Both the position numbers and the translations under genes were made by a program. The notes under the pieces are model-generated. The model saw nothing but the letters and a program-made list of their open reading frames with translations. It ran no database searches and had not been told where the DNA came from. A stretch of 64,000 nt of DNA. Origin: Oscillospiraceae bacterium. GTDB taxonomy: Bacteria; Bacillota; Clostridia; Oscillospirales; Oscillospiraceae. The stretch lies in assembly GCA_902761635.1 (NCBI GenBank), contig CACWLG010000005.1, positions 24,819-88,818 on the forward strand, read 5' to 3'. Below, piece after piece: positions 1-64,000 of the stretch (position 1 is its first letter; each line of letters opens with the position of its first letter).

Positions 1-302
1 CTCTCTCCGGCGGCAGCGCCACGGACTTTCGCCCGGTGTTCGAGCATGTGGACAAGCTCCTTGCCGAGGGCAGCTTTTCCAATCTCCGTGGTCTCCTGTA
101 TTTTACCGACGGCATGGGCATCTATCCGACAAAGCGCCCGGATTACGAGGCGGCCTTCGTCCTATTGGAGGAACCGCCGCTGTCCGTGAAAATGCCGCCC
201 TGGGCCATCCGCATCATGCCGTCACTGCCCTGGAAAAAGCAGCGGGAGAGCTTCGATGAATTCTGGCAGGAGGAGATCCTGGCCGAAATGCCTGAACTCT
301 GA
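1..302 (+). CDS. C-terminal fragment of a VWA-like (DUF2201-type) protein; 5' end lies outside the window
   Basis: The frame is open from nt 3 to the TGA at 300-302. The translation (..GGSATDFRPVFEHVDKLL..LLYFTDGMGIYP..) looks like the VWA-like module that partners MoxR-type ATPases, and the next gene is such an ATPase. Confidence 0.55.
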   Translation, partial: LSGGSATDFRPVFEHVDKLLAEGSFSNLRGLLYFTDGMGIYPTKRPDYEAAFVLLEEPPLSVKMPPWAIRIMPSLPWKKQRESFDEFWQEEILAEMPEL

Positions 303-364
303 TTCGCGCCCTTCTCCCCGGGCAGGGGAGGCGAGGGCACATAGAACACCAAAGAGGGGACACT

Positions 365-1849
365 ATGAACATCAAACAAGCCAAGGAACAGATCCGCAAT
401 ACCCTGCGGGCCTATCTCACAAGGGACGCGCTGGGAAACTACCGCATCCCCGCCGTCCGGCAGAGGCCGGTGCTGCTCATGGGCCCGCCGGGCATCGGCA
501 AGACCCAGATCATGGAGCAGATCGCCGCCGAGGAAAACGTGGGCCTTGTGTCCTACACCATCACCCACCACACCCGCCAGAGCGCCATCGGCCTGCCCTT
601 TATCGAAAAGCGGGTTTATGACGGGGTGGAGCGCACCGTCACCGAGTACACCATGAGCGAGATCCTGGGCTCGGTCTATGCCCTGACCGAGAAGACCGGC
701 ATCCGGGAGGGCATCCTCTTTCTCGATGAAATCAACTGCGTCTCCGAGACCCTGGCTCCGATGATGCTGCAGTTTCTGCAGTGCAAGACTTTCGGCAACC
801 AGAAGCTGCCGGAGGGCTGGCTCATCGTGGCGGCGGGCAATCCCCCGGAGTATAACCGCTCCGTGCGCGACTTCGACGTGGTCACCCTCGACCGCGTCAA
901 GCGCATCACGGTGGAGGAGGACTTTTCCGTCTGGAAGGAATACGCCCTCAAAAAGGGCCTGCACGGGGCGGTGGTCTCTTACCTCGACCTTAAAAAGGAA
1001 AACTTCTACCGCATCGAAAACAGCCCCGAGGGGATGCAGTTTGCCACAGCCCGCGGCTGGGAGGATCTGAGCGAGATCCTGTACGCCTATGAGACCCTCG
1101 GCATCGTGCCGGACGCGGAGCTTGCCGTGCAGTATGTGCAGATGCCTTCCGTCGCCCGGGATTTCCAGAACTACTATGCTCTCTACAACAAGTACCGCCA
1201 GGTCTACCATATCGACGACATTCTCCACGGCCGCGTACCGAAGGTGACGCTCTCGGAATTTGCCGCGGCGCCCTTCGATGAAAAGCTTGCGGTGATGGGC
1301 CTGCTGCTCTCCCGCCTGTCTGAGGCATCCCGGGAGACACGGCGGCAGGACGGACTGTGCGAGGAGCTCTATGACACGCTCCAGGGTGTAAAGGCAGCCC
1401 TGCCCGCACTGCCGGCGGAGACCCTGCGGGACATCCTTGCCGTGCGCCGCGCAAGCCTCAAGCGCGCGGCCGACGCGGGGCAGGACGACCGGGAACAGAA
1501 AAATCTCCGCCAGGCGGAGATCAACAAGCTCGAATCCTATCTTGAGGCTCTCGGAGAAATCGAGGACGCGGACGCCCAGATGGACGCGCTGCGTGCCCTC
1601 TTCACCGTCGAGACGGACAGACGCGAGAACCATGCTGCCGAGACCGGCGGCATGTTCGACAGCGCCTTTCGCTTCCTGGAAGAGGCTGTCGGCCCCGGGC
1701 AGGAGCTGGTGCTCTTCGTCACGGAGATTACCGCGGGCTATGACAGCTCCTGGTTTGTCGGCGAGTTCGGCTGTGACGCCTACTTCCGCCACAACCGCGA
1801 CCTGCTCTTTGACGAGACGCGCCAGGGGATCCTTGACAAGCTCCGTTAA
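365..1849 (+). CDS. AAA family ATPase (MoxR/AAA_5-like)
   Basis: 494-aa ORF with an AGAGGGGA SD before the ATG. Walker A is LLMGPPGIGKTQ and Walker B-like is ILFLDEIN; AAGNPPEY is typical of MoxR/AAA_5. Confidence 0.8.
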   Translation: MNIKQAKEQIRNTLRAYLTRDALGNYRIPAVRQRPVLLMGPPGIGKTQIMEQIAAEENVGLVSYTITHHTRQSAIGLPFIEKRVYDGVERTVTEYTMSEILGSVYALTEKTGIREGILFLDEINCVSETLAPMMLQFLQCKTFGNQKLPEGWLIVAAGNPPEYNRSVRDFDVVTLDRVKRITVEEDFSVWKEYALKKGLHGAVVSYLDLKKENFYRIENSPEGMQFATARGWEDLSEILYAYETLGIVPDAELAVQYVQMPSVARDFQNYYALYNKYRQVYHIDDILHGRVPKVTLSEFAAAPFDEKLAVMGLLLSRLSEASRETRRQDGLCEELYDTLQGVKAALPALPAETLRDILAVRRASLKRAADAGQDDREQKNLRQAEINKLESYLEALGEIEDADAQMDALRALFTVETDRRENHAAETGGMFDSAFRFLEEAVGPGQELVLFVTEITAGYDSSWFVGEFGCDAYFRHNRDLLFDETRQGILDKLR

Positions 1850-1930
1850 GGCAACACCGCACAATCCGCCTTCGGCGCCTCCGGGAAAAATTGCGCCCTG
1901 GCTTTGTCAGAACCCGATTTTTCTCAGGAT
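1848..1930 (+). repeat. Intergenic repeat copy A (about 80 nt), related to copy B at 6227-6300
   Basis: AAGGCAACACCGCACAATCCGCCTTCGGCGCCTCCGGGAAAAATTGCGCCCTGGCTTTGTCA aligns by eye with 6227-6290 with few mismatches. Both copies are in the same orientation. Confidence 0.6.
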
Positions 1931-2031
1931 ACGCGCTCACCGAATGATGTGATGTAGTCTGAAAAACACATTCCTTTTTGCCGAAAAGGCATATACTATT
2001 CTCAGAGAACTGACACACAGAAGGAAGAGGT

Positions 2032-3483
2032 ATGAGACAGACAGGGAAGAGACGCGGGGGCCGCGCTTTGGTGGTCACGCTCGCGGTGCTGGTATGGCTG
2101 CTGCTGACGGCGGCGGTGATCATGCTCATAGACGCGCGGCATGTGCGCTTTTACGTCTATGGAGACGAAAACCTCACGGTGGAATACGGCACGGATTTTA
2201 CAGATCCCGGTGTATATGCCGTGACGGAGGGCAGTCTCTTCGGCGAAGGGAAGGAGCAGCTCCCGGTGCAGACCTGGGGAGCGGTGGATACCCGCAGGCT
2301 CGGCAGCTACGTGCTGCGCTATACCGCCCGCTATGCCTTTGCCGACTACAGTGTGGAGCGGTACGTCACGGTCGTGGACACAACTCCGCCGGTGATCGAA
2401 TTGAAGAAGACGGAGGGTTATACGCCCACCTGGATGACCGGCTATGCCGAGGAGGGCTACACGGCCTTCGATGCTGTGGACGGGAATCTCACGGATAAGG
2501 TGGAGAGCTTACGCCTCGGCGACCGGATCCGCTACAGCGTCACGGACAGCGAGGGCAACAGCACGAGCGTCGAGCGCGTGCTGGTCAGCCAAAACTTTGC
2601 CCCGCCCGAGATCACCGTCCTCGGCGAGCAGAACATGACCATGCAGGCCGGACTCTGGTTCCAGGACCCGGGCGCTGCGGTGAGCGACAGCCTCGGCACC
2701 GACCTCACACCGTATCTCGTGACGGAGGGCTATGTGATCCCCTGGTTTGCCGGAGACTATCAGATCGAATACAGCATCACAAACGAGCTGGGCGAGAGCG
2801 TGAGCGCCGTGCGCACGGTGAAGGTGCTGCCGGTGGAGCTGCCCGCGGAGCGAAAGCCGGAGGAGAAGACCATCTACCTGAGCTTTGACGACGGGCCGAG
2901 CCCCTATACCGCCCGGCTTCTGGATGTGCTGGACCGCTACGGGGCCAAGGCCACCTTCTTCGTGACGGCCCAGGACCCCCGCTACTATGACCAGATCGGC
3001 AGGGCTTACCGTGCGGGTCACGCCATCGGCGTACACACCACGAGCCATGACTACAACAAGATCTATTCCAGCGAGCAGGCATTTTTTGAGGACTTCTTCA
3101 GTATGGAGGAAATCATCCAGCAGCAGACGGGCAGCTACACCCGGCTCTTCCGCTTCCCGGGCGGCAGCTCCAACACCGTCAGCCGCTTCAACCCAGGCAT
3201 CATGTCCCGCCTGTGCCGCGCCATGAACGACATGGGCTATCAGTACTACGACTGGAACGTCTATTCCGGCGACGCCGGGGAGACCACGAAGACCGAGCAG
3301 ATCATCAAGAACATCAAGGAAGGCTGCGCACAGCACAAATATGCCGTCGTGCTGCAGCATGACATCAAGGACTACAGCGTGGCGGCGGTGGAGGAAGTTT
3401 TGAAGTGGGGACAGAGCAGCGGCTACAGCTTTAAGGCCCTGCAGCTTGACAGCCCCGCCGCCCACCATGGCCTGAATAACTGA
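2032..3483 (+). CDS. Membrane-anchored polysaccharide deacetylase (NodB domain) with Ig-like N-terminal repeats
   Basis: 483-aa ORF with an AAGGAAGAGG SD and an N-terminal TM segment. The NodB motifs YLSFDDGPSPYT and GHAIGVHTTSH are present, as are DTTPPVIEL / APPEITVLG Ig-like repeats. Confidence 0.85.
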   Translation: MRQTGKRRGGRALVVTLAVLVWLLLTAAVIMLIDARHVRFYVYGDENLTVEYGTDFTDPGVYAVTEGSLFGEGKEQLPVQTWGAVDTRRLGSYVLRYTARYAFADYSVERYVTVVDTTPPVIELKKTEGYTPTWMTGYAEEGYTAFDAVDGNLTDKVESLRLGDRIRYSVTDSEGNSTSVERVLVSQNFAPPEITVLGEQNMTMQAGLWFQDPGAAVSDSLGTDLTPYLVTEGYVIPWFAGDYQIEYSITNELGESVSAVRTVKVLPVELPAERKPEEKTIYLSFDDGPSPYTARLLDVLDRYGAKATFFVTAQDPRYYDQIGRAYRAGHAIGVHTTSHDYNKIYSSEQAFFEDFFSMEEIIQQQTGSYTRLFRFPGGSSNTVSRFNPGIMSRLCRAMNDMGYQYYDWNVYSGDAGETTKTEQIIKNIKEGCAQHKYAVVLQHDIKDYSVAAVEEVLKWGQSSGYSFKALQLDSPAAHHGLNN

Positions 3484-3494
3484 GGAGGAGCGCC

Positions 3495-4262
3495 ATGATC
3501 TTTGCCATTGACGTGGGCAACAGCCATATTGTGATCGGCATGATCGAGGACGGGGAGATCCGCAACATCGTGCGTATCCACACCGACCCCCGGGAGACCG
3601 CCACCGAGCATATCATCAAGCTGCGCCAGATCACGGATTTTTACGGCCTGGACCCGACAAGGTTTGAGGGCGGCATTATCTCCTCTGTCGTACCGCGGGT
3701 GACGGAGCCGCTGAGGACAGCGCTGGAAAAGCTCACGGGGCGGCGGGCGATGGTGGTGGGGCCCGGCATCAAAACCGGTCTGAACCTCCGGGTGGACGAG
3801 CCCGGCAGCGTTGCCGCCGATCTGATCGTGGGGGGCGTTGCGGCCTCAGCCTGCTACGGCGCGCCCGCCATCATCATCGACATGGGCACGGCCACTACGC
3901 TCACCGTGGTGGACAAAAACAACTGCTTTCGCGGCGGCGTGATCATTCCGGGAGTGAAGCTCTCCTATGGGGCCCTTGCGGCGGGAACGAGCCTGCTGCC
4001 CGACGTGGCCATCCTGCCGCCGAAAAAGGTGGTGGGCAGCAACACGGTGGACTGCATGCGTTCCGGCGCGGTCTACGGCACGGCGGCCATGATCGACGGC
4101 ATGGTGGAGCGCATGGAGGCGGAGCTGGGCTATGCCTGCAAGGTGATCGCCACCGGCAGCCTCGCGCAGGACATCATTCCCTGCTGCCGCCGACCCGGCA
4201 TCCTTGTGGACAATGAGCTGCTGCTGCGCGGCCTCTGGGCACTGTACCAGAAAAATCGCTGA
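3495..4262 (+). CDS. coaX: Type III pantothenate kinase
   Basis: 255-aa ORF with a GGAGGAG SD. MIFAIDVGNSHIVIG and IIIDMGTATT are actin-fold phosphate motifs typical of CoaX. Confidence 0.9.
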   Translation: MIFAIDVGNSHIVIGMIEDGEIRNIVRIHTDPRETATEHIIKLRQITDFYGLDPTRFEGGIISSVVPRVTEPLRTALEKLTGRRAMVVGPGIKTGLNLRVDEPGSVAADLIVGGVAASACYGAPAIIIDMGTATTLTVVDKNNCFRGGVIIPGVKLSYGALAAGTSLLPDVAILPPKKVVGSNTVDCMRSGAVYGTAAMIDGMVERMEAELGYACKVIATGSLAQDIIPCCRRPGILVDNELLLRGLWALYQKNR

Positions 4263-4278
4263 CCAGACACGCAAAGAA

Positions 4279-4317
4279 GCCCCCCGGAAGCTAAAATGCC
4301 TCCGGAGGGCTTTTGTT
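4279..4317 (+). terminator. Rho-independent terminator after coaX
   Basis: GCCCCCCGGAAGC / GCCTCCGGAGGGC form a 13-position stem with 2 mismatches, followed by TTTTGTT. Confidence 0.55.
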
Positions 4318-4363
4318 CAACTGAGGACAGCATACACAGCAGAGTGCCGCCCGGCGGGTGTCG

Positions 4364-5182
4364 TCATCTGTGGCACTGGCTGAAGAATTGCCAGCTGTTC
4401 AAGACGGCAAAGAATTTGACGGACAGCACAGCGAAAACGGCGGCATAGGTTCTCATGGAGTGCCGGAAGAGCTGTACTGCCGCGGCAAGGCATATCAGAC
4501 CGAGCAGGAAGGAACACAGCCCCAGCTTGTGCTCTGCCATTCCGGTTTCCTTAAAGCCGAGACGAAACTCATAGTCGATGGCTTTCATGACGACGGCTGC
4601 GCCGCGGTGGTACGCAATGCGCACAGCGAGGAGCAAAATCAGGATAAGCTGCACGATCACGGGGTACAGCACAGCAAGCTCTATGCTGAAGCCGGCCTTA
4701 AAAACGGAATAAGCCTGCATCACTGCCGAGATCACAACGCAGGCCGTGAAAAGCACGCAGACGGCGAGCGTACCCTTGCGCGTATACGTAAACCATCTTG
4801 CCCCGAGCGCCGGCAAGGCAAAGCGCAGCAGGATTGCAGCAACGGCCTCTGCTGCCAGGCACACGAGCGCGATCAGGACGCACGCTGCGGCAGCGCAGCC
4901 AAGAATCTTCCCCACCGTGCCGCTCGGCGCTATGGCGTTCGGCAGGATAAGCTGTGCGATCTCCCACGGCAGAAGCGATAGAAGCACACCGACAGGGGAT
5001 TGTACGGCACTTCCGGATGCGATCTGAACAAGGCAATCGAGCACACGAAAACACCACAGGAAAGCCACAGAGCCTTCCGCTGCTTTAATCAGCGCAAGAA
5101 TGGCCGGTGCGGTCCTGTTGATATATCTGTCCGGATCGGCCTTCAGAATCATCATATAGGGGTTTGACGCATAGGGATTCAT
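4364..5182 (-). CDS. Multi-pass membrane protein of unknown function
   Basis: 272-aa ORF with several long hydrophobic segments. Its ATG overlaps the stop of the upstream gene (ATGA at 5179-5182). Confidence 0.6.
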   Translation of the reverse strand: MNPYASNPYMMILKADPDRYINRTAPAILALIKAAEGSVAFLWCFRVLDCLVQIASGSAVQSPVGVLLSLLPWEIAQLILPNAIAPSGTVGKILGCAAAACVLIALVCLAAEAVAAILLRFALPALGARWFTYTRKGTLAVCVLFTACVVISAVMQAYSVFKAGFSIELAVLYPVIVQLILILLLAVRIAYHRGAAVVMKAIDYEFRLGFKETGMAEHKLGLCSFLLGLICLAAAVQLFRHSMRTYAAVFAVLSVKFFAVLNSWQFFSQCHR

Positions 5183-5409
5183 TTCGCTCCTCCCAGCACA
5201 CTTTGCAGTCTTTCCGTCAAATCCGAATTCTGCACCGCTTCATTGATCGTGTCGACCGCACTCTGTACGGCGTCGACGGCAGTGTCTGCTGCGGTCTGCG
5301 ATACTCTTTCCGAAAGAGGCATGGGGTTTTGCAGTTCCTTCAGAAGCAGGAAAGCAATCAGCAGCGCAACGATCAAAAAAACCAGGATTCCGAGCGGTCC
5401 ACGTTTCAT
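5179..5409 (-). CDS. Small single-pass membrane protein
   Basis: 76-aa ORF with a GGGAGA SD and the N-terminal TM segment LGILVFLIVALLIAFLLL. It is translationally coupled to the downstream gene. Confidence 0.5.
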   Translation of the reverse strand: MKRGPLGILVFLIVALLIAFLLLKELQNPMPLSERVSQTAADTAVDAVQSAVDTINEAVQNSDLTERLQSVLGGAK

Positions 5410-5472
5410 AGCAATTTCTCCCTGTTATTATTCTGACGTACAGGCAAATCAGCTTCCCGACGCCGGCCTGAA

Positions 5473-5826
5473 TCACCCAAGAGCCGAATACACCACGATG
5501 CCGCCGATAATGAGCGCGAGCGCGATCAGCTTCCAGCGATCGAGCTTTTCATGGAAGATCGTGACGCCGAAGATGGTGACGTGGATATACCCGGTTGCCT
5601 CCAGAATCGGGCCCATGGAAAGCGGCACCACCTTGTAGGCGTAGATACTCAGAAAGGTAGCGGCAAAGAAAATGGCGTAGGCCGTGATGACGGGCCAGTT
5701 GAGGTATTCCTCCAGTACGCTGTCATACTGCTTCTGCGCCGCTTTTTTGAGCAGTACCTGGGCGACGGAGCTGATGAACACGCCCAGGAGCATGATGCAG
5801 GCATAGAGGATCAGTTGTCCGTTCAT
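5473..5826 (-). CDS. Half-size (4-TM) DMT/EamA-type transporter subunit
   Basis: The start is taken at MNGQLILYAC.. (ATG at 5826), which overlaps the stop of the upstream paralogue (ATGA). About 117 aa and hydrophobic. The longer track ORF adds an Arg/Gly-rich extension that is unlikely to be real. Confidence 0.65.
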   Translation of the reverse strand: MNGQLILYACIMLLGVFISSVAQVLLKKAAQKQYDSVLEEYLNWPVITAYAIFFAATFLSIYAYKVVPLSMGPILEATGYIHVTIFGVTIFHEKLDRWKLIALALIIGGIVVYSALG

Positions 5827-6176
5827 TCCCTCGCCGCCTTTCCGTCTGCCCAGCCGTAGAGCGCCACACCGCACAGCACCAGGAGGGCACCGACGATTTT
5901 GCCGGGCGTGAGCTGCTCGCGGAAGATGAGCGCCCCCCACACGCAGCCCCACACAACGGTGACGGCCTTGTTGGCATAGGCAAGCGAGAGAGGCATGCGC
6001 TTGATGAACTGCTGCCAGCCGATGGCATAGAAGCCGAGGATCAGGATCTCAATGCCGTAGAGCGCGATAAAGGCCGGGGACATGAAGGGCTTTCCGGCGG
6101 CAAGCTTGGAAACCACGCTGCTCAAAGAGTAGAACATCAGAAACAGATGCAGGGCGAGATAGAGTTTGTTCTTCAT
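5823..6176 (-). CDS. Half-size (4-TM) DMT/EamA-type transporter subunit
   Basis: 117-aa hydrophobic ORF paired with 5473-5826, an ArnE/ArnF-like two-gene arrangement. Confidence 0.65.
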   Translation of the reverse strand: MKNKLYLALHLFLMFYSLSSVVSKLAAGKPFMSPAFIALYGIEILILGFYAIGWQQFIKRMPLSLAYANKAVTVVWGCVWGALIFREQLTPGKIVGALLVLCGVALYGWADGKAARE

Positions 6177-6226
6177 TCCGCTTGTTCCTTTTTCGTGATG
6201 ACCGGATTTTCATACAAATCTTCTTG

Positions 6227-6300
6227 AAGGCAATACCGCACAATCCGCCTTCGGCATCTCCTGGAAAATATGTGCCCTGATTTCGTCACTTTTTCTTGAG
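6227..6300 (+). repeat. Intergenic repeat copy B (see 1848-1930)
   Basis: AAGGCAATACCGCACAATCCGCCTTCGGCATCTCCTGGAAAATATGTGCCCTGATTTCGTCA. It lies inside the leader of the minus-strand DMT operon. Confidence 0.6.
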
Positions 6301-6365
6301 GTACACAAAGTACATCTGCGAAAAAGTGCCTTTCACACGCTGCGGCGCATGAAAACGTATACCAC

Positions 6366-6394
6366 AGTATAACGTAATGCCTGACCGGATTCAA
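6366..6394 (-). promoter_or_regulatory. Sigma-A-type promoter for the minus-strand DMT/membrane operon
   Basis: The minus strand reads TTGAAT-17 nt-TATACT. This gives a leader of about 185 nt before the ATG at 6176. Confidence 0.45.
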
Positions 6395-6423
6395 GAGGGA
6401 ACGGGAAAAAGCGCTGAAAACGT

Positions 6424-6470
6424 TTGAACAGCCCGGGATTGTGCGAAGAGCACAATCCCGGGCTGTTCAA
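6424..6470 (-). terminator. Terminator hairpin downstream of pilC
   Basis: Perfect 21-bp stem (TTGAACAGCCCGGGATTGTGC / GCACAATCCCGGGCTGTTCAA) with a 5-nt loop. On the minus strand a T-run follows a few nt later. Confidence 0.7.
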
Positions 6471-6542
6471 TAACGTGAAGATGATTTACGCCTCCTGTGC
6501 CGCCGGGACAGGCGCGTGGCTGATTCTGAAAACGGAACCCGT

Positions 6543-7751
6543 TTACATGGCGGCGTACATGCCGAACATGGCCATATAGATGGCGATGACGATGAAGCCC
6601 GCAATACCTGCCAGACCCACCAGCAGCGCCGGCTCCAGCTTTTCCAGGGCGGAGCTGATTGCCATGTCCAGCTCTGCGTCGTAGTAGGTGGCGATGGTTT
6701 TCAGGGTCTGCTCCATCTCGCCGGTCTCCTCGCCGACAGAGACCATGTCCACCAGAATATCAGGCATGAAGTTTGCCTCACGCATGCTGGTGCCGAGGGC
6801 GTGGCCCTCCTCCAGCTTGACGGCAAGCTTGCCCACCTCGGTGCTCATGTAGTAGTTCGACATGGTTTTGGCGGTGATGGAGATGGCCTTGGTCATGGGA
6901 AGACCGGAGGCGAGCATGGTGGTCAGGGTGTTGGCAAACTCGCTGGCTGCATTGAGCTGTTGAATGTTTCCGAGGATCGGCACCTTCAGCGCCCACTTGG
7001 CCAGATTCATCCGCCCCTGCTCGGTGTTGCCGTAAACCTTGTAGAAGATGATGGCAGACGCGATGATCGCAAGCATCACCATCCAGTACTTCACAAAGAA
7101 ATCGGAGATTGCAATCAGGATCCGCGTGGGAAGCGGAAGCTGCGCATCGTAGCTTTCAAAGATGACCAGGAAGGTCGGCACCACCTTGACCATCAGCACG
7201 ATCACAACCAACACGGCGATGATCAGCACAAAGACCGGGTAGGCCAGGGCGGACTTGACGCGCGCCGCCATCTTGGCCTGCTTGTCAAAGTGCTCGTGCA
7301 CGGTCTGGAAGGCTTTGTCCAAGTTGCCGCTCTGCTCGCCTGCGGCAATGGTTTCCACGAAGGTCGCCGGCAGAAGCTTGTCGCCGCGCTCGGCAAAGCT
7401 TGAGGAGATGGAACGGCCTGCCTCCACATCCTCCGCCACATGCTGCAGCATACGCTTGAGCGGCTTGTCCGTGGTCTTCTCGGCGATCAGATGACAGGTG
7501 CGCGCGATGGGAATGCCCGCGCCCAGGATGATGGCAAACTGGCTGCACATGACGATGAAGGCTTTGCTGTTGAGCTTGTTGCCTCCGATCTCCATGGTGA
7601 GCAGACTGTTTTCCTTGACAGGGGTCATCTTGATGATCACGCTGTGGTTCTGTTTGATGCGGTCCACCGCGTCCATCTCATTAAAGGCCTCAATTACACC
7701 GGATACCTTCTGCCCGCTTTGAGACATGGCGGTATATTTGTAGGTTACCAA
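6543..7751 (-). CDS. pilC: Type IV pilus platform protein (GspF/PilC family)
   Basis: 402 aa. The N-terminus (YKYTAMSQSGQKVSGVIEA..DAVDRIK) and the duplicated GspF architecture with 3 TM segments match PilC. It is the last gene of pilB-pilT-pilC. Confidence 0.9.
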   Translation of the reverse strand: MVTYKYTAMSQSGQKVSGVIEAFNEMDAVDRIKQNHSVIIKMTPVKENSLLTMEIGGNKLNSKAFIVMCSQFAIILGAGIPIARTCHLIAEKTTDKPLKRMLQHVAEDVEAGRSISSSFAERGDKLLPATFVETIAAGEQSGNLDKAFQTVHEHFDKQAKMAARVKSALAYPVFVLIIAVLVVIVLMVKVVPTFLVIFESYDAQLPLPTRILIAISDFFVKYWMVMLAIIASAIIFYKVYGNTEQGRMNLAKWALKVPILGNIQQLNAASEFANTLTTMLASGLPMTKAISITAKTMSNYYMSTEVGKLAVKLEEGHALGTSMREANFMPDILVDMVSVGEETGEMEQTLKTIATYYDAELDMAISSALEKLEPALLVGLAGIAGFIVIAIYMAMFGMYAAM

Positions 7752-7806
7752 ATGCTGTCACTTCCTTTCGGGGACTCCTGCGGCCTCTCCTTCCGGGAGC
7801 GGCTGC

Positions 7807-8859
7807 TCAGATCGCATTTTTCTTGACGAAGTCGCGGTCGTGGGCATACTGCATGGCCACGTCGCGGGTGACCTGGCCGCTGCGCACAAGACGTACCAGG
7901 GCCTGGTCCATGGTCTGCCCGCCGATGGCGGAGGAGGTCGCAATGGCGTTTGCGATCTGCGGGGTGTTGCCCGCACGGATGAGGTTGCGGATGGCGTCCG
8001 TGACGATCATCAGCTCACAGGCGAGGCAGCGCCCGCCGCCCTTCTTGGGGACAAGCTGCTGTGTCAGCACAGCCTGCAGGCACATGGAAAGCTGCAGGCG
8101 GATCTGAGTCTGCATTGCCTCGGGGAAGACCTGCACGATGCGGTCCACCGCGTCAGAGGCGCTGCCGGTATGCAGGGTGCCGAAGACAAGGTGACCCGTC
8201 TCGGCGGCGGTAATGGCCGTCTCGATGGTGTCCTTGTCGCGCATTTCACCGATGAGGATGACGTTCGGGTCCTCACGCAGACTGGCGCGCAGCCCCTCGG
8301 AAAAGCTCCGGGTGTCCTTGCCCACCTCGCGCTGGTTGATGGCGCACATGTCCGGCCTGTACAGATACTCCACAGGGTCCTCGAGGGTGACGATATGGGC
8401 TTTGCGATGATGGTTTACATAATCAATCATCGCCGCGAGGCTCGTCGATTTACCGGAGCCGGTTTCGCCTGTAACAAGGACGATGCCCTTGTGCTGGTTC
8501 GGAAGCTCCAGGGCGGCGGGGGGCAGCCCCAGCTTTGTCAGATCCGGGATCTCCTCCCGCAGCAGACGCAGCGCCACCGACGGCACGCCCTGCTGCTTGA
8601 AGATATGGATACGGCAGCGGCTGCCCGCATAGGTGGCGGCAGAGTCCAGCTCGCCGTCGCGCATGAGCGTCTTGAAGGCCTCGTCCGTACCGGCAAGGTC
8701 ACGAGCCAGACGCAGGCACTCGGCTTCATCAAGCACCTCATCGCACATGTTTTCAATCTGACCGTCCTTGCGGTACTTGGGCGGCAGACCGCAGATGATA
8801 TGAATATCGGAAGCGCCGTCCTGCCGCGCCTGCGCAACCAGTCCTTCGATTGTAATCAT
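7807..8859 (-). CDS. pilT: Type IV pilus retraction ATPase
   Basis: 350 aa. Contains ASDIHI, Walker A GETGSGKSTS, and the PilT-like AIRNLIR motif. Confidence 0.9.
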   Translation of the reverse strand: MITIEGLVAQARQDGASDIHIICGLPPKYRKDGQIENMCDEVLDEAECLRLARDLAGTDEAFKTLMRDGELDSAATYAGSRCRIHIFKQQGVPSVALRLLREEIPDLTKLGLPPAALELPNQHKGIVLVTGETGSGKSTSLAAMIDYVNHHRKAHIVTLEDPVEYLYRPDMCAINQREVGKDTRSFSEGLRASLREDPNVILIGEMRDKDTIETAITAAETGHLVFGTLHTGSASDAVDRIVQVFPEAMQTQIRLQLSMCLQAVLTQQLVPKKGGGRCLACELMIVTDAIRNLIRAGNTPQIANAIATSSAIGGQTMDQALVRLVRSGQVTRDVAMQYAHDRDFVKKNAI

Positions 8860-8879
8860 GGTGGGTTCTCCTTTTTTCT

Positions 8880-10592
8880 TTAATCCTGCTCACTCACCAC
8901 GCGCAGCATCTCGCTTGTGGTGGTGATGCCCTCGCGCACAAGGCGCATAGCGTTGTCATACAGGGATACGAAGCCGTTTTCGGGCTTTTTGAGCTCCTGC
9001 TCGATCTCCCCGCGGCTCGCGCCGTCGGCGATCATACGGCGCACGCGGGAGTTGATGACAAGCATTTCAAACACCGCGATACGGCCGTGATAGCCGGTGT
9101 CAAAGCAGCTTGGGCAGCCGGCGCCCTTGTAGAACTGCAGCCCATCCTGCGGCGGCAGGCCAAGCTCACTGAGCTCCTCATCGTCCGGCGTGTAGGCCGT
9201 GCGGCAGCGCGGACAGATGCGGCGCACCAGACGCTGGGAGATAACACCGCGCAGGGCGCTGGCAACCAGATAGGGCTCCACGCCGATATCCTCCAGACGC
9301 TCGATGGTGCCGACGGCGTCATTGGTGTGGATGGTGGAGATAACAACGTGGCCGGTGATGGCCGAGCGCATGGCGATCTCGGCGGTCTCGCCGTCACGGA
9401 TCTCGCCGACGCCGATGATGTCCGGGTCCTGACGCAGGATGGCGCGCAGGCCGCTGGCAAAGGTCATGCCGGTCTTCTCGTTGATCGGCACCTGGTTGAC
9501 GCCGTCAATATTGTATTCGACAGGGTCCTCAAGCGTCACCATATTGACCTCGGGCTTGTTGAGCTCGCCGATCATGGCGTACATGGTGGTGGATTTGCCG
9601 CTGCCGGTGGGGCCCACGATCAGCAGCACGCCGCTGCGGCACTTGATCATCTTGTCAAAGGTCTCCATGTCGTGCCCGCTCAGACCGATATTGTTCTTAT
9701 TAAGATTGCCGCCGGACTTGTCAAGCAGACGGGCCACGATCTTCTCACCGTACACCGTCGGCAGGGTGGATATACGCAGGTCGATGTCCTTGTCCTTCAT
9801 GCGCACGTTGAAGCGGCCGTCCTGCGGGATGCGGCGCTCGGAGATATCCAGGCCGCTCATGATTTTGATACGGGAAATGACGGAGCTCTGCAGATCCTTC
9901 GGCACGGTCAGGATCGTGCGCATCAGACCGTCGATACGCATGCGCACCACCATTTCGGCCTCGCGCGGCTCCATGTGGATATCGCTTGCGCGCTCGGTGA
10001 TGGCGCGCTCGATGATGGAGTTGACAAGGCGAATGGTCGGGGCATTGTTGACAGAATCGTCGATCTGATTGGAGACAAAGGAACTGTCCTGGATGGAGCT
10101 GTCGTTTCCCTGACCGGCGGCCGCCTCACGCTTCATCTCCTCTATGGCGCGGGCCGCGCCCTCGTTGCCGTAGAGCACCTGGATCGCGCGCTCCACCGCG
10201 GCGCTGTGGGCCACCATGGGCACGATCTTCTTGCGCACGGCCTTGCGTACCTCTTCGATGGCGTAGAAGTTGAGCGGGTCGGCCATGGCCAGATACAGCT
10301 CATCCTTCTTCATGCGCACCGGCACGACCTGGTACTGCTTGGCGATATTCTTCGGCACAACAGAGGCCAGCTCTGTCGGGATATTGATTTTGGAGAGGTC
10401 GATATACTCGATGCCGAGCTGCATCTGCAGCGCTTCGATGAGCTGATCCTCCGTGATGATGCCGTTTGCGATCAGCACCTCGCCCAGACGACCCTTCTGG
10501 GTTTTCTGAAGTTCAAGGCCGCGGTCCAGCTCTTCCTGTGTGATGGTTCCCGCTGCCAGCAGCAGCTCGCCCAGGCGGCGATAAAAGGCCAT
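8880..10592 (-). CDS. pilB: Type IV pilus assembly ATPase (GspE/PilB family) with an N-terminal MshEN-type domain
   Basis: 570 aa with a GGAGGTGG SD. Contains Walker A GPTGSGKSTT, the tetracysteine CPRC..CPSC, and a tandem RLGxxLLxxGxIxxxxLxxxLxxQ motif at residues 6-29 and 35-58. Confidence 0.9.
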   Translation of the reverse strand: MAFYRRLGELLLAAGTITQEELDRGLELQKTQKGRLGEVLIANGIITEDQLIEALQMQLGIEYIDLSKINIPTELASVVPKNIAKQYQVVPVRMKKDELYLAMADPLNFYAIEEVRKAVRKKIVPMVAHSAAVERAIQVLYGNEGAARAIEEMKREAAAGQGNDSSIQDSSFVSNQIDDSVNNAPTIRLVNSIIERAITERASDIHMEPREAEMVVRMRIDGLMRTILTVPKDLQSSVISRIKIMSGLDISERRIPQDGRFNVRMKDKDIDLRISTLPTVYGEKIVARLLDKSGGNLNKNNIGLSGHDMETFDKMIKCRSGVLLIVGPTGSGKSTTMYAMIGELNKPEVNMVTLEDPVEYNIDGVNQVPINEKTGMTFASGLRAILRQDPDIIGVGEIRDGETAEIAMRSAITGHVVISTIHTNDAVGTIERLEDIGVEPYLVASALRGVISQRLVRRICPRCRTAYTPDDEELSELGLPPQDGLQFYKGAGCPSCFDTGYHGRIAVFEMLVINSRVRRMIADGASRGEIEQELKKPENGFVSLYDNAMRLVREGITTTSEMLRVVSEQD

Positions 10593-10635
10593 GAAACATC
10601 CACCTCCAAAGAATGGTTACAATTCGGTAACTTTG

Positions 10636-10664
10636 ATTATAGCATTATCATTTTCGATTTGCAA
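10636..10664 (-). promoter_or_regulatory. Sigma-A-type promoter of pilB-pilT-pilC
   Basis: The minus strand reads TTGCAA-17 nt-TATAAT, about 45 nt upstream of the pilB ATG. Confidence 0.6.
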
Positions 10665-10737
10665 GATTTTCCTTTGCTTTTTTTGAGAGCAATCCTTTTG
10701 CCCTTTTGACAGGAAAAGGATTTGTACACCTTGCCTC

Positions 10738-10765
10738 TTGAAAAACAAATGCCGTGTGGTATAAT
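10738..10765 (+). promoter_or_regulatory. Sigma-A-type promoter of the GGDEF gene
   Basis: TTGAAA-16 nt-TATAAT, with a TGn extended -10 element. Confidence 0.55.
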
Positions 10766-10822
10766 TTTTATACAATACAACAATGGTGCATGAATTGAAG
10801 AAAAGGAGCTGTTTTCTATCGT

Positions 10823-11749
10823 ATGAATTCTTATCATCCCGTAGAACGTGAAGCGGGAGGCGTACATCGTCCCTATTTTATCATGGAGCTCAAGCTGCTG
10901 CCCTGGCAGGAGCTGCTGATTTCCGCGGTGATGATGCTGGTGCTGATCCTGGTGGTCGTGCATTTCAATGTGCCGAACCCCAATATGATCCTGATCGCCG
11001 GACTTGTGGTGAGCGCTGCGATCTTTGGCTACAACGGCGGTCTGCTGGCAGGCGGCCTCATGCTGCTGTACTCGATGTATTTCTTCTCCACTGATCACAA
11101 TTATATCAGCTATACACCCCTTAATCTGGAGAAGCTGATCGTGATTCTCATCGGCATCACAGTGGTGCTGCTTTTCGTGTGTGAGCTCAAGCGCAGCTCC
11201 ATGCGCGCCTTCAACGAGATCGACGAGCTTACCCGGAAACTGCAGGAGGACAACATCCTGCTCAAGGAGCTGTCGCTCAACGATGCGCTCACCAGCATCC
11301 GCAACCGCCTGGCCCTGCGCCACGACTTCAACAACTACATTGGCAGAGACCTGTACGTGGTGATGCTGGATGTGGACAACTTCAAGGAGATCAATGACCG
11401 GTACGGCCATGAGCAGGGCGACCGCATCCTGCGCGTCACCGGCCGGAACCTGGCCGATCAGTTCGGGCAGGAGCACTGCTACCGCTACGGCGGCGACGAG
11501 TTTCTGATCATTCTGCCGAACGCCGGCGAGACTGCGCTGCGCAACCAGATCAAGGCCGTCTTTGAACTCAGCCCCCCGCTGGACAAGAACGAGCCCGACG
11601 TCTGCGCCGGCTACTCCGTGGGCTATGCCGCGGGCCATGTCGCGGACGACCATGATCTGCGCAGGCTCTTCACCATCGCCGATGAGCGCATGTATACCGC
11701 CAAACGCGCCGGCAAGAACCAGATCGAAGGTAGCGCTGTCTCTGCCTGA
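10823..11749 (+). CDS. Membrane-bound diguanylate cyclase (GGDEF domain)
   Basis: 308 aa with about 4 N-terminal TM segments. DALTSIRNR..VVMLDVDNFKEINDRYGH..YRYGGDEFLIIL shows an intact GGDEF motif. No RxxD I-site is seen 5 residues upstream. Confidence 0.85.
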   Translation: MNSYHPVEREAGGVHRPYFIMELKLLPWQELLISAVMMLVLILVVVHFNVPNPNMILIAGLVVSAAIFGYNGGLLAGGLMLLYSMYFFSTDHNYISYTPLNLEKLIVILIGITVVLLFVCELKRSSMRAFNEIDELTRKLQEDNILLKELSLNDALTSIRNRLALRHDFNNYIGRDLYVVMLDVDNFKEINDRYGHEQGDRILRVTGRNLADQFGQEHCYRYGGDEFLIILPNAGETALRNQIKAVFELSPPLDKNEPDVCAGYSVGYAAGHVADDHDLRRLFTIADERMYTAKRAGKNQIEGSAVSA

Positions 11750-11807
11750 GCGCAAGAGAAAAAGCACGCAAATGGAAAAGCCCGTTTGCGTGCTTTTTCT
11801 CTTGCGC
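11750..11807. terminator. Long perfect hairpin (23-bp stem) between the GGDEF gene and rimM
   Basis: GCGCAAGAGAAAAAGCACGCAAA / TTTGCGTGCTTTTTCTCTTGCGC are exact reverse complements separated by a 12-nt loop. Confidence 0.6.
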
Positions 11808-11879
11808 GCCCCGCTTTTGTGTTGGCAAGCGGCAGCGCTTATGGTATACTGTTGCAATCCAAAAAGCGGGAGGCAGAGC

Positions 11880-12371
11880 ATGGAGAAGAAAACGCTGATC
11901 GAGGCCGGGCGCATCGTCAATACCCACGGCGTGCAGGGCGAGGTCAAGATTGAGGTCTGGCTGGATTCGCCCCGGTTTTTTAAAAGCTTCCGGCGCCTTG
12001 TGCTGCCGGGCGGCGGAGAGCTGAAGATCCTCTCGGCGAGAGAGCATAAGGGCTTCGTGATCGCAAGGCTTGAGGGAACGGAGGATGTGAACGCCGCCAT
12101 GCGCCTCAAGGGACAGACTGTCTTCGTCCGGCGGGAGGACGCGGCCCTGCCCCGGGGAGCCTTTTTCCTGCAGGACATCATCGGCGCGAAGGTCGAGGAT
12201 GAAGAGGGAAGGGAGATCGGCACCCTCACGGATGTCATGGAGACCCCCGCCTCCAACATATACGTGGTGCGCGGGGAGCGGGAGCATCTGATTCCCGCGG
12301 TGCCGGCGTTTATCAAGAAAACCGATGCGGACGCGGGAATCATCACCGTGCATCTGATCGAGGGAATGTAA
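11880..12371 (+). CDS. rimM: 16S rRNA processing protein RimM
   Basis: The ATG at 11880 follows a GGGAGG SD. IEAGRIVNTHGVQGEVKIEVW is the RimM N-terminal signature. The longer track ORF (starting 11562) overlaps the terminator. Confidence 0.85.
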   Translation: MEKKTLIEAGRIVNTHGVQGEVKIEVWLDSPRFFKSFRRLVLPGGGELKILSAREHKGFVIARLEGTEDVNAAMRLKGQTVFVRREDAALPRGAFFLQDIIGAKVEDEEGREIGTLTDVMETPASNIYVVRGEREHLIPAVPAFIKKTDADAGIITVHLIEGM

Positions 12372-12373
12372 AA

Positions 12374-13666
12374 ATGAAAATAGATATTCTGACGCTTTTT
12401 CCCGACACCGTCAGCGCCGTGCTGCATGAAAGCATCATCGGCCGGGCTGCCGCAAAGGGGATCGTGGACATCAGCTGTGTGCAGATCCGGGATTTCACCG
12501 AGAACAAACAGAAGCAGGTGGACGACTACCCCTACGGCGGGGGCTTCGGCTGCGTGATGATGGCGCAGCCGCTCAAGTCCTGCCTGGAGCATGTGATGCA
12601 GGGTACGGAGAATCTGCGCTCCCGCGTGATCTACCTGTCCCCCCAGGGACAGCCCTATACCCAGGAGACAGCCAAACGCCTCAACCGGGACTACGATCAT
12701 CTGGTGCTGGTCTGCGGCCACTACGAGGGTGTGGACGAGCGCTTCATCGAAGCCTGCGTGGATGAGGAAATCTCCCTCGGCGACTTCGTGCTCACCGGCG
12801 GCGAGATCGCGGCCATGGCGGTGGCGGACTCGGTGTGCCGCCTGGTGCCCGGCGTGCTGGCGGATGAACAGTGCTATACCGGAGAGAGCCACTGGGACGG
12901 CCTTCTGGAATATCCCCAGTATACCCGGCCCGAGAACTGGGAGGGGCGCAGCGTGCCCGAGGTCCTCTTAAACGGCGATCATGCCCGCATCGAGCACTGG
13001 CGGCGCAAACAACAGCTTGCGCGCACCAGGGACAAGCGCCCGGACATGTTCGCGGCCTTTGAGGCGCAGACGGAGGAGGACCGGAAGCTCCTGCACGAGC
13101 TGGAAAAAGAGCGGGGGCGGAAGAAACTCACCGAGCCTGTGACTTACCGCACTGCCTCCGAGGAGGACATCCCGCGCATTTTGGAGATTGTACAGGATGC
13201 GCGCGAGAGCCTGGCCCGCTTTCACATCGACCAGTGGCAGGGCACGTATCCGGACGCTGCCCGCTTCGAGGAGGATATCCGCCTCGGCCAGTGTTTCGTC
13301 CTGATGAACGGGACGGACATCCCGGCCTTCTTTGTGCTCAGCCCTCTGCCCGAGCCGGGCTACGACGCCATCACCGACGGCAAGTGGTCGGCGGATCTGC
13401 CCTACTGCGTGCTGCACCGTGCCGCAGCGGCGAAGGAATACCGCGGCAGCGGCGCAGCCCAGGCGCTGATCCGCTGCGCCGAGGAGCAGGCGAGGGCCTA
13501 CGGCCTCAAATGTATAAGAGTGGACACCCACAGGAAGAATAAACCGATGCAGGCACTGCTGCGGGAGAGCGGCTTCCGCTATCGGGGAAATATCCTGGTC
13601 GATTCCGAGCCGGGACACGATCCCCGCCGCCAGGCATATGAAAAGATCTTGAAGGATAAGAAATGA
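12374..13666 (+). CDS. trmD: tRNA (guanine37-N1)-methyltransferase fused to a C-terminal GNAT acetyltransferase domain
   Basis: 430 aa. The TrmD core (MKIDILTLFPD..DDYPYGGGFGCVMM..GHYEGVDER) spans about 240 aa. It is followed by a GNAT-like segment (..VLHRAAAAKEYRGSGAAQALI..ALLRESGF). Confidence 0.85.
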   Translation: MKIDILTLFPDTVSAVLHESIIGRAAAKGIVDISCVQIRDFTENKQKQVDDYPYGGGFGCVMMAQPLKSCLEHVMQGTENLRSRVIYLSPQGQPYTQETAKRLNRDYDHLVLVCGHYEGVDERFIEACVDEEISLGDFVLTGGEIAAMAVADSVCRLVPGVLADEQCYTGESHWDGLLEYPQYTRPENWEGRSVPEVLLNGDHARIEHWRRKQQLARTRDKRPDMFAAFEAQTEEDRKLLHELEKERGRKKLTEPVTYRTASEEDIPRILEIVQDARESLARFHIDQWQGTYPDAARFEEDIRLGQCFVLMNGTDIPAFFVLSPLPEPGYDAITDGKWSADLPYCVLHRAAAAKEYRGSGAAQALIRCAEEQARAYGLKCIRVDTHRKNKPMQALLRESGFRYRGNILVDSEPGHDPRRQAYEKILKDKK

Positions 13667-14532
13667 ATCTGACCGATTACAATGAGATCCGGGCCCTGCT
13701 TGCCCGGCATCAGTTCCGCTTCTCCAAATCGAAGGGGCAGAACTTCCTGACCGCCGCCTGGGTGCCGGAGGATATCGCGGCAAGCGCCGGGCTCGATGAG
13801 AACACGGGCGTACTGGAGGTCGGCCCCGGCGTCGGCTGCCTCACACAGGAGCTGAGCCTGCGCGCGGGAAAGGTCCTGAGCGTGGAGCTGGACCGTGATC
13901 TTAAGCCCGTGCTGGCCGAGACCCTGGCAGGGTGTGAAAATGTGGAGATCCTCTTTGCCGACGCGCTGAAGCTGGACCTGAACGCGCTTGTGCGGGAGCA
14001 CATGCCAGGCCTGCGTCCCGTGGTCTGCGCAAACATCCCCTATAACGTGACAAGTCCGCTGCTCACCGCCTTTCTGGAGGCCGGCTGCTTTGAGACCGTC
14101 ACCGTCATGATCCAGCGGGAGGTGGCAAAACGCATCTGCGCCGGCCCCGGTACGGCGGACTACGGCGCCTTCGGCATCTTCGTCCAGTGGCATGCGGTGC
14201 CGGAGCTCCTGTTCGATGTGCCGCCCTCCTGCTTTGTGCCGCGCCCGAAGGTGACAAGCTCGGTCGTGCGCCTAACAAGGCGCACAGCCCCGCCCATTGC
14301 GGTGCAGGACGAAAAGCTCTTTTTCCGCCTGGTGCGCGCGGCCTTCAACCAGCGGCGCAAGACCCTGGTCAACGCCCTCAGCGCCCAGATCCCGGAACTC
14401 GGGAAGGCGCAGCTTGAGGAAATCCTCTCGTCTCTTGGCTTCGATATCCGCATCCGCGGAGAGATCCTGGATATCGAGAGTTTTGCCAAAATCTCCGACG
14501 CAATTTTTCGGGCACAAACTATGGAATTTTGA
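13663..14532 (+). CDS. rsmA: 16S rRNA (adenine1518/1519-N6)-dimethyltransferase
   Basis: 289 aa. FSKSKGQNFL and VLEVGPGVGCLT are the KsgA/RsmA signatures. The start overlaps the trmD stop (ATGA). Confidence 0.9.
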   Translation: MNLTDYNEIRALLARHQFRFSKSKGQNFLTAAWVPEDIAASAGLDENTGVLEVGPGVGCLTQELSLRAGKVLSVELDRDLKPVLAETLAGCENVEILFADALKLDLNALVREHMPGLRPVVCANIPYNVTSPLLTAFLEAGCFETVTVMIQREVAKRICAGPGTADYGAFGIFVQWHAVPELLFDVPPSCFVPRPKVTSSVVRLTRRTAPPIAVQDEKLFFRLVRAAFNQRRKTLVNALSAQIPELGKAQLEEILSSLGFDIRIRGEILDIESFAKISDAIFRAQTMEF

Positions 14533-14634
14533 CGAAAAGGTATTGCGAAAAAGCAACGAATTGTGGTAAGCTATAGAGAGCTGGGAAGCAATTCAGTTTT
14601 AGTATATTTTTCTATTATGGAAAGGAAAGACAGC

Positions 14635-17481
14635 ATGAGCAAAAAGTACGTGTATCTCTTCTCTGAAGGCAACGCCGGCATGCGTGAGCTGCTCGGCGGC
14701 AAGGGCGCAAACCTCGCCGAAATGAGCAATATCGGCCTGCCCGTTCCTCAGGGCTTCACCATTACCACCGAAGCGTGCACACAGTACTATGAAGACGGCC
14801 GCCAGATCAACGACAGCATCATGGCTGAGATCATGAAGAATGTCGAGATCATGGAGCAGATCAACGGCAAAAAGTTCGGTGATCTCAAGAACCCCCTGCT
14901 GGTCTCTGTTCGTTCCGGCGCCCGCGCCTCCATGCCTGGCATGATGGATACCATCCTGAACCTCGGCCTGAATGACGATGTTGTCGCCGCCATGATCGCC
15001 GGCAACCCCGATCCTAAGTTTGAGCGCTTTGTATATGACTCCTACCGCCGCTTTATCCAGATGTTCTCCGACGTCGTTATGGAAGTCGGCAAGAAGTATT
15101 TTGAACAGCTCATCGACCAGATGAAGGAGCGCAAGGGCGTCACCTTCGATGTCGAGCTCACCGCTGCCGATCTCAAGGAGCTGGCCGAGCAGTTCAAGGC
15201 CGAGTACAAAAAGCAGATCGGTGAGGACTTCCCCTCCGATCCCGTCGTCCAGCTCAAGGAAGCGATCCGCGCCGTCTTCCGCTCCTGGGACAACCCCCGC
15301 GCCAACTACTACCGCCAGCAGAACGATATCCCCTATTCCTGGGGCACTGCCGTCAACGTCATGCCGATGGTCTTCGGCAACCTGAATGAAAACTCCGGTA
15401 CCGGCGTCGCCTTCACCCGCGACCCTGCCACCGGCGAGAAGAAGCTCATGGGCGAGTTCCTCACCAACGCCCAGGGCGAGGACGTCGTGGCCGGCGTCCG
15501 CACCCCGATGCCCATCTCCCAGATGGAGGAGAAGTTCCCCGAGGCGTATGAGCAGTTCGTCAAGGTCTGCGCCCTGCTGGAGGATCACTACCACGACATG
15601 CAGGACATGGAGTTCACCGTCGAGAACGGCAAGCTCTATATGCTCCAGTGCCGCAACGGCAAGCGCACCGCGCAGGCTGCCCTCAAGATCGCCTGCGATC
15701 TGGTGGACGAGGGCATGATCGACGAGAAGCAGGCCGTCCTGATGATCGAGCCGCGCAATCTCGATACCCTGCTCCATCCCCAGTTTGACGCGAAGGCTCT
15801 CGCGGCCGCCACACCCATCGGCAAGGGCCTGGGCGCCTCCCCCGGCGCCGCCTGCGGCAAGATCGTCTACTCCGCAGAGGACGCCAAGGCCTGGGCTGCC
15901 CGCAAGGAGAAGGTCGTCCTGGTGCGTCTGGAGACCAGCCCCGAGGATATCGAGGGCATGGCCGCAGCTCAGGGCATCCTGACCGTGCGCGGCGGTATGA
16001 CCAGCCACGCCGCCGTTGTGGCCCGCGGCATGGGCAAGTGCTGCGTCTCCGGCTGCGGCGAGATCAAGATGGACGAGGAGAACAAGAGGTTTGAGCTCGC
16101 AGGCAAGACCTACCACGAGGGCGACTTCATCTCCATCGACGGCTCCACCGGCAATATCTATGACGGGCTGATCCCCACGGTCGACGCCTCCATCGCCGGC
16201 GAGTTCGGCCGCATCATGGCTTGGGCCGACAAGTACCGCCGTCTGCAGGTGCGCACCAATGCCGACACCCCGCGCGACGCCGCCAAGGCGGTCGAGCTTG
16301 GCGCCCAGGGCATCGGCCTGACCCGTACCGAGCACATGTTCTTCGAGGGCGACCGCATCGCCGCTCTGCGTGAGATGATCTGCGCCGACACCAAGGAAGA
16401 GCGCGTTGCCGCGCTTAACAAGCTCGAGCCCATGCAGCAGGGCGATTTCGAGGGTATTTACGAGGCCATGCAGGGCTATCCTGTCACCATCCGCTACCTC
16501 GACCCGCCTCTCCATGAGTTCGTTCCCACCGAGGAAGAGGATATCAAGGCCCTTGCCAAGACCCAGGGCAAGAGCGTCGAGGACATCAAGAATATCATCA
16601 GCTCCCTGCACGAGTTCAACCCCATGATGGGTCACCGCGGCTGCCGTCTGGCCGTCACCTATCCCGAGATCGCCGAGATGCAGACCGCTGCCGTCATCAA
16701 GGCAGCACTCGCTGTCCAGGCCCGTCACCCCGAATGGAAGATGCAGCCTGAGATTATGATCCCGCTGGTGGGTGAGGTCAAGGAGCTCAAGTATGTCAAG
16801 GACGTGGTTGTCAACACCGCCGACAGGCTCATCGCCGAGGCCGGCTCCGACATGAAGTATCTGGTCGGCACCATGATCGAGATCCCGCGCGCCGCTCTGA
16901 CTGCGGACGAGATCGCCACCGAAGCCCAGTTCTTCTCCTTCGGCACCAACGACCTGACCCAGATGACCTTCGGCTTCAGCCGTGACGATGCCGGCAAGTT
17001 CCTCACCTCCTACTACGATGCCAAGATCTACGAGAGCGATCCCTTCGCCCGCGTGGACCAGAAGGGCGTCGGCAAGCTCGTGAAGATGGCCGCGACCCTG
17101 GGCCGCTCCGTCCGTCCTGACCTCCACCTGGGCGTCTGCGGCGAGCACGGCGGCGACCCGTCCTCTGTGGAGTTCTTCCACAAGGTCGGTCTCGACTACG
17201 TGTCCTGCAGCCCCTTCCGCGTTCCCATCGCCCGCCTTGCCGCCGCCCAGGCCGCAATCAAGGACGAGAAGGCCCGCGAGGCGGAGATCAAGGCCGCCGA
17301 AGCTGAGGTCAACGATAAGGTTGCTGCCGCCCAGGCTGCCCTGAAGGACGCCACCGACAAGCTCACCGCCGCTGCCGCCGATGCAAGCGCCGAGCTGGCC
17401 GACATCGCCCAGGCAGGCTTCAAGTCCCTCCTTGCCGGTTGGGAAGAGGCCAAGAAGACCTTCGGCGAGCGCAGAAAGTAA
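14635..17481 (+). CDS. ppdK: Pyruvate, phosphate dikinase with an Ala-rich C-terminal tail
   Basis: The start MSKKYVYLFSEGNAGMRELLGGKGANLAEM follows a GGAAAGGAAAG SD. The catalytic-His motif GGMTSHAAVVARG is present, as is the PEP-utilising C-terminal TIM-barrel domain. Confidence 0.9.
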   Translation: MSKKYVYLFSEGNAGMRELLGGKGANLAEMSNIGLPVPQGFTITTEACTQYYEDGRQINDSIMAEIMKNVEIMEQINGKKFGDLKNPLLVSVRSGARASMPGMMDTILNLGLNDDVVAAMIAGNPDPKFERFVYDSYRRFIQMFSDVVMEVGKKYFEQLIDQMKERKGVTFDVELTAADLKELAEQFKAEYKKQIGEDFPSDPVVQLKEAIRAVFRSWDNPRANYYRQQNDIPYSWGTAVNVMPMVFGNLNENSGTGVAFTRDPATGEKKLMGEFLTNAQGEDVVAGVRTPMPISQMEEKFPEAYEQFVKVCALLEDHYHDMQDMEFTVENGKLYMLQCRNGKRTAQAALKIACDLVDEGMIDEKQAVLMIEPRNLDTLLHPQFDAKALAAATPIGKGLGASPGAACGKIVYSAEDAKAWAARKEKVVLVRLETSPEDIEGMAAAQGILTVRGGMTSHAAVVARGMGKCCVSGCGEIKMDEENKRFELAGKTYHEGDFISIDGSTGNIYDGLIPTVDASIAGEFGRIMAWADKYRRLQVRTNADTPRDAAKAVELGAQGIGLTRTEHMFFEGDRIAALREMICADTKEERVAALNKLEPMQQGDFEGIYEAMQGYPVTIRYLDPPLHEFVPTEEEDIKALAKTQGKSVEDIKNIISSLHEFNPMMGHRGCRLAVTYPEIAEMQTAAVIKAALAVQARHPEWKMQPEIMIPLVGEVKELKYVKDVVVNTADRLIAEAGSDMKYLVGTMIEIPRAALTADEIATEAQFFSFGTNDLTQMTFGFSRDDAGKFLTSYYDAKIYESDPFARVDQKGVGKLVKMAATLGRSVRPDLHLGVCGEHGGDPSSVEFFHKVGLDYVSCSPFRVPIARLAAAQAAIKDEKAREAEIKAAEAEVNDKVAAAQAALKDATDKLTAAAADASAELADIAQAGFKSLLAGWEEAKKTFGERRK

Positions 17482-17545
17482 ACCCCTCCAAAGCGTTGGG
17501 GCGATTCACGAATCGCCCGCATCTTCGGAATGATAACATGCAGAA

Positions 17546-17574
17546 GCCGCGTCCCATCCGGGGCGCGGCTTTTG
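17546..17574 (+). terminator. Rho-independent terminator after ppdK
   Basis: GCCGCGTCCC / GGGGCGCGGC form a 10-bp stem with one G-U pair and an ATCC loop, followed by TTTTGC. Confidence 0.7.
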
Positions 17575-17716
17575 CAAATTCCGCCTGACAACATTGTACA
17601 ATGAAAATGCAGCCGATCAGGTGAATCTGCCTGACCGGCTGCATTATGGATACGGCAGAGCTTCAAGATACAATCGCAGCACAAAAGGGACAAGCGCTTT
17701 CATAGCACCCCCTGCC

Positions 17717-17745
17717 TTGCCAAACGGCGGCGCGTCCGGTATAAT
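17717..17745 (+). promoter_or_regulatory. Sigma-A-type promoter P1 upstream of the nuclease gene
   Basis: TTGCCA-17 nt-TATAAT. Confidence 0.5.
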
Positions 17746-17783
17746 GGGAGCGCAAATCAGGCTCGCTTGAGCGTGAAAAAGCA

Positions 17784-17812
17784 TTGAAGATGCGGCGGCG
17801 ATGGTCTATAAT
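17784..17812 (+). promoter_or_regulatory. Sigma-A-type promoter P2 upstream of the nuclease gene
   Basis: TTGAAG-17 nt-TATAAT. It overlaps the track's ATG at 17801, which argues against that start. Confidence 0.45.
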
Positions 17813-17899
17813 AGGAGAAAAATGGGAGCGATGTGCAAACGGAACACACGGCGATCCCCGGGAAGCGAGGTGTCAGGGCGGACTTTGGCCCGAGAACCG

Positions 17900-18877
17900 A
17901 TGAAAAAATCAATGCTTCTAATCATATTGCTGCTCGCGTTGCTGATCCCGATGGCGGCGGGGGCGGCCTCGCCGGAGATCCCGGCTTATGGCGGGAAAAC
18001 GGTGATCGAACTGAATGACAACGTGCCGGGCTTTGCGCCGGAGGAGCTGCGCGCGGAGGATTTTGTCCGCTACAGCGAGCTGGACGCGCTGGGCAGATCC
18101 GGCCAGGCGGTGGCCTGCGTCAGCCGGAAGGCCCTGCCGACCGAGCTGCGCGGGGAGATCCACAGCGCCCTGCCCTCCGGCTGGGAGGAGGTGCGCTACG
18201 ACGGAGTCATTGACGGGAGCTATCTCTACGCCCGCTGCCACCTGATCTCCTATGATCTCGGCGGGGAGAACGACGATGTGCGAAACTTCCTCACCGGTAC
18301 GCGCTTTTTCAATCAGGAGGGGCTGCACCCCTATGAGGAGAAGGTGTCCCGGTATCTGCAGCGCAGCGCAAACCATGTGCTCTACCGCGTCACGCCCGTC
18401 TATGACGGGGACGCGCTGGTGGCAAAGGGCGTGCAGATGGAGGCCTGCTCGGTAGAGGATTCGGGCAAGACCGTCTCCTTCAATGTCTTCGTCTACAATG
18501 TCCAGCCCGGCGTAATCATCGACTACACGAGCGGAAAGAGCGAGCGGGACCCCGACTATGTGACGCCGGAAGAGGCTGCTGCGGCGGAAGCCGCGGCAGC
18601 ACAGACGGCCGCCTCGTCGGAGACGGCTGCGACCCCGGCACCGACCAGTACGCGCAGACCGCTTATCTCGCTGGAGGCCCTGGAGAGTACGGGCGCCGGA
18701 CCGAAGGACATCCCGCTCGGCACCACCTATGTGTTTGACCATAAAACATTTCTGTTCCATACGCCGACCTGCCCGGCGGTTGACGACATTTACGACATGA
18801 ACGTTGAATATTTCACCGGCACACGGGATGATGCGATCATCAAGGGCTACAGCCCCTGCAGCCGCTGCAGACCGTAA
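17900..18877 (+). CDS. Secreted DNA/RNA non-specific endonuclease (EndA/DNA-entry nuclease family) with a C-terminal Ada-like zinc-binding domain
   Basis: The start at MKKSMLLIILLLALLIPMAAGAA gives a classic signal peptide. An alternative ATG at 17822 follows AGGAGA with only 3-nt spacing. The core YSELDALGRSG..ARCHLISYDLGGEN..NFLTGTRFFN resembles Endonuclease_NS_2. The tail FHTPTCP..GYSPCSRCRP resembles an Ada zinc-binding domain. Confidence 0.7.
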   Translation: MKKSMLLIILLLALLIPMAAGAASPEIPAYGGKTVIELNDNVPGFAPEELRAEDFVRYSELDALGRSGQAVACVSRKALPTELRGEIHSALPSGWEEVRYDGVIDGSYLYARCHLISYDLGGENDDVRNFLTGTRFFNQEGLHPYEEKVSRYLQRSANHVLYRVTPVYDGDALVAKGVQMEACSVEDSGKTVSFNVFVYNVQPGVIIDYTSGKSERDPDYVTPEEAAAAEAAAAQTAASSETAATPAPTSTRRPLISLEALESTGAGPKDIPLGTTYVFDHKTFLFHTPTCPAVDDIYDMNVEYFTGTRDDAIIKGYSPCSRCRP

Positions 18878-18900
18878 ACCGACAGGGGGATGAAGAGACG

Positions 18901-21177
18901 ATGACAACAGCAAAAAAAGGCAGCGCTCTGCTTCTGGCCCTTCTGCTTCTCCTGTCGCTGATGCCGGGGAGCTTTGCCTCGGCGGAGGAGCCGAACGCGG
19001 ATGTCAACCGCTTTAATGTCGTGCTCGTCATCGACAAGAGCGGAAGCCTGCGGGACGCAAACGGTCAGGGAACCGATCCGGACGGCCTGCGCTTTGATGC
19101 GATGCGCCTCTTTCTCGGGCTTTTGACGGAGCGCGGCAACAACGTCGGCGCAGTGGTGTTCGATCAGGAGATCCGCTATGATTCCGGCCTTCGGAAGATG
19201 GACGGGATGGAGGACAAGAAGAATCTGATCCGTGAGGCGGAAGCCTATACGCCCGCTTACGATACGGATATCGGAAGCGCGGTTTTACGTGCGACACAGA
19301 TGCTGCAGGGCATGCGGGAGGAAAACGATCTGCCCTGCATGATCCTGCTGCTCACCGACGGAAAAACGGACTTCACCACGGAAGCCGGACAGGAAAAGAA
19401 GCAGGCCTCCTGGGCGGTGGCGCAGCAGGCGCTGGACTCCGCAAAGGAGGCGCACATCACCATCAGCGGCATCCTCCTGAATGTGGACGGTAAGGGCGAC
19501 GGCGGCAGATGGGAATTTACAGCCTATACCCAGGGGACCGGCGGGAGCTTTGTGGAAGTAAGCCGGCCGGAGGATCTGGCCGATGCGTTTAGGCAGTTCT
19601 ATTCCATGATCAACAACACCGTCTATACCGGGGCGCAGCGGGTCGCTTTCTCCGACGATGGCAGGGCGGAGTTCTTCTTCACCGTGCCGAGCTTCGGCGT
19701 GGAGGAGGTCAACGTCATCGTGGAGCATGATACCGCGCCCGACGACAGAACTCTGGACACGCTCGTGGGCGTCGAGATCCTCCAGCCTGACGGCAGCCGG
19801 TACGACGATGCGGAGCATGCCCTGCTGAGCTCGCGGTACATCCTTGTGAAAATTCCCGCCCCTGCGGTGGGCGAGTGGCAGGTCCGCCTTGCGGGTGAGC
19901 CGGAGGACTGGGTCGATGTGACCATGGTCTACAATGCCTCCATGTCTGTCTCTCTCGAAGGGGACAGACCCACGGGCGCCTACCGGGCCTATTCCCCCTA
20001 TAGCTTCAAAGCGTCGGTCACAGATCCCGGCGCCGGAAAGATTACCCAGGAGGAGCTGCAGAAACTCCGGGCGGTCCTGTCGGTCGAAAACCTCGCCACC
20101 GGCGATGTGCGCGAATACGCCATGACGGCGGGAGAGAACGCCTATACCAGCGAGATCAGCTTCCTGAAGGGCGGCGACTATGCCCTCACGGCCGAGGTTG
20201 GGATCGGCGGCTTCAAGGTCCGCTCCGCGCCCATGGCAGTGACGGTAGAGCCCTGGCCCCTGGTCGCAAAGGTCAGCCGCATCACGGATATCCTGCAGTA
20301 CGGCCGCTTTGTCGGCGACTGCTGGGTGCTGGAGCTGGGGGAGCTCTTCGGCGTCACGGATACGAGCGGGATACGCTACAGCCTCTCTGACGACTGCGGC
20401 GGCATCCTGACGATAGAGGACGGCGTACTGCGGGCGCGCTTCGGCTTGACCGAAGAGGTCTCCTTCGTGCTGACGGCCTCGGACCTCATGGGGCAGAGCG
20501 CGGACATCAGCTTTGACCTGAAGATCCCCCATGTCACCGCGACGACGGAGCGCGTCAACAGCCTGCTCAGCCAGGGCCGACTCGGCGATCACCGCTGGGA
20601 AATGGAAGTCGATGGCCTCTTCACCGATCCCAAGGGCTGCCCGCTGGCGCTTGCCCTGTCGGACGATTGTGGGGGCTGTGTCACACTGACGGACGGGCTT
20701 TTGGAGCTGGACCTCCGGGAGCTGAGAGAGGCGGCGTTCACCGTCTCGGCCACGGACATTTTCGGCGCGAGCGCGGAAGTTCCGTTCGAGCTCAAGGTTC
20801 CGGGCCCCGCGGCCTCCGTGCAGGCGATCAGCGAAACGGTCAAGACCGGCCTTTTCCAGGAGGGAACCTGGGAGCGGGAGCTCAGCTCCCTGTTCCGTGA
20901 CCCGAAGGGCACCGCCCTGAGCTATGTCCTTTCCGACGATTTCGGCGGCAAGGTACAGATCACAAACGGCAGGCTGAAGGTGGACTGCAGGGGCGTCAAG
21001 ACCGCCTCCTTCGCTGTGAAGGCCACCGATGAATACGGCCTGAGCGCGGAAATCCCCATCACCATCACCGAGAAAAACATGAACGTCCGCTATGCGCTTT
21101 ACGGTCTCGGCGGCCTGATCCCCATCGGCAGTCTGATCGGCCTTGCTGCTTATCTGCGCAAAAAAGGAAAGATATAA
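18901..21177 (+). CDS. Surface VWA-domain protein with three Ig-like repeats and a C-terminal TM anchor
   Basis: 758 aa with a signal peptide and the MIDAS motif VIDKSGS. Three repeats of about 90 aa lie at roughly 20272-21075 (..LSDDCGG..L...DG.L..). The C-terminal TM segment plus KKGKI follows. It starts 23 nt after the nuclease gene. Confidence 0.8.
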   Translation: MTTAKKGSALLLALLLLLSLMPGSFASAEEPNADVNRFNVVLVIDKSGSLRDANGQGTDPDGLRFDAMRLFLGLLTERGNNVGAVVFDQEIRYDSGLRKMDGMEDKKNLIREAEAYTPAYDTDIGSAVLRATQMLQGMREENDLPCMILLLTDGKTDFTTEAGQEKKQASWAVAQQALDSAKEAHITISGILLNVDGKGDGGRWEFTAYTQGTGGSFVEVSRPEDLADAFRQFYSMINNTVYTGAQRVAFSDDGRAEFFFTVPSFGVEEVNVIVEHDTAPDDRTLDTLVGVEILQPDGSRYDDAEHALLSSRYILVKIPAPAVGEWQVRLAGEPEDWVDVTMVYNASMSVSLEGDRPTGAYRAYSPYSFKASVTDPGAGKITQEELQKLRAVLSVENLATGDVREYAMTAGENAYTSEISFLKGGDYALTAEVGIGGFKVRSAPMAVTVEPWPLVAKVSRITDILQYGRFVGDCWVLELGELFGVTDTSGIRYSLSDDCGGILTIEDGVLRARFGLTEEVSFVLTASDLMGQSADISFDLKIPHVTATTERVNSLLSQGRLGDHRWEMEVDGLFTDPKGCPLALALSDDCGGCVTLTDGLLELDLRELREAAFTVSATDIFGASAEVPFELKVPGPAASVQAISETVKTGLFQEGTWERELSSLFRDPKGTALSYVLSDDFGGKVQITNGRLKVDCRGVKTASFAVKATDEYGLSAEIPITITEKNMNVRYALYGLGGLIPIGSLIGLAAYLRKKGKI

Positions 21178-21186
21178 AAAAACAGG

Positions 21187-21220
21187 CCGCAGGGGCCGAT
21201 TCCAGGATCGACCCCTGCGG
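21187..21220. terminator. Bidirectional terminator hairpin between convergent genes
   Basis: CCGCAGGGG(C)CGAT / ATCG(A)CCCCTGCGG form a 14-position stem with one mismatch. Confidence 0.55.
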
Positions 21221-21240
21221 TCTGCGTTATTCTGCGATCG

Positions 21241-22137
21241 TTACAGCAGCTTCTGAATGTGCCGGTAGATGGCGAGGCCGCGCTCCTGACCGAACTTGCT
21301 GATGACCGTGCGGTAGATCGTCTGCTTGCCGCCCTTCTCCGCAAAGTTCTTTGTCACAAGCGAGGCCGCAAAGCTCACGGTCTCGTTGTCATATTTGGCG
21401 TTGCTGAGCGTCTTGAGCACGGCGTTGTTCAGCGTCGTCTTGTCCGGATACTCCGCTGCTTTCACCCCGCTCTTCGCCGTCTTCTTCTGCGCGTCATCGG
21501 CTTTCGCCCGGCCCTTCGCGCTTTTTTTCGGGGACGCATCGGCCTTGACACCGTCCTTCTCCGGGCTTTCCTGACTCTCGGCGGCTTTCACGCTTTTCTT
21601 CACGGCCTCATCCTGCGCCTGCGCCGGCCTGGTCTTCCGTGTCCGCCTGGTTTTCACAGGGGGGTTCTCGGCGCTTGTCTCCTTGCGCGCTTCCTGCGCC
21701 TTTGGCTCTGCCGCGGTCTTTTTCGAAGCTGCGGCCTTTCTGCTTTTTGCCGCCTTCGGCGCAGCGCTCATCACTTCCTCCGGCTGAAATTTGTCCCGGC
21801 GCCGGATGATGACGCCCTTTTCTATATTCCAGAAGCTGACAATATCGTCGTAGTCGGTGTCGTTGCTGAGGATCACGATCTGCGGCGCAGCTTCGTGACT
21901 GCCAAGCAGATAGCCCAGATAGGACACCAGATGCATGTCCACGGACTGGCTCTTCGCCGGGACCTCATGCACCAGCAGATTTGTGGCGTTGAAATTGGCC
22001 AGGGTAGCGGTGTTGATTTTCGGCGCGTTTCGTGTTGAAAACAGATGGACCCAGTCGCTTTTCGTGAGGTTCTGCGCCCCTTCAAGCCCCTTCAGCCCGA
22101 CATTTTCAAAATCAATCAGATAATAAGTTTCTTCCAT
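21241..22137 (-). CDS. NYN/PIN-like domain protein with a Lys/Ala-rich linker
   Basis: The start at MEETYYLIDFENV (ATG 22137) follows a GGGAGG SD. The track's ATG at 22206 sits inside the predicted -35 box. YLIDFENV and ILSNDTDYDDIV resemble NYN motifs. The central region is rich in K, A and E. Confidence 0.6.
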   Translation of the reverse strand: MEETYYLIDFENVGLKGLEGAQNLTKSDWVHLFSTRNAPKINTATLANFNATNLLVHEVPAKSQSVDMHLVSYLGYLLGSHEAAPQIVILSNDTDYDDIVSFWNIEKGVIIRRRDKFQPEEVMSAAPKAAKSRKAAASKKTAAEPKAQEARKETSAENPPVKTRRTRKTRPAQAQDEAVKKSVKAAESQESPEKDGVKADASPKKSAKGRAKADDAQKKTAKSGVKAAEYPDKTTLNNAVLKTLSNAKYDNETVSFAASLVTKNFAEKGGKQTIYRTVISKFGQERGLAIYRHIQKLL

Positions 22138-22176
22138 TTCTTCTTGTGCCTCCCAATTTGCGGTCGGAGTGTCGCG

Positions 22177-22206
22177 ATTATACCATGCTTGTACCCCGTC
22201 TGACAA
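22177..22206 (-). promoter_or_regulatory. Sigma-A-type promoter of the NYN-like gene
   Basis: The minus strand reads TTGTCA-18 nt-TATAAT, with a TGn extended -10 element. Confidence 0.5.
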
Positions 22207-22288
22207 GAAGAAACAGAAAAAGGCAGAATTTTACCGTTCAAATCGGCTGCGGTTAAGCCAATTTAATAATTTAATAAAGAATAGGTGC

Positions 22289-22317
22289 TTGAAACAGGGA
22301 CCGGGTTGTGATATAGT
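22289..22317 (+). promoter_or_regulatory. Sigma-A-type promoter of the giant adhesin gene
   Basis: TTGAAA-17 nt-TATAGT with a TGn extended -10 element. The leader to the ATG at 22444 is about 120 nt. Confidence 0.5.
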
Positions 22318-22443
22318 AAATTATGTAAAGCTATGTAATGCGTATTGGCTGAACGAACTGGAATATTTTACCTGTTTTTGACAATAAACGTAAAACATGG
22401 AAGACGCACCGCAGCGCCGGTGCGGATATATGAGGGACCGAAC

Positions 22444-25400
22444 ATGCGAAGCTTTGAAAAGTTAAAGGAATATCTGCAGGGGACTGCCGCGCGCAGGGCA
22501 ATTGCGTCTGTGCTGGTCGCGGCAGAGTGCCTTTCTGTTGTCGCGGTGGGACTGCCTGCCGCATATGCCGTGGAGGCAGCGCCGCTTGAGGCGGTCGAAC
22601 TGACAGACCGGACGACCAATTCGGCGCCTGCTGCTGAAGTCCCGGAGAGCGGGCAGGAGGAGACGGTGACACCGGCTGAGGCCGCCAGACTCGGTGAAGA
22701 GGCGGCGGCGAGCTTTGCAAACGAGGCCGAGCGCGCGGCGGAGGAAGCCGAACAGGCAGCCGACGAGACTGCCCGGATGCTCGGTGAGGAGCTCACGGAC
22801 GCGGTTCTGGAAGCCGCGCGGCAAAGCGCCGGGCAGGCGGAAGACGCAGCCGGCCGTGCGCGGGACGCAGCCGAAAGGGCGGCAGACGAGGCAGACTGGG
22901 CAGCGCAGGCGGTCGAGATCGCGACGCAGGAAGCGGAGCGGACAGCCGCCGAGGCACAGGAAGCCGCCGAGGAGGCAGAGCATGCAGCCCGGACGGCGGA
23001 GGAGATCGCCGAGGCGGCGCGTATGCTGGAAGAGGCAGCCATGGCCGCGCAGGAGCGCGACAGAGAGCGCAATGGAAACGAACAGCTCCAGGAAGCGGCA
23101 GAGGAGAGATCGGCAAAGCGGGAAGAGTCGAAGGATAAGACTGCCCTGTCAACGGCGACGCCGTCACCGGCCGGTGACCTTGCTGTGGTCCCCGGCAAGA
23201 CCGAACAGCAGGAAAACGCAGAGAATCAGAAAACGGATTCCGAGCAGCCCGCAGCGGCTGAGGAGATTCCGGCAGGCGTGACGCAGGATGCCGCAGAGGC
23301 CGGCGCGACGGCGGAGGTCAAGGCCGAAGAGGCCGCGCGGGCGCGGGAATACGCCACAGCCATGGCCGAAGAATATGACAGCACGTATGCTGCCGCCTTG
23401 AATGCAAGCGAACAGGCAAACCGCGCCTTTGCCGCGTCGGACCGAGCAGCCCGGGCGGCTGCGCGCGCTTGGGCAGCTGTCGCAGAGGCGGAGGAGCGCT
23501 TTGCGCAGATGCCGGGCGATGAGCAGGCAGATCAGCCTGACCGCCCGGAACCTGCGGAATACACAGATGCGGCGGAGAATAACGACACAGCGGAGAATAA
23601 CGACACAGCGGAGAACACGGACCATATGTACTATACCGACAGCGCCGTCACCGTATGGGGCGAGGTGCCTGCCGGGGTCTATGTCCAGGCCGAGAATGTC
23701 TCCGCCCGCTATCAGGATTTTGATCCGAACGCCGCAGATACCCTCACGGCAGGCGAGACCAATGCCTTCCTCAGCGACGGGAGCACTGCGGTGAAGAGCC
23801 GCCGCGTCCTGGCGGCGTATGATATCTCCCTGTCTCTGAACGGGGAGGAGTATCAGCCCGAGGCGGGCAGCCCCCTGACTGTCTACATTGCGGACCCCAG
23901 GATCCGGGAGGGTCTTGACCTCGAAGTCTGGCACATTCATGACGACGGTCTCGTCGAGCCCATCACGGATTTCACTGTGGAGGGCGGCGCTGTTCGCTTC
24001 GAGGCAGCGAGCTTCTCGGTGTATCTCGTGTGCGCTTATACCGTGGACTTCCACTGGGGCGATTATACCTACAGCATCCAGGGCGAAAGCGAGATTACCC
24101 TCAGCGAGCTCTTTGAGAAGCTCGGCGTGACAGAGATCACAGCCGCCGATGTGACCGGCGTCAGCTTCACCAATCCCGACTGCATAGGAATTGAGCAGCT
24201 TGACTCTGACTGGCTGCTTCGGTCTCGTGCGCCCTTTAACACCGAGGAGGCGCTGACTCTCACGCTGAATAACGGCGAGACAGTAGAGATCAAAGTCACG
24301 GACGCGGACGATGATGAGCCGGACGACCAGACCACAGAAAGCTACACGGTCACCTGGAAAAATGAGGACGGAACCGTCCTGGAGACAGACGAGAACGTGA
24401 CGGCAGACACGATCCCGAGCTATGACGGGGAGACACCGACAAAGACGGATGAGGAGCACAAGTGGTATTTTGCCGGCTGGATGCCGGAGATTGAAGCTGC
24501 TGCAGAGAACAGGGAATACACTGCGCAGTTTGAGCAGTGCAGGGAACTGACCATCACTGCGGACAGCAGCAGCAAGATTTTTGACAATACAGAGCTGACA
24601 AAAGAGAGCTATACGCTGACAGGAGAATTGGACGAGGGCGACAGCCTTGTGTCTGTGACTATCACGGGAACGCAGACAGAGGTCGGAAGCGCGGAAAACA
24701 TCCCGAGCGATGCGCAGCTTGTCAATGCCGAGGGCGAGGATGTCACGGGGCACTATGACATCACCTACGTCAACGGCACACTGGAGGTCAGAGAGAGAGC
24801 AATCACCATCACTGCAGGCAGCGCCGAAAAAGTCTATGACGGTGAAGCGCTGGAGGAAAAAAACTGGACGAGTACGGAGCTGGCAAACGGCGATACGATC
24901 ACTTCTGTTACAATTACAGGCTCGCAGACAAAAGCCGGCAGCTCGGATAACGTCCCGAGTAAAGCGGTCATTGTCGACAGTGACGGAAACCCCGTGACGT
25001 TGCCCTATAACATTACCTATGTAAACGGCACACTGACCGTCAATCCGCAAGGCGTCACGCTGAAGGCAAATAGTGCCACGCTGCCCTTCAACAGTGAGGA
25101 ACAGCAAGTAACCGGCTATACCTGCAGCGTGGATGGACTGAGCTTCGAGGGCGTGGAAGCGCGCGGCAAAGGTAAAGATATCAATATTTATGATGTTGAG
25201 TTCACCGGCGTTACCCTGAACGAGACGCGCGATACCACCGGAAACTATATTGTCACCGGCCTGGAAAAAGGCCTGCTGATCATTGTCGAGAATACAGGCG
25301 AGAGCGTGATCCTCCTGGAAAAGGAGCTTTCTGGCTTCAACGGAGACCTTGCAAGCTACACGATTAATGTGAACCCGGAAGGCCGGGTACTGAGCGGCGA

Positions 25401-28400
25401 GGGAAAGGAGCTTACGCTCAAGGATACCTTCAGCGGAAACCAGTCTATCGATTATGGCTCTATTGAGGTGCACAGTACGACAGACGAGAACGTTCCCTAT
25501 GACTACAGCGGCAATACCGGCACTTACACCATACCGGACGGTACGGCTGTCACCATCACCTATACCACCCGTGTGAAGGGCAATGCGGGGGAAGAGGTTA
25601 CATTCTCCAATACAGCGGTACTGGGCAGAATGGAGGATTGGACCTTTGTCGGCGGACCGACAGTCACAATCGAAAATACAGAGACTGTCACCCCGACCGG
25701 CACGGACATCTCCGGTACGGGCGGCGTCTATACCATCGAGCTGTTTGTCTATGCGCAGAATCACATGGAAGAAGGGCTTGAGGGCGCGGCCTTCCGGCTG
25801 CTGGATGGCAATATGCAGCCGATGCTGTACAGAGCCGGCGCGAATGCCGGCAAGCCCATTGTCTTCACAACGGGAGAAAAAGGGCGCGTTACCGTTCAGC
25901 TGAGCGAGGAGACCGACGGGCTGTCCATCCATAAGAATACCGTATACTACCTTGAGATGATCACGGCGCCGTATCAGATAAAGAACGGTGAATATATCTA
26001 TTATCAGAAAGACAACACGTACTACAGCTTCCTCATCACCGATGACCCGCGCTATGAATACGGCGGCGTATATGCCTACTTTAACGGCGACGTGCTGAAG
26101 GTGCGCTGCTATCCGGAGATAAATGGCGTCAACATCACCAAGCGCTTCAGCGGTAACTATACCCTGACGAAGGAGCAGCAGAATGCCATCCGCTTCATCC
26201 TGCAGAAGGAAGCGCTGGATACAGAGAGCGGCTGGGTGGATGTGGAAAGCCATGACTACAGTGAGTTCAGCTATGGCTCCTTGAACTTCAAAGTCGGCAA
26301 AGAAGGCGGGACGGAGCTGGAGGACAATGCCACTTACCGGGTGATCGAAGAAAACGTCCTTCCGACGGAGCTGGAGGGGATCATAGAAGAGAATGTTGCG
26401 GTTTCCGTTACCTATCAGCGGGAAGGCCGGCCGGTGGAGGAGGCAAGCAACGAATTCTACATTGATCCGGATGATAAGCTGGCATTCAGCTATAACCTTG
26501 CTTTTACCAACGAATACATCGATCATAAGCTGACGATCATCAAGATCGACGAAGAAAGCGGCAAAGCACTGGAGGGTGCCGACTACACGGTTTTCCCGGC
26601 TCGAGGCGGCGACGCGCTGATCACCTATACCACTGACGCCGGCGGCGGAATCACCATTCGGAGAAATGATGCCGGTGCCCAGTATGAAACCGATACCCTG
26701 TACTACGCCGTTGAGACGAAATCGCCGGAAAACTATATCCTGCCTGCAAATCCCAGAAAGGTTTACTTCTATTTCTCTGAAAACAGCAGCACGGTCCCGG
26801 CCGGACTGCCCTTTGGCGAAACGGCGACAGATTTGACGAGCTCCTATAACACGGTCACGATGGAAAATGACAGTACCAGTATTGATATCCCCGTGACTGT
26901 GGTATGGGGAATCAACGGTTCCGATGCCTGGCCGCAGGAGGTGGATCATGTCGTCATAGCGCTGTATCAGTCTGTTGGCGGCGGTGCTCCCATCCCGGTC
27001 CCGGGAGCGCAGCAGATTGTCCTGACACGGGATCAGTACTATGACACCAGAAGCTACACCGGTCTTCCTGCCTTGGAGGATGGCAAGACCATTGCATACA
27101 GCGTTGTGGAAGAGGGCATCTATACAAGCGGCAATGAGCCCATTACCGAACGGTTCGCGCGTTCCAGCAGCATCAGCGGTACCGGGTGGTATGTGGTCCA
27201 TAACCAGCCCGCTGTCAGCGTTACGATTCGGAAGGAATGGGTTGACCAGGACGGAGAGACCATAATCGGCAATACGGACAGCAAGCCTGATGTGAGCGTG
27301 GATCTCTACCGGACCACGACAGAAAGCGCCGCAGCTTCCTTTACGCGTGCCGAGCTTCTTGCGTTTTTGGCAAATGCGGAGCGTGTACGCACTGGGCTGA
27401 CGCTTTCAAAAGAAAGCGATTGGAGCATAACGGTGGATTCCCTGGAGAAGATGAAGAGCCAGGAAAAACCATACTATTATTATGCTCTGGAGAAGGTTCC
27501 GGACAACCAGGAGGACAGCTATCTTATTGTGGCGGCTGCAGAATCGGAGCCTCGGACACTGACGATCAAAAACAAGCAGACTCCCGTGACGGTTACGATC
27601 CAGGCAGACAATCTTGAAAAAACCTACGGTGATGCCGACCCGGCCTTCACATTTGAGGCGAGCAGCGTGATGGAGGAAGGCGCGTCCATTTCCGTGACCG
27701 GACCGGAGGACGGGAAGTATATCGGGCATGTTATCGCAGCCGACGGCACCGAGAAAACGATCGAGTTTACCGCTTCCCGTGTGATCGGGAAAGATGACGG
27801 CACCTATGACGATGTCGGTACCTATGTCATTACGCCGGCCGGCGATGCCATACAGTCGGGCTACCGTGTCCTGTATGAGACAGGTATTCTGACGATCAAC
27901 AAGGCTAAAGTCACAATCACCGCCGGCGCCGAGAAGACCTACGGCGAAGATAACCCTGCCTATGTCACCGTTGAGGGGCTGAAAGGCGACGATACCATTT
28001 CGTACAAAGTCAGTCGTGAGAGTGGCGAGGATGCGGGCGAGTATTCCATCACGCTGGAAGGTGAGGCGGATCAGGGGAACTATCAGGTCGATTTCGTCCG
28101 TGAAGATGAGGAAGGAAACACGTACGTTTTCACAATCAAACGCGCCAATGCAGCTATAACGCCGATAGCAGCGGAAAAGCTGTACGGGGAAGATGACCCG
28201 GAGTTTACCGCGAAGGTTACCGGCCTTGTAAACGACGACGAGCCCTCTGTTATTATCTTTGATCTGAACCGCACGCCGGGAGAGAACGTCGGTAAATATA
28301 CGATCACACCGGCATGCGAAGACGTACAGGGCAACTATAATGTGACTTATACCACGGCTGTCTTCACAATCAACCCTGCGGAACTGATATTGGAGATGGA

Positions 28401-31400
28401 GGATGCCGAAAAGACCTACGGCGATGACGACCCCGAATGGGACGTGACGATCGACGGCCTGCAGATAGGCGAAGACGAAGGGGAGCTCCGCTCCGTCCTG
28501 AATGAAGAGACGGGCGTTCGCACCTATACGTATTCCATCGAGAAAGATGAGCAAACAGTTGAACTGTTCAGCTTTACTGCGGCCCGTGCGGACGGGGAAA
28601 ATGTCGGCGAATACACAGTCACACTTTCGACCGATAGAAACCCGCAGGGCAACTATACCTTGACCAAAGCGGAACCGGGGGAACAGGGAAGCTATACGAT
28701 CACAAGCGGGTTGCTGCATATACTGAGGGCTGAACTGGATGTGAAGCCGAAGCATCAGGTCAAGGCAATTGATGTTCCGGATGATCCGCTTCTTGCCGCA
28801 GACATTGAGGGCTGGAGAAACGGCGACAACGTGGAGGAAGAAACCACGCTCGTTACTACTGAGACCAGTGAGGACGGAAAGACCATCACCCGGACATATC
28901 GGCGCGGAGAGGGAGACAAAGCGGAGACATTTACCGTCATCTCCAGCGTCAGCGACGATAAAATCGTCACCTGGACGTACAAACGCGGCGAGACGACCCT
29001 GCTCACATTCACACTCAAGCGTGACCCGGGCGAGGATGAGGGCGACTACCCTGTGACGGCGAATGGTTTGGACGCGCAGTCCAATTATGCTGTCTTCTTC
29101 GATCAGGGAACCTTCAGCATCCTGTCGATCCTGGATATTGACGTGGCGCAGCCGCTGACGGACTATGCCGACGCCGATGCCAAACCGGCTTATCACTATA
29201 CGGCCACCCTGGATCTTGAAGGGACAGGTCTGGACGAATACAACAAGAATGGGTTTGAAACCGTTGAAGGGGTTCCTACCCTCAGCTTTGTGCTGCCTGA
29301 CGAGGTCACAGCGGAGGAAATGAGAACGCTGAAGGTTCCGGCAGGCGCGAAACTGACGGTGAAGCAGAACGACGACAACAACGACTATACCACAGCCATC
29401 AGGATTGACGGCAGCCCGTATACCAATCCGGAACCTGTACCGACCTGCGTGCTTGCGTCTGCGGATACCTACCATGAAATTGCCTTTGCACACAGCCGCA
29501 TCAGCGTGCTTGTGGAGGCGAGGGCTTCTGAGAACCAGGAAGAAGACGGCGCGACGGTACTGTCCGGCAGGAAGGGCGCCGTGGGCATCCCGCGGGACGC
29601 CGACGGGAATCCGAGCGAGAACGGCCGCAAAATTAACATTGATTTCGCCGAAGAGATGCACAGCAATATCGGCTACGAGCTGCCCTCCGACAAATACTAT
29701 TCCTACCACCATGCCTCTCTGTATACCGCCCCGGCAAGCGGAAACGGAAACCCGGTAGTGACGAACATTACCGGCATTCGCTACGGAAGGTATACCAGAG
29801 AGGACGGCACCGAAGCATACAAATGGCAGTATACGTCACTCGACAGCGAGGAGTTTACGGATGTGCCCGCGGATACAAAGCTGGTACTGTTCTATCTGCC
29901 CAAGTTTGTCTGCAAGATCGGGAGCGAAAAGTTTTACAGCCTGAAAGACGCTGTGAACTATGCGAGCGAGAACGACAAGACCGCCACGATCGAGATGCTG
30001 ATCGGAGAGTATTCCATCCGGTCCGCCTCCGATGCCGTAACCATCCCTGCAGATTGCAATATCACCGTCACCACAGCAAGCGAAGGATATGAAGGTACCG
30101 GCACAGCGGTCATCGGCCGCAGCATGAGTTATACCGGCGGGCATCTGTTTATCAACAAGGGAACGCTGACCCTTGACAGCATTATTCTGGACGGCAAGGG
30201 CGTCCGGGCCACCGACGCGACCGTGCTCAACGAAGCGAATCTGACGGTCACAGGAAATGCCACGCTGCGCAATGCCATCGGCAACAACGGCGGCGCGATC
30301 TACGCGAAAGACGGCACTGTGACGGTAAGCGGCAGCCTATCCGGCAACACGGCGGCCTATGGCGGCGCTGTGTATGTCAAAGGCGGCACCGTGACAACGA
30401 CAGTGAGCGGCAAGCTGACCGGCAACAGCGCTACATACGGCGGCGCAGTGTATGTCGAAGACGGCGGCGTTGAGCTTGGCGGCATGATCGGCGGAGAAGG
30501 TCAGGCCAACACGGCCACGGGCAACGGCGGTGCGGTATACCTGAACAAAGGGGAGCTCACCCTCAACGGTTCCCTGGCAAACAATGAGGCTGCCAACGGC
30601 GGCGCGGTTTATCAAAACGGCGGCACGCTGACAGTCAGCGGCAGCATGTCCGAAAACAGCGCTACAGCCAACGGCGGCGGCGTTTACCTCAACAATGGCA
30701 CCCTCACGATAAAAGCGAGCGGCAGCGCAGCCGAAAACACGGCGACAGCCAACGGCGGCGCAGTCTATCAATCCGGCGGCACGCTGGAAAACAACGGCGC
30801 CATCAGCGGCAACTCTGCCGTGAGCGGCGGCGGCATTTATCGTGTCAATGGCACGCTGACAGTGAACGGCGTCATCAGCGGCAACAGCGCAAGCACAGAC
30901 GGCGGCGGCGTTTATTCCAACGGCGGCACGCTGAACTTGAGCGCGACTGTCAGCGGCAACTCTGCCGTGAACGGCGGCGCGATCTATGTCAGCAGCGCGA
31001 CACTGAATGTCAATGGCGGCAGGATCGGCGGCACCGAAGAAGGTGACGCGAACACGGCCACGGACAACGGCGGTGCGATCTACGCTCTGAACGCCACGAC
31101 CACAATCGGCACAGCAGTAGGTGCTGTAACACTGAGCGGCAACAGCGCAATGAACGGCGGCGCGGTCTACATGGAAGGCGGCAGTTTGAACGTCATGCAT
31201 GCAAACAGCGAGCTGACGAAAAACATAGCAACGAACGGCGGCGCGGTCTATGCCACCAGCGGCACGATTACGCTCACCAACGGAAAACTGAGCGAGAACG
31301 AAGCCGGGACGAGCGGCGGCGCGATCTACTCGGGGAGTGCTTCCGTGACAGTCGCAGCGGGCAGCCTCTCCGGAAACAAAGCCAAGCAGGGCAACGGCGG

Positions 31401-34400
31401 CGCGATCTGCAGCGAGAGCGGCACCGTGACCGTCAGCGGCGGCACACTGTCCGGCAACAGCGCCAGCAAGAGCGAAAGCACAGACAGCGGCCTCGGCCTC
31501 GGCGGCGCGATCTATGCGAGCAGCGGCACGGTGAACTACAGCGGCGGCAATATCAACGGCGGCAATATGGCAGTCAACGGCGCGGCGATTTTCGTCGGGT
31601 CGGGCATTGCCAACATCTCCGCCTCCATCACCGGCAATACCGCCTCAGCGGGCGGCGCCCTCGGCGTGGGCAGCACCAATGCCCGGCTGAACTTCAAGGG
31701 CAATGCAGAGGTCAACGGCAACAAGATGAACGGCGCGGAGAGCAATGTCTATCTTGATGTCGACTCTGAGCTTGTCATCAATGCTGACAGCCTGGGCAAC
31801 AGCAAGAAGATTGGCGTGTACGTACCTGGTGCACTGGACAGTGATCAAGTTGTCAATCACGGCGATGTCACAGCATATTTCGGCTCCTATGTATCAGCTG
31901 GTACGATCGGAAATGTTGCCAGCGTGTTCAAGAACGACCGCTTTAGTGATCTGAAGGTCGGATATGAAAACAACCGTCTCTACTGGACGAATGCGCTGAA
32001 ATACGATGTCTACTATCTATCCAGCTACAGTGGCCAGTTCCCGCCCACCACTAACTATCAAGCGACTCCAAGTAAAAAGGTGTGCTCAGGCAAGAGCTAT
32101 GTGCCCCGCACGAGAGAGAGCGATATCTATGATCTTGTGATGGCCATGAAGCTGTATGAGGCCCACAACACTGATTTTACAAACCAAGTCGGCAGCAATT
32201 ACGCCTCCCTTGCAGTCTATGCCTATACCTTCTCCGACAAGGCGATGGATAACACTTTTGGAAATTATCTGAAACGTGTGGAATGGGATGCTTCAGCGCG
32301 CAAATGGATGTTTACCAAGCAGAATGGCGAGAAAGCGCCTGCCGATACTTCCAAGCTTGTGATCTTCTATTCATCCCCGGCCTATCTCACCATCGTCAAC
32401 AACAACGAAAATGGTTTGACGCTGACCCTCTCTGAAATAGACGTACTGGGCTATAATGCAGCAGAGGGGCTTTACGGTTACGTTACGGCGCAAAACGGCG
32501 CGACTGTGCAGACTCTGAGAGCTCTTACAGCGGATGATCTTACACTGAAGGCGGGCGACTCCATCAAGCTGATGTTGCCCGGCGCACAGAAACAGAACAT
32601 TACCCTGAAGGGAACAATGAGCGGGGAAGGTGCGACCTATAGCTTCAAGGGCGGCGATGGGCAAGTAAGTGATACAGTCAGTGGTACAGATTTTGAACTG
32701 AATGGCAAGCTCTATGAGAGCGACGCTGCGGCAGAATTGCTTTTCGGCAGTGAACTGCCCATTTGCAAGATCGGGAATGAGCCTTTCTCTACCCTTAAGG
32801 CAGCGATGGCATACGCCAAGGCGCAGAAAACAGCAACCGGAAACAACACTTATAAGATCGAGATGCTGGTGGACTATCTGGTTCCTGCAACTGACGTACT
32901 GGATATCCCTGAGGGATACGACATCACCTTTACCACTGCCGACAAAGACGCAGAGACCCTGCCCTACACAGGCAACGGTACCCGGGCCACCCTCAGCCGC
33001 GACACGGGCAACACGGGCGCCTCTGTCACAGCTAAAAAAAGCACGCTGACGGTCGAGGAACTGGCGTTTGACGGCAGATCCCTGACGGCAGGCGGCAAGG
33101 GTGGCGCGATAAGCACAGAAAACTGCACCACCGTCACCATTAAGAACTGTGATTTCAAGGGCTACCGCGCAGGCAACGGCGGTGCGGTCTATGTGGAAAA
33201 CAAGAGTGCAGGCAGCAGCCTGACGGTAGAGGACTGCACATTCTACAACTGCCAGACTAACGCCGACGTGGATAAGGCGGGCGGCGGCGCAATTTGGACA
33301 ACGGCCAGGGAGCTGTATGTGAGGGACTGTACATTTGACTTCTGCGCCTGCCTGCAAGGCAGAGCTCAGGCCGGCTCTGTCTTCCATAATATTCAGGCGA
33401 ATTGGTTTGCTGATTCCAAGACTGTGATTTCCGACTGCACCTTCAGTAATTCCTATGCGGTCGGTGGCTCCGGCGGTACGGTCGAATCCGACGCTTATGA
33501 CGTTACCATACAGCGTTGCACCTTTGAAGGCAGCTATACCAACAAGCCCGGCGGCTCCGGCGGCGCGATCAATACCTATGCAAACAATGAGGCTAATACC
33601 ACGAAATATTGCATAATGAAGGTAATCGATTGCGCTTTTGATAACTGCAGCGCAAAAAACGGTGCTGCCATGGGCGGTGCGGTTCGCTGCTCTACGCATG
33701 ACCTGATTTTGCGAGGATGCATTTTCCGGAACTGTCAGGGTGTAACCGGCGGTGCAGTTGCCATGACCAACACCAACGCTAAGAAAGTCGAGATATATGG
33801 CTGCACCTTTGAAACCTGTATTGCCAACGGCAACGGCGGTGCGGTAAGTGCGCCTGCAGGCACCTTGATTGTAGGCGTGGAAGATACTGAGGTAGAAGAC
33901 TACCAGACAACGTATCTTGATACCGATAAGACGGAGAAGGACGGCAGCAACCACTTCACCGGCTGCGCTGCAAACCGCGGCGGCGGCATTGATAACGCCA
34001 AAAACGATTCGGCCGTTACGATGCAGAACGTCCACTTTACCGACTGTGAAGCACGAAGCAGCAGCGGCGGCGCGCTGTATACCCAGGCAAAAACACTGTC
34101 CATCACCGGTACATCAAATACTTTCACGAATTGCACCGGAAATGGCAACGGCGGCGCGGTGTATCAGAACAGAAATGTTGACGGCAGCATTGTTACGCTG
34201 AATAATTGCGTGTTCACCGGCTGCGAGGCAAAAAACAACGGCAATGGCGGCGGCATGTATGCAAACGCCAGGACGATGCGAGTCAATTATGACAAGGATA
34301 ACGAGTCTGCCGTGGAGGGGGCAAAAAGCTCTTTCAAAAACTGCACGGCGGCCAACGCAGGCGGCGGCCTGTATCATGACTATGCTGGCACGCTTACCAT

Positions 34401-37400
34401 TGCAAATTGCGGCTTTGAAAACTGCACGTCCAAGGCGGCCAACGGCGGCGGTCTGTATACCTCTGCGAATTACCTGACCATCATCGGCGTGGACAGCAAG
34501 TTCAAGAACTGCACGGCGCAGACAGACGGCGGCGGTTTGTATCAGAATGGAAATGCGGATAATTCGACCTTTACCTTTAAAGATGGTAGCTTTGACAATT
34601 GCACGGCGACAGGCGACTACGGCGGCGCAATCTACACAAAGGTCAAACGAAGCGTGACTTTGGAAAGCTGCACCGTCAAGGACAGCACTGCCAAGTCACA
34701 GGGCGGAGGTATCTATTTCAGCAACGGCAACACCGCCAGCTTTGAAGGCTGCACCATCACCGGCAACTCCGTCACGAACTCCGACAGCAAGGGCGGCGGC
34801 GTCTATGTTCCCGGCGGTACGACTACCTTTAAAAACAGTACCGTCAGCGGCTGTGAAGCAGCCAACGGCGGCGGCTGGTACCAGAACAACGGCACCCTGT
34901 ACATCCTCGGCGGCTCCATCAGTGGTAATGCAACAAACGGTGGCGGTATCTATCAGGCGAACGGAACAATAAACCAATATGGCGGGGATGTTGCCGGTAC
35001 AGCGACAGCAAACGGCGGCGGCGTGTACAAGAATAACGGCACCTATACCATCGGCGACGCCACCTATGGCGGCACTGCCTATTCCGGCGCGTCCATCGGC
35101 GCTGTGACTGTGGATGAAGGCGGCAGTTCTGTGTATACCGCGACGGCAGCCAACGGCGGCGGCATCTACCAGAATGCCGGCAATATCTACCTGAATCCGG
35201 GTGCGAACATCGTTGGCCAGGCGTCGGCCAACGGCGGCGGCATCTGGAACAAGGCCACCGTCACCCACAACGGAGGCGATGTGACCGGCAGCGCTGTCGA
35301 TGGCGGCGGCGTCTGGCAGACCGATACGACGAACGGCAAATATACCTTTGCCGGGGGAACGATCACCGGTACAGCCACGGGCAACGGCGGCGCGTTCTAC
35401 CAGGGCGGCAACAGCTTCACGATCAACGGCGGCACCATTGGAGAAAGAACGTTTGCTGCCGCGAGCGCCAATGAAGGAAGCGAAAACGCCGGCGAAGGCA
35501 GCAGTGAAACCAATACGAGCTCCGTTGCCAGCTCTGCGAAAAACGGCGGCGCCCTCTATGTCGCTGCCGGAAAAGCCGAAATGGGCGGAAGCAGCAATAT
35601 CACAGGCGCAAATGCTTCTGCCAACGGCGGCGGTGTGTATGTCGCCGGCGGCACGTTCAGCCTGTCCGGAGGAAACATAAAAAAGAACAAAGCAGCGGAA
35701 TCCGGCGGCGGCATATATCACGCAGGCGGTACGTTGACAGTCAGCGGCGGAACGATCGGCGGCTCTGCGGGAGATGCGAATACCGCAAGCAAAGGCGCCG
35801 GCATTTTCGTGGCTGAGGGCCAGAGCGCGGCTGTCAGCGGCGGTACGATCACTTTGAACAAGGCAGCGGAATCCGGCGGCGGCATCGCTGTGGGAGGCAG
35901 AAACGCAAAGCTGAATTTCCAGGGCTCACCGGTGGTGCGTTACAACACCATGGGCGCAAACGATACTCCGTGCAACGTCTACCTGAATTATGACAGCAAC
36001 GCGATCATTCAGACAACGAGCAGCGGACTGAGCACAGGCGCTTTCATCGGCGTCTATGCCTCGGTTGATCAGTATGAAACCCACGGACAGTCCGGTATGC
36101 ATTTCGGAACGAGAGGAAGTGAAAACAACCTCGACTGCTTCCGTAATGACCGCTTACCCTATCTGTACGGCGTAAAGGGCAGCGGCAGCCTGATCGACTG
36201 GGCAAACTTTGTCTGCAAGATCACGGACGGTGACGGCAATCTGCTGTATAAAGATACAGAAGGTACCCCGGCGGTTTACGGAAAGCTGGAAAACAATGGC
36301 GGATCGGGCAATGACAATGCTTTCGGTGTCCTGTCCCAAGCCTCTCCCTCGCTGTATCAACTGGGAAGCAACGAGAAGTACAGCGGCCCCTATCAGATCC
36401 AGATGCTTGTGCCTGATTATGTTGTTAAGGAACAAATGTCGCTGAATATTTCCGGAACAATCACGCTGACCACGGCGTCGGTCGAGGAAGACGAGTGTGG
36501 CTTCCACTTTACCGGAGACCCCAGATTCCCGCAGTCTGCCATCACCAGGCAGGGGAATTACGACAGCATGATTTACCTGAAGAATACCGGTCTGGAATTC
36601 TCGATAAGCAATCTGATCCTTGACGGCGGAAGCGGGAGTGGGTATACCGCAAAAACAAACGGCGGAATCCTGTTAAGCGATGGCGCGAAAAGTGTGACGA
36701 TCACCGATGCTGTGCTGCGCAATTCGAAAACAGGCTTGTACGGCGGCGGCATCCGCGCACAGAATAACACCAATACAATTATTACGCTGAACAACACCAC
36801 CATCACCAATTGCGTCGGCGGCGATTACGGCGGCGGTATCAGCGTAAAAGCGGGCAAGCTGATCATGAACGGCGGCAGCATAACCAACTGTTCTGCGAAA
36901 AACGGCGGCGGCGTCCGCGTGGATACCACGATGGAGATGAACGGTGGCACAATCACCGGGAATAATGCGACTGTCGACGGCGGCGGTATTTCCGCGGGCA
37001 CTGAAAATGCACGGCTGTATTTCTCCGGCCTCTGTGATGTGACAGGTAATACCCTTAACAGCTCCACGCGCTGCAATGTTCAGCTCGGTTACAACAGCAA
37101 CGCCATCATCAACGCAAACGGCCTTGATGCCAGAGCCGAGATCGGCGTGTACACGACGGGAGACATTTACAGCAAGCACGGCGTCGAGAATATGCCCTTC
37201 GGCACGCGAAAATTGGAGGATGACAACTTCTATTGCTTCATCAATGACCGCCATACGTATCTGCGCGGTTACAGGGGCGCAAATAATGATCTGATCTACT
37301 GGGAGTACCACCCGCTGCTCATGGTGACCAAAGATGTCGTGAGCGACTGGCCGGAAGACCAGACAAGAGAATTCACCTTCACGGTGCAGCTGGCAGATGT

Positions 37401-40400
37401 TCTCTTCACGTCTGCGCATAATGTCTGTGGCGATATGGATTTCAACAGAACGGGTATGGCACGCGTGACAGTGAAAGCCGGCGAGTCCAAAACCGCTGTC
37501 CTGCCTGCCACATTGCATCTGCATGACTACACAGTGACGGAGGTTCTGAGCGAGCAACAGCAGGCGGACTATACGACCACAGTGCAAAAGGATGGCAAAT
37601 CCTACGTTTTTGCTGATCCCATGACCGTTACCGGGCAACTGGGCGAGAATGTCGGCAGAGAGAACCCCTCGGACGAGAGTCAGGGTGGAGAGAATTCCTC
37701 CAGCCTTTCGGACCTGGTATTTATCAACACCCGTATGACCGGCGATCTCACCATCTCCAAGACAGTGAATAGCAGCGTGGAGGAGGATAAAGGGGAAAGC
37801 TTCTCCTTCAAGCTGACTCTGGACCCCAGTAAAACAAACCCAAAGGACAAAATCAGCAAGACCTGTTCTGTCCTCAGAAAAGACAGCGAAGGCGTGGAAA
37901 CGGAAGGCACGCTGAGCTTTACGCAGGGCGTAGCCGAGTTTACCCTGAAGGACGGACAATCCATCACATTCCTCAGCCTGCCCACGGATCTGCCATACAA
38001 GGTGGAGGAGATTCTCACCGACAGACAGACAATGCACGTGCGTACCTTTGTGAGAAAGGATGAGGGGGCGGACAGCTACTCCACAAGCCAGACTGGCAGG
38101 ATCGGCGACTATAAGAAGACTGTGACGGAGGAGGGCGTCGCGAAGACAATCTATGCCTCGGACATTTACTTCACCAACAGCTTCCTGGAGATCGTCTGCA
38201 AGATCACCAACCGCAGCCGTGCCATCCTGTACTACAAGGATGCGAGCGGCACGCTGCAGCCCGCCGTTTTCAGCCATCTGGAAGAAGCCTTCGATTTGAT
38301 CAACAGCGGCGGCGTCAGAACCTCGACCGGCGGCACAGCCTCCGGCAATATGCGCATCGAGATGGTTGTTCCGGCGTACACGATGGAGAGAACGGCGACG
38401 CTCAACAGCGGAAAAACCGTGATCCTGTCCACTGCGCTGCCGACAGACAGTGATTTCCCCTACAACAACGGTGTGGATGACGGAGTCGGCATCTCTTTGG
38501 TTTCCCGCGGCTTTACCAAGGGAAGCATGATCGTGGACAGTGGTTCCCTGACTCTGGACAAGATCACCCTGGACGGCAGTGCTGCGGCGGATGAACCAGT
38601 CACCGGCAGCGCTGACGGCGGCATTGTGCAGGTGGCAGACGCTGTCAGACTCACGGTGAACAGTGCAGCGACCCTGCAGAATTCTGCTGTGACAGGCAGT
38701 GAGGAAAGCGGCGGTGCTGTTGGCAACGGCGGTGCAGTCTATTTGTCTGCCGGAGCTTCCCTGACCATGAACGGAACCATCCAAAACTGCTCGGCAGCAA
38801 ACGGCGGCGGCATATATGCGGCGGACGGCTTTACCACCATAACCCTTACCGGACACATTGCCAACTGCGAGGCAGCCGGCGACGGCGGCGCCATCTGCGC
38901 GGAAGCCGGTACGAGCGTCAATCTCAACGCAGGCACGCTGCTGACCGGCAACAAAGCGGCAAAAGACGGCGGCGCGGTCCGCACCGGCACAAACCTCGTC
39001 CTGAGAGGCACTGTCGGCGGAACCGAAGTCAAGCAGGGCAACACAGCCGGCAACGAAGGCGGCGGCATCTACATGGGAAGCAATGCCATGCTTACCATGT
39101 ACGCGGGCAGCGAAATCACCGGCAACAGCGCAAAGAACGGCGGCGGCCTGTTTGCTCGCTATACGACCCGTATCGCCGGCGGCAGCATTGCCGGCAATGA
39201 AGCAAAAGCGGTCAACGGAGAAGGCGGCCTGGGCGGTGCACTCTATGTAACGGAGGACGGCGTTGTTACGGTTTCCGGCCTGGCAAGTCTGGCGGATAAC
39301 CGTGCCGTCCGGGGCGGCGCGGTGTACGACCGCGGCAGCGTCGCCATGAACGGCGGCAGCATGACCGGCAACGTCGCCACAGAGAAGGGCGGCGCGGCCT
39401 ATGTCGCGGATACCACGGCAGAGGATGGCAGCGTGTCCGGGCACAGCTTCTCCATGACCGGCGGCAGCATCAAGGCCGGGAACAAGTCCCCGGAGGGTGC
39501 GATTTCCACCGAGGCGCATGCCGTGCTGAACTTCTCCGGCAACTGCGATGTCAGCGGAAACACCTCTTCTGACGGCGAAACTGTCATGAACGTCTACCTC
39601 GGTTATGACAGCAACGGCATTATCCGGACCACCGGCCTTGGCGCAAGCGCCAATGTCGGCATCTATGTGGCCGACGGTGAACCGGAGACCGATAATCCCG
39701 ATGACCCGGCTTATCGGGAAGACCACAGCAACCACCCGATTTACGCGGATCACGGCGTTGCCGGCAGAAACTTCGGCACCTATACCGGCAGCAATCTCAG
39801 CGGGGCCAGACTGAACAAATTCGTAAATGACCGCGAAACCGGTCTTACCGGCATGAACGGTGAACAGATCAATGCAGGCGACTATTATGTCGCATGGCAG
39901 GGCCTGGGTCTGAAACTGAAGGTGACACAATATCTCCCGAAGCTTGACGAGAGCGGAGAAGTGGAGCTGGATGAAGAGGGCAACCCGGTCCTTTCGGGAA
40001 CCGTTGTTCCGGTCCAGAATGCAAGCTTTACCTTCACCAATATCACAAACGCCACGGAGGAAAATCCGGGTGTGCTGGTCTGGAGCGGCAAGAGCGATGC
40101 AGCGGGTCTCGTTTCGATCCCGTGGGGCGGTGAGGAGAAAGAAGGCGGCACTGCTGCAAGCTTCAAGCCAAACACCACCTACAGACTTGACCAGACGACT
40201 GCAGACACCAGGACGGTTCTCCCGGCAGGCCACTGGACTGTCACCATCTCGAGAGACAACAGTGTGACCTGGAGCGTGACGGAATCCGAGGAGGCGAACG
40301 TCGACCGTATCTTCAATATTTATAATATCAGCTCAACGGAGACGCCCAAGCTCGGTGAAACCTTCGGCCTGAACAATGACGTGAAGCCGACGATGACCTT

Positions 40401-42909
40401 CAACGCCACCGGCGGTGTGTTGAGGGACAGAAAAGCTGAGCGTACCGACACCGTCAACTTTACGACGACCGAGGTAAAGCATAGATATACGATCACGGAG
40501 CCAGATCCAAACTGGGAAAGCCACGTCTTCAAGCAATGGGCGACGATGCCGAACAAACCGGATGTCGAAGTGGATACAGCGGGAAAGACAGAAGAAGAGA
40601 TCATCGCGGCAAGAGAAGAAAAGCTGAAAGAACTGGGTTACTATGAGTACACCAGGGGTAACACGGTCACCTTCTTCCGCGGCACAGACACGGACCTTCC
40701 GGCTGTAAAGTACACGGGCACGGAATCCCGGGGCAATATGACGCTTTACGCTCAGTGGGACCCGGTGGTCTGCAAGATCACAGCTTCTGACGGCAATGTG
40801 CTGTATGAGAGCGAGAGCGGCTATCCGGCGGCATACGGCACCCTGGAAGAGGGCTTCAACGCACTCAATTCCATAAGCTTTGTCACCAAAGACGGTGCAT
40901 CAGTCCGCTCCACGGCGACTCTGTATCTTAAAATGCTGGTGCAGGAGTATACAATGACTGAAAGCGTTGTGCTTACCAAGCGAGGAAGCACGGTGCTGAC
41001 AACCGCAGATAGCACAGATACGGACGGGTATCCCTACAGCGGCACGCCCGGAACTGTGTGTACCATCTACTGCGGCGATTGCGGCAGCAGTATGATCGAG
41101 AATACGAGAAACCTTACGCTCAGGAGCATCACACTCGACGGCCGCATACCCCAGAAGGACATGTACGGCAATGTGACCGGCTATGAAACGGTAACCAGGA
41201 TATGCGACGGCGGCTTTATTGACAACCGTCCATCCTCCATACTCACGGTTGCGAGCAACGCGACGCTGCAGAACGCCAGCGTGGAGGGCAACGGCGGCGC
41301 AATCAACCTGACTGGAAACGCTTCCCTCACGATGAGCGGCGGCGCGATCACCGGCTGCAGCGCGACCGACAGCGGCGGCGCTGTCTATGCGGCGCCCAAT
41401 GCGGCTGCGACCGTCAGCGGCGGTACGATCAACGGCAACACCGCGGAATACGGTGCCGGCCTCTTCCTTTCCGAAAACAGCACGCTCAACCTCTCCGGAA
41501 ATCCTGACTTCGGCGGGACGGACCGAGTGACGCAGGATGAACTGAACAACGGTACTGTGACAGGCAAAGCAGTGGATGACCTGAAGGGCGCGGACGGCAA
41601 CTTTGTCCGCAAGGATGCGAACTTCAAGACAGAAACGGATAAGGAGCCGACGAACGGCAGCAAACAGTATCCGATGGATGGCAAACAGTATCTGGTGCGC
41701 CAGGACATCTTTATCGCGGGATATGCGGACGACACCGACCCGGCGGCCTCCCTCAACGTAACAGGCAATCTCACCTCCGGCGACGGCACGATCTGGGTCT
41801 GGGCCGAGAACGTGAGCCACTATGAGATGCTCAAGCAGTTCGCAGTGTTCTCCGGGAACGGAACCGGCCTGAGAAATGCCGAGAAGGAGAACAGCGTGAG
41901 GGCCTTCCGAGACGCGCAGCCAGACAGCCTTACCAACTGCGGCGGCGACTACCTGACCGGCCAGAGGGGCGAAGCCATCAACGGCTGGGAGTGCATCTAC
42001 TGGACCGGCGGCTTCAATGTTGTCCTGCGTAAGATTGACAGCTTTGGCAAAGGCATGAATGGCGCAACCTTCACCCTGTACAAGAGCAGCGATACAGGCC
42101 TGCCGACGACCGAAGAAGTACAGCGCAATATAAATGGTACAATGCAGGCTGTCACCGCCACGTCGAGGAATTACACGGAGGGTGAGTCGCTTGAAATCAG
42201 GGTCAGAATAGACGCTGATAACGCTGAGAGCAGGACGGTTTACGGCAATTCACTCGTACTCTTTGAAAAGATTCCGGTTGGCACCTACTACATCAAGGAG
42301 ACCGGCATCAGGATCAACGGGGTTGACAGAACAGCCGACTATCATACGGCGGAGGAGCAGTACAAGCTCGTGATAGACAAGAATGGCTGGTACACACTGT
42401 ACGCTCCCATCCACAATGCAGATGGAACGCTCTCCTGGCTGCCGGCGGCGAACCTGTCGACAGCGCCGACAACGCTCTTCGTGGGGGACGCGAACGGCAG
42501 GTATACCAATGAGATCGGCACCGGTGCGAATACGCTGGCGGTGTACACGCTGCTGAACGTGCCGAAGACGCAGCGCAAGGTGATCCTGCGCAAGGTCAGC
42601 GACAAGCATGGAGCAGTGCCGGGCGCCAAGTTCCAGATCCTTCGGTATGATCGATCGCCTGTCAGCGGAACCGACATCAACGGGACTGTGACAACGACCT
42701 TCACAAGCGGGGCCAGCGGCGTATTCTTCGTCGGAAACCTGCCCTATGGCACCTACTATCTGCACGAGACAGTCGTTCCCGACGCTTATAACAAGCTGGC
42801 TACGAATGACAACTGGTTTATCCTCACAGTCAATGAAAACGGCTATGGCTATAAGCAGGCGGATCAGACCATCATCCAAGAGCTCAAAGCAGAGACCACA
42901 GCCCCCTAA
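22444..42909 (+). CDS. Giant (about 6,820 aa) secreted/N-terminally anchored multidomain adhesin: Ala/Glu-rich stalk, Listeria-Bacteroides (Flg_new) repeats, MBG repeats, Cna-B/SpaA-like domains, five PMP-type beta-helix modules
   Basis: One uninterrupted frame. The start MRSFEKLKEY.. follows GAGGGA. The hydrophobic segment ASVLVAAECLSVVAVGLPAAYA/VEA acts as signal or anchor. MBG-like units (..EKVYDGEAL..ITSVTITGSQTKAGSS..ITYVNGTLTV), SpaA-like units (LEGAAFRLLDG.., GAKFQILRYD..) and dozens of NGGAIY/GGAVY repeats are present. No LPXTG motif or C-terminal TM segment was found. Confidence 0.9.
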   Translation: MRSFEKLKEYLQGTAARRAIASVLVAAECLSVVAVGLPAAYAVEAAPLEAVELTDRTTNSAPAAEVPESGQEETVTPAEAARLGEEAAASFANEAERAAEEAEQAADETARMLGEELTDAVLEAARQSAGQAEDAAGRARDAAERAADEADWAAQAVEIATQEAERTAAEAQEAAEEAEHAARTAEEIAEAARMLEEAAMAAQERDRERNGNEQLQEAAEERSAKREESKDKTALSTATPSPAGDLAVVPGKTEQQENAENQKTDSEQPAAAEEIPAGVTQDAAEAGATAEVKAEEAARAREYATAMAEEYDSTYAAALNASEQANRAFAASDRAARAAARAWAAVAEAEERFAQMPGDEQADQPDRPEPAEYTDAAENNDTAENNDTAENTDHMYYTDSAVTVWGEVPAGVYVQAENVSARYQDFDPNAADTLTAGETNAFLSDGSTAVKSRRVLAAYDISLSLNGEEYQPEAGSPLTVYIADPRIREGLDLEVWHIHDDGLVEPITDFTVEGGAVRFEAASFSVYLVCAYTVDFHWGDYTYSIQGESEITLSELFEKLGVTEITAADVTGVSFTNPDCIGIEQLDSDWLLRSRAPFNTEEALTLTLNNGETVEIKVTDADDDEPDDQTTESYTVTWKNEDGTVLETDENVTADTIPSYDGETPTKTDEEHKWYFAGWMPEIEAAAENREYTAQFEQCRELTITADSSSKIFDNTELTKESYTLTGELDEGDSLVSVTITGTQTEVGSAENIPSDAQLVNAEGEDVTGHYDITYVNGTLEVRERAITITAGSAEKVYDGEALEEKNWTSTELANGDTITSVTITGSQTKAGSSDNVPSKAVIVDSDGNPVTLPYNITYVNGTLTVNPQGVTLKANSATLPFNSEEQQVTGYTCSVDGLSFEGVEARGKGKDINIYDVEFTGVTLNETRDTTGNYIVTGLEKGLLIIVENTGESVILLEKELSGFNGDLASYTINVNPEGRVLSGEGKELTLKDTFSGNQSIDYGSIEVHSTTDENVPYDYSGNTGTYTIPDGTAVTITYTTRVKGNAGEEVTFSNTAVLGRMEDWTFVGGPTVTIENTETVTPTGTDISGTGGVYTIELFVYAQNHMEEGLEGAAFRLLDGNMQPMLYRAGANAGKPIVFTTGEKGRVTVQLSEETDGLSIHKNTVYYLEMITAPYQIKNGEYIYYQKDNTYYSFLITDDPRYEYGGVYAYFNGDVLKVRCYPEINGVNITKRFSGNYTLTKEQQNAIRFILQKEALDTESGWVDVESHDYSEFSYGSLNFKVGKEGGTELEDNATYRVIEENVLPTELEGIIEENVAVSVTYQREGRPVEEASNEFYIDPDDKLAFSYNLAFTNEYIDHKLTIIKIDEESGKALEGADYTVFPARGGDALITYTTDAGGGITIRRNDAGAQYETDTLYYAVETKSPENYILPANPRKVYFYFSENSSTVPAGLPFGETATDLTSSYNTVTMENDSTSIDIPVTVVWGINGSDAWPQEVDHVVIALYQSVGGGAPIPVPGAQQIVLTRDQYYDTRSYTGLPALEDGKTIAYSVVEEGIYTSGNEPITERFARSSSISGTGWYVVHNQPAVSVTIRKEWVDQDGETIIGNTDSKPDVSVDLYRTTTESAAASFTRAELLAFLANAERVRTGLTLSKESDWSITVDSLEKMKSQEKPYYYYALEKVPDNQEDSYLIVAAAESEPRTLTIKNKQTPVTVTIQADNLEKTYGDADPAFTFEASSVMEEGASISVTGPEDGKYIGHVIAADGTEKTIEFTASRVIGKDDGTYDDVGTYVITPAGDAIQSGYRVLYETGILTINKAKVTITAGAEKTYGEDNPAYVTVEGLKGDDTISYKVSRESGEDAGEYSITLEGEADQGNYQVDFVREDEEGNTYVFTIKRANAAITPIAAEKLYGEDDPEFTAKVTGLVNDDEPSVIIFDLNRTPGENVGKYTITPACEDVQGNYNVTYTTAVFTINPAELILEMEDAEKTYGDDDPEWDVTIDGLQIGEDEGELRSVLNEETGVRTYTYSIEKDEQTVELFSFTAARADGENVGEYTVTLSTDRNPQGNYTLTKAEPGEQGSYTITSGLLHILRAELDVKPKHQVKAIDVPDDPLLAADIEGWRNGDNVEEETTLVTTETSEDGKTITRTYRRGEGDKAETFTVISSVSDDKIVTWTYKRGETTLLTFTLKRDPGEDEGDYPVTANGLDAQSNYAVFFDQGTFSILSILDIDVAQPLTDYADADAKPAYHYTATLDLEGTGLDEYNKNGFETVEGVPTLSFVLPDEVTAEEMRTLKVPAGAKLTVKQNDDNNDYTTAIRIDGSPYTNPEPVPTCVLASADTYHEIAFAHSRISVLVEARASENQEEDGATVLSGRKGAVGIPRDADGNPSENGRKINIDFAEEMHSNIGYELPSDKYYSYHHASLYTAPASGNGNPVVTNITGIRYGRYTREDGTEAYKWQYTSLDSEEFTDVPADTKLVLFYLPKFVCKIGSEKFYSLKDAVNYASENDKTATIEMLIGEYSIRSASDAVTIPADCNITVTTASEGYEGTGTAVIGRSMSYTGGHLFINKGTLTLDSIILDGKGVRATDATVLNEANLTVTGNATLRNAIGNNGGAIYAKDGTVTVSGSLSGNTAAYGGAVYVKGGTVTTTVSGKLTGNSATYGGAVYVEDGGVELGGMIGGEGQANTATGNGGAVYLNKGELTLNGSLANNEAANGGAVYQNGGTLTVSGSMSENSATANGGGVYLNNGTLTIKASGSAAENTATANGGAVYQSGGTLENNGAISGNSAVSGGGIYRVNGTLTVNGVISGNSASTDGGGVYSNGGTLNLSATVSGNSAVNGGAIYVSSATLNVNGGRIGGTEEGDANTATDNGGAIYALNATTTIGTAVGAVTLSGNSAMNGGAVYMEGGSLNVMHANSELTKNIATNGGAVYATSGTITLTNGKLSENEAGTSGGAIYSGSASVTVAAGSLSGNKAKQGNGGAICSESGTVTVSGGTLSGNSASKSESTDSGLGLGGAIYASSGTVNYSGGNINGGNMAVNGAAIFVGSGIANISASITGNTASAGGALGVGSTNARLNFKGNAEVNGNKMNGAESNVYLDVDSELVINADSLGNSKKIGVYVPGALDSDQVVNHGDVTAYFGSYVSAGTIGNVASVFKNDRFSDLKVGYENNRLYWTNALKYDVYYLSSYSGQFPPTTNYQATPSKKVCSGKSYVPRTRESDIYDLVMAMKLYEAHNTDFTNQVGSNYASLAVYAYTFSDKAMDNTFGNYLKRVEWDASARKWMFTKQNGEKAPADTSKLVIFYSSPAYLTIVNNNENGLTLTLSEIDVLGYNAAEGLYGYVTAQNGATVQTLRALTADDLTLKAGDSIKLMLPGAQKQNITLKGTMSGEGATYSFKGGDGQVSDTVSGTDFELNGKLYESDAAAELLFGSELPICKIGNEPFSTLKAAMAYAKAQKTATGNNTYKIEMLVDYLVPATDVLDIPEGYDITFTTADKDAETLPYTGNGTRATLSRDTGNTGASVTAKKSTLTVEELAFDGRSLTAGGKGGAISTENCTTVTIKNCDFKGYRAGNGGAVYVENKSAGSSLTVEDCTFYNCQTNADVDKAGGGAIWTTARELYVRDCTFDFCACLQGRAQAGSVFHNIQANWFADSKTVISDCTFSNSYAVGGSGGTVESDAYDVTIQRCTFEGSYTNKPGGSGGAINTYANNEANTTKYCIMKVIDCAFDNCSAKNGAAMGGAVRCSTHDLILRGCIFRNCQGVTGGAVAMTNTNAKKVEIYGCTFETCIANGNGGAVSAPAGTLIVGVEDTEVEDYQTTYLDTDKTEKDGSNHFTGCAANRGGGIDNAKNDSAVTMQNVHFTDCEARSSSGGALYTQAKTLSITGTSNTFTNCTGNGNGGAVYQNRNVDGSIVTLNNCVFTGCEAKNNGNGGGMYANARTMRVNYDKDNESAVEGAKSSFKNCTAANAGGGLYHDYAGTLTIANCGFENCTSKAANGGGLYTSANYLTIIGVDSKFKNCTAQTDGGGLYQNGNADNSTFTFKDGSFDNCTATGDYGGAIYTKVKRSVTLESCTVKDSTAKSQGGGIYFSNGNTASFEGCTITGNSVTNSDSKGGGVYVPGGTTTFKNSTVSGCEAANGGGWYQNNGTLYILGGSISGNATNGGGIYQANGTINQYGGDVAGTATANGGGVYKNNGTYTIGDATYGGTAYSGASIGAVTVDEGGSSVYTATAANGGGIYQNAGNIYLNPGANIVGQASANGGGIWNKATVTHNGGDVTGSAVDGGGVWQTDTTNGKYTFAGGTITGTATGNGGAFYQGGNSFTINGGTIGERTFAAASANEGSENAGEGSSETNTSSVASSAKNGGALYVAAGKAEMGGSSNITGANASANGGGVYVAGGTFSLSGGNIKKNKAAESGGGIYHAGGTLTVSGGTIGGSAGDANTASKGAGIFVAEGQSAAVSGGTITLNKAAESGGGIAVGGRNAKLNFQGSPVVRYNTMGANDTPCNVYLNYDSNAIIQTTSSGLSTGAFIGVYASVDQYETHGQSGMHFGTRGSENNLDCFRNDRLPYLYGVKGSGSLIDWANFVCKITDGDGNLLYKDTEGTPAVYGKLENNGGSGNDNAFGVLSQASPSLYQLGSNEKYSGPYQIQMLVPDYVVKEQMSLNISGTITLTTASVEEDECGFHFTGDPRFPQSAITRQGNYDSMIYLKNTGLEFSISNLILDGGSGSGYTAKTNGGILLSDGAKSVTITDAVLRNSKTGLYGGGIRAQNNTNTIITLNNTTITNCVGGDYGGGISVKAGKLIMNGGSITNCSAKNGGGVRVDTTMEMNGGTITGNNATVDGGGISAGTENARLYFSGLCDVTGNTLNSSTRCNVQLGYNSNAIINANGLDARAEIGVYTTGDIYSKHGVENMPFGTRKLEDDNFYCFINDRHTYLRGYRGANNDLIYWEYHPLLMVTKDVVSDWPEDQTREFTFTVQLADVLFTSAHNVCGDMDFNRTGMARVTVKAGESKTAVLPATLHLHDYTVTEVLSEQQQADYTTTVQKDGKSYVFADPMTVTGQLGENVGRENPSDESQGGENSSSLSDLVFINTRMTGDLTISKTVNSSVEEDKGESFSFKLTLDPSKTNPKDKISKTCSVLRKDSEGVETEGTLSFTQGVAEFTLKDGQSITFLSLPTDLPYKVEEILTDRQTMHVRTFVRKDEGADSYSTSQTGRIGDYKKTVTEEGVAKTIYASDIYFTNSFLEIVCKITNRSRAILYYKDASGTLQPAVFSHLEEAFDLINSGGVRTSTGGTASGNMRIEMVVPAYTMERTATLNSGKTVILSTALPTDSDFPYNNGVDDGVGISLVSRGFTKGSMIVDSGSLTLDKITLDGSAAADEPVTGSADGGIVQVADAVRLTVNSAATLQNSAVTGSEESGGAVGNGGAVYLSAGASLTMNGTIQNCSAANGGGIYAADGFTTITLTGHIANCEAAGDGGAICAEAGTSVNLNAGTLLTGNKAAKDGGAVRTGTNLVLRGTVGGTEVKQGNTAGNEGGGIYMGSNAMLTMYAGSEITGNSAKNGGGLFARYTTRIAGGSIAGNEAKAVNGEGGLGGALYVTEDGVVTVSGLASLADNRAVRGGAVYDRGSVAMNGGSMTGNVATEKGGAAYVADTTAEDGSVSGHSFSMTGGSIKAGNKSPEGAISTEAHAVLNFSGNCDVSGNTSSDGETVMNVYLGYDSNGIIRTTGLGASANVGIYVADGEPETDNPDDPAYREDHSNHPIYADHGVAGRNFGTYTGSNLSGARLNKFVNDRETGLTGMNGEQINAGDYYVAWQGLGLKLKVTQYLPKLDESGEVELDEEGNPVLSGTVVPVQNASFTFTNITNATEENPGVLVWSGKSDAAGLVSIPWGGEEKEGGTAASFKPNTTYRLDQTTADTRTVLPAGHWTVTISRDNSVTWSVTESEEANVDRIFNIYNISSTETPKLGETFGLNNDVKPTMTFNATGGVLRDRKAERTDTVNFTTTEVKHRYTITEPDPNWESHVFKQWATMPNKPDVEVDTAGKTEEEIIAAREEKLKELGYYEYTRGNTVTFFRGTDTDLPAVKYTGTESRGNMTLYAQWDPVVCKITASDGNVLYESESGYPAAYGTLEEGFNALNSISFVTKDGASVRSTATLYLKMLVQEYTMTESVVLTKRGSTVLTTADSTDTDGYPYSGTPGTVCTIYCGDCGSSMIENTRNLTLRSITLDGRIPQKDMYGNVTGYETVTRICDGGFIDNRPSSILTVASNATLQNASVEGNGGAINLTGNASLTMSGGAITGCSATDSGGAVYAAPNAAATVSGGTINGNTAEYGAGLFLSENSTLNLSGNPDFGGTDRVTQDELNNGTVTGKAVDDLKGADGNFVRKDANFKTETDKEPTNGSKQYPMDGKQYLVRQDIFIAGYADDTDPAASLNVTGNLTSGDGTIWVWAENVSHYEMLKQFAVFSGNGTGLRNAEKENSVRAFRDAQPDSLTNCGGDYLTGQRGEAINGWECIYWTGGFNVVLRKIDSFGKGMNGATFTLYKSSDTGLPTTEEVQRNINGTMQAVTATSRNYTEGESLEIRVRIDADNAESRTVYGNSLVLFEKIPVGTYYIKETGIRINGVDRTADYHTAEEQYKLVIDKNGWYTLYAPIHNADGTLSWLPAANLSTAPTTLFVGDANGRYTNEIGTGANTLAVYTLLNVPKTQRKVILRKVSDKHGAVPGAKFQILRYDRSPVSGTDINGTVTTTFTSGASGVFFVGNLPYGTYYLHETVVPDAYNKLATNDNWFILTVNENGYGYKQADQTIIQELKAETTAP
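23572..23622 (+). repeat. In-frame 18-nt tandem repeat (2.8 copies; AENNDT AENNDT AENTD)
   Basis: GCGGAGAATAACGACACA occurs twice exactly, followed by GCGGAGAACACGGAC. Confidence 0.9.
29908..31986 (+). repeat. Beta-helix module 1 of the giant protein
   Basis: Begins FVCKIGSEKFYSLKDAV. The body is made of GGAIY/GGAVY repeats. It ends NVYLDVDSELVI..IGVYV..FKNDRFSDL..NRLYW. Confidence 0.6.
32761..36201 (+). repeat. Beta-helix module 2 of the giant protein
   Basis: Begins ICKIGNEPFSTLKAAM. The body has Cys-containing C.F.NC..GGA repeats followed by GGG(I/V)Y repeats. It ends CNVYLNYDSNAII..IGVYA..FRNDRLPYL..LIDW. Confidence 0.6.
36211..37302 (+). repeat. Beta-helix module 3 of the giant protein
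   Basis: Begins VCKITDGDGNLLYKD and ends CNVQLGYNSNAII..IGVYT..FINDRHTYL..LIYW. It is followed by Cna-B-like stalk domains. Confidence 0.6.
38194..39897 (+). repeat. Beta-helix module 4 of the giant protein
   Basis: Begins VCKITNRSRAILYYKD and ends MNVYLGYDSNGII..VGIYV..FVNDRETGL..YYVAW. Confidence 0.6.
40768..42003 (+). repeat. Beta-helix module 5 of the giant protein (more divergent C-cap)
   Basis: Begins VCKITASDGNVLYES and ends ..WECIYW. It is followed by two SpaA-like domains that run to the stop codon. Confidence 0.5.
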
Positions 42910-42921
42910 ACAACACAGCAC

Positions 42922-42947
42922 GCCCCCGGCCTTTCTGGGCCGGGGGC
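42922..42947 (+). terminator. GC-rich hairpin 13 nt after the giant-gene stop (weak T-tract)
   Basis: GCCCCCGGCC / GGCCGGGGGC form a 10-bp stem with a 6-nt loop. It is followed by AATTCTAT, so termination may be partial. Confidence 0.45.
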
Positions 42948-42969
42948 AATTCTATACCTGCGCCGGGGC

Positions 42970-42998
42970 TTGCATATCGGCTGGAAATATGGTATATT
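42970..42998 (+). promoter_or_regulatory. Sigma-A-type promoter of the pilin operon
   Basis: TTGCAT-17 nt-TATATT with a TGn extended -10 element. Confidence 0.55.
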
Positions 42999-43045
42999 CT
43001 ACTATGTATCAATATCTGTTTAAGGAAGGGCAGGAGGAGAAAAAG

Positions 43046-43849
43046 ATGCAGGCGATCAGGAGAAAACTAAGATCCCAGCGCGGCGCGTCGATTACCTTTG
43101 CCCTGCTGATTTTCCTCGTGTGCGCAGTGGTCGGCTCGGTGGTGCTGACCGCAGCAACGGCGGCTTCCGGCCGCATGAGCAGACTGGCTGAGATGGATCA
43201 GCGCTACTATAGTGTGACATCCGCTGCAGACCTTCTGGCGAAGGAATTGTCAAACAAAAAAATTAGCATTGTCAGGACACAAGAGTATACAGACAGCGTA
43301 AGTACAACCTACACGCTCAGTGTTGATGAGAATGGGGAGGAGATTATCAATGCCGGGACGCCCGTATCAAGCAGAACAGACCCCGAATACAGTACAAAAA
43401 TCAACGAGCAGGAGGTCGTGGGGACTTGGACGGCAAGCAGCTTTCTGACCAAACAGGCGGTCAGACTGATGTATGGAGACAAGAACTTCAATACAGAAGC
43501 GGCTTTTGATTTCTCCTTAAAAAACGGGAATGCCGATGAAGGAACATTCACGCTGTCCCACGAAAACAACGAGGCTCTGGGCATCAACGGGAACTATAAG
43601 CTCAAGAAGGATGGAACGCTGATGCTGATCCTCAAGGATACAATCGGGGAGGATCATTACACGATCACCGTGTCCTTAAAGCCGCATATCAGGGAGTGGC
43701 CTGATTCTGTAACAGATAAACTGCCAATCGAGATAAAAAACAATGAGAGCGACAGCGGATACACCGAGATTGCACAGGAGAAGACAGTACTCTATAAGTA
43801 TTCGGAAATATACTGGACATTAAGCAGCATTTCGACGGGAGATGAGTGA
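43046..43849 (+). CDS. PilX/ComGG-like minor pilin (non-canonical leader)
   Basis: The ATG at 43046 follows GGAGGAGA. The N-terminus MQAIRRKLRSQRGASITFALLIFLVCAVVGSVVL is PilX_N-like: Arg-Gly followed by a hydrophobic helix, with no Glu at +5. Confidence 0.6.
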   Translation: MQAIRRKLRSQRGASITFALLIFLVCAVVGSVVLTAATAASGRMSRLAEMDQRYYSVTSAADLLAKELSNKKISIVRTQEYTDSVSTTYTLSVDENGEEIINAGTPVSSRTDPEYSTKINEQEVVGTWTASSFLTKQAVRLMYGDKNFNTEAAFDFSLKNGNADEGTFTLSHENNEALGINGNYKLKKDGTLMLILKDTIGEDHYTITVSLKPHIREWPDSVTDKLPIEIKNNESDSGYTEIAQEKTVLYKYSEIYWTLSSISTGDE

Positions 43850-44195
43850 AGTGAAAAAAAGAGTGATTGACAAGCTCCGCGCTCAAACCGGTGAAAGCAT
43901 TGCGGAGGTGCTGATCGCGCTGCTGGTCTCTGCCGTCGCACTCATGCTTCTGGCCAATATGATTACCTCCGCAACCAGTATCATAACAGGCAACCGAGAG
44001 GCATTCGACAACTATGTCACCGCCGGAAATGCCCTCATGGCGCATGAGGGGACTGCGAGCAGCGGAACGGTTACGTTTAAAAGCGATAATACAGAAATGA
44101 AACTGACCGATGATCTTTTATCTTCCTCAAAAATAACAGTTACGTATTACGCAAACACAAACAGAAATATAGTCAAGTCGTATGTTAAAAAATGA
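43842..44195 (+). CDS. Small pilin-like protein
   Basis: 117 aa. The leader ..RAQTG/ESIAEVLIALLVSAVALMLLANMI has Glu at +5. The start overlaps the upstream stop. Confidence 0.6.
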   Translation: MSEVKKRVIDKLRAQTGESIAEVLIALLVSAVALMLLANMITSATSIITGNREAFDNYVTAGNALMAHEGTASSGTVTFKSDNTEMKLTDDLLSSSKITVTYYANTNRNIVKSYVKK

Positions 44196-44207
44196 GGAAA
44201 ACAGCCC

Positions 44208-44744
44208 ATGAACAGACTGAGAATGCGATTAAAGAACAATAAGGGCTTTACACTTGCAGAGCTTTTGATTACCGTGTTGATTTTGCTTATGGTTTCGACT
44301 GTCGTCGCAGCAGGAATGCCATCGGCTGTCAACGCACTGGGAAAGGTGGTGGATGCCGCCCATGCGGAATCTCTGTTTGCGACGACATATACCGCCCTGC
44401 GTGACGAACTTTCAACAGCGATTCCGAATCGGACGATCACGGCGAGCGGGAAGAGCATCACCTATACAGACAGTGACGGCATCGTATCAAAAATCGAATC
44501 AAAGGATGACGGCATTTATATTACGAAACCCGCTGCTGCTGAATCAGGCAACGAAAGACTTCTCATTTCAAAGGTCGCAGCAACAGAAAACCTGTATATG
44601 ACGTTTCAGGATATAAAATACAGCAGCGGAATCGTTGAGATCACAGATCTGGCTGTGAATAACAGCAAGACAGGCAATACTGTAAACAACTTGAAAAAAG
44701 TGATGATCCGAATTGTGGGCTATGAAGCCATTAAAGCGGCTTAG
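44208..44744 (+). CDS. Type IV prepilin (canonical N-terminal cleavage/methylation motif)
   Basis: 178 aa. MNRLRMRLKNNKG/FTLAELLITVLILLMVSTVV is a class III signal peptide with Phe at +1 and Glu at +5. Confidence 0.8.
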   Translation: MNRLRMRLKNNKGFTLAELLITVLILLMVSTVVAAGMPSAVNALGKVVDAAHAESLFATTYTALRDELSTAIPNRTITASGKSITYTDSDGIVSKIESKDDGIYITKPAAAESGNERLLISKVAATENLYMTFQDIKYSSGIVEITDLAVNNSKTGNTVNNLKKVMIRIVGYEAIKAA

Positions 44745-47021
44745 GTGATGAAGATGCGAAAAAACCGGACAAAGATGGGCTTCACATTGGCTGAAGTCTT
44801 GATAGTGATTGCAATAATCGGCATTTTGGGCGGCATGGTTGCGGTCAATGTGGCACGGTATTTCCGGTCTTTAACAAAGCTGGAATATGACAATTATGCC
44901 AAATCCATATTTGTCGCCGCGCAGAACCACCTGATCATGGCCGAGCATGAGGGGTACTTGGGCCGGACCGATTTCGGTACGAAGGAAGAAGCCATTTCCG
45001 GCATTCCCGACAGCGGCAATGAGGTCTACTATTTTGTCGTTCAGAACGGCAATATCGGCGATACGACGGTGCTGAGCCTGATCCTTCCGGACAATGCGGT
45101 CGATGCCGCCGTTCAGAGCCAGAGCTATATCATCCGCTATCACAAACCGACAGCCCAGGTGCTCGATGTTTTTTACTGGTCTGAAGGCGGACGCGACGGG
45201 GACCTGTTCAATCGCGCGTCACGCTATAAGCATTCCTACAGCGACAGCGATTATGCAGCCTTTCTCAGCAATCGAAGCGACAAAGAAGCACTCACGGATT
45301 ATGGAACAGATCATTCCGTTATCGGCTACTATGGCGGCGTTGAAGCCCAGAGTAAAAGCCCGGTTAAGGTCAAGGACCCGTCGCTTGTCGTACATAATGA
45401 GGAAGTCCTTTTCGTCAGGATCACCGATCCGAATGCAGATATTGAAACCTCTTTGCTGGAGCTTATTATCAAAGGGAATACCAGCGGCGGAGATCCTTTG
45501 CATATTTTTATCGATGAGAAGAATGACAACCCCTTCTTCAGCAGAATCAAACCGAGGCGGGATCTCAGCAGTGACTGGAATAAAGAGCATGTGTATGACA
45601 TCATTCTGGATGATATAACGACTTCAGGTCTGCATTTTTCGAATCTGAGCGCTGGCTTCCATCCCGGTGAGGATATCACGATTTATGCGGCAAGCTCCAA
45701 CAGTGAGCCCTCTAATGTGGGTTACAGCGCGGAGGCTGTTACAAACAGTCTGTTTGAAGACAATACCACAGTGAAGACAGCCACGGTTGACGCAGGCATC
45801 ACGAATTTCCGGCATCTCGAAAACATGAGCCCTGCGGTTTCCGGCATTGCTGACAGCACGACGAATACGGCAAAGCCCGTCTATTTGCAAAGCGCGAAAC
45901 AGCAGGCCAATCTGGATTGGAATACGTTTCGGGGCAAAGTCAATACCCTTTGGAGTGCATGGAAGGATACCCGGGACCATGTGAATATCTTCAACAATGC
46001 CGGGACAAAGATGAAGGACAATCAGTATCTGCCGGTTGACCCGGTTGTGAAGCTCTCGTACAATGGACAGAGTCACAGCATTAAGAATGTCAGCGTTGAC
46101 CACAGCGATTCTGCCGGCCTCTTTGGCAGACTTTCTGAAGGCAGCAGCGTATCCAACCTGGAGCTGATCGACTTTACAATCAAAGGTACGGCAAACGCAA
46201 ACGCAGGCGCACTGGCGGGTACTGTGACCAACTGCACGGTCACAAACGTCCTGGCACATAACAGTAAATCCGGTGCAACGGTTAATGTTACCGCCTCCGG
46301 CAGCGTCGGCGGCCTGATCGGCAGCATGAGCGGCGGCAGCGTCACAAAGAGCGCCGCAGCCCTCTGGGTAGAGTCATCCGGCAGCAGCGCCGGCGGCCTG
46401 ATCGGCAGCATGTCCGGCAGCACCAGCACCGTCTCCGCAAGCTATGCGGGCGGTCACACGGAGAATGCAAAGTATTCTGCATCGAAGTTTAACGTCACCG
46501 GCACGACCGCCGGCGGTCTGATCGGCAGCATGACAGGCGGGTCTGTGAGCGGCAGCTATTCCACCTGCTCGGCCTCCGGCACGACGGCGGGCGGCTTTGC
46601 GGGCAGCGGCAGCGGCAGCATCAGCAACTGCTACTGCACGGGCCTCGTCTCCGGTACAACAAGCGGCGCCTTTGCCGGATCGCTTACAACGAATCCGACC
46701 GACTGTCAGTATTTCGAGATCATCAATCAGGTTCCGGACGCCAGTCAGGGTTATGTCTGCCTGTCCTCCGTCGGCAGGGGAGCGAGCAACCCAGGCATTA
46801 CAGCCTTTGATGCAACAGCGAAAACATATGATGACTTTTGCGGAGCCTCCAATAGTTGGGATCCTGCCAACCCTTACGATACCACATTGAAAGGCTACTA
46901 TAACGGCAAGTACAACCTCAAAACCGTGGCGCAGCTTGGCGCATCGGTGAACACAACTGATTTCGTCACCACCCACTACGGCGACTGGCCCGCGCCGGAA
47001 GCCTTTGTAGTCAACAAGTAA
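44745..47021 (+). CDS. 758-aa modular pilin ('mega-pilin') with C-terminal GLUG-type repeats
   Basis: The leader is ..KNRTKMG/FTLAEVLIVIAIIGILGGMV. Candidate starts are GTG 44745, ATG 44748 and ATG 44754. Repeats of (A/V)GGLIGSM.GG.V, plus ISNCYCTGLVSG, lie at about 46110-46700. Confidence 0.8.
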   Translation: MMKMRKNRTKMGFTLAEVLIVIAIIGILGGMVAVNVARYFRSLTKLEYDNYAKSIFVAAQNHLIMAEHEGYLGRTDFGTKEEAISGIPDSGNEVYYFVVQNGNIGDTTVLSLILPDNAVDAAVQSQSYIIRYHKPTAQVLDVFYWSEGGRDGDLFNRASRYKHSYSDSDYAAFLSNRSDKEALTDYGTDHSVIGYYGGVEAQSKSPVKVKDPSLVVHNEEVLFVRITDPNADIETSLLELIIKGNTSGGDPLHIFIDEKNDNPFFSRIKPRRDLSSDWNKEHVYDIILDDITTSGLHFSNLSAGFHPGEDITIYAASSNSEPSNVGYSAEAVTNSLFEDNTTVKTATVDAGITNFRHLENMSPAVSGIADSTTNTAKPVYLQSAKQQANLDWNTFRGKVNTLWSAWKDTRDHVNIFNNAGTKMKDNQYLPVDPVVKLSYNGQSHSIKNVSVDHSDSAGLFGRLSEGSSVSNLELIDFTIKGTANANAGALAGTVTNCTVTNVLAHNSKSGATVNVTASGSVGGLIGSMSGGSVTKSAAALWVESSGSSAGGLIGSMSGSTSTVSASYAGGHTENAKYSASKFNVTGTTAGGLIGSMTGGSVSGSYSTCSASGTTAGGFAGSGSGSISNCYCTGLVSGTTSGAFAGSLTTNPTDCQYFEIINQVPDASQGYVCLSSVGRGASNPGITAFDATAKTYDDFCGASNSWDPANPYDTTLKGYYNGKYNLKTVAQLGASVNTTDFVTTHYGDWPAPEAFVVNK

Positions 47022-47043
47022 GCACACAGCAAAACACAGGCAG

Positions 47044-47068
47044 CCCCGGCCCCGAGAAGGGGCCGGGG
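47044..47068 (+). terminator. GC hairpin after the mega-pilin gene (weak T-tract)
   Basis: CCCCGGCCCC / GGGGCCGGGG form a 10-bp stem with a GAGAA loop. Confidence 0.4.
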
Positions 47069-47107
47069 TGTTGCAATGGCTTATACAGAAAAAGATGACA
47101 AAATGTA

Positions 47108-47136
47108 AACAAAACTCTTGCACAAGAGAATCACCT
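47108..47136 (+). promoter_or_regulatory. Sigma-A-type promoter of the pilin-like gene/pilD/pilMNO unit
   Basis: TTGCAC-17 nt-TAAAAT with a TGn extended -10 element. Confidence 0.5.
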
Positions 47137-47194
47137 GTGATAAAATGACTATGGAATTTTATGACGTTGCACATGCTGTGCAAAAGGGTCAACT

Positions 47195-47956
47195 ATGAAA
47201 GCACCACAAGGGTCAAAACTGCATAGTGAGCGGGGAATATCCTGGGTCATCGCCGTATTGCTGGTTCTGGTGATCGTGCTTGCCATCACAAGTCTGATCC
47301 CCAGCTATAGAAAATACCAGGAACAGGGCAAAGAAGTGGCCTGCGCCACGGCGCTGGATACGGCGCGGCGGCAGCTTGCGGCTAATTTCATGTTCAACGG
47401 GTTTGATAACGACTCTGCCGAGGAGGCCAAAGCCTTTGTCACCTATGTCATGAACGGCTGGGACGATCTCTGTCCCGCCGGCGGCAGCGTCTATGTCGTC
47501 CCAAAAGCGAACAGCCCCATGGACTGGGAAATCATCTGCGGCCTGCACTGCTCGGACAGTCGGCTCTGCACCCGCCTCAATGCCTACAACGTGCGCAGTC
47601 AGCTCCAGGAGGCATTGCTCAAGGAGCGCAACAAGGGCAATCCCTTCCCCGAGAGCCTGCCCTACACCCTGCACAGCAAGCCGCATACCGCCTGGCTTAC
47701 GGATGCGGATGTCGGACTCAAGCGCGGCACAAGGCTGACGGAGGGGCAGGAGGGCATTGTCGCCTATTATTCTGTGGTGGGCCACAGTGATTTCGGCGCG
47801 GACTCCGGCATGAAGAAAGGGGAAATGTGGTATTTCACCTTTGCCGATGAGGAACACTGCGCCAACTGGAGCTATCACGACGAATGGACCGGAGACAGCT
47901 ACTGGAATGTGACGGGTACGGATTATGAGTATCTGTCCGACATGGTCATTCAGTAA
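47195..47956 (+). CDS. Pilin-like protein with a degenerate leader (no Glu5)
   Basis: 253 aa. ..SERG/ISWVIAVLLVLVIVLAITSLIPSYRKYQEQGKEVACATAL resembles a pilin alpha-1 helix, including the IPxYxxY segment. Confidence 0.5.
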   Translation: MKAPQGSKLHSERGISWVIAVLLVLVIVLAITSLIPSYRKYQEQGKEVACATALDTARRQLAANFMFNGFDNDSAEEAKAFVTYVMNGWDDLCPAGGSVYVVPKANSPMDWEIICGLHCSDSRLCTRLNAYNVRSQLQEALLKERNKGNPFPESLPYTLHSKPHTAWLTDADVGLKRGTRLTEGQEGIVAYYSVVGHSDFGADSGMKKGEMWYFTFADEEHCANWSYHDEWTGDSYWNVTGTDYEYLSDMVIQ

Positions 47957-47990
47957 ACCCGGGCAAGTGCCTTTGGAGGGGGAATACACA

Positions 47991-48788
47991 ATGTCCATAT
48001 GGAGCGACAGGGGCCTGCTGATTTACTGCTGCGTCATGGCCTTCTGCGTGGGCGCGGTGTTCGGCTCCTTCCTCAACTGTGCCGCCTGGCGCATCGCCCA
48101 CGGGGAATCCTTCCTCGGCGGGCACAGCCGCTGTCCGCACTGCGGGCATGAGCTTGGCATGCTTGATCTGGTGCCGATCCTGAGCTGGCTGTTCCTGCGC
48201 GGGCGCTGCCGCTACTGCGGTGAAAGGATCTCCGTGCGCTATCCGCTGACGGAGCTTGCCTTTGCCGTGCTGACGCTGCTGTGTCTGCTGCGCTTTGACC
48301 TCACGATCCTCTGCCTGCGCAACTGGATCTTTCTCGCCTGCCTCTTCTGCCTTTCGCTGGTGGATCTGGAGTGCTATACGATCCCGGACGGCTGCCTGCT
48401 GGTTGCGGCGGGCGCCTGGGTCGCGGCCCTGCCATTCCTGCGGCCCGGCTGGGCGGAGATCACACGCTCGGTCCTGGCAGGCCTGAGCTTCGGCGGCGGC
48501 ATCCTGCTCATGAGCGTCGTGATGGATAAACTCCTGGGCAAGGAGAGCCTCGGCGGCGGAGACGTGAAGCTCTTTGCTGTGGTCGGGCTCTATCTCGGCT
48601 TTGCGGGCGGCCTGTTTACGGTGCTGCTCTCGTGCGTGCTGGGGCTTCTCTTTGCCCTGGCGCAGGCGCAGCGGGGCAGAGCCGGCCAGCCCATCCCCTT
48701 TGGGCCCTCCATCTCCCTGGCCGCAGCGCTGATGCTGCTGTTCGGGCAGGGCATCATACAGTGGTATACCGGCCTTCTTGGCCTTTAA
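47991..48788 (+). CDS. pilD: Prepilin peptidase (A24 family)
   Basis: The ATG at 47991 follows GGAGGGGG. Contains the zinc-binding motif CPHCGH..CRYCGE, GGGDVKLF (catalytic Asp), and multiple TM segments. Confidence 0.9.
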   Translation: MSIWSDRGLLIYCCVMAFCVGAVFGSFLNCAAWRIAHGESFLGGHSRCPHCGHELGMLDLVPILSWLFLRGRCRYCGERISVRYPLTELAFAVLTLLCLLRFDLTILCLRNWIFLACLFCLSLVDLECYTIPDGCLLVAAGAWVAALPFLRPGWAEITRSVLAGLSFGGGILLMSVVMDKLLGKESLGGGDVKLFAVVGLYLGFAGGLFTVLLSCVLGLLFALAQAQRGRAGQPIPFGPSISLAAALMLLFGQGIIQWYTGLLGL

Positions 48789-48871
48789 CAGTTTTTTGAA
48801 CACGGCAGGAAGCCGCATTGCGGGCGCCTGACAAGATACCCTATTCGGAAAAAGGAAGCTTGGTGAAGAGT

Positions 48872-49894
48872 ATGGCAAAAACCATTTTAGGTGTGGATTT
48901 CGGCTATGACAGCCTGAAGCTGGCATTGGTCAGCGGCAAGCAGGTACGCAAGACTGCCGTGATACCCATGCCGAACAATCTGATTCGCGAGGGTCGCATC
49001 ATCTCTTCCGAGACTATGGGCGAGCTGATTCGCAAAACGATGAAGGAGCATGGCATCCGCTGCGGACAAGCGGCGGTGGCCCTGGCAAACGAGACGGTCT
49101 TTATCCGCAGCGTGACCATGCCGCTGATGACAATCGACCAGCTCAACTATAACCTGCCCTTCGAGTTTCGCGATTACATCACCGATGAGATGAAGGACTA
49201 CCTCTTTGACTATGCGGTGGTCTCCACCTCCGAAAAGGACCCCGACAGTGAGGGAGAGAACGAAGCGGACAGCAGCGGCCCGGTGATGGAACTCATGGCG
49301 GTTGCGGCCCCAAAATCCCTGATCGAGGAGACGCGGGAGTCCCTGCACCGCGCAGGCCTGAAGCTCATCAAGGCGGCGCCCACGGTGTGTGCCTACCAGG
49401 CGCTGATCCGGGCGATCGGCGGCTCGGAAGGGGAGACGCCGCAGGAGTACTGCATCCTCGACCTGGGCTTCCAGGCCATCCGTATGTACATGTTCCGCGG
49501 CGACCGGCACATGGTCACCCGCGTACTGGAGCTCGGCATGAACAGCCTGGACCAGGTCATTGCGGAGGCCTACTCCGTCGACGTCCACCTTGCTCATACC
49601 TATCTGCTGAACAACTATGAGGACTGCCAGAGAAAGGACTATTGCATGAACGCCTACGGCACCATCACGGTGGAGCTGATGCGGGCGCTGAATTTCTATC
49701 GCTTTTCCAACCCTGACAGCCACCTGGAGGATATCTGGATCTGCGGCGGCGGGGCCTGCATCAAGCCGCTGCAGCAGAGCATCGCCGAGACGCTGGATCT
49801 TCATATCCACACCGCGGGAGAGCTGCTTCCCAACGGGATCGCACTGGAGGATGATTATGAGCTGCTCCAGGCGATCGGCATTACAATGGATTGA
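48872..49894 (+). CDS. pilM: Type IV pilus assembly protein PilM (actin-like ATPase fold)
   Basis: MAKTILGVDFGYDSLKLALV.. and ..ILDLGFQAIRMYMF.. are actin-fold phosphate motifs. The position upstream of pilN/pilO fits. Confidence 0.8.
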   Translation: MAKTILGVDFGYDSLKLALVSGKQVRKTAVIPMPNNLIREGRIISSETMGELIRKTMKEHGIRCGQAAVALANETVFIRSVTMPLMTIDQLNYNLPFEFRDYITDEMKDYLFDYAVVSTSEKDPDSEGENEADSSGPVMELMAVAAPKSLIEETRESLHRAGLKLIKAAPTVCAYQALIRAIGGSEGETPQEYCILDLGFQAIRMYMFRGDRHMVTRVLELGMNSLDQVIAEAYSVDVHLAHTYLLNNYEDCQRKDYCMNAYGTITVELMRALNFYRFSNPDSHLEDIWICGGGACIKPLQQSIAETLDLHIHTAGELLPNGIALEDDYELLQAIGITMD

Positions 49895-49900
49895 TCGGGG

Positions 49901-50548
49901 GTGAAGGCTGTGGCTCTTGCCATCAATACAAAGAACAATAAAAAAAGCGGCGTCAAGTTCCGTCGGCAGATGCCCACCAAGCGTGTGATCAATCTGGCCA
50001 CCGTGGGCGAGAAGAAGACGCACTTCGGACTCGCGCTCCCGGGCATCATCCTGATCCTGATTGCCGCTGTCGTATTCAGTAAGTTCCTGGTCATCGACCG
50101 CTTTACCGAGGTCACAAACGCCCGGCGTCAGGTCTCCGAACTGCAGACCAGGCTGAACGAGGGCTATGCGGAGCTGGCGGACTTTGATGATCTCGCTGAG
50201 CTCTATGCCCACTACACCTATTCCGGCTTCACCAACGAAGAGCGCACGCGCACAGACCGCACGGAGGTGCTCAACCTGATCCGCAACATGATCCTGCCCT
50301 ATGCCGAGGTCAGCTCCTGGACGATCAGTGGAAACCAGCTCACCGTCGAGATGGTTGGCGACACCCTGCAGCAGATCAACCTCATCGTCCAGCAGCTTGA
50401 GCAGCAGGACTTGGTGGACTTCTGCACGGTGAACACAGCCAATACCGACGACAATACGCGCGGGAACAACAACGCCGCAGAGTTCAGCTTTGTTAAGGCA
50501 CGTGTCATCGCCTATCTCAATTCCGGGACGGAGGTGGACAGAAAATGA
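49901..50548 (+). CDS. pilN: PilN-like pilus assembly protein
   Basis: GTG start. 215 aa with a basic N-terminus, a single TM segment (LALPGIILILIAAVVF) and a coiled coil, as in PilN. Confidence 0.65.
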   Translation: MKAVALAINTKNNKKSGVKFRRQMPTKRVINLATVGEKKTHFGLALPGIILILIAAVVFSKFLVIDRFTEVTNARRQVSELQTRLNEGYAELADFDDLAELYAHYTYSGFTNEERTRTDRTEVLNLIRNMILPYAEVSSWTISGNQLTVEMVGDTLQQINLIVQQLEQQDLVDFCTVNTANTDDNTRGNNNAAEFSFVKARVIAYLNSGTEVDRK

Positions 50549-51141
50549 AAGCTTTCAGCCGAAGCTTTACGCTGAAGGAAAAAATCCTTCTGCTCCTGCT
50601 CAGCCTGGTCCTGATAGGCCTTGCCTATTATCAGTTCGTTGATCAGCCTGTGCGTTCAGCACTGGTGCAGGCCCAGGCCGAGGCGGACTCTCTGTCCATG
50701 GAGCTGACCGCTGTGAACGCCAAGCTTGCAACAATGCGCAGCATGCGTGCCGAGCTTGATGATGTCACCGCCGGCGGCAAAGCCTCTGAAATGGGCAGCT
50801 ACAACAACAGCAAGGCCGAGATCGCCATGCTGAACGATGTCCTGAGTGATGCGCTGCAATACTCCATCACCTTTGCCAATGTCACCCGCAGCGGGGATCA
50901 GATCCGCCGCAACTTCACGCTGCAGCTCACGGCGGACAGCTATGAGAGCATGGAACAAATCATCAATTCCATCAACGAAAGCCATTACCGCTGTCTGATC
51001 GGGGATCTGCATTGCAGCGCAGCCCGTGAAAAATACGTGCTTGACGGCAACATCGCTGTCGATGCAACTGCCACCTTCTATGAGACCATGGTGGGCGGAA
51101 CGCCTGACGCGGGCCTTCCCGAGAGCAGGCCGGCCGCCTGA
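50545..51141 (+). CDS. pilO: PilO-like pilus assembly protein
   Basis: 198 aa with a single TM segment (ILLLLLSLVLIGLAYY) followed by a coiled coil. The start overlaps the pilN stop. Confidence 0.65.
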   Translation: MKAFSRSFTLKEKILLLLLSLVLIGLAYYQFVDQPVRSALVQAQAEADSLSMELTAVNAKLATMRSMRAELDDVTAGGKASEMGSYNNSKAEIAMLNDVLSDALQYSITFANVTRSGDQIRRNFTLQLTADSYESMEQIINSINESHYRCLIGDLHCSAAREKYVLDGNIAVDATATFYETMVGGTPDAGLPESRPAA

Positions 51142-51165
51142 GCGCAAGAGACAGGTATAACACAA

Positions 51166-51203
51166 CGCCGCCGGATTCTTCCGGCGGCGATTATGTTTTG
51201 TTT
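51166..51203 (+). terminator. Rho-independent terminator after pilO
   Basis: CGCCGCCGGA / TCCGGCGGCG form a 10-bp stem with a 4-nt loop, followed by ATTATGTTTTGTTT. Confidence 0.7.
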
Positions 51204-51230
51204 GACAATGTCTGCGTTCCGTTATAGAAT
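51202..51230 (+). promoter_or_regulatory. Sigma-A-type promoter of the MBOAT operon
   Basis: TTGACA-17 nt-TAGAAT. It ends exactly where the track ORF begins, so a later start is needed. Confidence 0.55.
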
Positions 51231-51260
51231 TTGCTTATTCTGACCGAGGGAGAGAGCGTC

Positions 51261-52757
51261 TTGCTGTTTAACTCCGGAAAATATGTTATTTTCCTCCCCA
51301 TTGTCGTGTTGCTGTATTATTTGCTGCCCGCGAAGGCAAAAAAATACTGGCTTCTGGCGGCAAGCTATTATTTCTATATGTGCTGGAACGCAAAGTACGC
51401 GCTTTTGATCTTTGCCTCCACGCTCATCACCTGGCTCAGCGGCCTGGGGCTTGAGCGGGTGAAGGCGGGAGACTATGCGCCCGCGCAGCGGGAGAAGCTG
51501 AAAAAGTGGATCGTCGGGCTGAGCTTTGTCTCCAATCTTGGCATCCTGTTTTTTTTCAAGTACTTCAACTTCAGCGTGGGCCTGGTGCAGGCGCTGCTCA
51601 CGCAGCTGCATGTTCAGGTGCGTCTTCCGTCCGTCAACATCCTCCTGCCCGTGGGCATCTCCTTCTATACCTTCCAGGCTCTCGGCTATACCATGGATGT
51701 ATACCGGGAGCAGATCCCGGCCGAGCGGGACTTCTTCACCTACGCCCTCTTTGTCTCCTTCTTCCCGCAGCTTGTGGCCGGCCCGATCGAGCGCTCCGGA
51801 AATCTCCTGGGTCAGCTCTCGGTACTGCACAAATTCAGCTTTGACAACCTGCGGGAGGGGCTGCTCATCATGCTCTGGGGCTTCTTCCTGAAGCTCGTGA
51901 TCGCCGATCGTCTGGCTCTGTATATCGACACGGTTTACGGCGCGCGCTATCTCTATCCCGGCGCCTACCTGGCGCTGGCCGCCATCCTGTTCGCCATACA
52001 GATTTATTGCGATTTCTACGGTTATTCCACCATCGCCATGGGCAGCGCGAAGCTGCTGGGCATCGAACTGATGGAAAACTTCCGCTCGCCATTTCTCTCC
52101 ACCACGGTGGCGGAGTTCTGGCGCAATTGGCACGTCTCTCTCACCTCCTGGTTCAAGGACTATCTGTATATCCCCCTGGGCGGCAGCCGCAAGGGGATGC
52201 TCCGAAAGCAGCTCAACCGCATGATCGTCTTCCTGGTAAGCGGCCTGTGGCACGGGGCGGACCTGTCCTATGTGGTCTGGGGCGGCCTGAACGGACTGTA
52301 TCAGGTGATAGGGGAGCTGCTGATGCCGCTGCGCCTGAGGCTCTCGAGGCTCCTGCATATCGACCGCAGCTCTCTCGGGGTGAAGCTTGTGCAGATCCCG
52401 GTGACCTTCTGCCTCTTTGCCTTTTCCCTGATCTTTTTCCGCGCCGGCTCCGTGGGGGAGGCCATCGCCGTCATCGGCAGCATCCTCCATGTCCGAAACC
52501 CCTGGATCCTCTTTGACGGTTCCCTCTTTCTGCACGAGTATGACAGCGCCATGGTGCTGCCCATGACGCTCTTTATGGGGGCGCTGCTGCTTTCGGATAT
52601 CTGCAAGCAGCGGGGCATTGCCATTCGGAAGATCATTCTGCGCCAGGATGCCTGGTGCCGCTGGCTGGTCTTCGCTCTCTCCACCGCTGTTGTGCTGCTC
52701 TTCGGCGTGTGGGGCCCCAGCTTCAGCGAGGCAAACTTTATCTATTTTCAGTTTTAA
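51261..52757 (+). CDS. MBOAT family O-acyltransferase (AlgI/PatA/DltB-like)
   Basis: A TTG start at 51261 follows GAGGGAGAGAG and gives MLFNSGKYVIF.. . The His motif WRNWHVSLTSWFKDYLYIPLGG is present. Confidence 0.85.
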   Translation: MLFNSGKYVIFLPIVVLLYYLLPAKAKKYWLLAASYYFYMCWNAKYALLIFASTLITWLSGLGLERVKAGDYAPAQREKLKKWIVGLSFVSNLGILFFFKYFNFSVGLVQALLTQLHVQVRLPSVNILLPVGISFYTFQALGYTMDVYREQIPAERDFFTYALFVSFFPQLVAGPIERSGNLLGQLSVLHKFSFDNLREGLLIMLWGFFLKLVIADRLALYIDTVYGARYLYPGAYLALAAILFAIQIYCDFYGYSTIAMGSAKLLGIELMENFRSPFLSTTVAEFWRNWHVSLTSWFKDYLYIPLGGSRKGMLRKQLNRMIVFLVSGLWHGADLSYVVWGGLNGLYQVIGELLMPLRLRLSRLLHIDRSSLGVKLVQIPVTFCLFAFSLIFFRAGSVGEAIAVIGSILHVRNPWILFDGSLFLHEYDSAMVLPMTLFMGALLLSDICKQRGIAIRKIILRQDAWCRWLVFALSTAVVLLFGVWGPSFSEANFIYFQF

Positions 52758-52772
52758 GGACGGGCATGCCAG

Positions 52773-54221
52773 ATGAAAACAAAAAGATTCCTGAGCTGCC
52801 TTGCCGCCCTGTGCCTGACGGGAGCACTCCTGTGGGGGCTGACCTGGCTGACCCAGAAAAAGGACAGTTATGCCAAAAACGCAGAGTTTTTTGAGCAGAA
52901 GGCGGATTACGACGTGTTCTTTGTCGGCTCCAGCCGCCCCATGAACGGTATCTTCCCCATGGAACTGTGGGAGGATCACGGCTTTGTCTCCTATAACTGG
53001 GCCCAGGCGGGGCACCCGCCTCCCGCCTACTATTGGGTCATGCGCCTGGCTCTGGACTATAAGCAGCCGAAGCTCATGGTCATCGACTGCTACGGCATGC
53101 ACTTTGACGCAAAGACTACCGCAGTCTTCGGCCTGATGCACATTTCAATGGACAGCTTTCCCCTCAGCCTCAACAAGATCCGCGCCGTGCGCGACATGCT
53201 GGACGACCCGGCCATGACGGAGGAGTTCAACGAGGGGGAGCGCCGCAGCGCCTTCAACCTCCTGTGGACCTTCCCTGTCTTTCACTCCCGCTGGAGCCAA
53301 CTGACGGCGGAGGACTTTTACCCGCAGAAGAGCCTGACCCGCGGGGCCATCGCAAACAACGAAATCTACGGCGGTGAATTCGTGCCCGATGACAGCGAGA
53401 AGGGCGCGGTCTTCGATACGGTGGGGGTAAAGTATCTGCGCCGTGCCATCGAGGAGTGCCAGAGCCGGGGCATCGAGGTCCTCGTAACCTTTCTGCCGCT
53501 CTATGCCGACGCCCATCAGCAGGCTGCGGCGGAATATGCGGGAAAGATCGCGGCGGAATACGGGGTGGACTATCTCAACTTCTTCGACCTGGATGTGGTG
53601 AACTACCATATCGACTTTGCCGACAGCGCCGGACACCTGAATACTGCGGGCGCGCGGAAGGTGACAGAGTACCTCGGCAATTATATCGCCGGGCGCTATG
53701 GAATCCCCGATCACCGGGGCGAGGAGGCTTATGCCGACTGGGCGCGGGATCATCAGCTCTATACGCAGAAAAAGAATGAGACGCTCCGCACCGAGGAAGA
53801 TCTTTACCGCTATCTCATGCTCCTGGAGCGGGATGCGGTGGATGCGGCCCTCTTTGTCCGGGACACGGAGCTGTTCCGGGACCCGATCGCAGCGGAGTTG
53901 CTTGCGGCCCTCGGCGTTGAAACGGAACAGTGCGGCGCGGAGACAAAGCTCATCCTCATCCGTCACGGCGGGGAGCGCACCGCGGTCCTGAACCGCCTGC
54001 CGAAGCCCGGCGAGAGCCTGGAGACGGCGGCGGGCACGCTCGGCGGCGGGGAGGGTCTGACGCTTGACGGCATGCCTCTTGCCTCACCGACAGAGGAGGG
54101 TGACCTTTGCGCCTGCATTCTGCGCGACGGCGAGCAGATCGACTGCGCGCGCTTTCGCTACACCTTTGATGCCTCACGCGGCGTCGTCAGCCAATACGGC
54201 GTGAGCCGGGAAACCGCATGA
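52773..54221 (+). CDS. Membrane-anchored MBOAT partner protein (PatB/DltD/SGNH-like; function uncertain)
   Basis: 482 aa with an N-terminal TM anchor. FFVGSSRPMNG resembles a GSS catalytic-Ser block. It starts 15 nt after the MBOAT gene. Confidence 0.5.
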   Translation: MKTKRFLSCLAALCLTGALLWGLTWLTQKKDSYAKNAEFFEQKADYDVFFVGSSRPMNGIFPMELWEDHGFVSYNWAQAGHPPPAYYWVMRLALDYKQPKLMVIDCYGMHFDAKTTAVFGLMHISMDSFPLSLNKIRAVRDMLDDPAMTEEFNEGERRSAFNLLWTFPVFHSRWSQLTAEDFYPQKSLTRGAIANNEIYGGEFVPDDSEKGAVFDTVGVKYLRRAIEECQSRGIEVLVTFLPLYADAHQQAAAEYAGKIAAEYGVDYLNFFDLDVVNYHIDFADSAGHLNTAGARKVTEYLGNYIAGRYGIPDHRGEEAYADWARDHQLYTQKKNETLRTEEDLYRYLMLLERDAVDAALFVRDTELFRDPIAAELLAALGVETEQCGAETKLILIRHGGERTAVLNRLPKPGESLETAAGTLGGGEGLTLDGMPLASPTEEGDLCACILRDGEQIDCARFRYTFDASRGVVSQYGVSRETA

Positions 54222-54249
54222 AAAGCCAGGCACTTTTGCCTGGCTTTTC
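54222..54249 (+). terminator. Rho-independent terminator
   Basis: AAAGCCAGGCA / TGCCTGGCTTT form the stem, followed by a T-run. Confidence 0.65.
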
Positions 54250-54343
54250 CGCTGCTCTCTGACAGGGCAGACCTTCCGGCAAGGGTAAGAACGGTACGCC
54301 CATGCTGTGTCCTGCGTATTATGGGAATCGGAGACAAAAGCAC

Positions 54344-54373
54344 TTGCGTATAAAGATACAGGCATGGTATAAT
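54344..54373 (+). promoter_or_regulatory. Sigma-A-type promoter of the DUF2156-MATE-partner-switch operon
   Basis: TTGCGT-18 nt-TATAAT with a TGn extended -10 element. Confidence 0.5.
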
Positions 54374-54415
54374 AAAGAATAATTTGTTATGACATACAGG
54401 GGGATAGGAAACAGA

Positions 54416-55258
54416 ATGGATTTTCGTCCGCTGTGCCTGGAGGATCGGGCATGGATCACGGAATGCCGGGACATACAGGCAAATCCTTTTACGGCGCTTT
54501 CCTTCCCGTCTCTTTATTCTTGGCGTAATGCCTACGGTTATACCGTCACCGGGGATGAGAACTTCTTCGTGATCCGCAGTGCGCATGACGAGGGCTATTA
54601 CTGCCCCTGCGGAGACCCGGAAAAGTGCAGCGCTTTTCTTGACGGCCTGGAAAGACCGGGCCGGGTTCTGTATCTGACACGCCAGCAGGCCGAGAGCCTG
54701 GCGGGGCGCGGCTGGTCCGTCCGGCACCGGGAGGATCTGAGTGAGTACATTGTCTCCGTTGCGGCCGAGGCGCTTCGGGAGGGGCACATTTCCAAGAGCT
54801 TTCGGGATAAGTGCCGCCGCTTTAAGAAAACCTATGCCTACACGATCAGCGTACCGGGGCCTGAACAGAAGCTGCTCATGCGTCAGATTCTCCGTAAGGT
54901 GCGCCTGGACCCGCGAGAGGCGGTCATGGGTGACATCAGCGTTCTGTCTACGGAGATAGAATACAGCGAACAGCTCGGCCTGCGCACTTACCTGCTGCAG
55001 ACGGAAGGCAAGGGGAATGCCCTGTTCGCCGGCTATGAGAACAAGCCGGACATGTTTACCATGACGATGGTCAAGCACGATCCGACTCTCCCGCCGGAGA
55101 CCACAGCCGTCTGCGTCCATGAGCTGGCACGGCTGCTGGACGGGCAGTACCTGTACATGAATTTGGAAGAGGATCTCGGGCTTGAGGGACTGCGCAGGTC
55201 CAAAATGCTCTACAGTCCTGTGGATCGCCTGGAGGTTTATGAGGCATTCAAAGAGTGA
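54416..55258 (+). CDS. DUF2156-like protein (MprF C-terminal synthase-like, GNAT fold)
   Basis: The start is taken at MDFRPLCLEDRAWI.. . The pattern ..FTALSFPSLYSWRNAYGY..ENFFVIRS resembles the DUF2156 N-terminal region. Assigned by eye only. Confidence 0.5.
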   Translation: MDFRPLCLEDRAWITECRDIQANPFTALSFPSLYSWRNAYGYTVTGDENFFVIRSAHDEGYYCPCGDPEKCSAFLDGLERPGRVLYLTRQQAESLAGRGWSVRHREDLSEYIVSVAAEALREGHISKSFRDKCRRFKKTYAYTISVPGPEQKLLMRQILRKVRLDPREAVMGDISVLSTEIEYSEQLGLRTYLLQTEGKGNALFAGYENKPDMFTMTMVKHDPTLPPETTAVCVHELARLLDGQYLYMNLEEDLGLEGLRRSKMLYSPVDRLEVYEAFKE

Positions 55259-57030
55259 AGAACAATCATTATATCTGCCGCAGAATGTTTTTCCAGGTGC
55301 TGTGGCCTTCTCTGATTTCCGCCGCGGCGCTGTCTGCCGCCAATATGGCGGATGCGGTCGCCCTCGGCAACCGCATGGGGGAGAGCGGCCTTGCGGCAAT
55401 CGGCATCGTGACGCCGCTGTATATGTTATACAACGTGGTGGGCCTTGCCATCTCCACAGGCGGCGGCGTGACGCACAGCGGCCTCACTGCTGAAGGAAAA
55501 GAGGAAGAGGCCCTTGCCCACTTCCGGAGCCTGGGGATCCTGGCACTCTCGGTGGGCGTCCTGTTTGCCGTGCTGGGCAATGTACTGATGGAGCCGATTC
55601 TCCGCCTGCTGGGCGCCGGCAAGGCGCAGCAGGGCATTATGGCTCTGTGTGAACAATACGCGCGGCCTGTCTTTATCAGCGCGCCGGTCTTCATGCTAAA
55701 CTATCTGTTATATGACATTGTGCGCTGTGACAACGGCACGCGGCGCGCGACGCTTGGCTTTTCGGTGGGATGCATTACGGATGTGGCGCTCAACATCCTT
55801 TTCGTGATGCTTCTGGGCTGGGGGCTGCGCGGCTCTGCCTTGGCCACGGTGATCGCCCAGTGTATGAGCGTTTTGATTATGCTGCCGCATTTTTTCAGCG
55901 ACAGCGGCGTCCTGCAGTTCCGGCGGCTTCGCGGCCGGCTTCACGGCGGTGCTGTGCCGGCTCTCGTAGGCCGCTCCGTCAGGATCGGCTTTTCGACCTC
56001 GGCGCGCTATATCTTCCAGTTCCTGTTTCTGATGCAGGGCAACCGTCTACTGCTGAAGGCCGGTGAGCGCAGCATCATCAACGGGGAGGTCTATGTCGCG
56101 GTCTTCGACGTGATTATGAACGTATCCTATCTCGCCCATGGAATTTACCAGGCCTATTCTGATACCATGCAGCCGCTTGCCGCAACCTTCCATGCCGAGC
56201 ATGACGCGGATGATCTGCGTTACCTGCTCAGACTTGCGACCCGCCATGGGCTTGCGGTGGGCATGACAGCGGGCGTGCTGCTGTGCGTGTTCGCAAAGCC
56301 GGTATCGTATATATTCGGCCTCACGGACCCGAAGACGCTGGAGGTCTCCGTGAGGGCGATCCCGATCTTCTGCCTGAGCACGCCCTTTGCCGGCATCACC
56401 ATCATCCTCACGGGCTTCTACCAGTCCACGGGGCAGGTGAAGCTTGCAAGCCTTGCGACAAGCTTTCGCACTCTGGTCTTTCTCCTGCCGCTCACCTTTA
56501 CGGCAGGCCGGTTCTTCCCGCATGAGTTCTGGTGGCTCTTCCTGGCAAGCGAGGCAGGCTCGCTCGCCTCGCTGGTCGTCGCGGCGGGGATCAACGGAAA
56601 GAAGACGAGGCAGCACACAAGGGTACCGGTCGTTACGGCAACCCTGGGTCCGGACAAGCGGGAGTTCGGACCGGTCATGGAGCGGGTCGCGGCTTTCTGC
56701 GAAGAGCAGCAGATCCCCCGGAAGCAGGCCATGCTGATCGAGCAGGCGGTGGAGGAGCTGTGCCTCGTCACCTGGGTGAAGGCCTTCAACGGAGGACCGG
56801 ATGAATACATCTGCCTCACGCTGGCGGCGGAGGAGAACGGAGAGTACGTCCTGTATATCCGCAACAGCGCACCCTACTTCAATCCCCTTACCATGCGCAT
56901 GGACAGGATAAGCGCCGGATCGCAGACAGAACTGAGCGACTCCGCAGGCGTGATGATGATAAAAAATCGGGTGAAGGATCTGCGCTTTCGCAATTATCAG
57001 GGGTTTAACGTGATGACGGTCAGGATCTGA
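55255..57030 (+). CDS. MATE/MOP-family transporter with a C-terminal RsbW-like (HATPase_c_2-like) domain
   Basis: A GTG start overlaps the upstream stop. About 450 aa form a 12-TM MATE core (FFQVLWPSLISAA..). The C-terminal 140 aa or so aligns by eye with the stand-alone RsbW-like protein at 58727-59137. Confidence 0.75.
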   Translation: MKNNHYICRRMFFQVLWPSLISAAALSAANMADAVALGNRMGESGLAAIGIVTPLYMLYNVVGLAISTGGGVTHSGLTAEGKEEEALAHFRSLGILALSVGVLFAVLGNVLMEPILRLLGAGKAQQGIMALCEQYARPVFISAPVFMLNYLLYDIVRCDNGTRRATLGFSVGCITDVALNILFVMLLGWGLRGSALATVIAQCMSVLIMLPHFFSDSGVLQFRRLRGRLHGGAVPALVGRSVRIGFSTSARYIFQFLFLMQGNRLLLKAGERSIINGEVYVAVFDVIMNVSYLAHGIYQAYSDTMQPLAATFHAEHDADDLRYLLRLATRHGLAVGMTAGVLLCVFAKPVSYIFGLTDPKTLEVSVRAIPIFCLSTPFAGITIILTGFYQSTGQVKLASLATSFRTLVFLLPLTFTAGRFFPHEFWWLFLASEAGSLASLVVAAGINGKKTRQHTRVPVVTATLGPDKREFGPVMERVAAFCEEQQIPRKQAMLIEQAVEELCLVTWVKAFNGGPDEYICLTLAAEENGEYVLYIRNSAPYFNPLTMRMDRISAGSQTELSDSAGVMMIKNRVKDLRFRNYQGFNVMTVRI

Positions 57031-57047
57031 CCGGACGGCGAAAAGAG

Positions 57048-58730
57048 GTGACATATTTGGAAAAGAAAAAGCAAAGAGTTTCCATGTCTGTCAAGCTGAA
57101 TGCGCTGACAATGGTCATTATTCTGGCCCTGTCCGCTGTTCTGATCATCATTGCCTATGACGTGAACAGCCGGCAGGTGGATACATACTATAAGGCAATG
57201 ACCGCCAATGGCGCCCGCACCGTAGCGTCTTTTCTGGACGGGGATTGGATCGACGGCTTTGTGGACACAATTCAGTCTGAGGAGTATCAGAAGCTGCGCA
57301 CAAAAGCCATCGAAGCAAAGGACGAAGAGATGATCCGGCAGTACCTGGTTCAGAACGGCTGGTATGAGGGCTTTGAAACGGTGCGCGATATGCTCGGGCA
57401 GTACAGGGACAGGCTGGGCGTGGCCTATGTCTATACCGTCACGCTGGAGGGGGAGGACAGCTTTACCATCATCGACCCCGATGAGAATCTGTTCTATATT
57501 GGCACCTTCATCCCGCTCCCGCCGGAGTTTCATGATCTCAAGGAAGGGCAGGCGATCGAGCCTACCGTCTCTGTGACAGATTACGGCTGGCTCTGCTCGG
57601 CCTATGATATCATCCAGACCTCCAAAGGCGGGTATGCCGCCCTTGTGGGGGTGGATATCGACATGACCGAGGTCATGACCGAGCGGGAGGCCTTTCTGAA
57701 GCGGATGATCATCTCCTCGGGCGGTCTGCTCCTCATCTCCATCCTCGCCTCGGTCCTGCTGATGCACAAGGTGGTGGTTGATCCCCTGAAAATGCTCTCT
57801 GACGCGACCAGAGGCTTTACCGAGCACGATCACGGCTTTAAGAAGGAGGATATCATCTCCCTGCCGATCACGGCCAATGATGAGATCGGCGACCTGTATC
57901 AGGTGATCCGGACCATGCAGGGAAAGATCGTCGAGTATCTGGACAATCTCACCAGCGTCACCGCCGAGAAGGAGCGCATCAGCGCGGAGCTGAGCATTGC
58001 CACCCAGATCCAGGCTGACATGCTGCCCCGCATCTTCCCGCCCTTCCCGTCCAGGCATGACTTTGACATCTACGCCACCATGACGCCTGCCAAGGAAGTG
58101 GGCGGCGACTTCTATGATTTCTTCCTGATTGACGATGATCACCTGGGCCTTGTGATGGCGGACGTGTCCGGCAAGGGTGTGCCGGCGGCCCTTTTCATGG
58201 TGATCGCCAAGACCCTCATCAAAAACCGTACGATGATGGGCACCGGCCCTGCCGAGGTGCTGCACCATGTCAATGAGCAGCTTTGCGAGGGAAATGAGGC
58301 GGAGCTGTTTGTGACGGTGTGGCTTGCGATCGTGGAGCTGTCCACGGGCAAGGGCCTTGCCGCCAATGCCGGGCATGAGCACCCTGTCATCCGGCATGCG
58401 GACGGGCAGTATGAGCTGGTGGTATACCGCCATTCGCCGGCAGTGGCGATCATGGAGGGCATGCGCTTTCAGGAGCACAGCTTCGAGCTCAAACCGGGCG
58501 ATTCGATCTTCGTCTATACCGACGGGGTAACGGAGTCCACCAATGCGGACAACGAGCTTTTCGGCACCGACAGATTGCTGGAAGCGCTCAACCGCAATCC
58601 GGACGCATCACCGGCGGAGCTGCTGCCGCAGGTCAAGGCGGCGATCGACAGCTTTGTGGGCGAAGCGCCGCAGTTCGACGACATCACCATGATGTGTATG
58701 CAATATAACGGTGCGGAGGTGAAAACGTGA
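57048..58730 (+). CDS. Membrane sensor PP2C phosphatase (RsbU/SpoIIE family) with an extracytoplasmic domain and HAMP
   Basis: Two TM segments flank a domain of about 190 aa. A HAMP domain (..ANDEIGDLYQVIRTMQ) is followed by the SpoIIE motif GGDFYDFFLIDDDHLGLVMADVSGKGVPAALFM. The start may instead be the TTG at 57057, after AAGAGGTG. Confidence 0.8.
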   Translation: MTYLEKKKQRVSMSVKLNALTMVIILALSAVLIIIAYDVNSRQVDTYYKAMTANGARTVASFLDGDWIDGFVDTIQSEEYQKLRTKAIEAKDEEMIRQYLVQNGWYEGFETVRDMLGQYRDRLGVAYVYTVTLEGEDSFTIIDPDENLFYIGTFIPLPPEFHDLKEGQAIEPTVSVTDYGWLCSAYDIIQTSKGGYAALVGVDIDMTEVMTEREAFLKRMIISSGGLLLISILASVLLMHKVVVDPLKMLSDATRGFTEHDHGFKKEDIISLPITANDEIGDLYQVIRTMQGKIVEYLDNLTSVTAEKERISAELSIATQIQADMLPRIFPPFPSRHDFDIYATMTPAKEVGGDFYDFFLIDDDHLGLVMADVSGKGVPAALFMVIAKTLIKNRTMMGTGPAEVLHHVNEQLCEGNEAELFVTVWLAIVELSTGKGLAANAGHEHPVIRHADGQYELVVYRHSPAVAIMEGMRFQEHSFELKPGDSIFVYTDGVTESTNADNELFGTDRLLEALNRNPDASPAELLPQVKAAIDSFVGEAPQFDDITMMCMQYNGAEVKT

Positions 58731-59137
58731 AGGAAATAACACTGGATGCAAAGCTTGGGAACCTGGATGAGGTCCTTGCCTTTGTGGACAGCCGCCTGGA
58801 GGAGCTGGAGTGCCCCGTGAAGGCGCAGATGCAGATCGACGTAGCGGTGGAGGAGATCTTTGTCAATATCGCAAGCTACGCCTATGAAGGGCAGCCAGGC
58901 AGCGCCACCATCAGGATGGAGATCAGACAGAACCCGAAAAGTGCTGAGATCACTTTTCTCGACCGGGGAATCCCCTACAACCCGGTGGAAAAGGAGGACC
59001 CGGACGTCTCTCTCCCGATAGAGAAGAGAAGGATCGGCGGCCTCGGAATTTATATGGTAAAAAAGAGCATGGACGAAATGCTCTATGAACGCAGGGACGG
59101 ATACAATATTCTGACCATCATCAAAAAAATATCATGA
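58727..59137 (+). CDS. Anti-sigma-factor-type serine kinase (RsbW/SpoIIAB-like)
   Basis: A GTG start follows GGAGGTG and overlaps the upstream stop. Contains ..DVAVEEIFVNIASYAY.. and ..RRIGGLGIYMVKKSMDE (N-box and G-box). Confidence 0.75.
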   Translation: MKEITLDAKLGNLDEVLAFVDSRLEELECPVKAQMQIDVAVEEIFVNIASYAYEGQPGSATIRMEIRQNPKSAEITFLDRGIPYNPVEKEDPDVSLPIEKRRIGGLGIYMVKKSMDEMLYERRDGYNILTIIKKIS

Positions 59138-59156
59138 GGAAAAGGAGAATAATATC

Positions 59157-59456
59157 ATGCTGAACATTATCAAGAACCTGGATCATAAGACCCTCACGAT
59201 CGCCCTGGAGGGGCGCCTCGATACCACTACCGCACCGCAGCTTGAAACGGAACTGAAGAGCGACGTTGCCGATGTCACGCTTCTCATCATGGATTTTGAG
59301 AAGCTCGACTACATATCCTCCGCTGGCCTTCGCGTGCTGCTCTCGGCTCAGAAGGTCATGAACAAGCAGGGCACGATGAAGATCATCCACGTCAGCGATG
59401 CCATCAACGATATTTTTGAGGTGACGGGCTTCAGCGATATTCTGAATATCGAATAA
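59157..59456 (+). CDS. STAS-domain anti-sigma-factor antagonist (RsbV/SpoIIAA-like)
   Basis: 99 aa with an AAGGAG SD. DFEKLDYISSAGLRVLL contains the phosphorylatable Ser motif (D.ISSAGL). Confidence 0.85.
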   Translation: MLNIIKNLDHKTLTIALEGRLDTTTAPQLETELKSDVADVTLLIMDFEKLDYISSAGLRVLLSAQKVMNKQGTMKIIHVSDAINDIFEVTGFSDILNIE

Positions 59457-59458
59457 GC

Positions 59459-60259
59459 ATGGCTTCAGAGACCGGAATGAAACTGACAGTGCTGGGCGCA
59501 CGGGGCTCCATGGCCGTCAGCGAAAAGGGGCGGGAGCGCTTTGGCGGCGCCACCTCCTGTTATATGGTGCAGGCCGGTGATGATTGTGTCTTTCTCGACG
59601 CGGGCAGCGGCCTGCTTTCGGCGCCTGTGCGCTTCCCCAAACCGCCGCTGATCCTGCTGAGCCATCTGCATCTGGACCACGTGCTCGGCCTGGGCATGTA
59701 CGCGCGGCTGCTGCTGGAGGGAGAAAAAACCGTGATCTGCGTCCCGGCGGACAATGATGAGGATGCCCGCGCACAGCTCAACAGCCTGTTCTCACCGCCT
59801 TACTGGCCGGTGGCGCTGGAGGAGTACCGGGGAGATGTGGTAATCCGCTGCACCGTCACGCCCATGCAGGTCGGGTCAATCCATGTTGAGAGCATCCCCG
59901 GCAATCATCCCAGCGGCTGCTGCGTATTCAAGCTCAGCTGCGGGGAGAAGTCTCTGGTCTATGCCACCGACTATGAGCATGATGAGGCAAGCTTTGACAG
60001 ACTCACGGAATTTGCCGCAGGGACCGATCTGCTGCTCTATGACGGACAGTACGACGAGGAAGAATATCTGAGAAACAAGGGCTTTGGACATTCCACGCCA
60101 AACAAGGGGATCGAGCTGATGGAGCGCAGCGGGGCAAAGCACCTGCTTCTGGTGCACCACAGCCCCTTTGCCTTGGACACGCAGCTGCTGCTCAGGCAGA
60201 GCCTGATCGGGCGCAGCAATGTCAGCTTTGCACGGGAAGGGGAGGTGTTGAGCATATGA
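59459..60259 (+). CDS. MBL-fold metallo-hydrolase
   Basis: 266 aa containing the HxHxDH motif (SHLHLDHVLG). It starts 2 nt after the STAS gene stop. Confidence 0.75.
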   Translation: MASETGMKLTVLGARGSMAVSEKGRERFGGATSCYMVQAGDDCVFLDAGSGLLSAPVRFPKPPLILLSHLHLDHVLGLGMYARLLLEGEKTVICVPADNDEDARAQLNSLFSPPYWPVALEEYRGDVVIRCTVTPMQVGSIHVESIPGNHPSGCCVFKLSCGEKSLVYATDYEHDEASFDRLTEFAAGTDLLLYDGQYDEEEYLRNKGFGHSTPNKGIELMERSGAKHLLLVHHSPFALDTQLLLRQSLIGRSNVSFAREGEVLSI

Positions 60260-61026
60260 GCGTGAATCCGGAAGAGGAAATCAGAACGCTGCAGGAGGAA
60301 AACGAAGCGCTGCACCAGACCCTTCGGGAGAGGGAAGAGTTTATCCACCACACCTTCGGACGCTATCTCACCGATGAGGTCCTGGAAGAGATCCTGTCGG
60401 AGAAGGGCAAGTTCCGTATCGGGGGCGAGCGGCGCGTTGTGTCGATGCTCTTTGCCGATTTGCGTGGGTCCACAGCCCTCTCCGAGGAGATGGATCCGGC
60501 TGATTTTATCCGTATGCTCAATCACTTTTTCGGGGAGCTGATCGAGATCATCAACGCCTGGCAGGGGAATATCCTGGATTTTGTGGGTGATGAGATCGTG
60601 GTCGTCTTCGGCGCTCCGCGGCAGAGCACCTATACCTCACGCGACGCCGCGGGCTGCGCGGTCGCCATGCAGCGGCGCATGACTTTCGTCAACGAGTGGA
60701 ACCGAACGCAGGGCTATCCTGAGATCTCCATGGGGATCGGACTTCACACAGGGGAGGCCATCCTCGGCAATATCGGCTCGGAGACGCGCACCAAATATGA
60801 CATGATCGGCCGCAACGTCAATCTGGCCTCCCGCGTGCAGAGCTATACCGGCGGCGGGCAGATCCTGGCGACCGAGGAGCTGGTGGAGGCGGCAGGCGAT
60901 CAGGTGCTGATCAATGAGAGCGGCTGCATCTGGGTCGAGCCCAAGGGCATCCAGGGCAAAATCAAGCTCTACGATATTATCGGCTTTGGGAAGCAGCGGA
61001 TACCGGAGGTCGCAGAAAATGACTGA
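60256..61026 (+). CDS. Class III nucleotidyl cyclase (CHD domain) with a short coiled-coil N-terminus
   Basis: VVSMLFADLRGSTALSE, DFVGDEIVVVFGAP, GLHTGEAILGNIG and YDMIGRNVNLASRVQ are class III motifs. The start overlaps the MBL stop (ATGA). Confidence 0.85.
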   Translation: MSVNPEEEIRTLQEENEALHQTLREREEFIHHTFGRYLTDEVLEEILSEKGKFRIGGERRVVSMLFADLRGSTALSEEMDPADFIRMLNHFFGELIEIINAWQGNILDFVGDEIVVVFGAPRQSTYTSRDAAGCAVAMQRRMTFVNEWNRTQGYPEISMGIGLHTGEAILGNIGSETRTKYDMIGRNVNLASRVQSYTGGGQILATEELVEAAGDQVLINESGCIWVEPKGIQGKIKLYDIIGFGKQRIPEVAEND

Positions 61027-62242
61027 CAGAAATTTGCGCATTTCCCAGGCAATCTGGCAGATCACGCAGGAGCTGCGGAACGCCGAGACGCTGGATGACG
61101 CTATCTCGGCGAGCCTTGAGATCGTCATCGACACGCTTGACAGTGAGGCCGGGTCAATCTGGCTGCTGGACAAGGGAACCAACCGTCTGTATACCATCTT
61201 TAACCATGGGCCGGCGGACATCAGCGGCATCACCATCGAAAACGGCCAGGGCATTGCGGGCGTAGTGACCATGAGCGGAGAAGCCGTGCTCAATCCGGAC
61301 ATTGAAAAGGACGAGCACTTCAACCCCGGCGTGGATGAGGAGTCGGGCTTCAAAACCAAAAGCCTGATCTGTGTCCCGCTCAAGGCGCCCAATGGGATCA
61401 TCGGCTGTATCGAGATCCTTAACCGACGGGACGGCGGCCTCTACGATCAGGAGGATCTGACCCTCTGTGAGACGATGGCCTCGCTTGCTGCCGTTGCCAT
61501 GGAGGAAAAAGGCTTCTTTTTTAAACCGACCGAGGATAAGGAAATCCTGATTTCTCTGCGCAATGTCACCAAGGACTATCCCTCCGGCGATTCGATGCTG
61601 CATGTGCTGCGCGGCATCAATCTTGACATCTACAAAAATGAATTTCTGGTTGTCCTGGGGGAATCCGGCTGCGGCAAATCCACGATGGTGAATGTGATCG
61701 CCGGCATGGACTCTCTCACCGGCGGCCAGCTGATCATCAACGGGAAGGATTTTTCCCATCCCAGCGACAAGGAGCTCACACGCTACCGGCGCGACTACCT
61801 GGGCTTCGTCTTTCAGTCCTATAATCTGATGCCGAATCTCACGGCGCAGGAGAACGTACAGTTTATTGCAGAGATCGCACCGAACCCCATGTCCGCGGAG
61901 GAGGCCATTGCCAAGGTCGGCCTCACGGACCGGGCCGACAACTATCCCTCAGCCCTCTCTGGCGGTCAGCAGCAGCGCGTGGCCATCGCTCGCGCCGTCG
62001 TCAAGCGGCCGCAGATCATCTTTGCCGATGAGCCCACCGCAGCGCTGGACTATCAGACCAGCATTGAGGTCCTGTCGGTTTTCGAGGAGATCAAAAAGGA
62101 CATCGGCACCACCATCATGATGATTACCCACAACCCCGAGATCGCCAAGATGGCCGACCGTGTCATCAGACTTCGGGACGGGAAAGTTTCCACCATCAAA
62201 ATCAATTTGCACCCGCTCAGCGCAGCAGAGTTGAAATGGTAA
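61019..62242 (+). CDS. GAF domain fused to an ABC transporter ATP-binding domain (MacB/FtsE-type)
   Basis: The ATG at 61019 overlaps the end of the cyclase gene. The GAF domain of about 170 aa (..GQGIAGVV..DEHFNPGVDEESGFKTKSLICVPL..) is followed by Walker A GESGCGKST, the signature LSGGQQQR and Walker B IIFADEPT. Confidence 0.85.
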   Translation: MTDRNLRISQAIWQITQELRNAETLDDAISASLEIVIDTLDSEAGSIWLLDKGTNRLYTIFNHGPADISGITIENGQGIAGVVTMSGEAVLNPDIEKDEHFNPGVDEESGFKTKSLICVPLKAPNGIIGCIEILNRRDGGLYDQEDLTLCETMASLAAVAMEEKGFFFKPTEDKEILISLRNVTKDYPSGDSMLHVLRGINLDIYKNEFLVVLGESGCGKSTMVNVIAGMDSLTGGQLIINGKDFSHPSDKELTRYRRDYLGFVFQSYNLMPNLTAQENVQFIAEIAPNPMSAEEAIAKVGLTDRADNYPSALSGGQQQRVAIARAVVKRPQIIFADEPTAALDYQTSIEVLSVFEEIKKDIGTTIMMITHNPEIAKMADRVIRLRDGKVSTIKINLHPLSAAELKW

Positions 62243-62245
62243 AAG

Positions 62246-64000
62246 CATGACAAGAACGCAGTTTACGGATGCCCTCCGCAATGTGCAGAAGCAGATCATC
62301 CCCTGGGTCTCCATCGTGGTGATCGGGATGGTTTCGCTGATCGCCTATCTCAGCCTCGTGTATTCCAGCGAAGCTATCCGGGGGGCCGCTTCCGCTTATT
62401 ATAATACATATGACTTCTGGGATCTGGAGATCACGTCTTCTCTCCTGCTGGATGAGGAGGATCTTGCAGTTCTGCACAGCCTTGATGGGGTAGAGAGCGC
62501 AGAGCCCGTCTGGGCAGTCGGGACAAAGCTCCTCGAACCGCCGACGCAGACCGCCGTCACGGTGCAGGCGCTGCCGGAGACGATCTCCCTGCCCGAGCTT
62601 CTGGATGGCCGCCTGCCGGAGACGGCGGACGAGTGTATCATCGAGCATTCAATGCAAGGGAATACGGGCCTCGGCATCGGCGATCGGCTCCGGGTCGAGA
62701 ACAGCAGCGTTGGCGGGGTCGAGCCGCTTCGTGTAACGTCCTATACTGTGACCGGCATTTTCCGCCATCCGGACCATGTCAGCATAGAACTGCCGGAGGC
62801 GCCGTATGTGCTGGTGACAAAGGATTGCTTCGACCTCGAGGGCTTGAACGGCGCCTTTATGAAGATCCGCCTGCGTGTCACCGATACACCGGATCAGCGC
62901 TATACCGAGGACTACAACAAGGCCATCCGGGCGGTGGAGGAAAGCGTCAGGACCGTCATGGAGGAGCGCGCAGCAGCGCGGACAGAAAAGCTCCGCGCCG
63001 ATTCGGCCAGAAAAATCGAAGAAGGCCAGCAGCAGCTGGACGAAGCCTCCGCAAAGCTGGAGGAAGGCAGGCAGCAGCTGGAGGAGGGCAGACAGAAGCT
63101 CGAGGAGGGCGCACAAACACTCGCCTCTTCCCGCGATCAGCTTGATGACGGCTGGACACAGCTCAAGGATGCCGAGGAACAGTTGGATTCAGCCGAGGCA
63201 AAGCTGGACGCCGGCGCCCAGGTCCTTGTCGATGCGCAGTATCAGATCGCTGCGCTGGAAGGCCTCCTGTACAAGGCCGAGGGGGCGCTCAGCCTGGCGA
63301 ACAGACTGACCGGCATAGACGTGGAAAGCTATCTGCCCGCCGTCGCCTCCGATGCGCTGCAGCAGGCCAGGGACGGCGCAAGTGCCTATAACAGCGGACG
63401 CGACCTGTGGTATTCCAGCGGCGAGGAGTATCTGGACGCCATGATCGAATATGAGCAGGGCAGGAAGCGCCTGGAGCAGGCTGAGCAGGAATACGAAAAG
63501 GGTAAAGAGGAGTATGAAAAAGGCAAGGCGGAATTAGAAGAGAAAACAAGGGAGTTTGAAGAGAAACAGGCAGAGTACGAGGATGGCATAAAACAGCTTG
63601 AAAACGCCAGGCTCCAACTGAAGGCCATCGGGCCGGCCCGCTGGTTGGAGTGGGGCGACCTCGGAAACACGGGCTATGCCTTCGTGGAAAGCCAGGCGGC
63701 GGGCCTGGCCTCTATGTGTTATTCCTTCTCCATCCTTTTTCTCATGATTGCGGCGCTGGTAATCTATGCCACCGTCGGCCGCATGGTACAGGAGCAGCGT
63801 GCCCAGATCGGAACCTCGAAGGCGCTGGGCTTTTATAACAGCGAGGTCCTGAATAAGTACATGTTTTTCGGCATCAGTGCCGCCCTTACGGCTGTGATGC
63901 TGGGCGTGGCGCTCAGCTATTTCGTGATGCAGCGCAGGTTCCTGATATACTATGAGCCTTTCTTTATCTTTGGGGAGATCCCGCGCTGCTTCCGTCCTGT
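62246..64000 (+). CDS. FtsX/MacB-type ABC permease with a large coiled-coil extracytoplasmic domain (3' end outside the window)
   Basis: The frame is open from the ATG at 62246 to the window edge (585 codons) and is not in the ORF track because no stop is reached. A TM1 segment is followed by a MacB-like domain, then long Q/E/L-rich heptad repeats, then ..IGTSKALGF.. typical of FtsX. Confidence 0.75.

Follow-up and report, generated by a model that had tools for sequence, protein, structure and literature searches.

The window analysed here, a stretch of 64,000 nucleotides from a rumen Clostridia bacterium, contains a single continuous frame on the forward strand at 55255-57030, which encodes a protein of 591 aa. 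The peptide quoted in an earlier note on this DNA was found in its translation. The two parts of this protein and the genes around it are as follows:

54389-55258, forward strand: DUF2156/LPG_synthase_C-like protein, 289 aa (Pfam PF09924, E 1.7e-13; PDB 2hqy, E 6e-15)
55255-56619, forward strand: MATE exporter core, residues 1-455, with 12 transmembrane helices and an invariant TM1 Asp33 at 55351-55353
56620-57030, forward strand: C-terminal pseudokinase tail of predicted RsbW/SpoIIAB fold, residues 456-591 plus the stop codon
57048-58730, forward strand: membrane-anchored PP2C (SpoIIE-type) phosphatase, 560 aa (Pfam SpoIIE, E 3e-49)
58727-59137, forward strand: stand-alone RsbW-like Ser kinase, 136 aa (Pfam HATPase_c_2, E 2.7e-22)
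59157-59456, forward strand: single-domain STAS protein of the anti-sigma-antagonist type, 99 aa (Pfam STAS, E 3.8e-14)

The stop codon of the DUF2156 gene overlaps the MATE start by 4 bp. Judged by its matches, the DUF2156 protein is homologous to tRNA-dependent aminoacyl transferases; bacterial and fungal DUF2156 domains aminoacylate lipids in a tRNA-dependent manner (PMC7334510, PMC8913301). The phosphatase is predicted, from a topology read from its sequence, to carry two transmembrane segments around an extracytoplasmic region of ~180 aa, followed by the PP2C domain. Its HAMP match is weak (Pfam, E 0.04), and its best NCBIfam match, SiaA, reaches 78 bits, far under the equivalog cut-off of 700. 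The kinase motifs are intact (N-box EEIFVN, G1 DRGIP, G2 IGGLGI). The STAS protein scores 67.6 against TIGR00377 (cut-off 53.45), matches MlaB weakly and has Ser55 (59319-59321) as its predicted phospho-acceptor, and the motif Y-x-S-S-A-G-L-R is invariant in 50/50 STAS proteins of the related clusters. The window thus encodes a partner-switch set: a PP2C phosphatase, a catalytically intact RsbW-type kinase and a STAS protein with its Ser. A promoter and terminator scan gave counts no different from chance.

The exporter core and its kinase-like tail

Pfam matched MatE twice in the frame (E 2e-23, 83 bits against a cut-off of 24.9), and TIGR00797 scored 144.2 bits, just below its cut-off of 147.4. 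The best sequence match of the core is DinF-BH (4lz6, E 3e-23), with the TM1 Asp aligned; D33 is invariant in 34/34 family members, and DinF-type members use an acidic TM1 residue to couple transport to cations. The AF2 model shows 12 long helices (pLDDT 87, pTM 0.88), and the core shares the V-shaped 12-TM MATE fold with PfMATE, DinF-BH and VcmN (Foldseek, TMt 0.83-0.87, the highest being PfMATE at 0.87). We assign the gene product as a DinF-type MATE exporter, with cation-coupled efflux as its predicted activity; DinF-BH and PfMATE belong to the H+-coupled DinF subfamily. None of the solved MATEs among the matches has an extra cytosolic domain; the targets are ~405-510 residues long, except for one MurJ entry of 602 residues, and ~445-535 columns are aligned.

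The tail, comprising the last 136 residues, forms the cytoplasmic C-terminus of the exporter and is rigidly attached, beginning ~4 residues past TM12 in the confident AF2 model. Pfam places HATPase_c_2 at residues 469-589 with E 5.5e-6 and 26.9 bits, 0.5 bit under the gathering cut-off of 27.4, and most family members carry a precomputed PF13581 match. BLASTP aligned the tail to the neighbouring RsbW-like kinase at 23% identity over 120 residues (E 1e-8), and hhalign, run profile against profile on 22 family tails and 13 cluster kinases, gave 98.5% probability and E 2e-15 over 127 columns. Against the PDB, the single tail sequence returned a chance match only, and the family tail profile returned SpoIIAB only, at E ~0.3; the fold was settled by structure comparison, not by these sequence searches. 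In Foldseek, the AF2 model of the tail (pLDDT 86.6) matched SpoIIAB best (1tid, TM 0.76, E 1.5e-7), followed by UsfX, RsbW and SiaB, and each of the top 20 matches was SpoIIAB, UsfX, RsbW or SiaB. The UsfX matches include its complex with a sigma factor (8jzt) and its complex with the STAS partner RsfB (8ih8). The suggestion of the earlier note that the 12-TM MATE protein ends in an RsbW-like domain is thus borne out by BLASTP, hhalign and the predicted fold.

The same note had called the tail paralogous to the neighbouring kinase. The two are indeed homologous, but only distantly: tails share 19.3% identity with the kinase of the same locus vs 18.5% with kinases of other loci. This near-equality indicates that the split between tail and kinase is ancient, and it rules out a recent duplication of the neighbouring kinase. 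Tail and kinase distances across loci correlate weakly (r = 0.375); the permutation p of 0.0005 stems from lineage and composition and does not speak for co-evolution.

All three ATP-binding motifs are gone in the tail, and all three are retained in the neighbouring kinase. Their remnants lie at the following positions:

56752-56769, forward strand: N-box remnant EELCLV, with E500 and E501 invariant and the Mg-binding Asn replaced by Val505
56860-56886, forward strand: G1-box remnant RNSAPYFNP, with Asn537 in place of Asp and Ala539 in place of Gly, and with R536, F542 and P544 invariant
56938-56955, forward strand: G2-box remnant DSAGVM, aligned to GGLGIY of the kinase, with G565 alone retained

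These losses extend across the family. The N-box Asn, present in nearly all cluster kinases, is absent from 85/88 tails, which have V, A, I, T or L in its place. The third G1 position (the Gly of D-x-G) is Ala in 163/173 sequences, and the first is Asp or Asn; since about half of the family retains the Asp, residual nucleotide binding by some tails is possible. In G2, GGLG has become DSAG in the window tail, and the GG is lost across tails. The cluster kinases, for their part, retain the N, D-x-G and GGxG. The degenerate G-box described in the earlier note is therefore real, although its register was one residue off (GGLGI aligns with DSAGV, not SAGVM) and the loss also includes the N-box and G1. 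Invariant in the tails are E500, E501, R536, F542, P544, G565 and N585, and the dN/dS of 0.25 against a 94% homologue indicates that the tail is under purifying selection. By these criteria, the tail is a predicted pseudokinase, a domain that has lost its Mg-ATP-binding residues and is nevertheless conserved, in keeping with the character first proposed for it.

A full-length search recovered over 120 protein clusters, at 31-94% identity and uniformly ~580-600 aa long, with the architecture of MatE plus HATPase_c_2 (PF01554+PF13581), and relatives of the MATE-tail protein occur in at least 141 species-level Clostridia genomes. An exhaustive HMMER scan of 1.84 billion representatives found 178 relatives of the tail, nearly all C-terminal and in proteins of ~580 aa; a word-indexed search with the tail alone returned 4 short fragments only. 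A sequencing or assembly frameshift joining two originally separate genes, one for a MATE protein and one for a small kinase, which the earlier note had itself named as a possible artefact, is ruled out by the same architecture and length in so many clusters from independent assemblies, isolate genomes among them. The uninterrupted frame, the position of the tail 4 residues past TM12 and its dN/dS speak against such a junction as well, and we give it practically no credence.

The domain also appears in other combinations. One fusion protein, P0137, joins DUF2156 to the MATE-tail protein, and another, P0268, consists of MatE, a dead tail and an intact kinase. At these loci, the same degenerate domain terminates ABC transporters and an adenylating enzyme; a search for further ABC-plus-tail proteins yielded 2 fragments only.

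Conservation of the gene cassette

The order of the cassette across loci is DUF2156 or formyltransferase, MATE-pseudokinase, membrane PP2C, intact RsbW-type kinase and STAS. A PP2C gene follows the MATE gene within 1.2 kb in 68/70 loci, and a DUF2156 gene lies directly upstream in 43/71, with a formyltransferase in its place in ~25 loci. A PP2C-kinase fusion occurs in 38 of 80 loci and a free kinase in 27; STAS is present in 49 and directly upstream of the MATE gene in 16. Where full flanks were available (44 loci), the kinase was found in 36 and STAS in 29; in the other 15, a sensitive search detected no STAS within 7 kb even at E <=10, so that there it is either encoded elsewhere or absent. 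No partner, STAS included, is as constant as PP2C, which is often a fusion with the kinase; two loci (L076 and L077) encode PP2C and STAS but lack a kinase gene within 7 kb. Gene calls made independently, with Pfam matches, agree with these synteny counts. The MATE-tail gene is genomically tied to the PP2C/kinase/STAS partner-switch set, an association that agrees with the link to partner switching drawn in the earlier note.

The MBL, cyclase and GAF-ABC genes that follow STAS were considered as conserved parts of the system and rejected, their sole occurrence outside the window being in the 94% homologue. GGDEF or EAL genes are neighbours in only 2-3 loci, and cyclase, GGDEF and EAL genes are not conserved neighbours.

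The strength of the PP2C adjacency bears on whether the tail takes part in partner switching at all. It could instead sense nucleotides (ATP/ADP) or mediate homodimerisation, and so govern the oligomeric state of the exporter or its energy-dependence, with the signalling genes acting on another target. GHKL domains are nucleotide binders by origin, the G1 Asp persists in about half of the family with E500 and E501 invariant, and a third of the loci have no STAS nearby, all of which would suit such a role. Against it, the Mg-coordinating Asn is missing in 85/88 tails and the ATP-lid glycines are gone; the adjacency to PP2C in 68/70 loci, over 31-94% identity, is difficult to account for unless the genes are functionally linked, and the cassette has no other conserved candidate output. 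We therefore regard an independent tail as improbable.

Clostridia encode SigF/SigB-type sigma factors, and anti-sigma factors, among them the non-kinase UsfX (8jzt, 8ih8), lead the structural matches of the tail. The tail might accordingly be a UsfX-like anti-sigma factor, kinase-dead and tethered to the membrane, that sequesters a sigma factor encoded elsewhere; the transporter would then be its sensor or anchor, and transcription the output. No sigma-70 family gene was found in six Pfam-annotated loci (32-58% identity) or beside the window cluster, however, and the constant neighbours are enzymes and a transporter, with no transcription regulators. The same domain on ABC transporters and an adenylating enzyme likewise argues against a role in transcription, which we consider very improbable.

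A transporter as candidate output of the partner switch

The model we prefer, to which we would give an even chance of being correct as a whole, is a partner switch with the transporter as its output and with STAS docking, as the earlier note had proposed, on the built-in pseudokinase tail. The membrane phosphatase would sense an extracytoplasmic signal and dephosphorylate STAS-P at Ser55, and the intact kinase would re-phosphorylate it. Unphosphorylated STAS would dock on the face of the tail that holds the vestigial nucleotide pocket, and the tail could keep it bound with no phosphorylation to set it free. Since the tail follows TM12 directly, a docked STAS protein would bias the rocker-switch cycle and thereby turn on or off the export of what the neighbouring amine-modifying enzyme produces. 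The MATE tail is the only conserved candidate output protein in the cassette, and the occurrence of the degenerate domain on ABC transporters and an adenylating enzyme is what would be expected of a portable receiver for a diffusible STAS. Counting against this model are the absence of STAS within 7 kb in 15/44 full-flank loci, the greater constancy of PP2C as a partner, the G1 Asp retained in half of the family, the Pfam score of the window tail just under the gathering threshold, and the fusion of the tail to an intact kinase in P0268, which fits a pairing of tail and kinase equally well.

Such a pairing is conceivable, as anti-sigma kinases of the SpoIIAB/RsbW fold act as dimers. The tail would then be a dimerisation partner of the intact kinase, free or PP2C-fused, and would hold it on the transporter; with the transporter in the role of the 'sigma factor', dephosphorylated STAS would pull the kinase off and so release or engage transport. 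Besides the natural fusion P0268, the presence of the kinase in more full-flank loci than STAS (36 vs 29 of 44) and the weak correlation of tail and kinase distances (r = 0.375) favour this arrangement, and the RsbW1-RsbW3 heterodimer of M. smegmatis offers a precedent (PMC10950880). Yet P0268 is one cluster representative, STAS abuts the MATE gene in 16 loci in which the kinase is phosphatase-fused, and L076 and L077 have PP2C and STAS with no kinase within 7 kb. Moreover, the invariant residues of the tail are those of the vestigial active-site motifs, which on SpoIIAB we take to be the docking site of STAS (1th8-type complexes). On balance, we judge a tail-kinase dimer unlikely, albeit worth serious consideration, and favour direct docking of STAS.

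Relation to known systems

The cassette resembles SpoIIE/SpoIIAB/SpoIIAA and RsbU/RsbW/RsbV of Bacillus in combining a PP2C phosphatase, a Ser kinase with intact boxes and a single-domain STAS protein, and the tail shares the SpoIIAB fold (TM 0.76). Unlike these switches, it lacks a sigma factor gene, its phosphatase is a predicted membrane sensor whose linker resembles HAMP, and it adds a second, catalytically dead RsbW-fold domain within a 12-TM exporter. Partner switches are textbook regulators of sigma factors, with few non-sigma outputs known (SiaD, FlgM/HsbD and an Anabaena glycosyltransferase), and MATE exporters are usually thought to be regulated through transcription only.

A non-sigma, post-translational output is found in SiaABCD of Pseudomonas aeruginosa, composed of the PP2C SiaA, the kinase SiaB, the switch protein SiaC and the diguanylate cyclase SiaD (bioRxiv 10.1101/674879, PMC7647112). 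SiaA is the best NCBIfam match of the window phosphatase, and SiaB (6kko) is among the structural matches of the tail. There, the switch protein binds the cyclase directly, whereas here the output would be a transporter with its own kinase-like receiver, and cyclase, GGDEF and EAL genes are merely sporadic neighbours. The RsbW paralogues of mycobacteria (UsfX/RsbW1, RsbW2 and RsbW3) provide a parallel for a dead receiver: a non-phosphorylating RsbW homologue binds STAS (UsfX-RsfB, 8ih8), and in M. smegmatis the functions of 'binder' and 'kinase-only' paralogues are separate (PMC10950880). Those proteins are soluble, stand-alone and control SigF, in contrast to the transporter-fused paralogue described here, to which no sigma factor is linked.

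Transporters are also regulated through a component of the STAS/anti-sigma module in SLC26/SulP proteins with a C-terminal STAS domain and in MlaB-MlaF (review PMC8256260). The present arrangement is their mirror image, as those transporters carry STAS or bind it via their ATPase, while the MATE protein carries the kinase fold that would bind STAS. With MprF, an aminoacyl-phosphatidylglycerol synthase plus flippase, the cassette may share the coupling of a DUF2156/LPG_synthase_C domain to a translocator, adjacent in 43/71 loci and fused in P0137. Here, however, the domains come in reverse order, a MATE protein takes the place of the MprF flippase domain, a formyltransferase substitutes for DUF2156 in ~25 loci, and a lipid product is putative.

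We tentatively propose, as a possibility somewhat short of even, that these proteins represent an undescribed class of partner-switching output, in which dead RsbW-fold receivers are built into MATE transporters (at least 141 Clostridia species) and, more rarely, into ABC transporters and an adenylating enzyme, and a phospho-regulated STAS protein gates transport directly and post-translationally. In the commonest form, the gated exporter would work with the homologue of tRNA-dependent aminoacyl transferases, and the pair may be a split, signal-controlled analogue of MprF by which an aminoacylated lipid or metabolite is exported or flipped. A literature search, with most subscription journals outside its coverage and absence therefore unproven, returned no paper describing a MatE+HATPase_c_2 protein. 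If the proposal is correct, transport could be switched directly by the logic of partner-switch signalling, and GHKL-type pseudokinase domains would serve as portable receivers in bacteria. Through the cassette, an uncharacterised pair of enzyme (DUF2156 or formyltransferase) and MATE exporter also becomes open to testing. The pair is frequent in gut and rumen Clostridia, cultured carriers such as Coprococcus catus, Enterocloster lavalensis and Oscillibacter sp. MSJ-31 included, which makes genetics possible.

A motif-dead RsbW-like domain on a MATE transporter

The ORF at 55255-57030 (+), which contains the C-terminal peptide quoted in an earlier note, is one unbroken frame of 591 aa. Pfam analysis identified two MatE repeats (E 2e-23) and, at residues 469-589, a match to HATPase_c_2, which comprises the RsbW/SpoIIAB anti-sigma Ser kinases (E 5.5e-6; 26.9 bits, half a bit below the curated cut-off). 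This C-terminal domain (residues 456-591, hereafter the tail) aligned by BLASTP with the stand-alone 136-aa RsbW-like protein encoded two genes downstream (58727-59137, hereafter the kinase) at 23% identity over 120 residues (E 1e-8), and a profile of 22 family tails matched a profile of 13 cluster kinases with 98.5% probability (E 2e-15, 127 columns). AF2 modeled both the full-length protein (pLDDT 87, pTM 0.88) and the tail alone (pLDDT 86.6) with confidence, and the top PDB match of the tail model was SpoIIAB (TM 0.76, E 1.5e-7), followed by UsfX, RsbW and SiaB. The profile-profile test, the AF2 models and the fold matches support homology of the tail to RsbW-like kinases; with Pfam and BLASTP in agreement, the RsbW-like domain claimed in the earlier note is borne out. 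In the model, TM12 spans residues 427-454 as a helix and the tail's first strand begins at residue 459, leaving a tether of approximately four residues.

The closest solved relatives of the MATE core are DinF-BH (E 3e-23) and PfMATE (E 6e-14). Its invariant Asp33 aligned with the TM1 Asp of DinF-BH, and the model superposed on outward-facing PfMATE with a TMt of 0.87; the core appears to be a functional, cation-coupled exporter. Unlike this protein, none of the solved MATE matches in the structure comparison carries an additional cytosolic domain.

Alignments of the tail to SpoIIAB and to the kinase agreed on the condition of all three ATP motifs:

N-box: kinase E-E-I-F-V-N; tail E500-E501-L-C-L-V505
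G1: kinase D-R-G; tail N537-S-A539
G2: kinase G-G-L-G; tail D-S-A-G565

The G-box loss first read as SAGVM for GGLGI is real, but that register was one residue off, and the reading understated the loss; D-S-A-G aligns with G-G-L-G. Comparing 88 tails with 73 kinase domains from the same loci, we found the N-box Asn missing in 85 tails and the first two G2 glycines lost across them, whereas N, D-x-G and GGxG were kept almost without exception in the kinases. The G1 Gly is replaced by Ala in 163 of 173 rows of the family alignment (172 members plus the window). Residues E500, E501, R536, F542, P544, G565 and N585 are nevertheless invariant in the family alignments, and dN/dS against the 94% homolog was 0.25 in the tail, compared with 0.11 in the core; by these measures the tail is not decaying. 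Loss of the ATP motifs combined with this constraint indicates a conserved pseudokinase, probably devoid of catalysis. A role as nucleotide sensor or homodimerizer, independent of any partner switch, appears quite improbable. Together, the alignments and models show a putative MATE exporter bearing an RsbW-fold domain that is rigidly attached, conserved and motif-dead.

Distribution and origin of the tail

A full-length search recovered more than 120 protein clusters at 31–94% identity, nearly all of 575–605 aa with precomputed PF01554 and PF13581, which excludes the concern that the fusion is an artifact. HMMER, run exhaustively over 1.84 billion representatives with just the tail as query, yielded no more than 178 relatives (E <=1e-3), almost all C-terminal on ~580-aa proteins or on fragments ending there, so the tail is a distinct, divergent subfamily. 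Scanning one genome per species confirmed relatives in 141 species; the carriers are Clostridia (Christensenellales, Oscillospiraceae and Lachnospiraceae). Isolates include Coprococcus catus, Enterocloster lavalensis and Oscillibacter sp. MSJ-31, and the closest relative of the window (94%) is a rumen MAG labeled Ruminococcaceae RUG13571. Tail and kinase share 19.3% identity within their own locus and 18.5% across loci, so the paralogy proposed in the earlier note holds as an ancient one, while a recent local duplication was rejected.

Copies of this degenerate domain, all with an 'EE[IL]C' motif and lacking the N-box Asn and G2, terminate other proteins in three surveyed loci:

L051, 11058-14474 (+): fused SBP-permease-ATPase ABC transporter with dead domain
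L071, 5415-6491 (+): ABC ATPase with dead domain
L028, 2059-4131 (-): AMP-binding enzyme with dead domain

Ending several effectors near the same signaling genes, the domain is a portable module; a search for further non-MATE carriers returned two fragments only. Separately, a second, paralogous MATE plus HATPase_c_2 gene lies near the cassette in L039 (4263-6089), L052 (3-1481), L053 (2-1483) and possibly L071 (545-2242). The first three tails keep the N-box Asn and G1 D-x-G and have lost G2, which by motif content makes them intermediates in degeneration; among the tails keeping the Asn, that of L071 does not figure.

A conserved signaling cassette

In the window, the MATE-tail gene belongs to a tightly spaced cassette of five co-directional genes, neighbors overlapping by 4 bp or separated by <=20 bp:

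54389-55258 (+): DUF2156/LPG_synthase_C protein
55255-57030 (+): MATE-tail
57048-58730 (+): membrane PP2C phosphatase
58727-59137 (+): intact kinase
59157-59456 (+): STAS protein

Gene calls and Pfam matches revealed the same cassette in homologous loci at 58%, 49%, 42%, 33% and 32% identity. In a profile-based survey of 80 genome loci, PP2C lay within 1.2 kb downstream in 68 of the 70 with enough flank, and DUF2156 directly upstream in 43 of 71. The kinase was fused to the PP2C C-terminus in 38 of 80 and free in 27, and STAS was present in 49, abutting the MATE start in 16. Approximately 25 loci without DUF2156 instead encode a ~275-aa protein between the MATE and PP2C genes (L047 8724-9581; L055 8708-9538; L071 8711-9568; L087 8692-9564; L091 9764-10585); in such loci, STAS abuts the MATE start. 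Two of these proteins, scanned with Pfam, are Formyl_trans_N, with an N-H-D catalytic triad apparent by eye.

The motif Y-x-S-S-A-G-L-R-V-L-L is invariant in all 50 cluster STAS proteins, and Ser55 of the window STAS is presumably the phospho-acceptor, by comparison with SpoIIAA D57-S58-S59-G60-L61. Fusions of STAS with an APH phosphotransferase (PF01636; ~400 aa) adjoin the single-domain STAS in several cassettes, as scanned in L048 (3788-5038) and L073 (6034-7224); L051 3731-4957, L058 3627-4976, L062 556-1770 and L078 10839-12035 are candidates by size and position. The PP2C has two predicted TM segments around a ~180-aa extracellular region, followed by a weak HAMP match, and its best NCBIfam match is SiaA. 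The survey shows a predicted PP2C, live kinase and STAS set co-inherited with MATE-tail, and no sigma-70 family gene was called in six annotated loci; a membrane-tethered anti-sigma factor serving a distant sigma factor is a reading to which we give very little weight.

Proposed partner switch and possible cargo

We propose that the membrane PP2C responds to an external cue and would dephosphorylate STAS-P, an effect undone by the live kinase. Unphosphorylated STAS would dock on the tail, which, being unable to phosphorylate it, could retain it, and docking would bias the transport cycle through the short link to TM12. We regard this model as a whole as evenly poised. A non-sigma partner switch has a parallel in SiaABCD, and the kinase-dead mycobacterial UsfX, which binds the STAS protein RsfB (8ih8), is a precedent for a dead tail binding STAS. 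In M. smegmatis, 'binder' and 'kinase-only' RsbW paralogs are separate proteins (PMC10950880). In the main rival, which seems unlikely, the tail forms a pair with the live kinase domain in the manner of RsbW1 and RsbW3. Two points favor it: cluster representative P0268 (721 aa) naturally fuses MatE, the degenerate tail and an intact RsbW-type domain closely resembling the window kinase, and the kinase occurs near the MATE-tail gene more often than STAS. All parts of the STAS-docking model are known families and its logic is of a known kind; the novelty lies in a transporter with its own built-in pseudokinase receiver, together with the conserved cassette around it. Databases label MatE+HATPase_c_2 proteins plainly 'MATE family efflux transporter', and a full-text literature search found no paper on such a protein or on a partner switch on a MATE transporter.

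Domain assignments show the adjacent enzyme to be a predicted amine-modifying one. DUF2156 domains in MprF and fungal ErdS/ErgS catalyze tRNA-dependent aminoacyl transfer to lipids (PMC7334510, PMC8913301). The adjacency of DUF2156 and MATE, and their fusion in P0137 (871 aa; LPG_synthase_C, MatE and tail), recall the MprF synthase-flippase pair, although in a third of loci the place of DUF2156 is taken by a formyltransferase. As a lead only, the transporter may export or flip a product that contains an amine and is aminoacylated or formylated.

Directly after STAS, the window packs an MBL-fold hydrolase, a class III nucleotidyl cyclase (PF00211) and a GAF and ABC-ATPase fusion (59459-62242, +), which may form a cNMP-regulated ABC transporter; these were rejected as conserved cassette parts, recurring only in the 94% homolog L010. 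EAL or GGDEF+EAL proteins at the downstream end of a few cassettes (L009 7186-9108; L090 12055-13434; L013 13261-14634; L015 12797-14326) recall SiaD of SiaABCD and are too sporadic to be core parts. Upstream, 52773-54221 (+) encodes a 482-aa protein with an N-terminal hydrophobic segment, a weak GDSL/SGNH match (E 0.04) and no NCBIfam match; among the other annotated loci, none shows a counterpart upstream of the cassette. Elsewhere in the window, a single 6854-aa ORF (22345-42909, +) with MBG_2 (three stretches), SpaA prealbumin-like, DUF7601 and Chlam_PMP repeat matches resembles a very large surface or adhesin-like protein.
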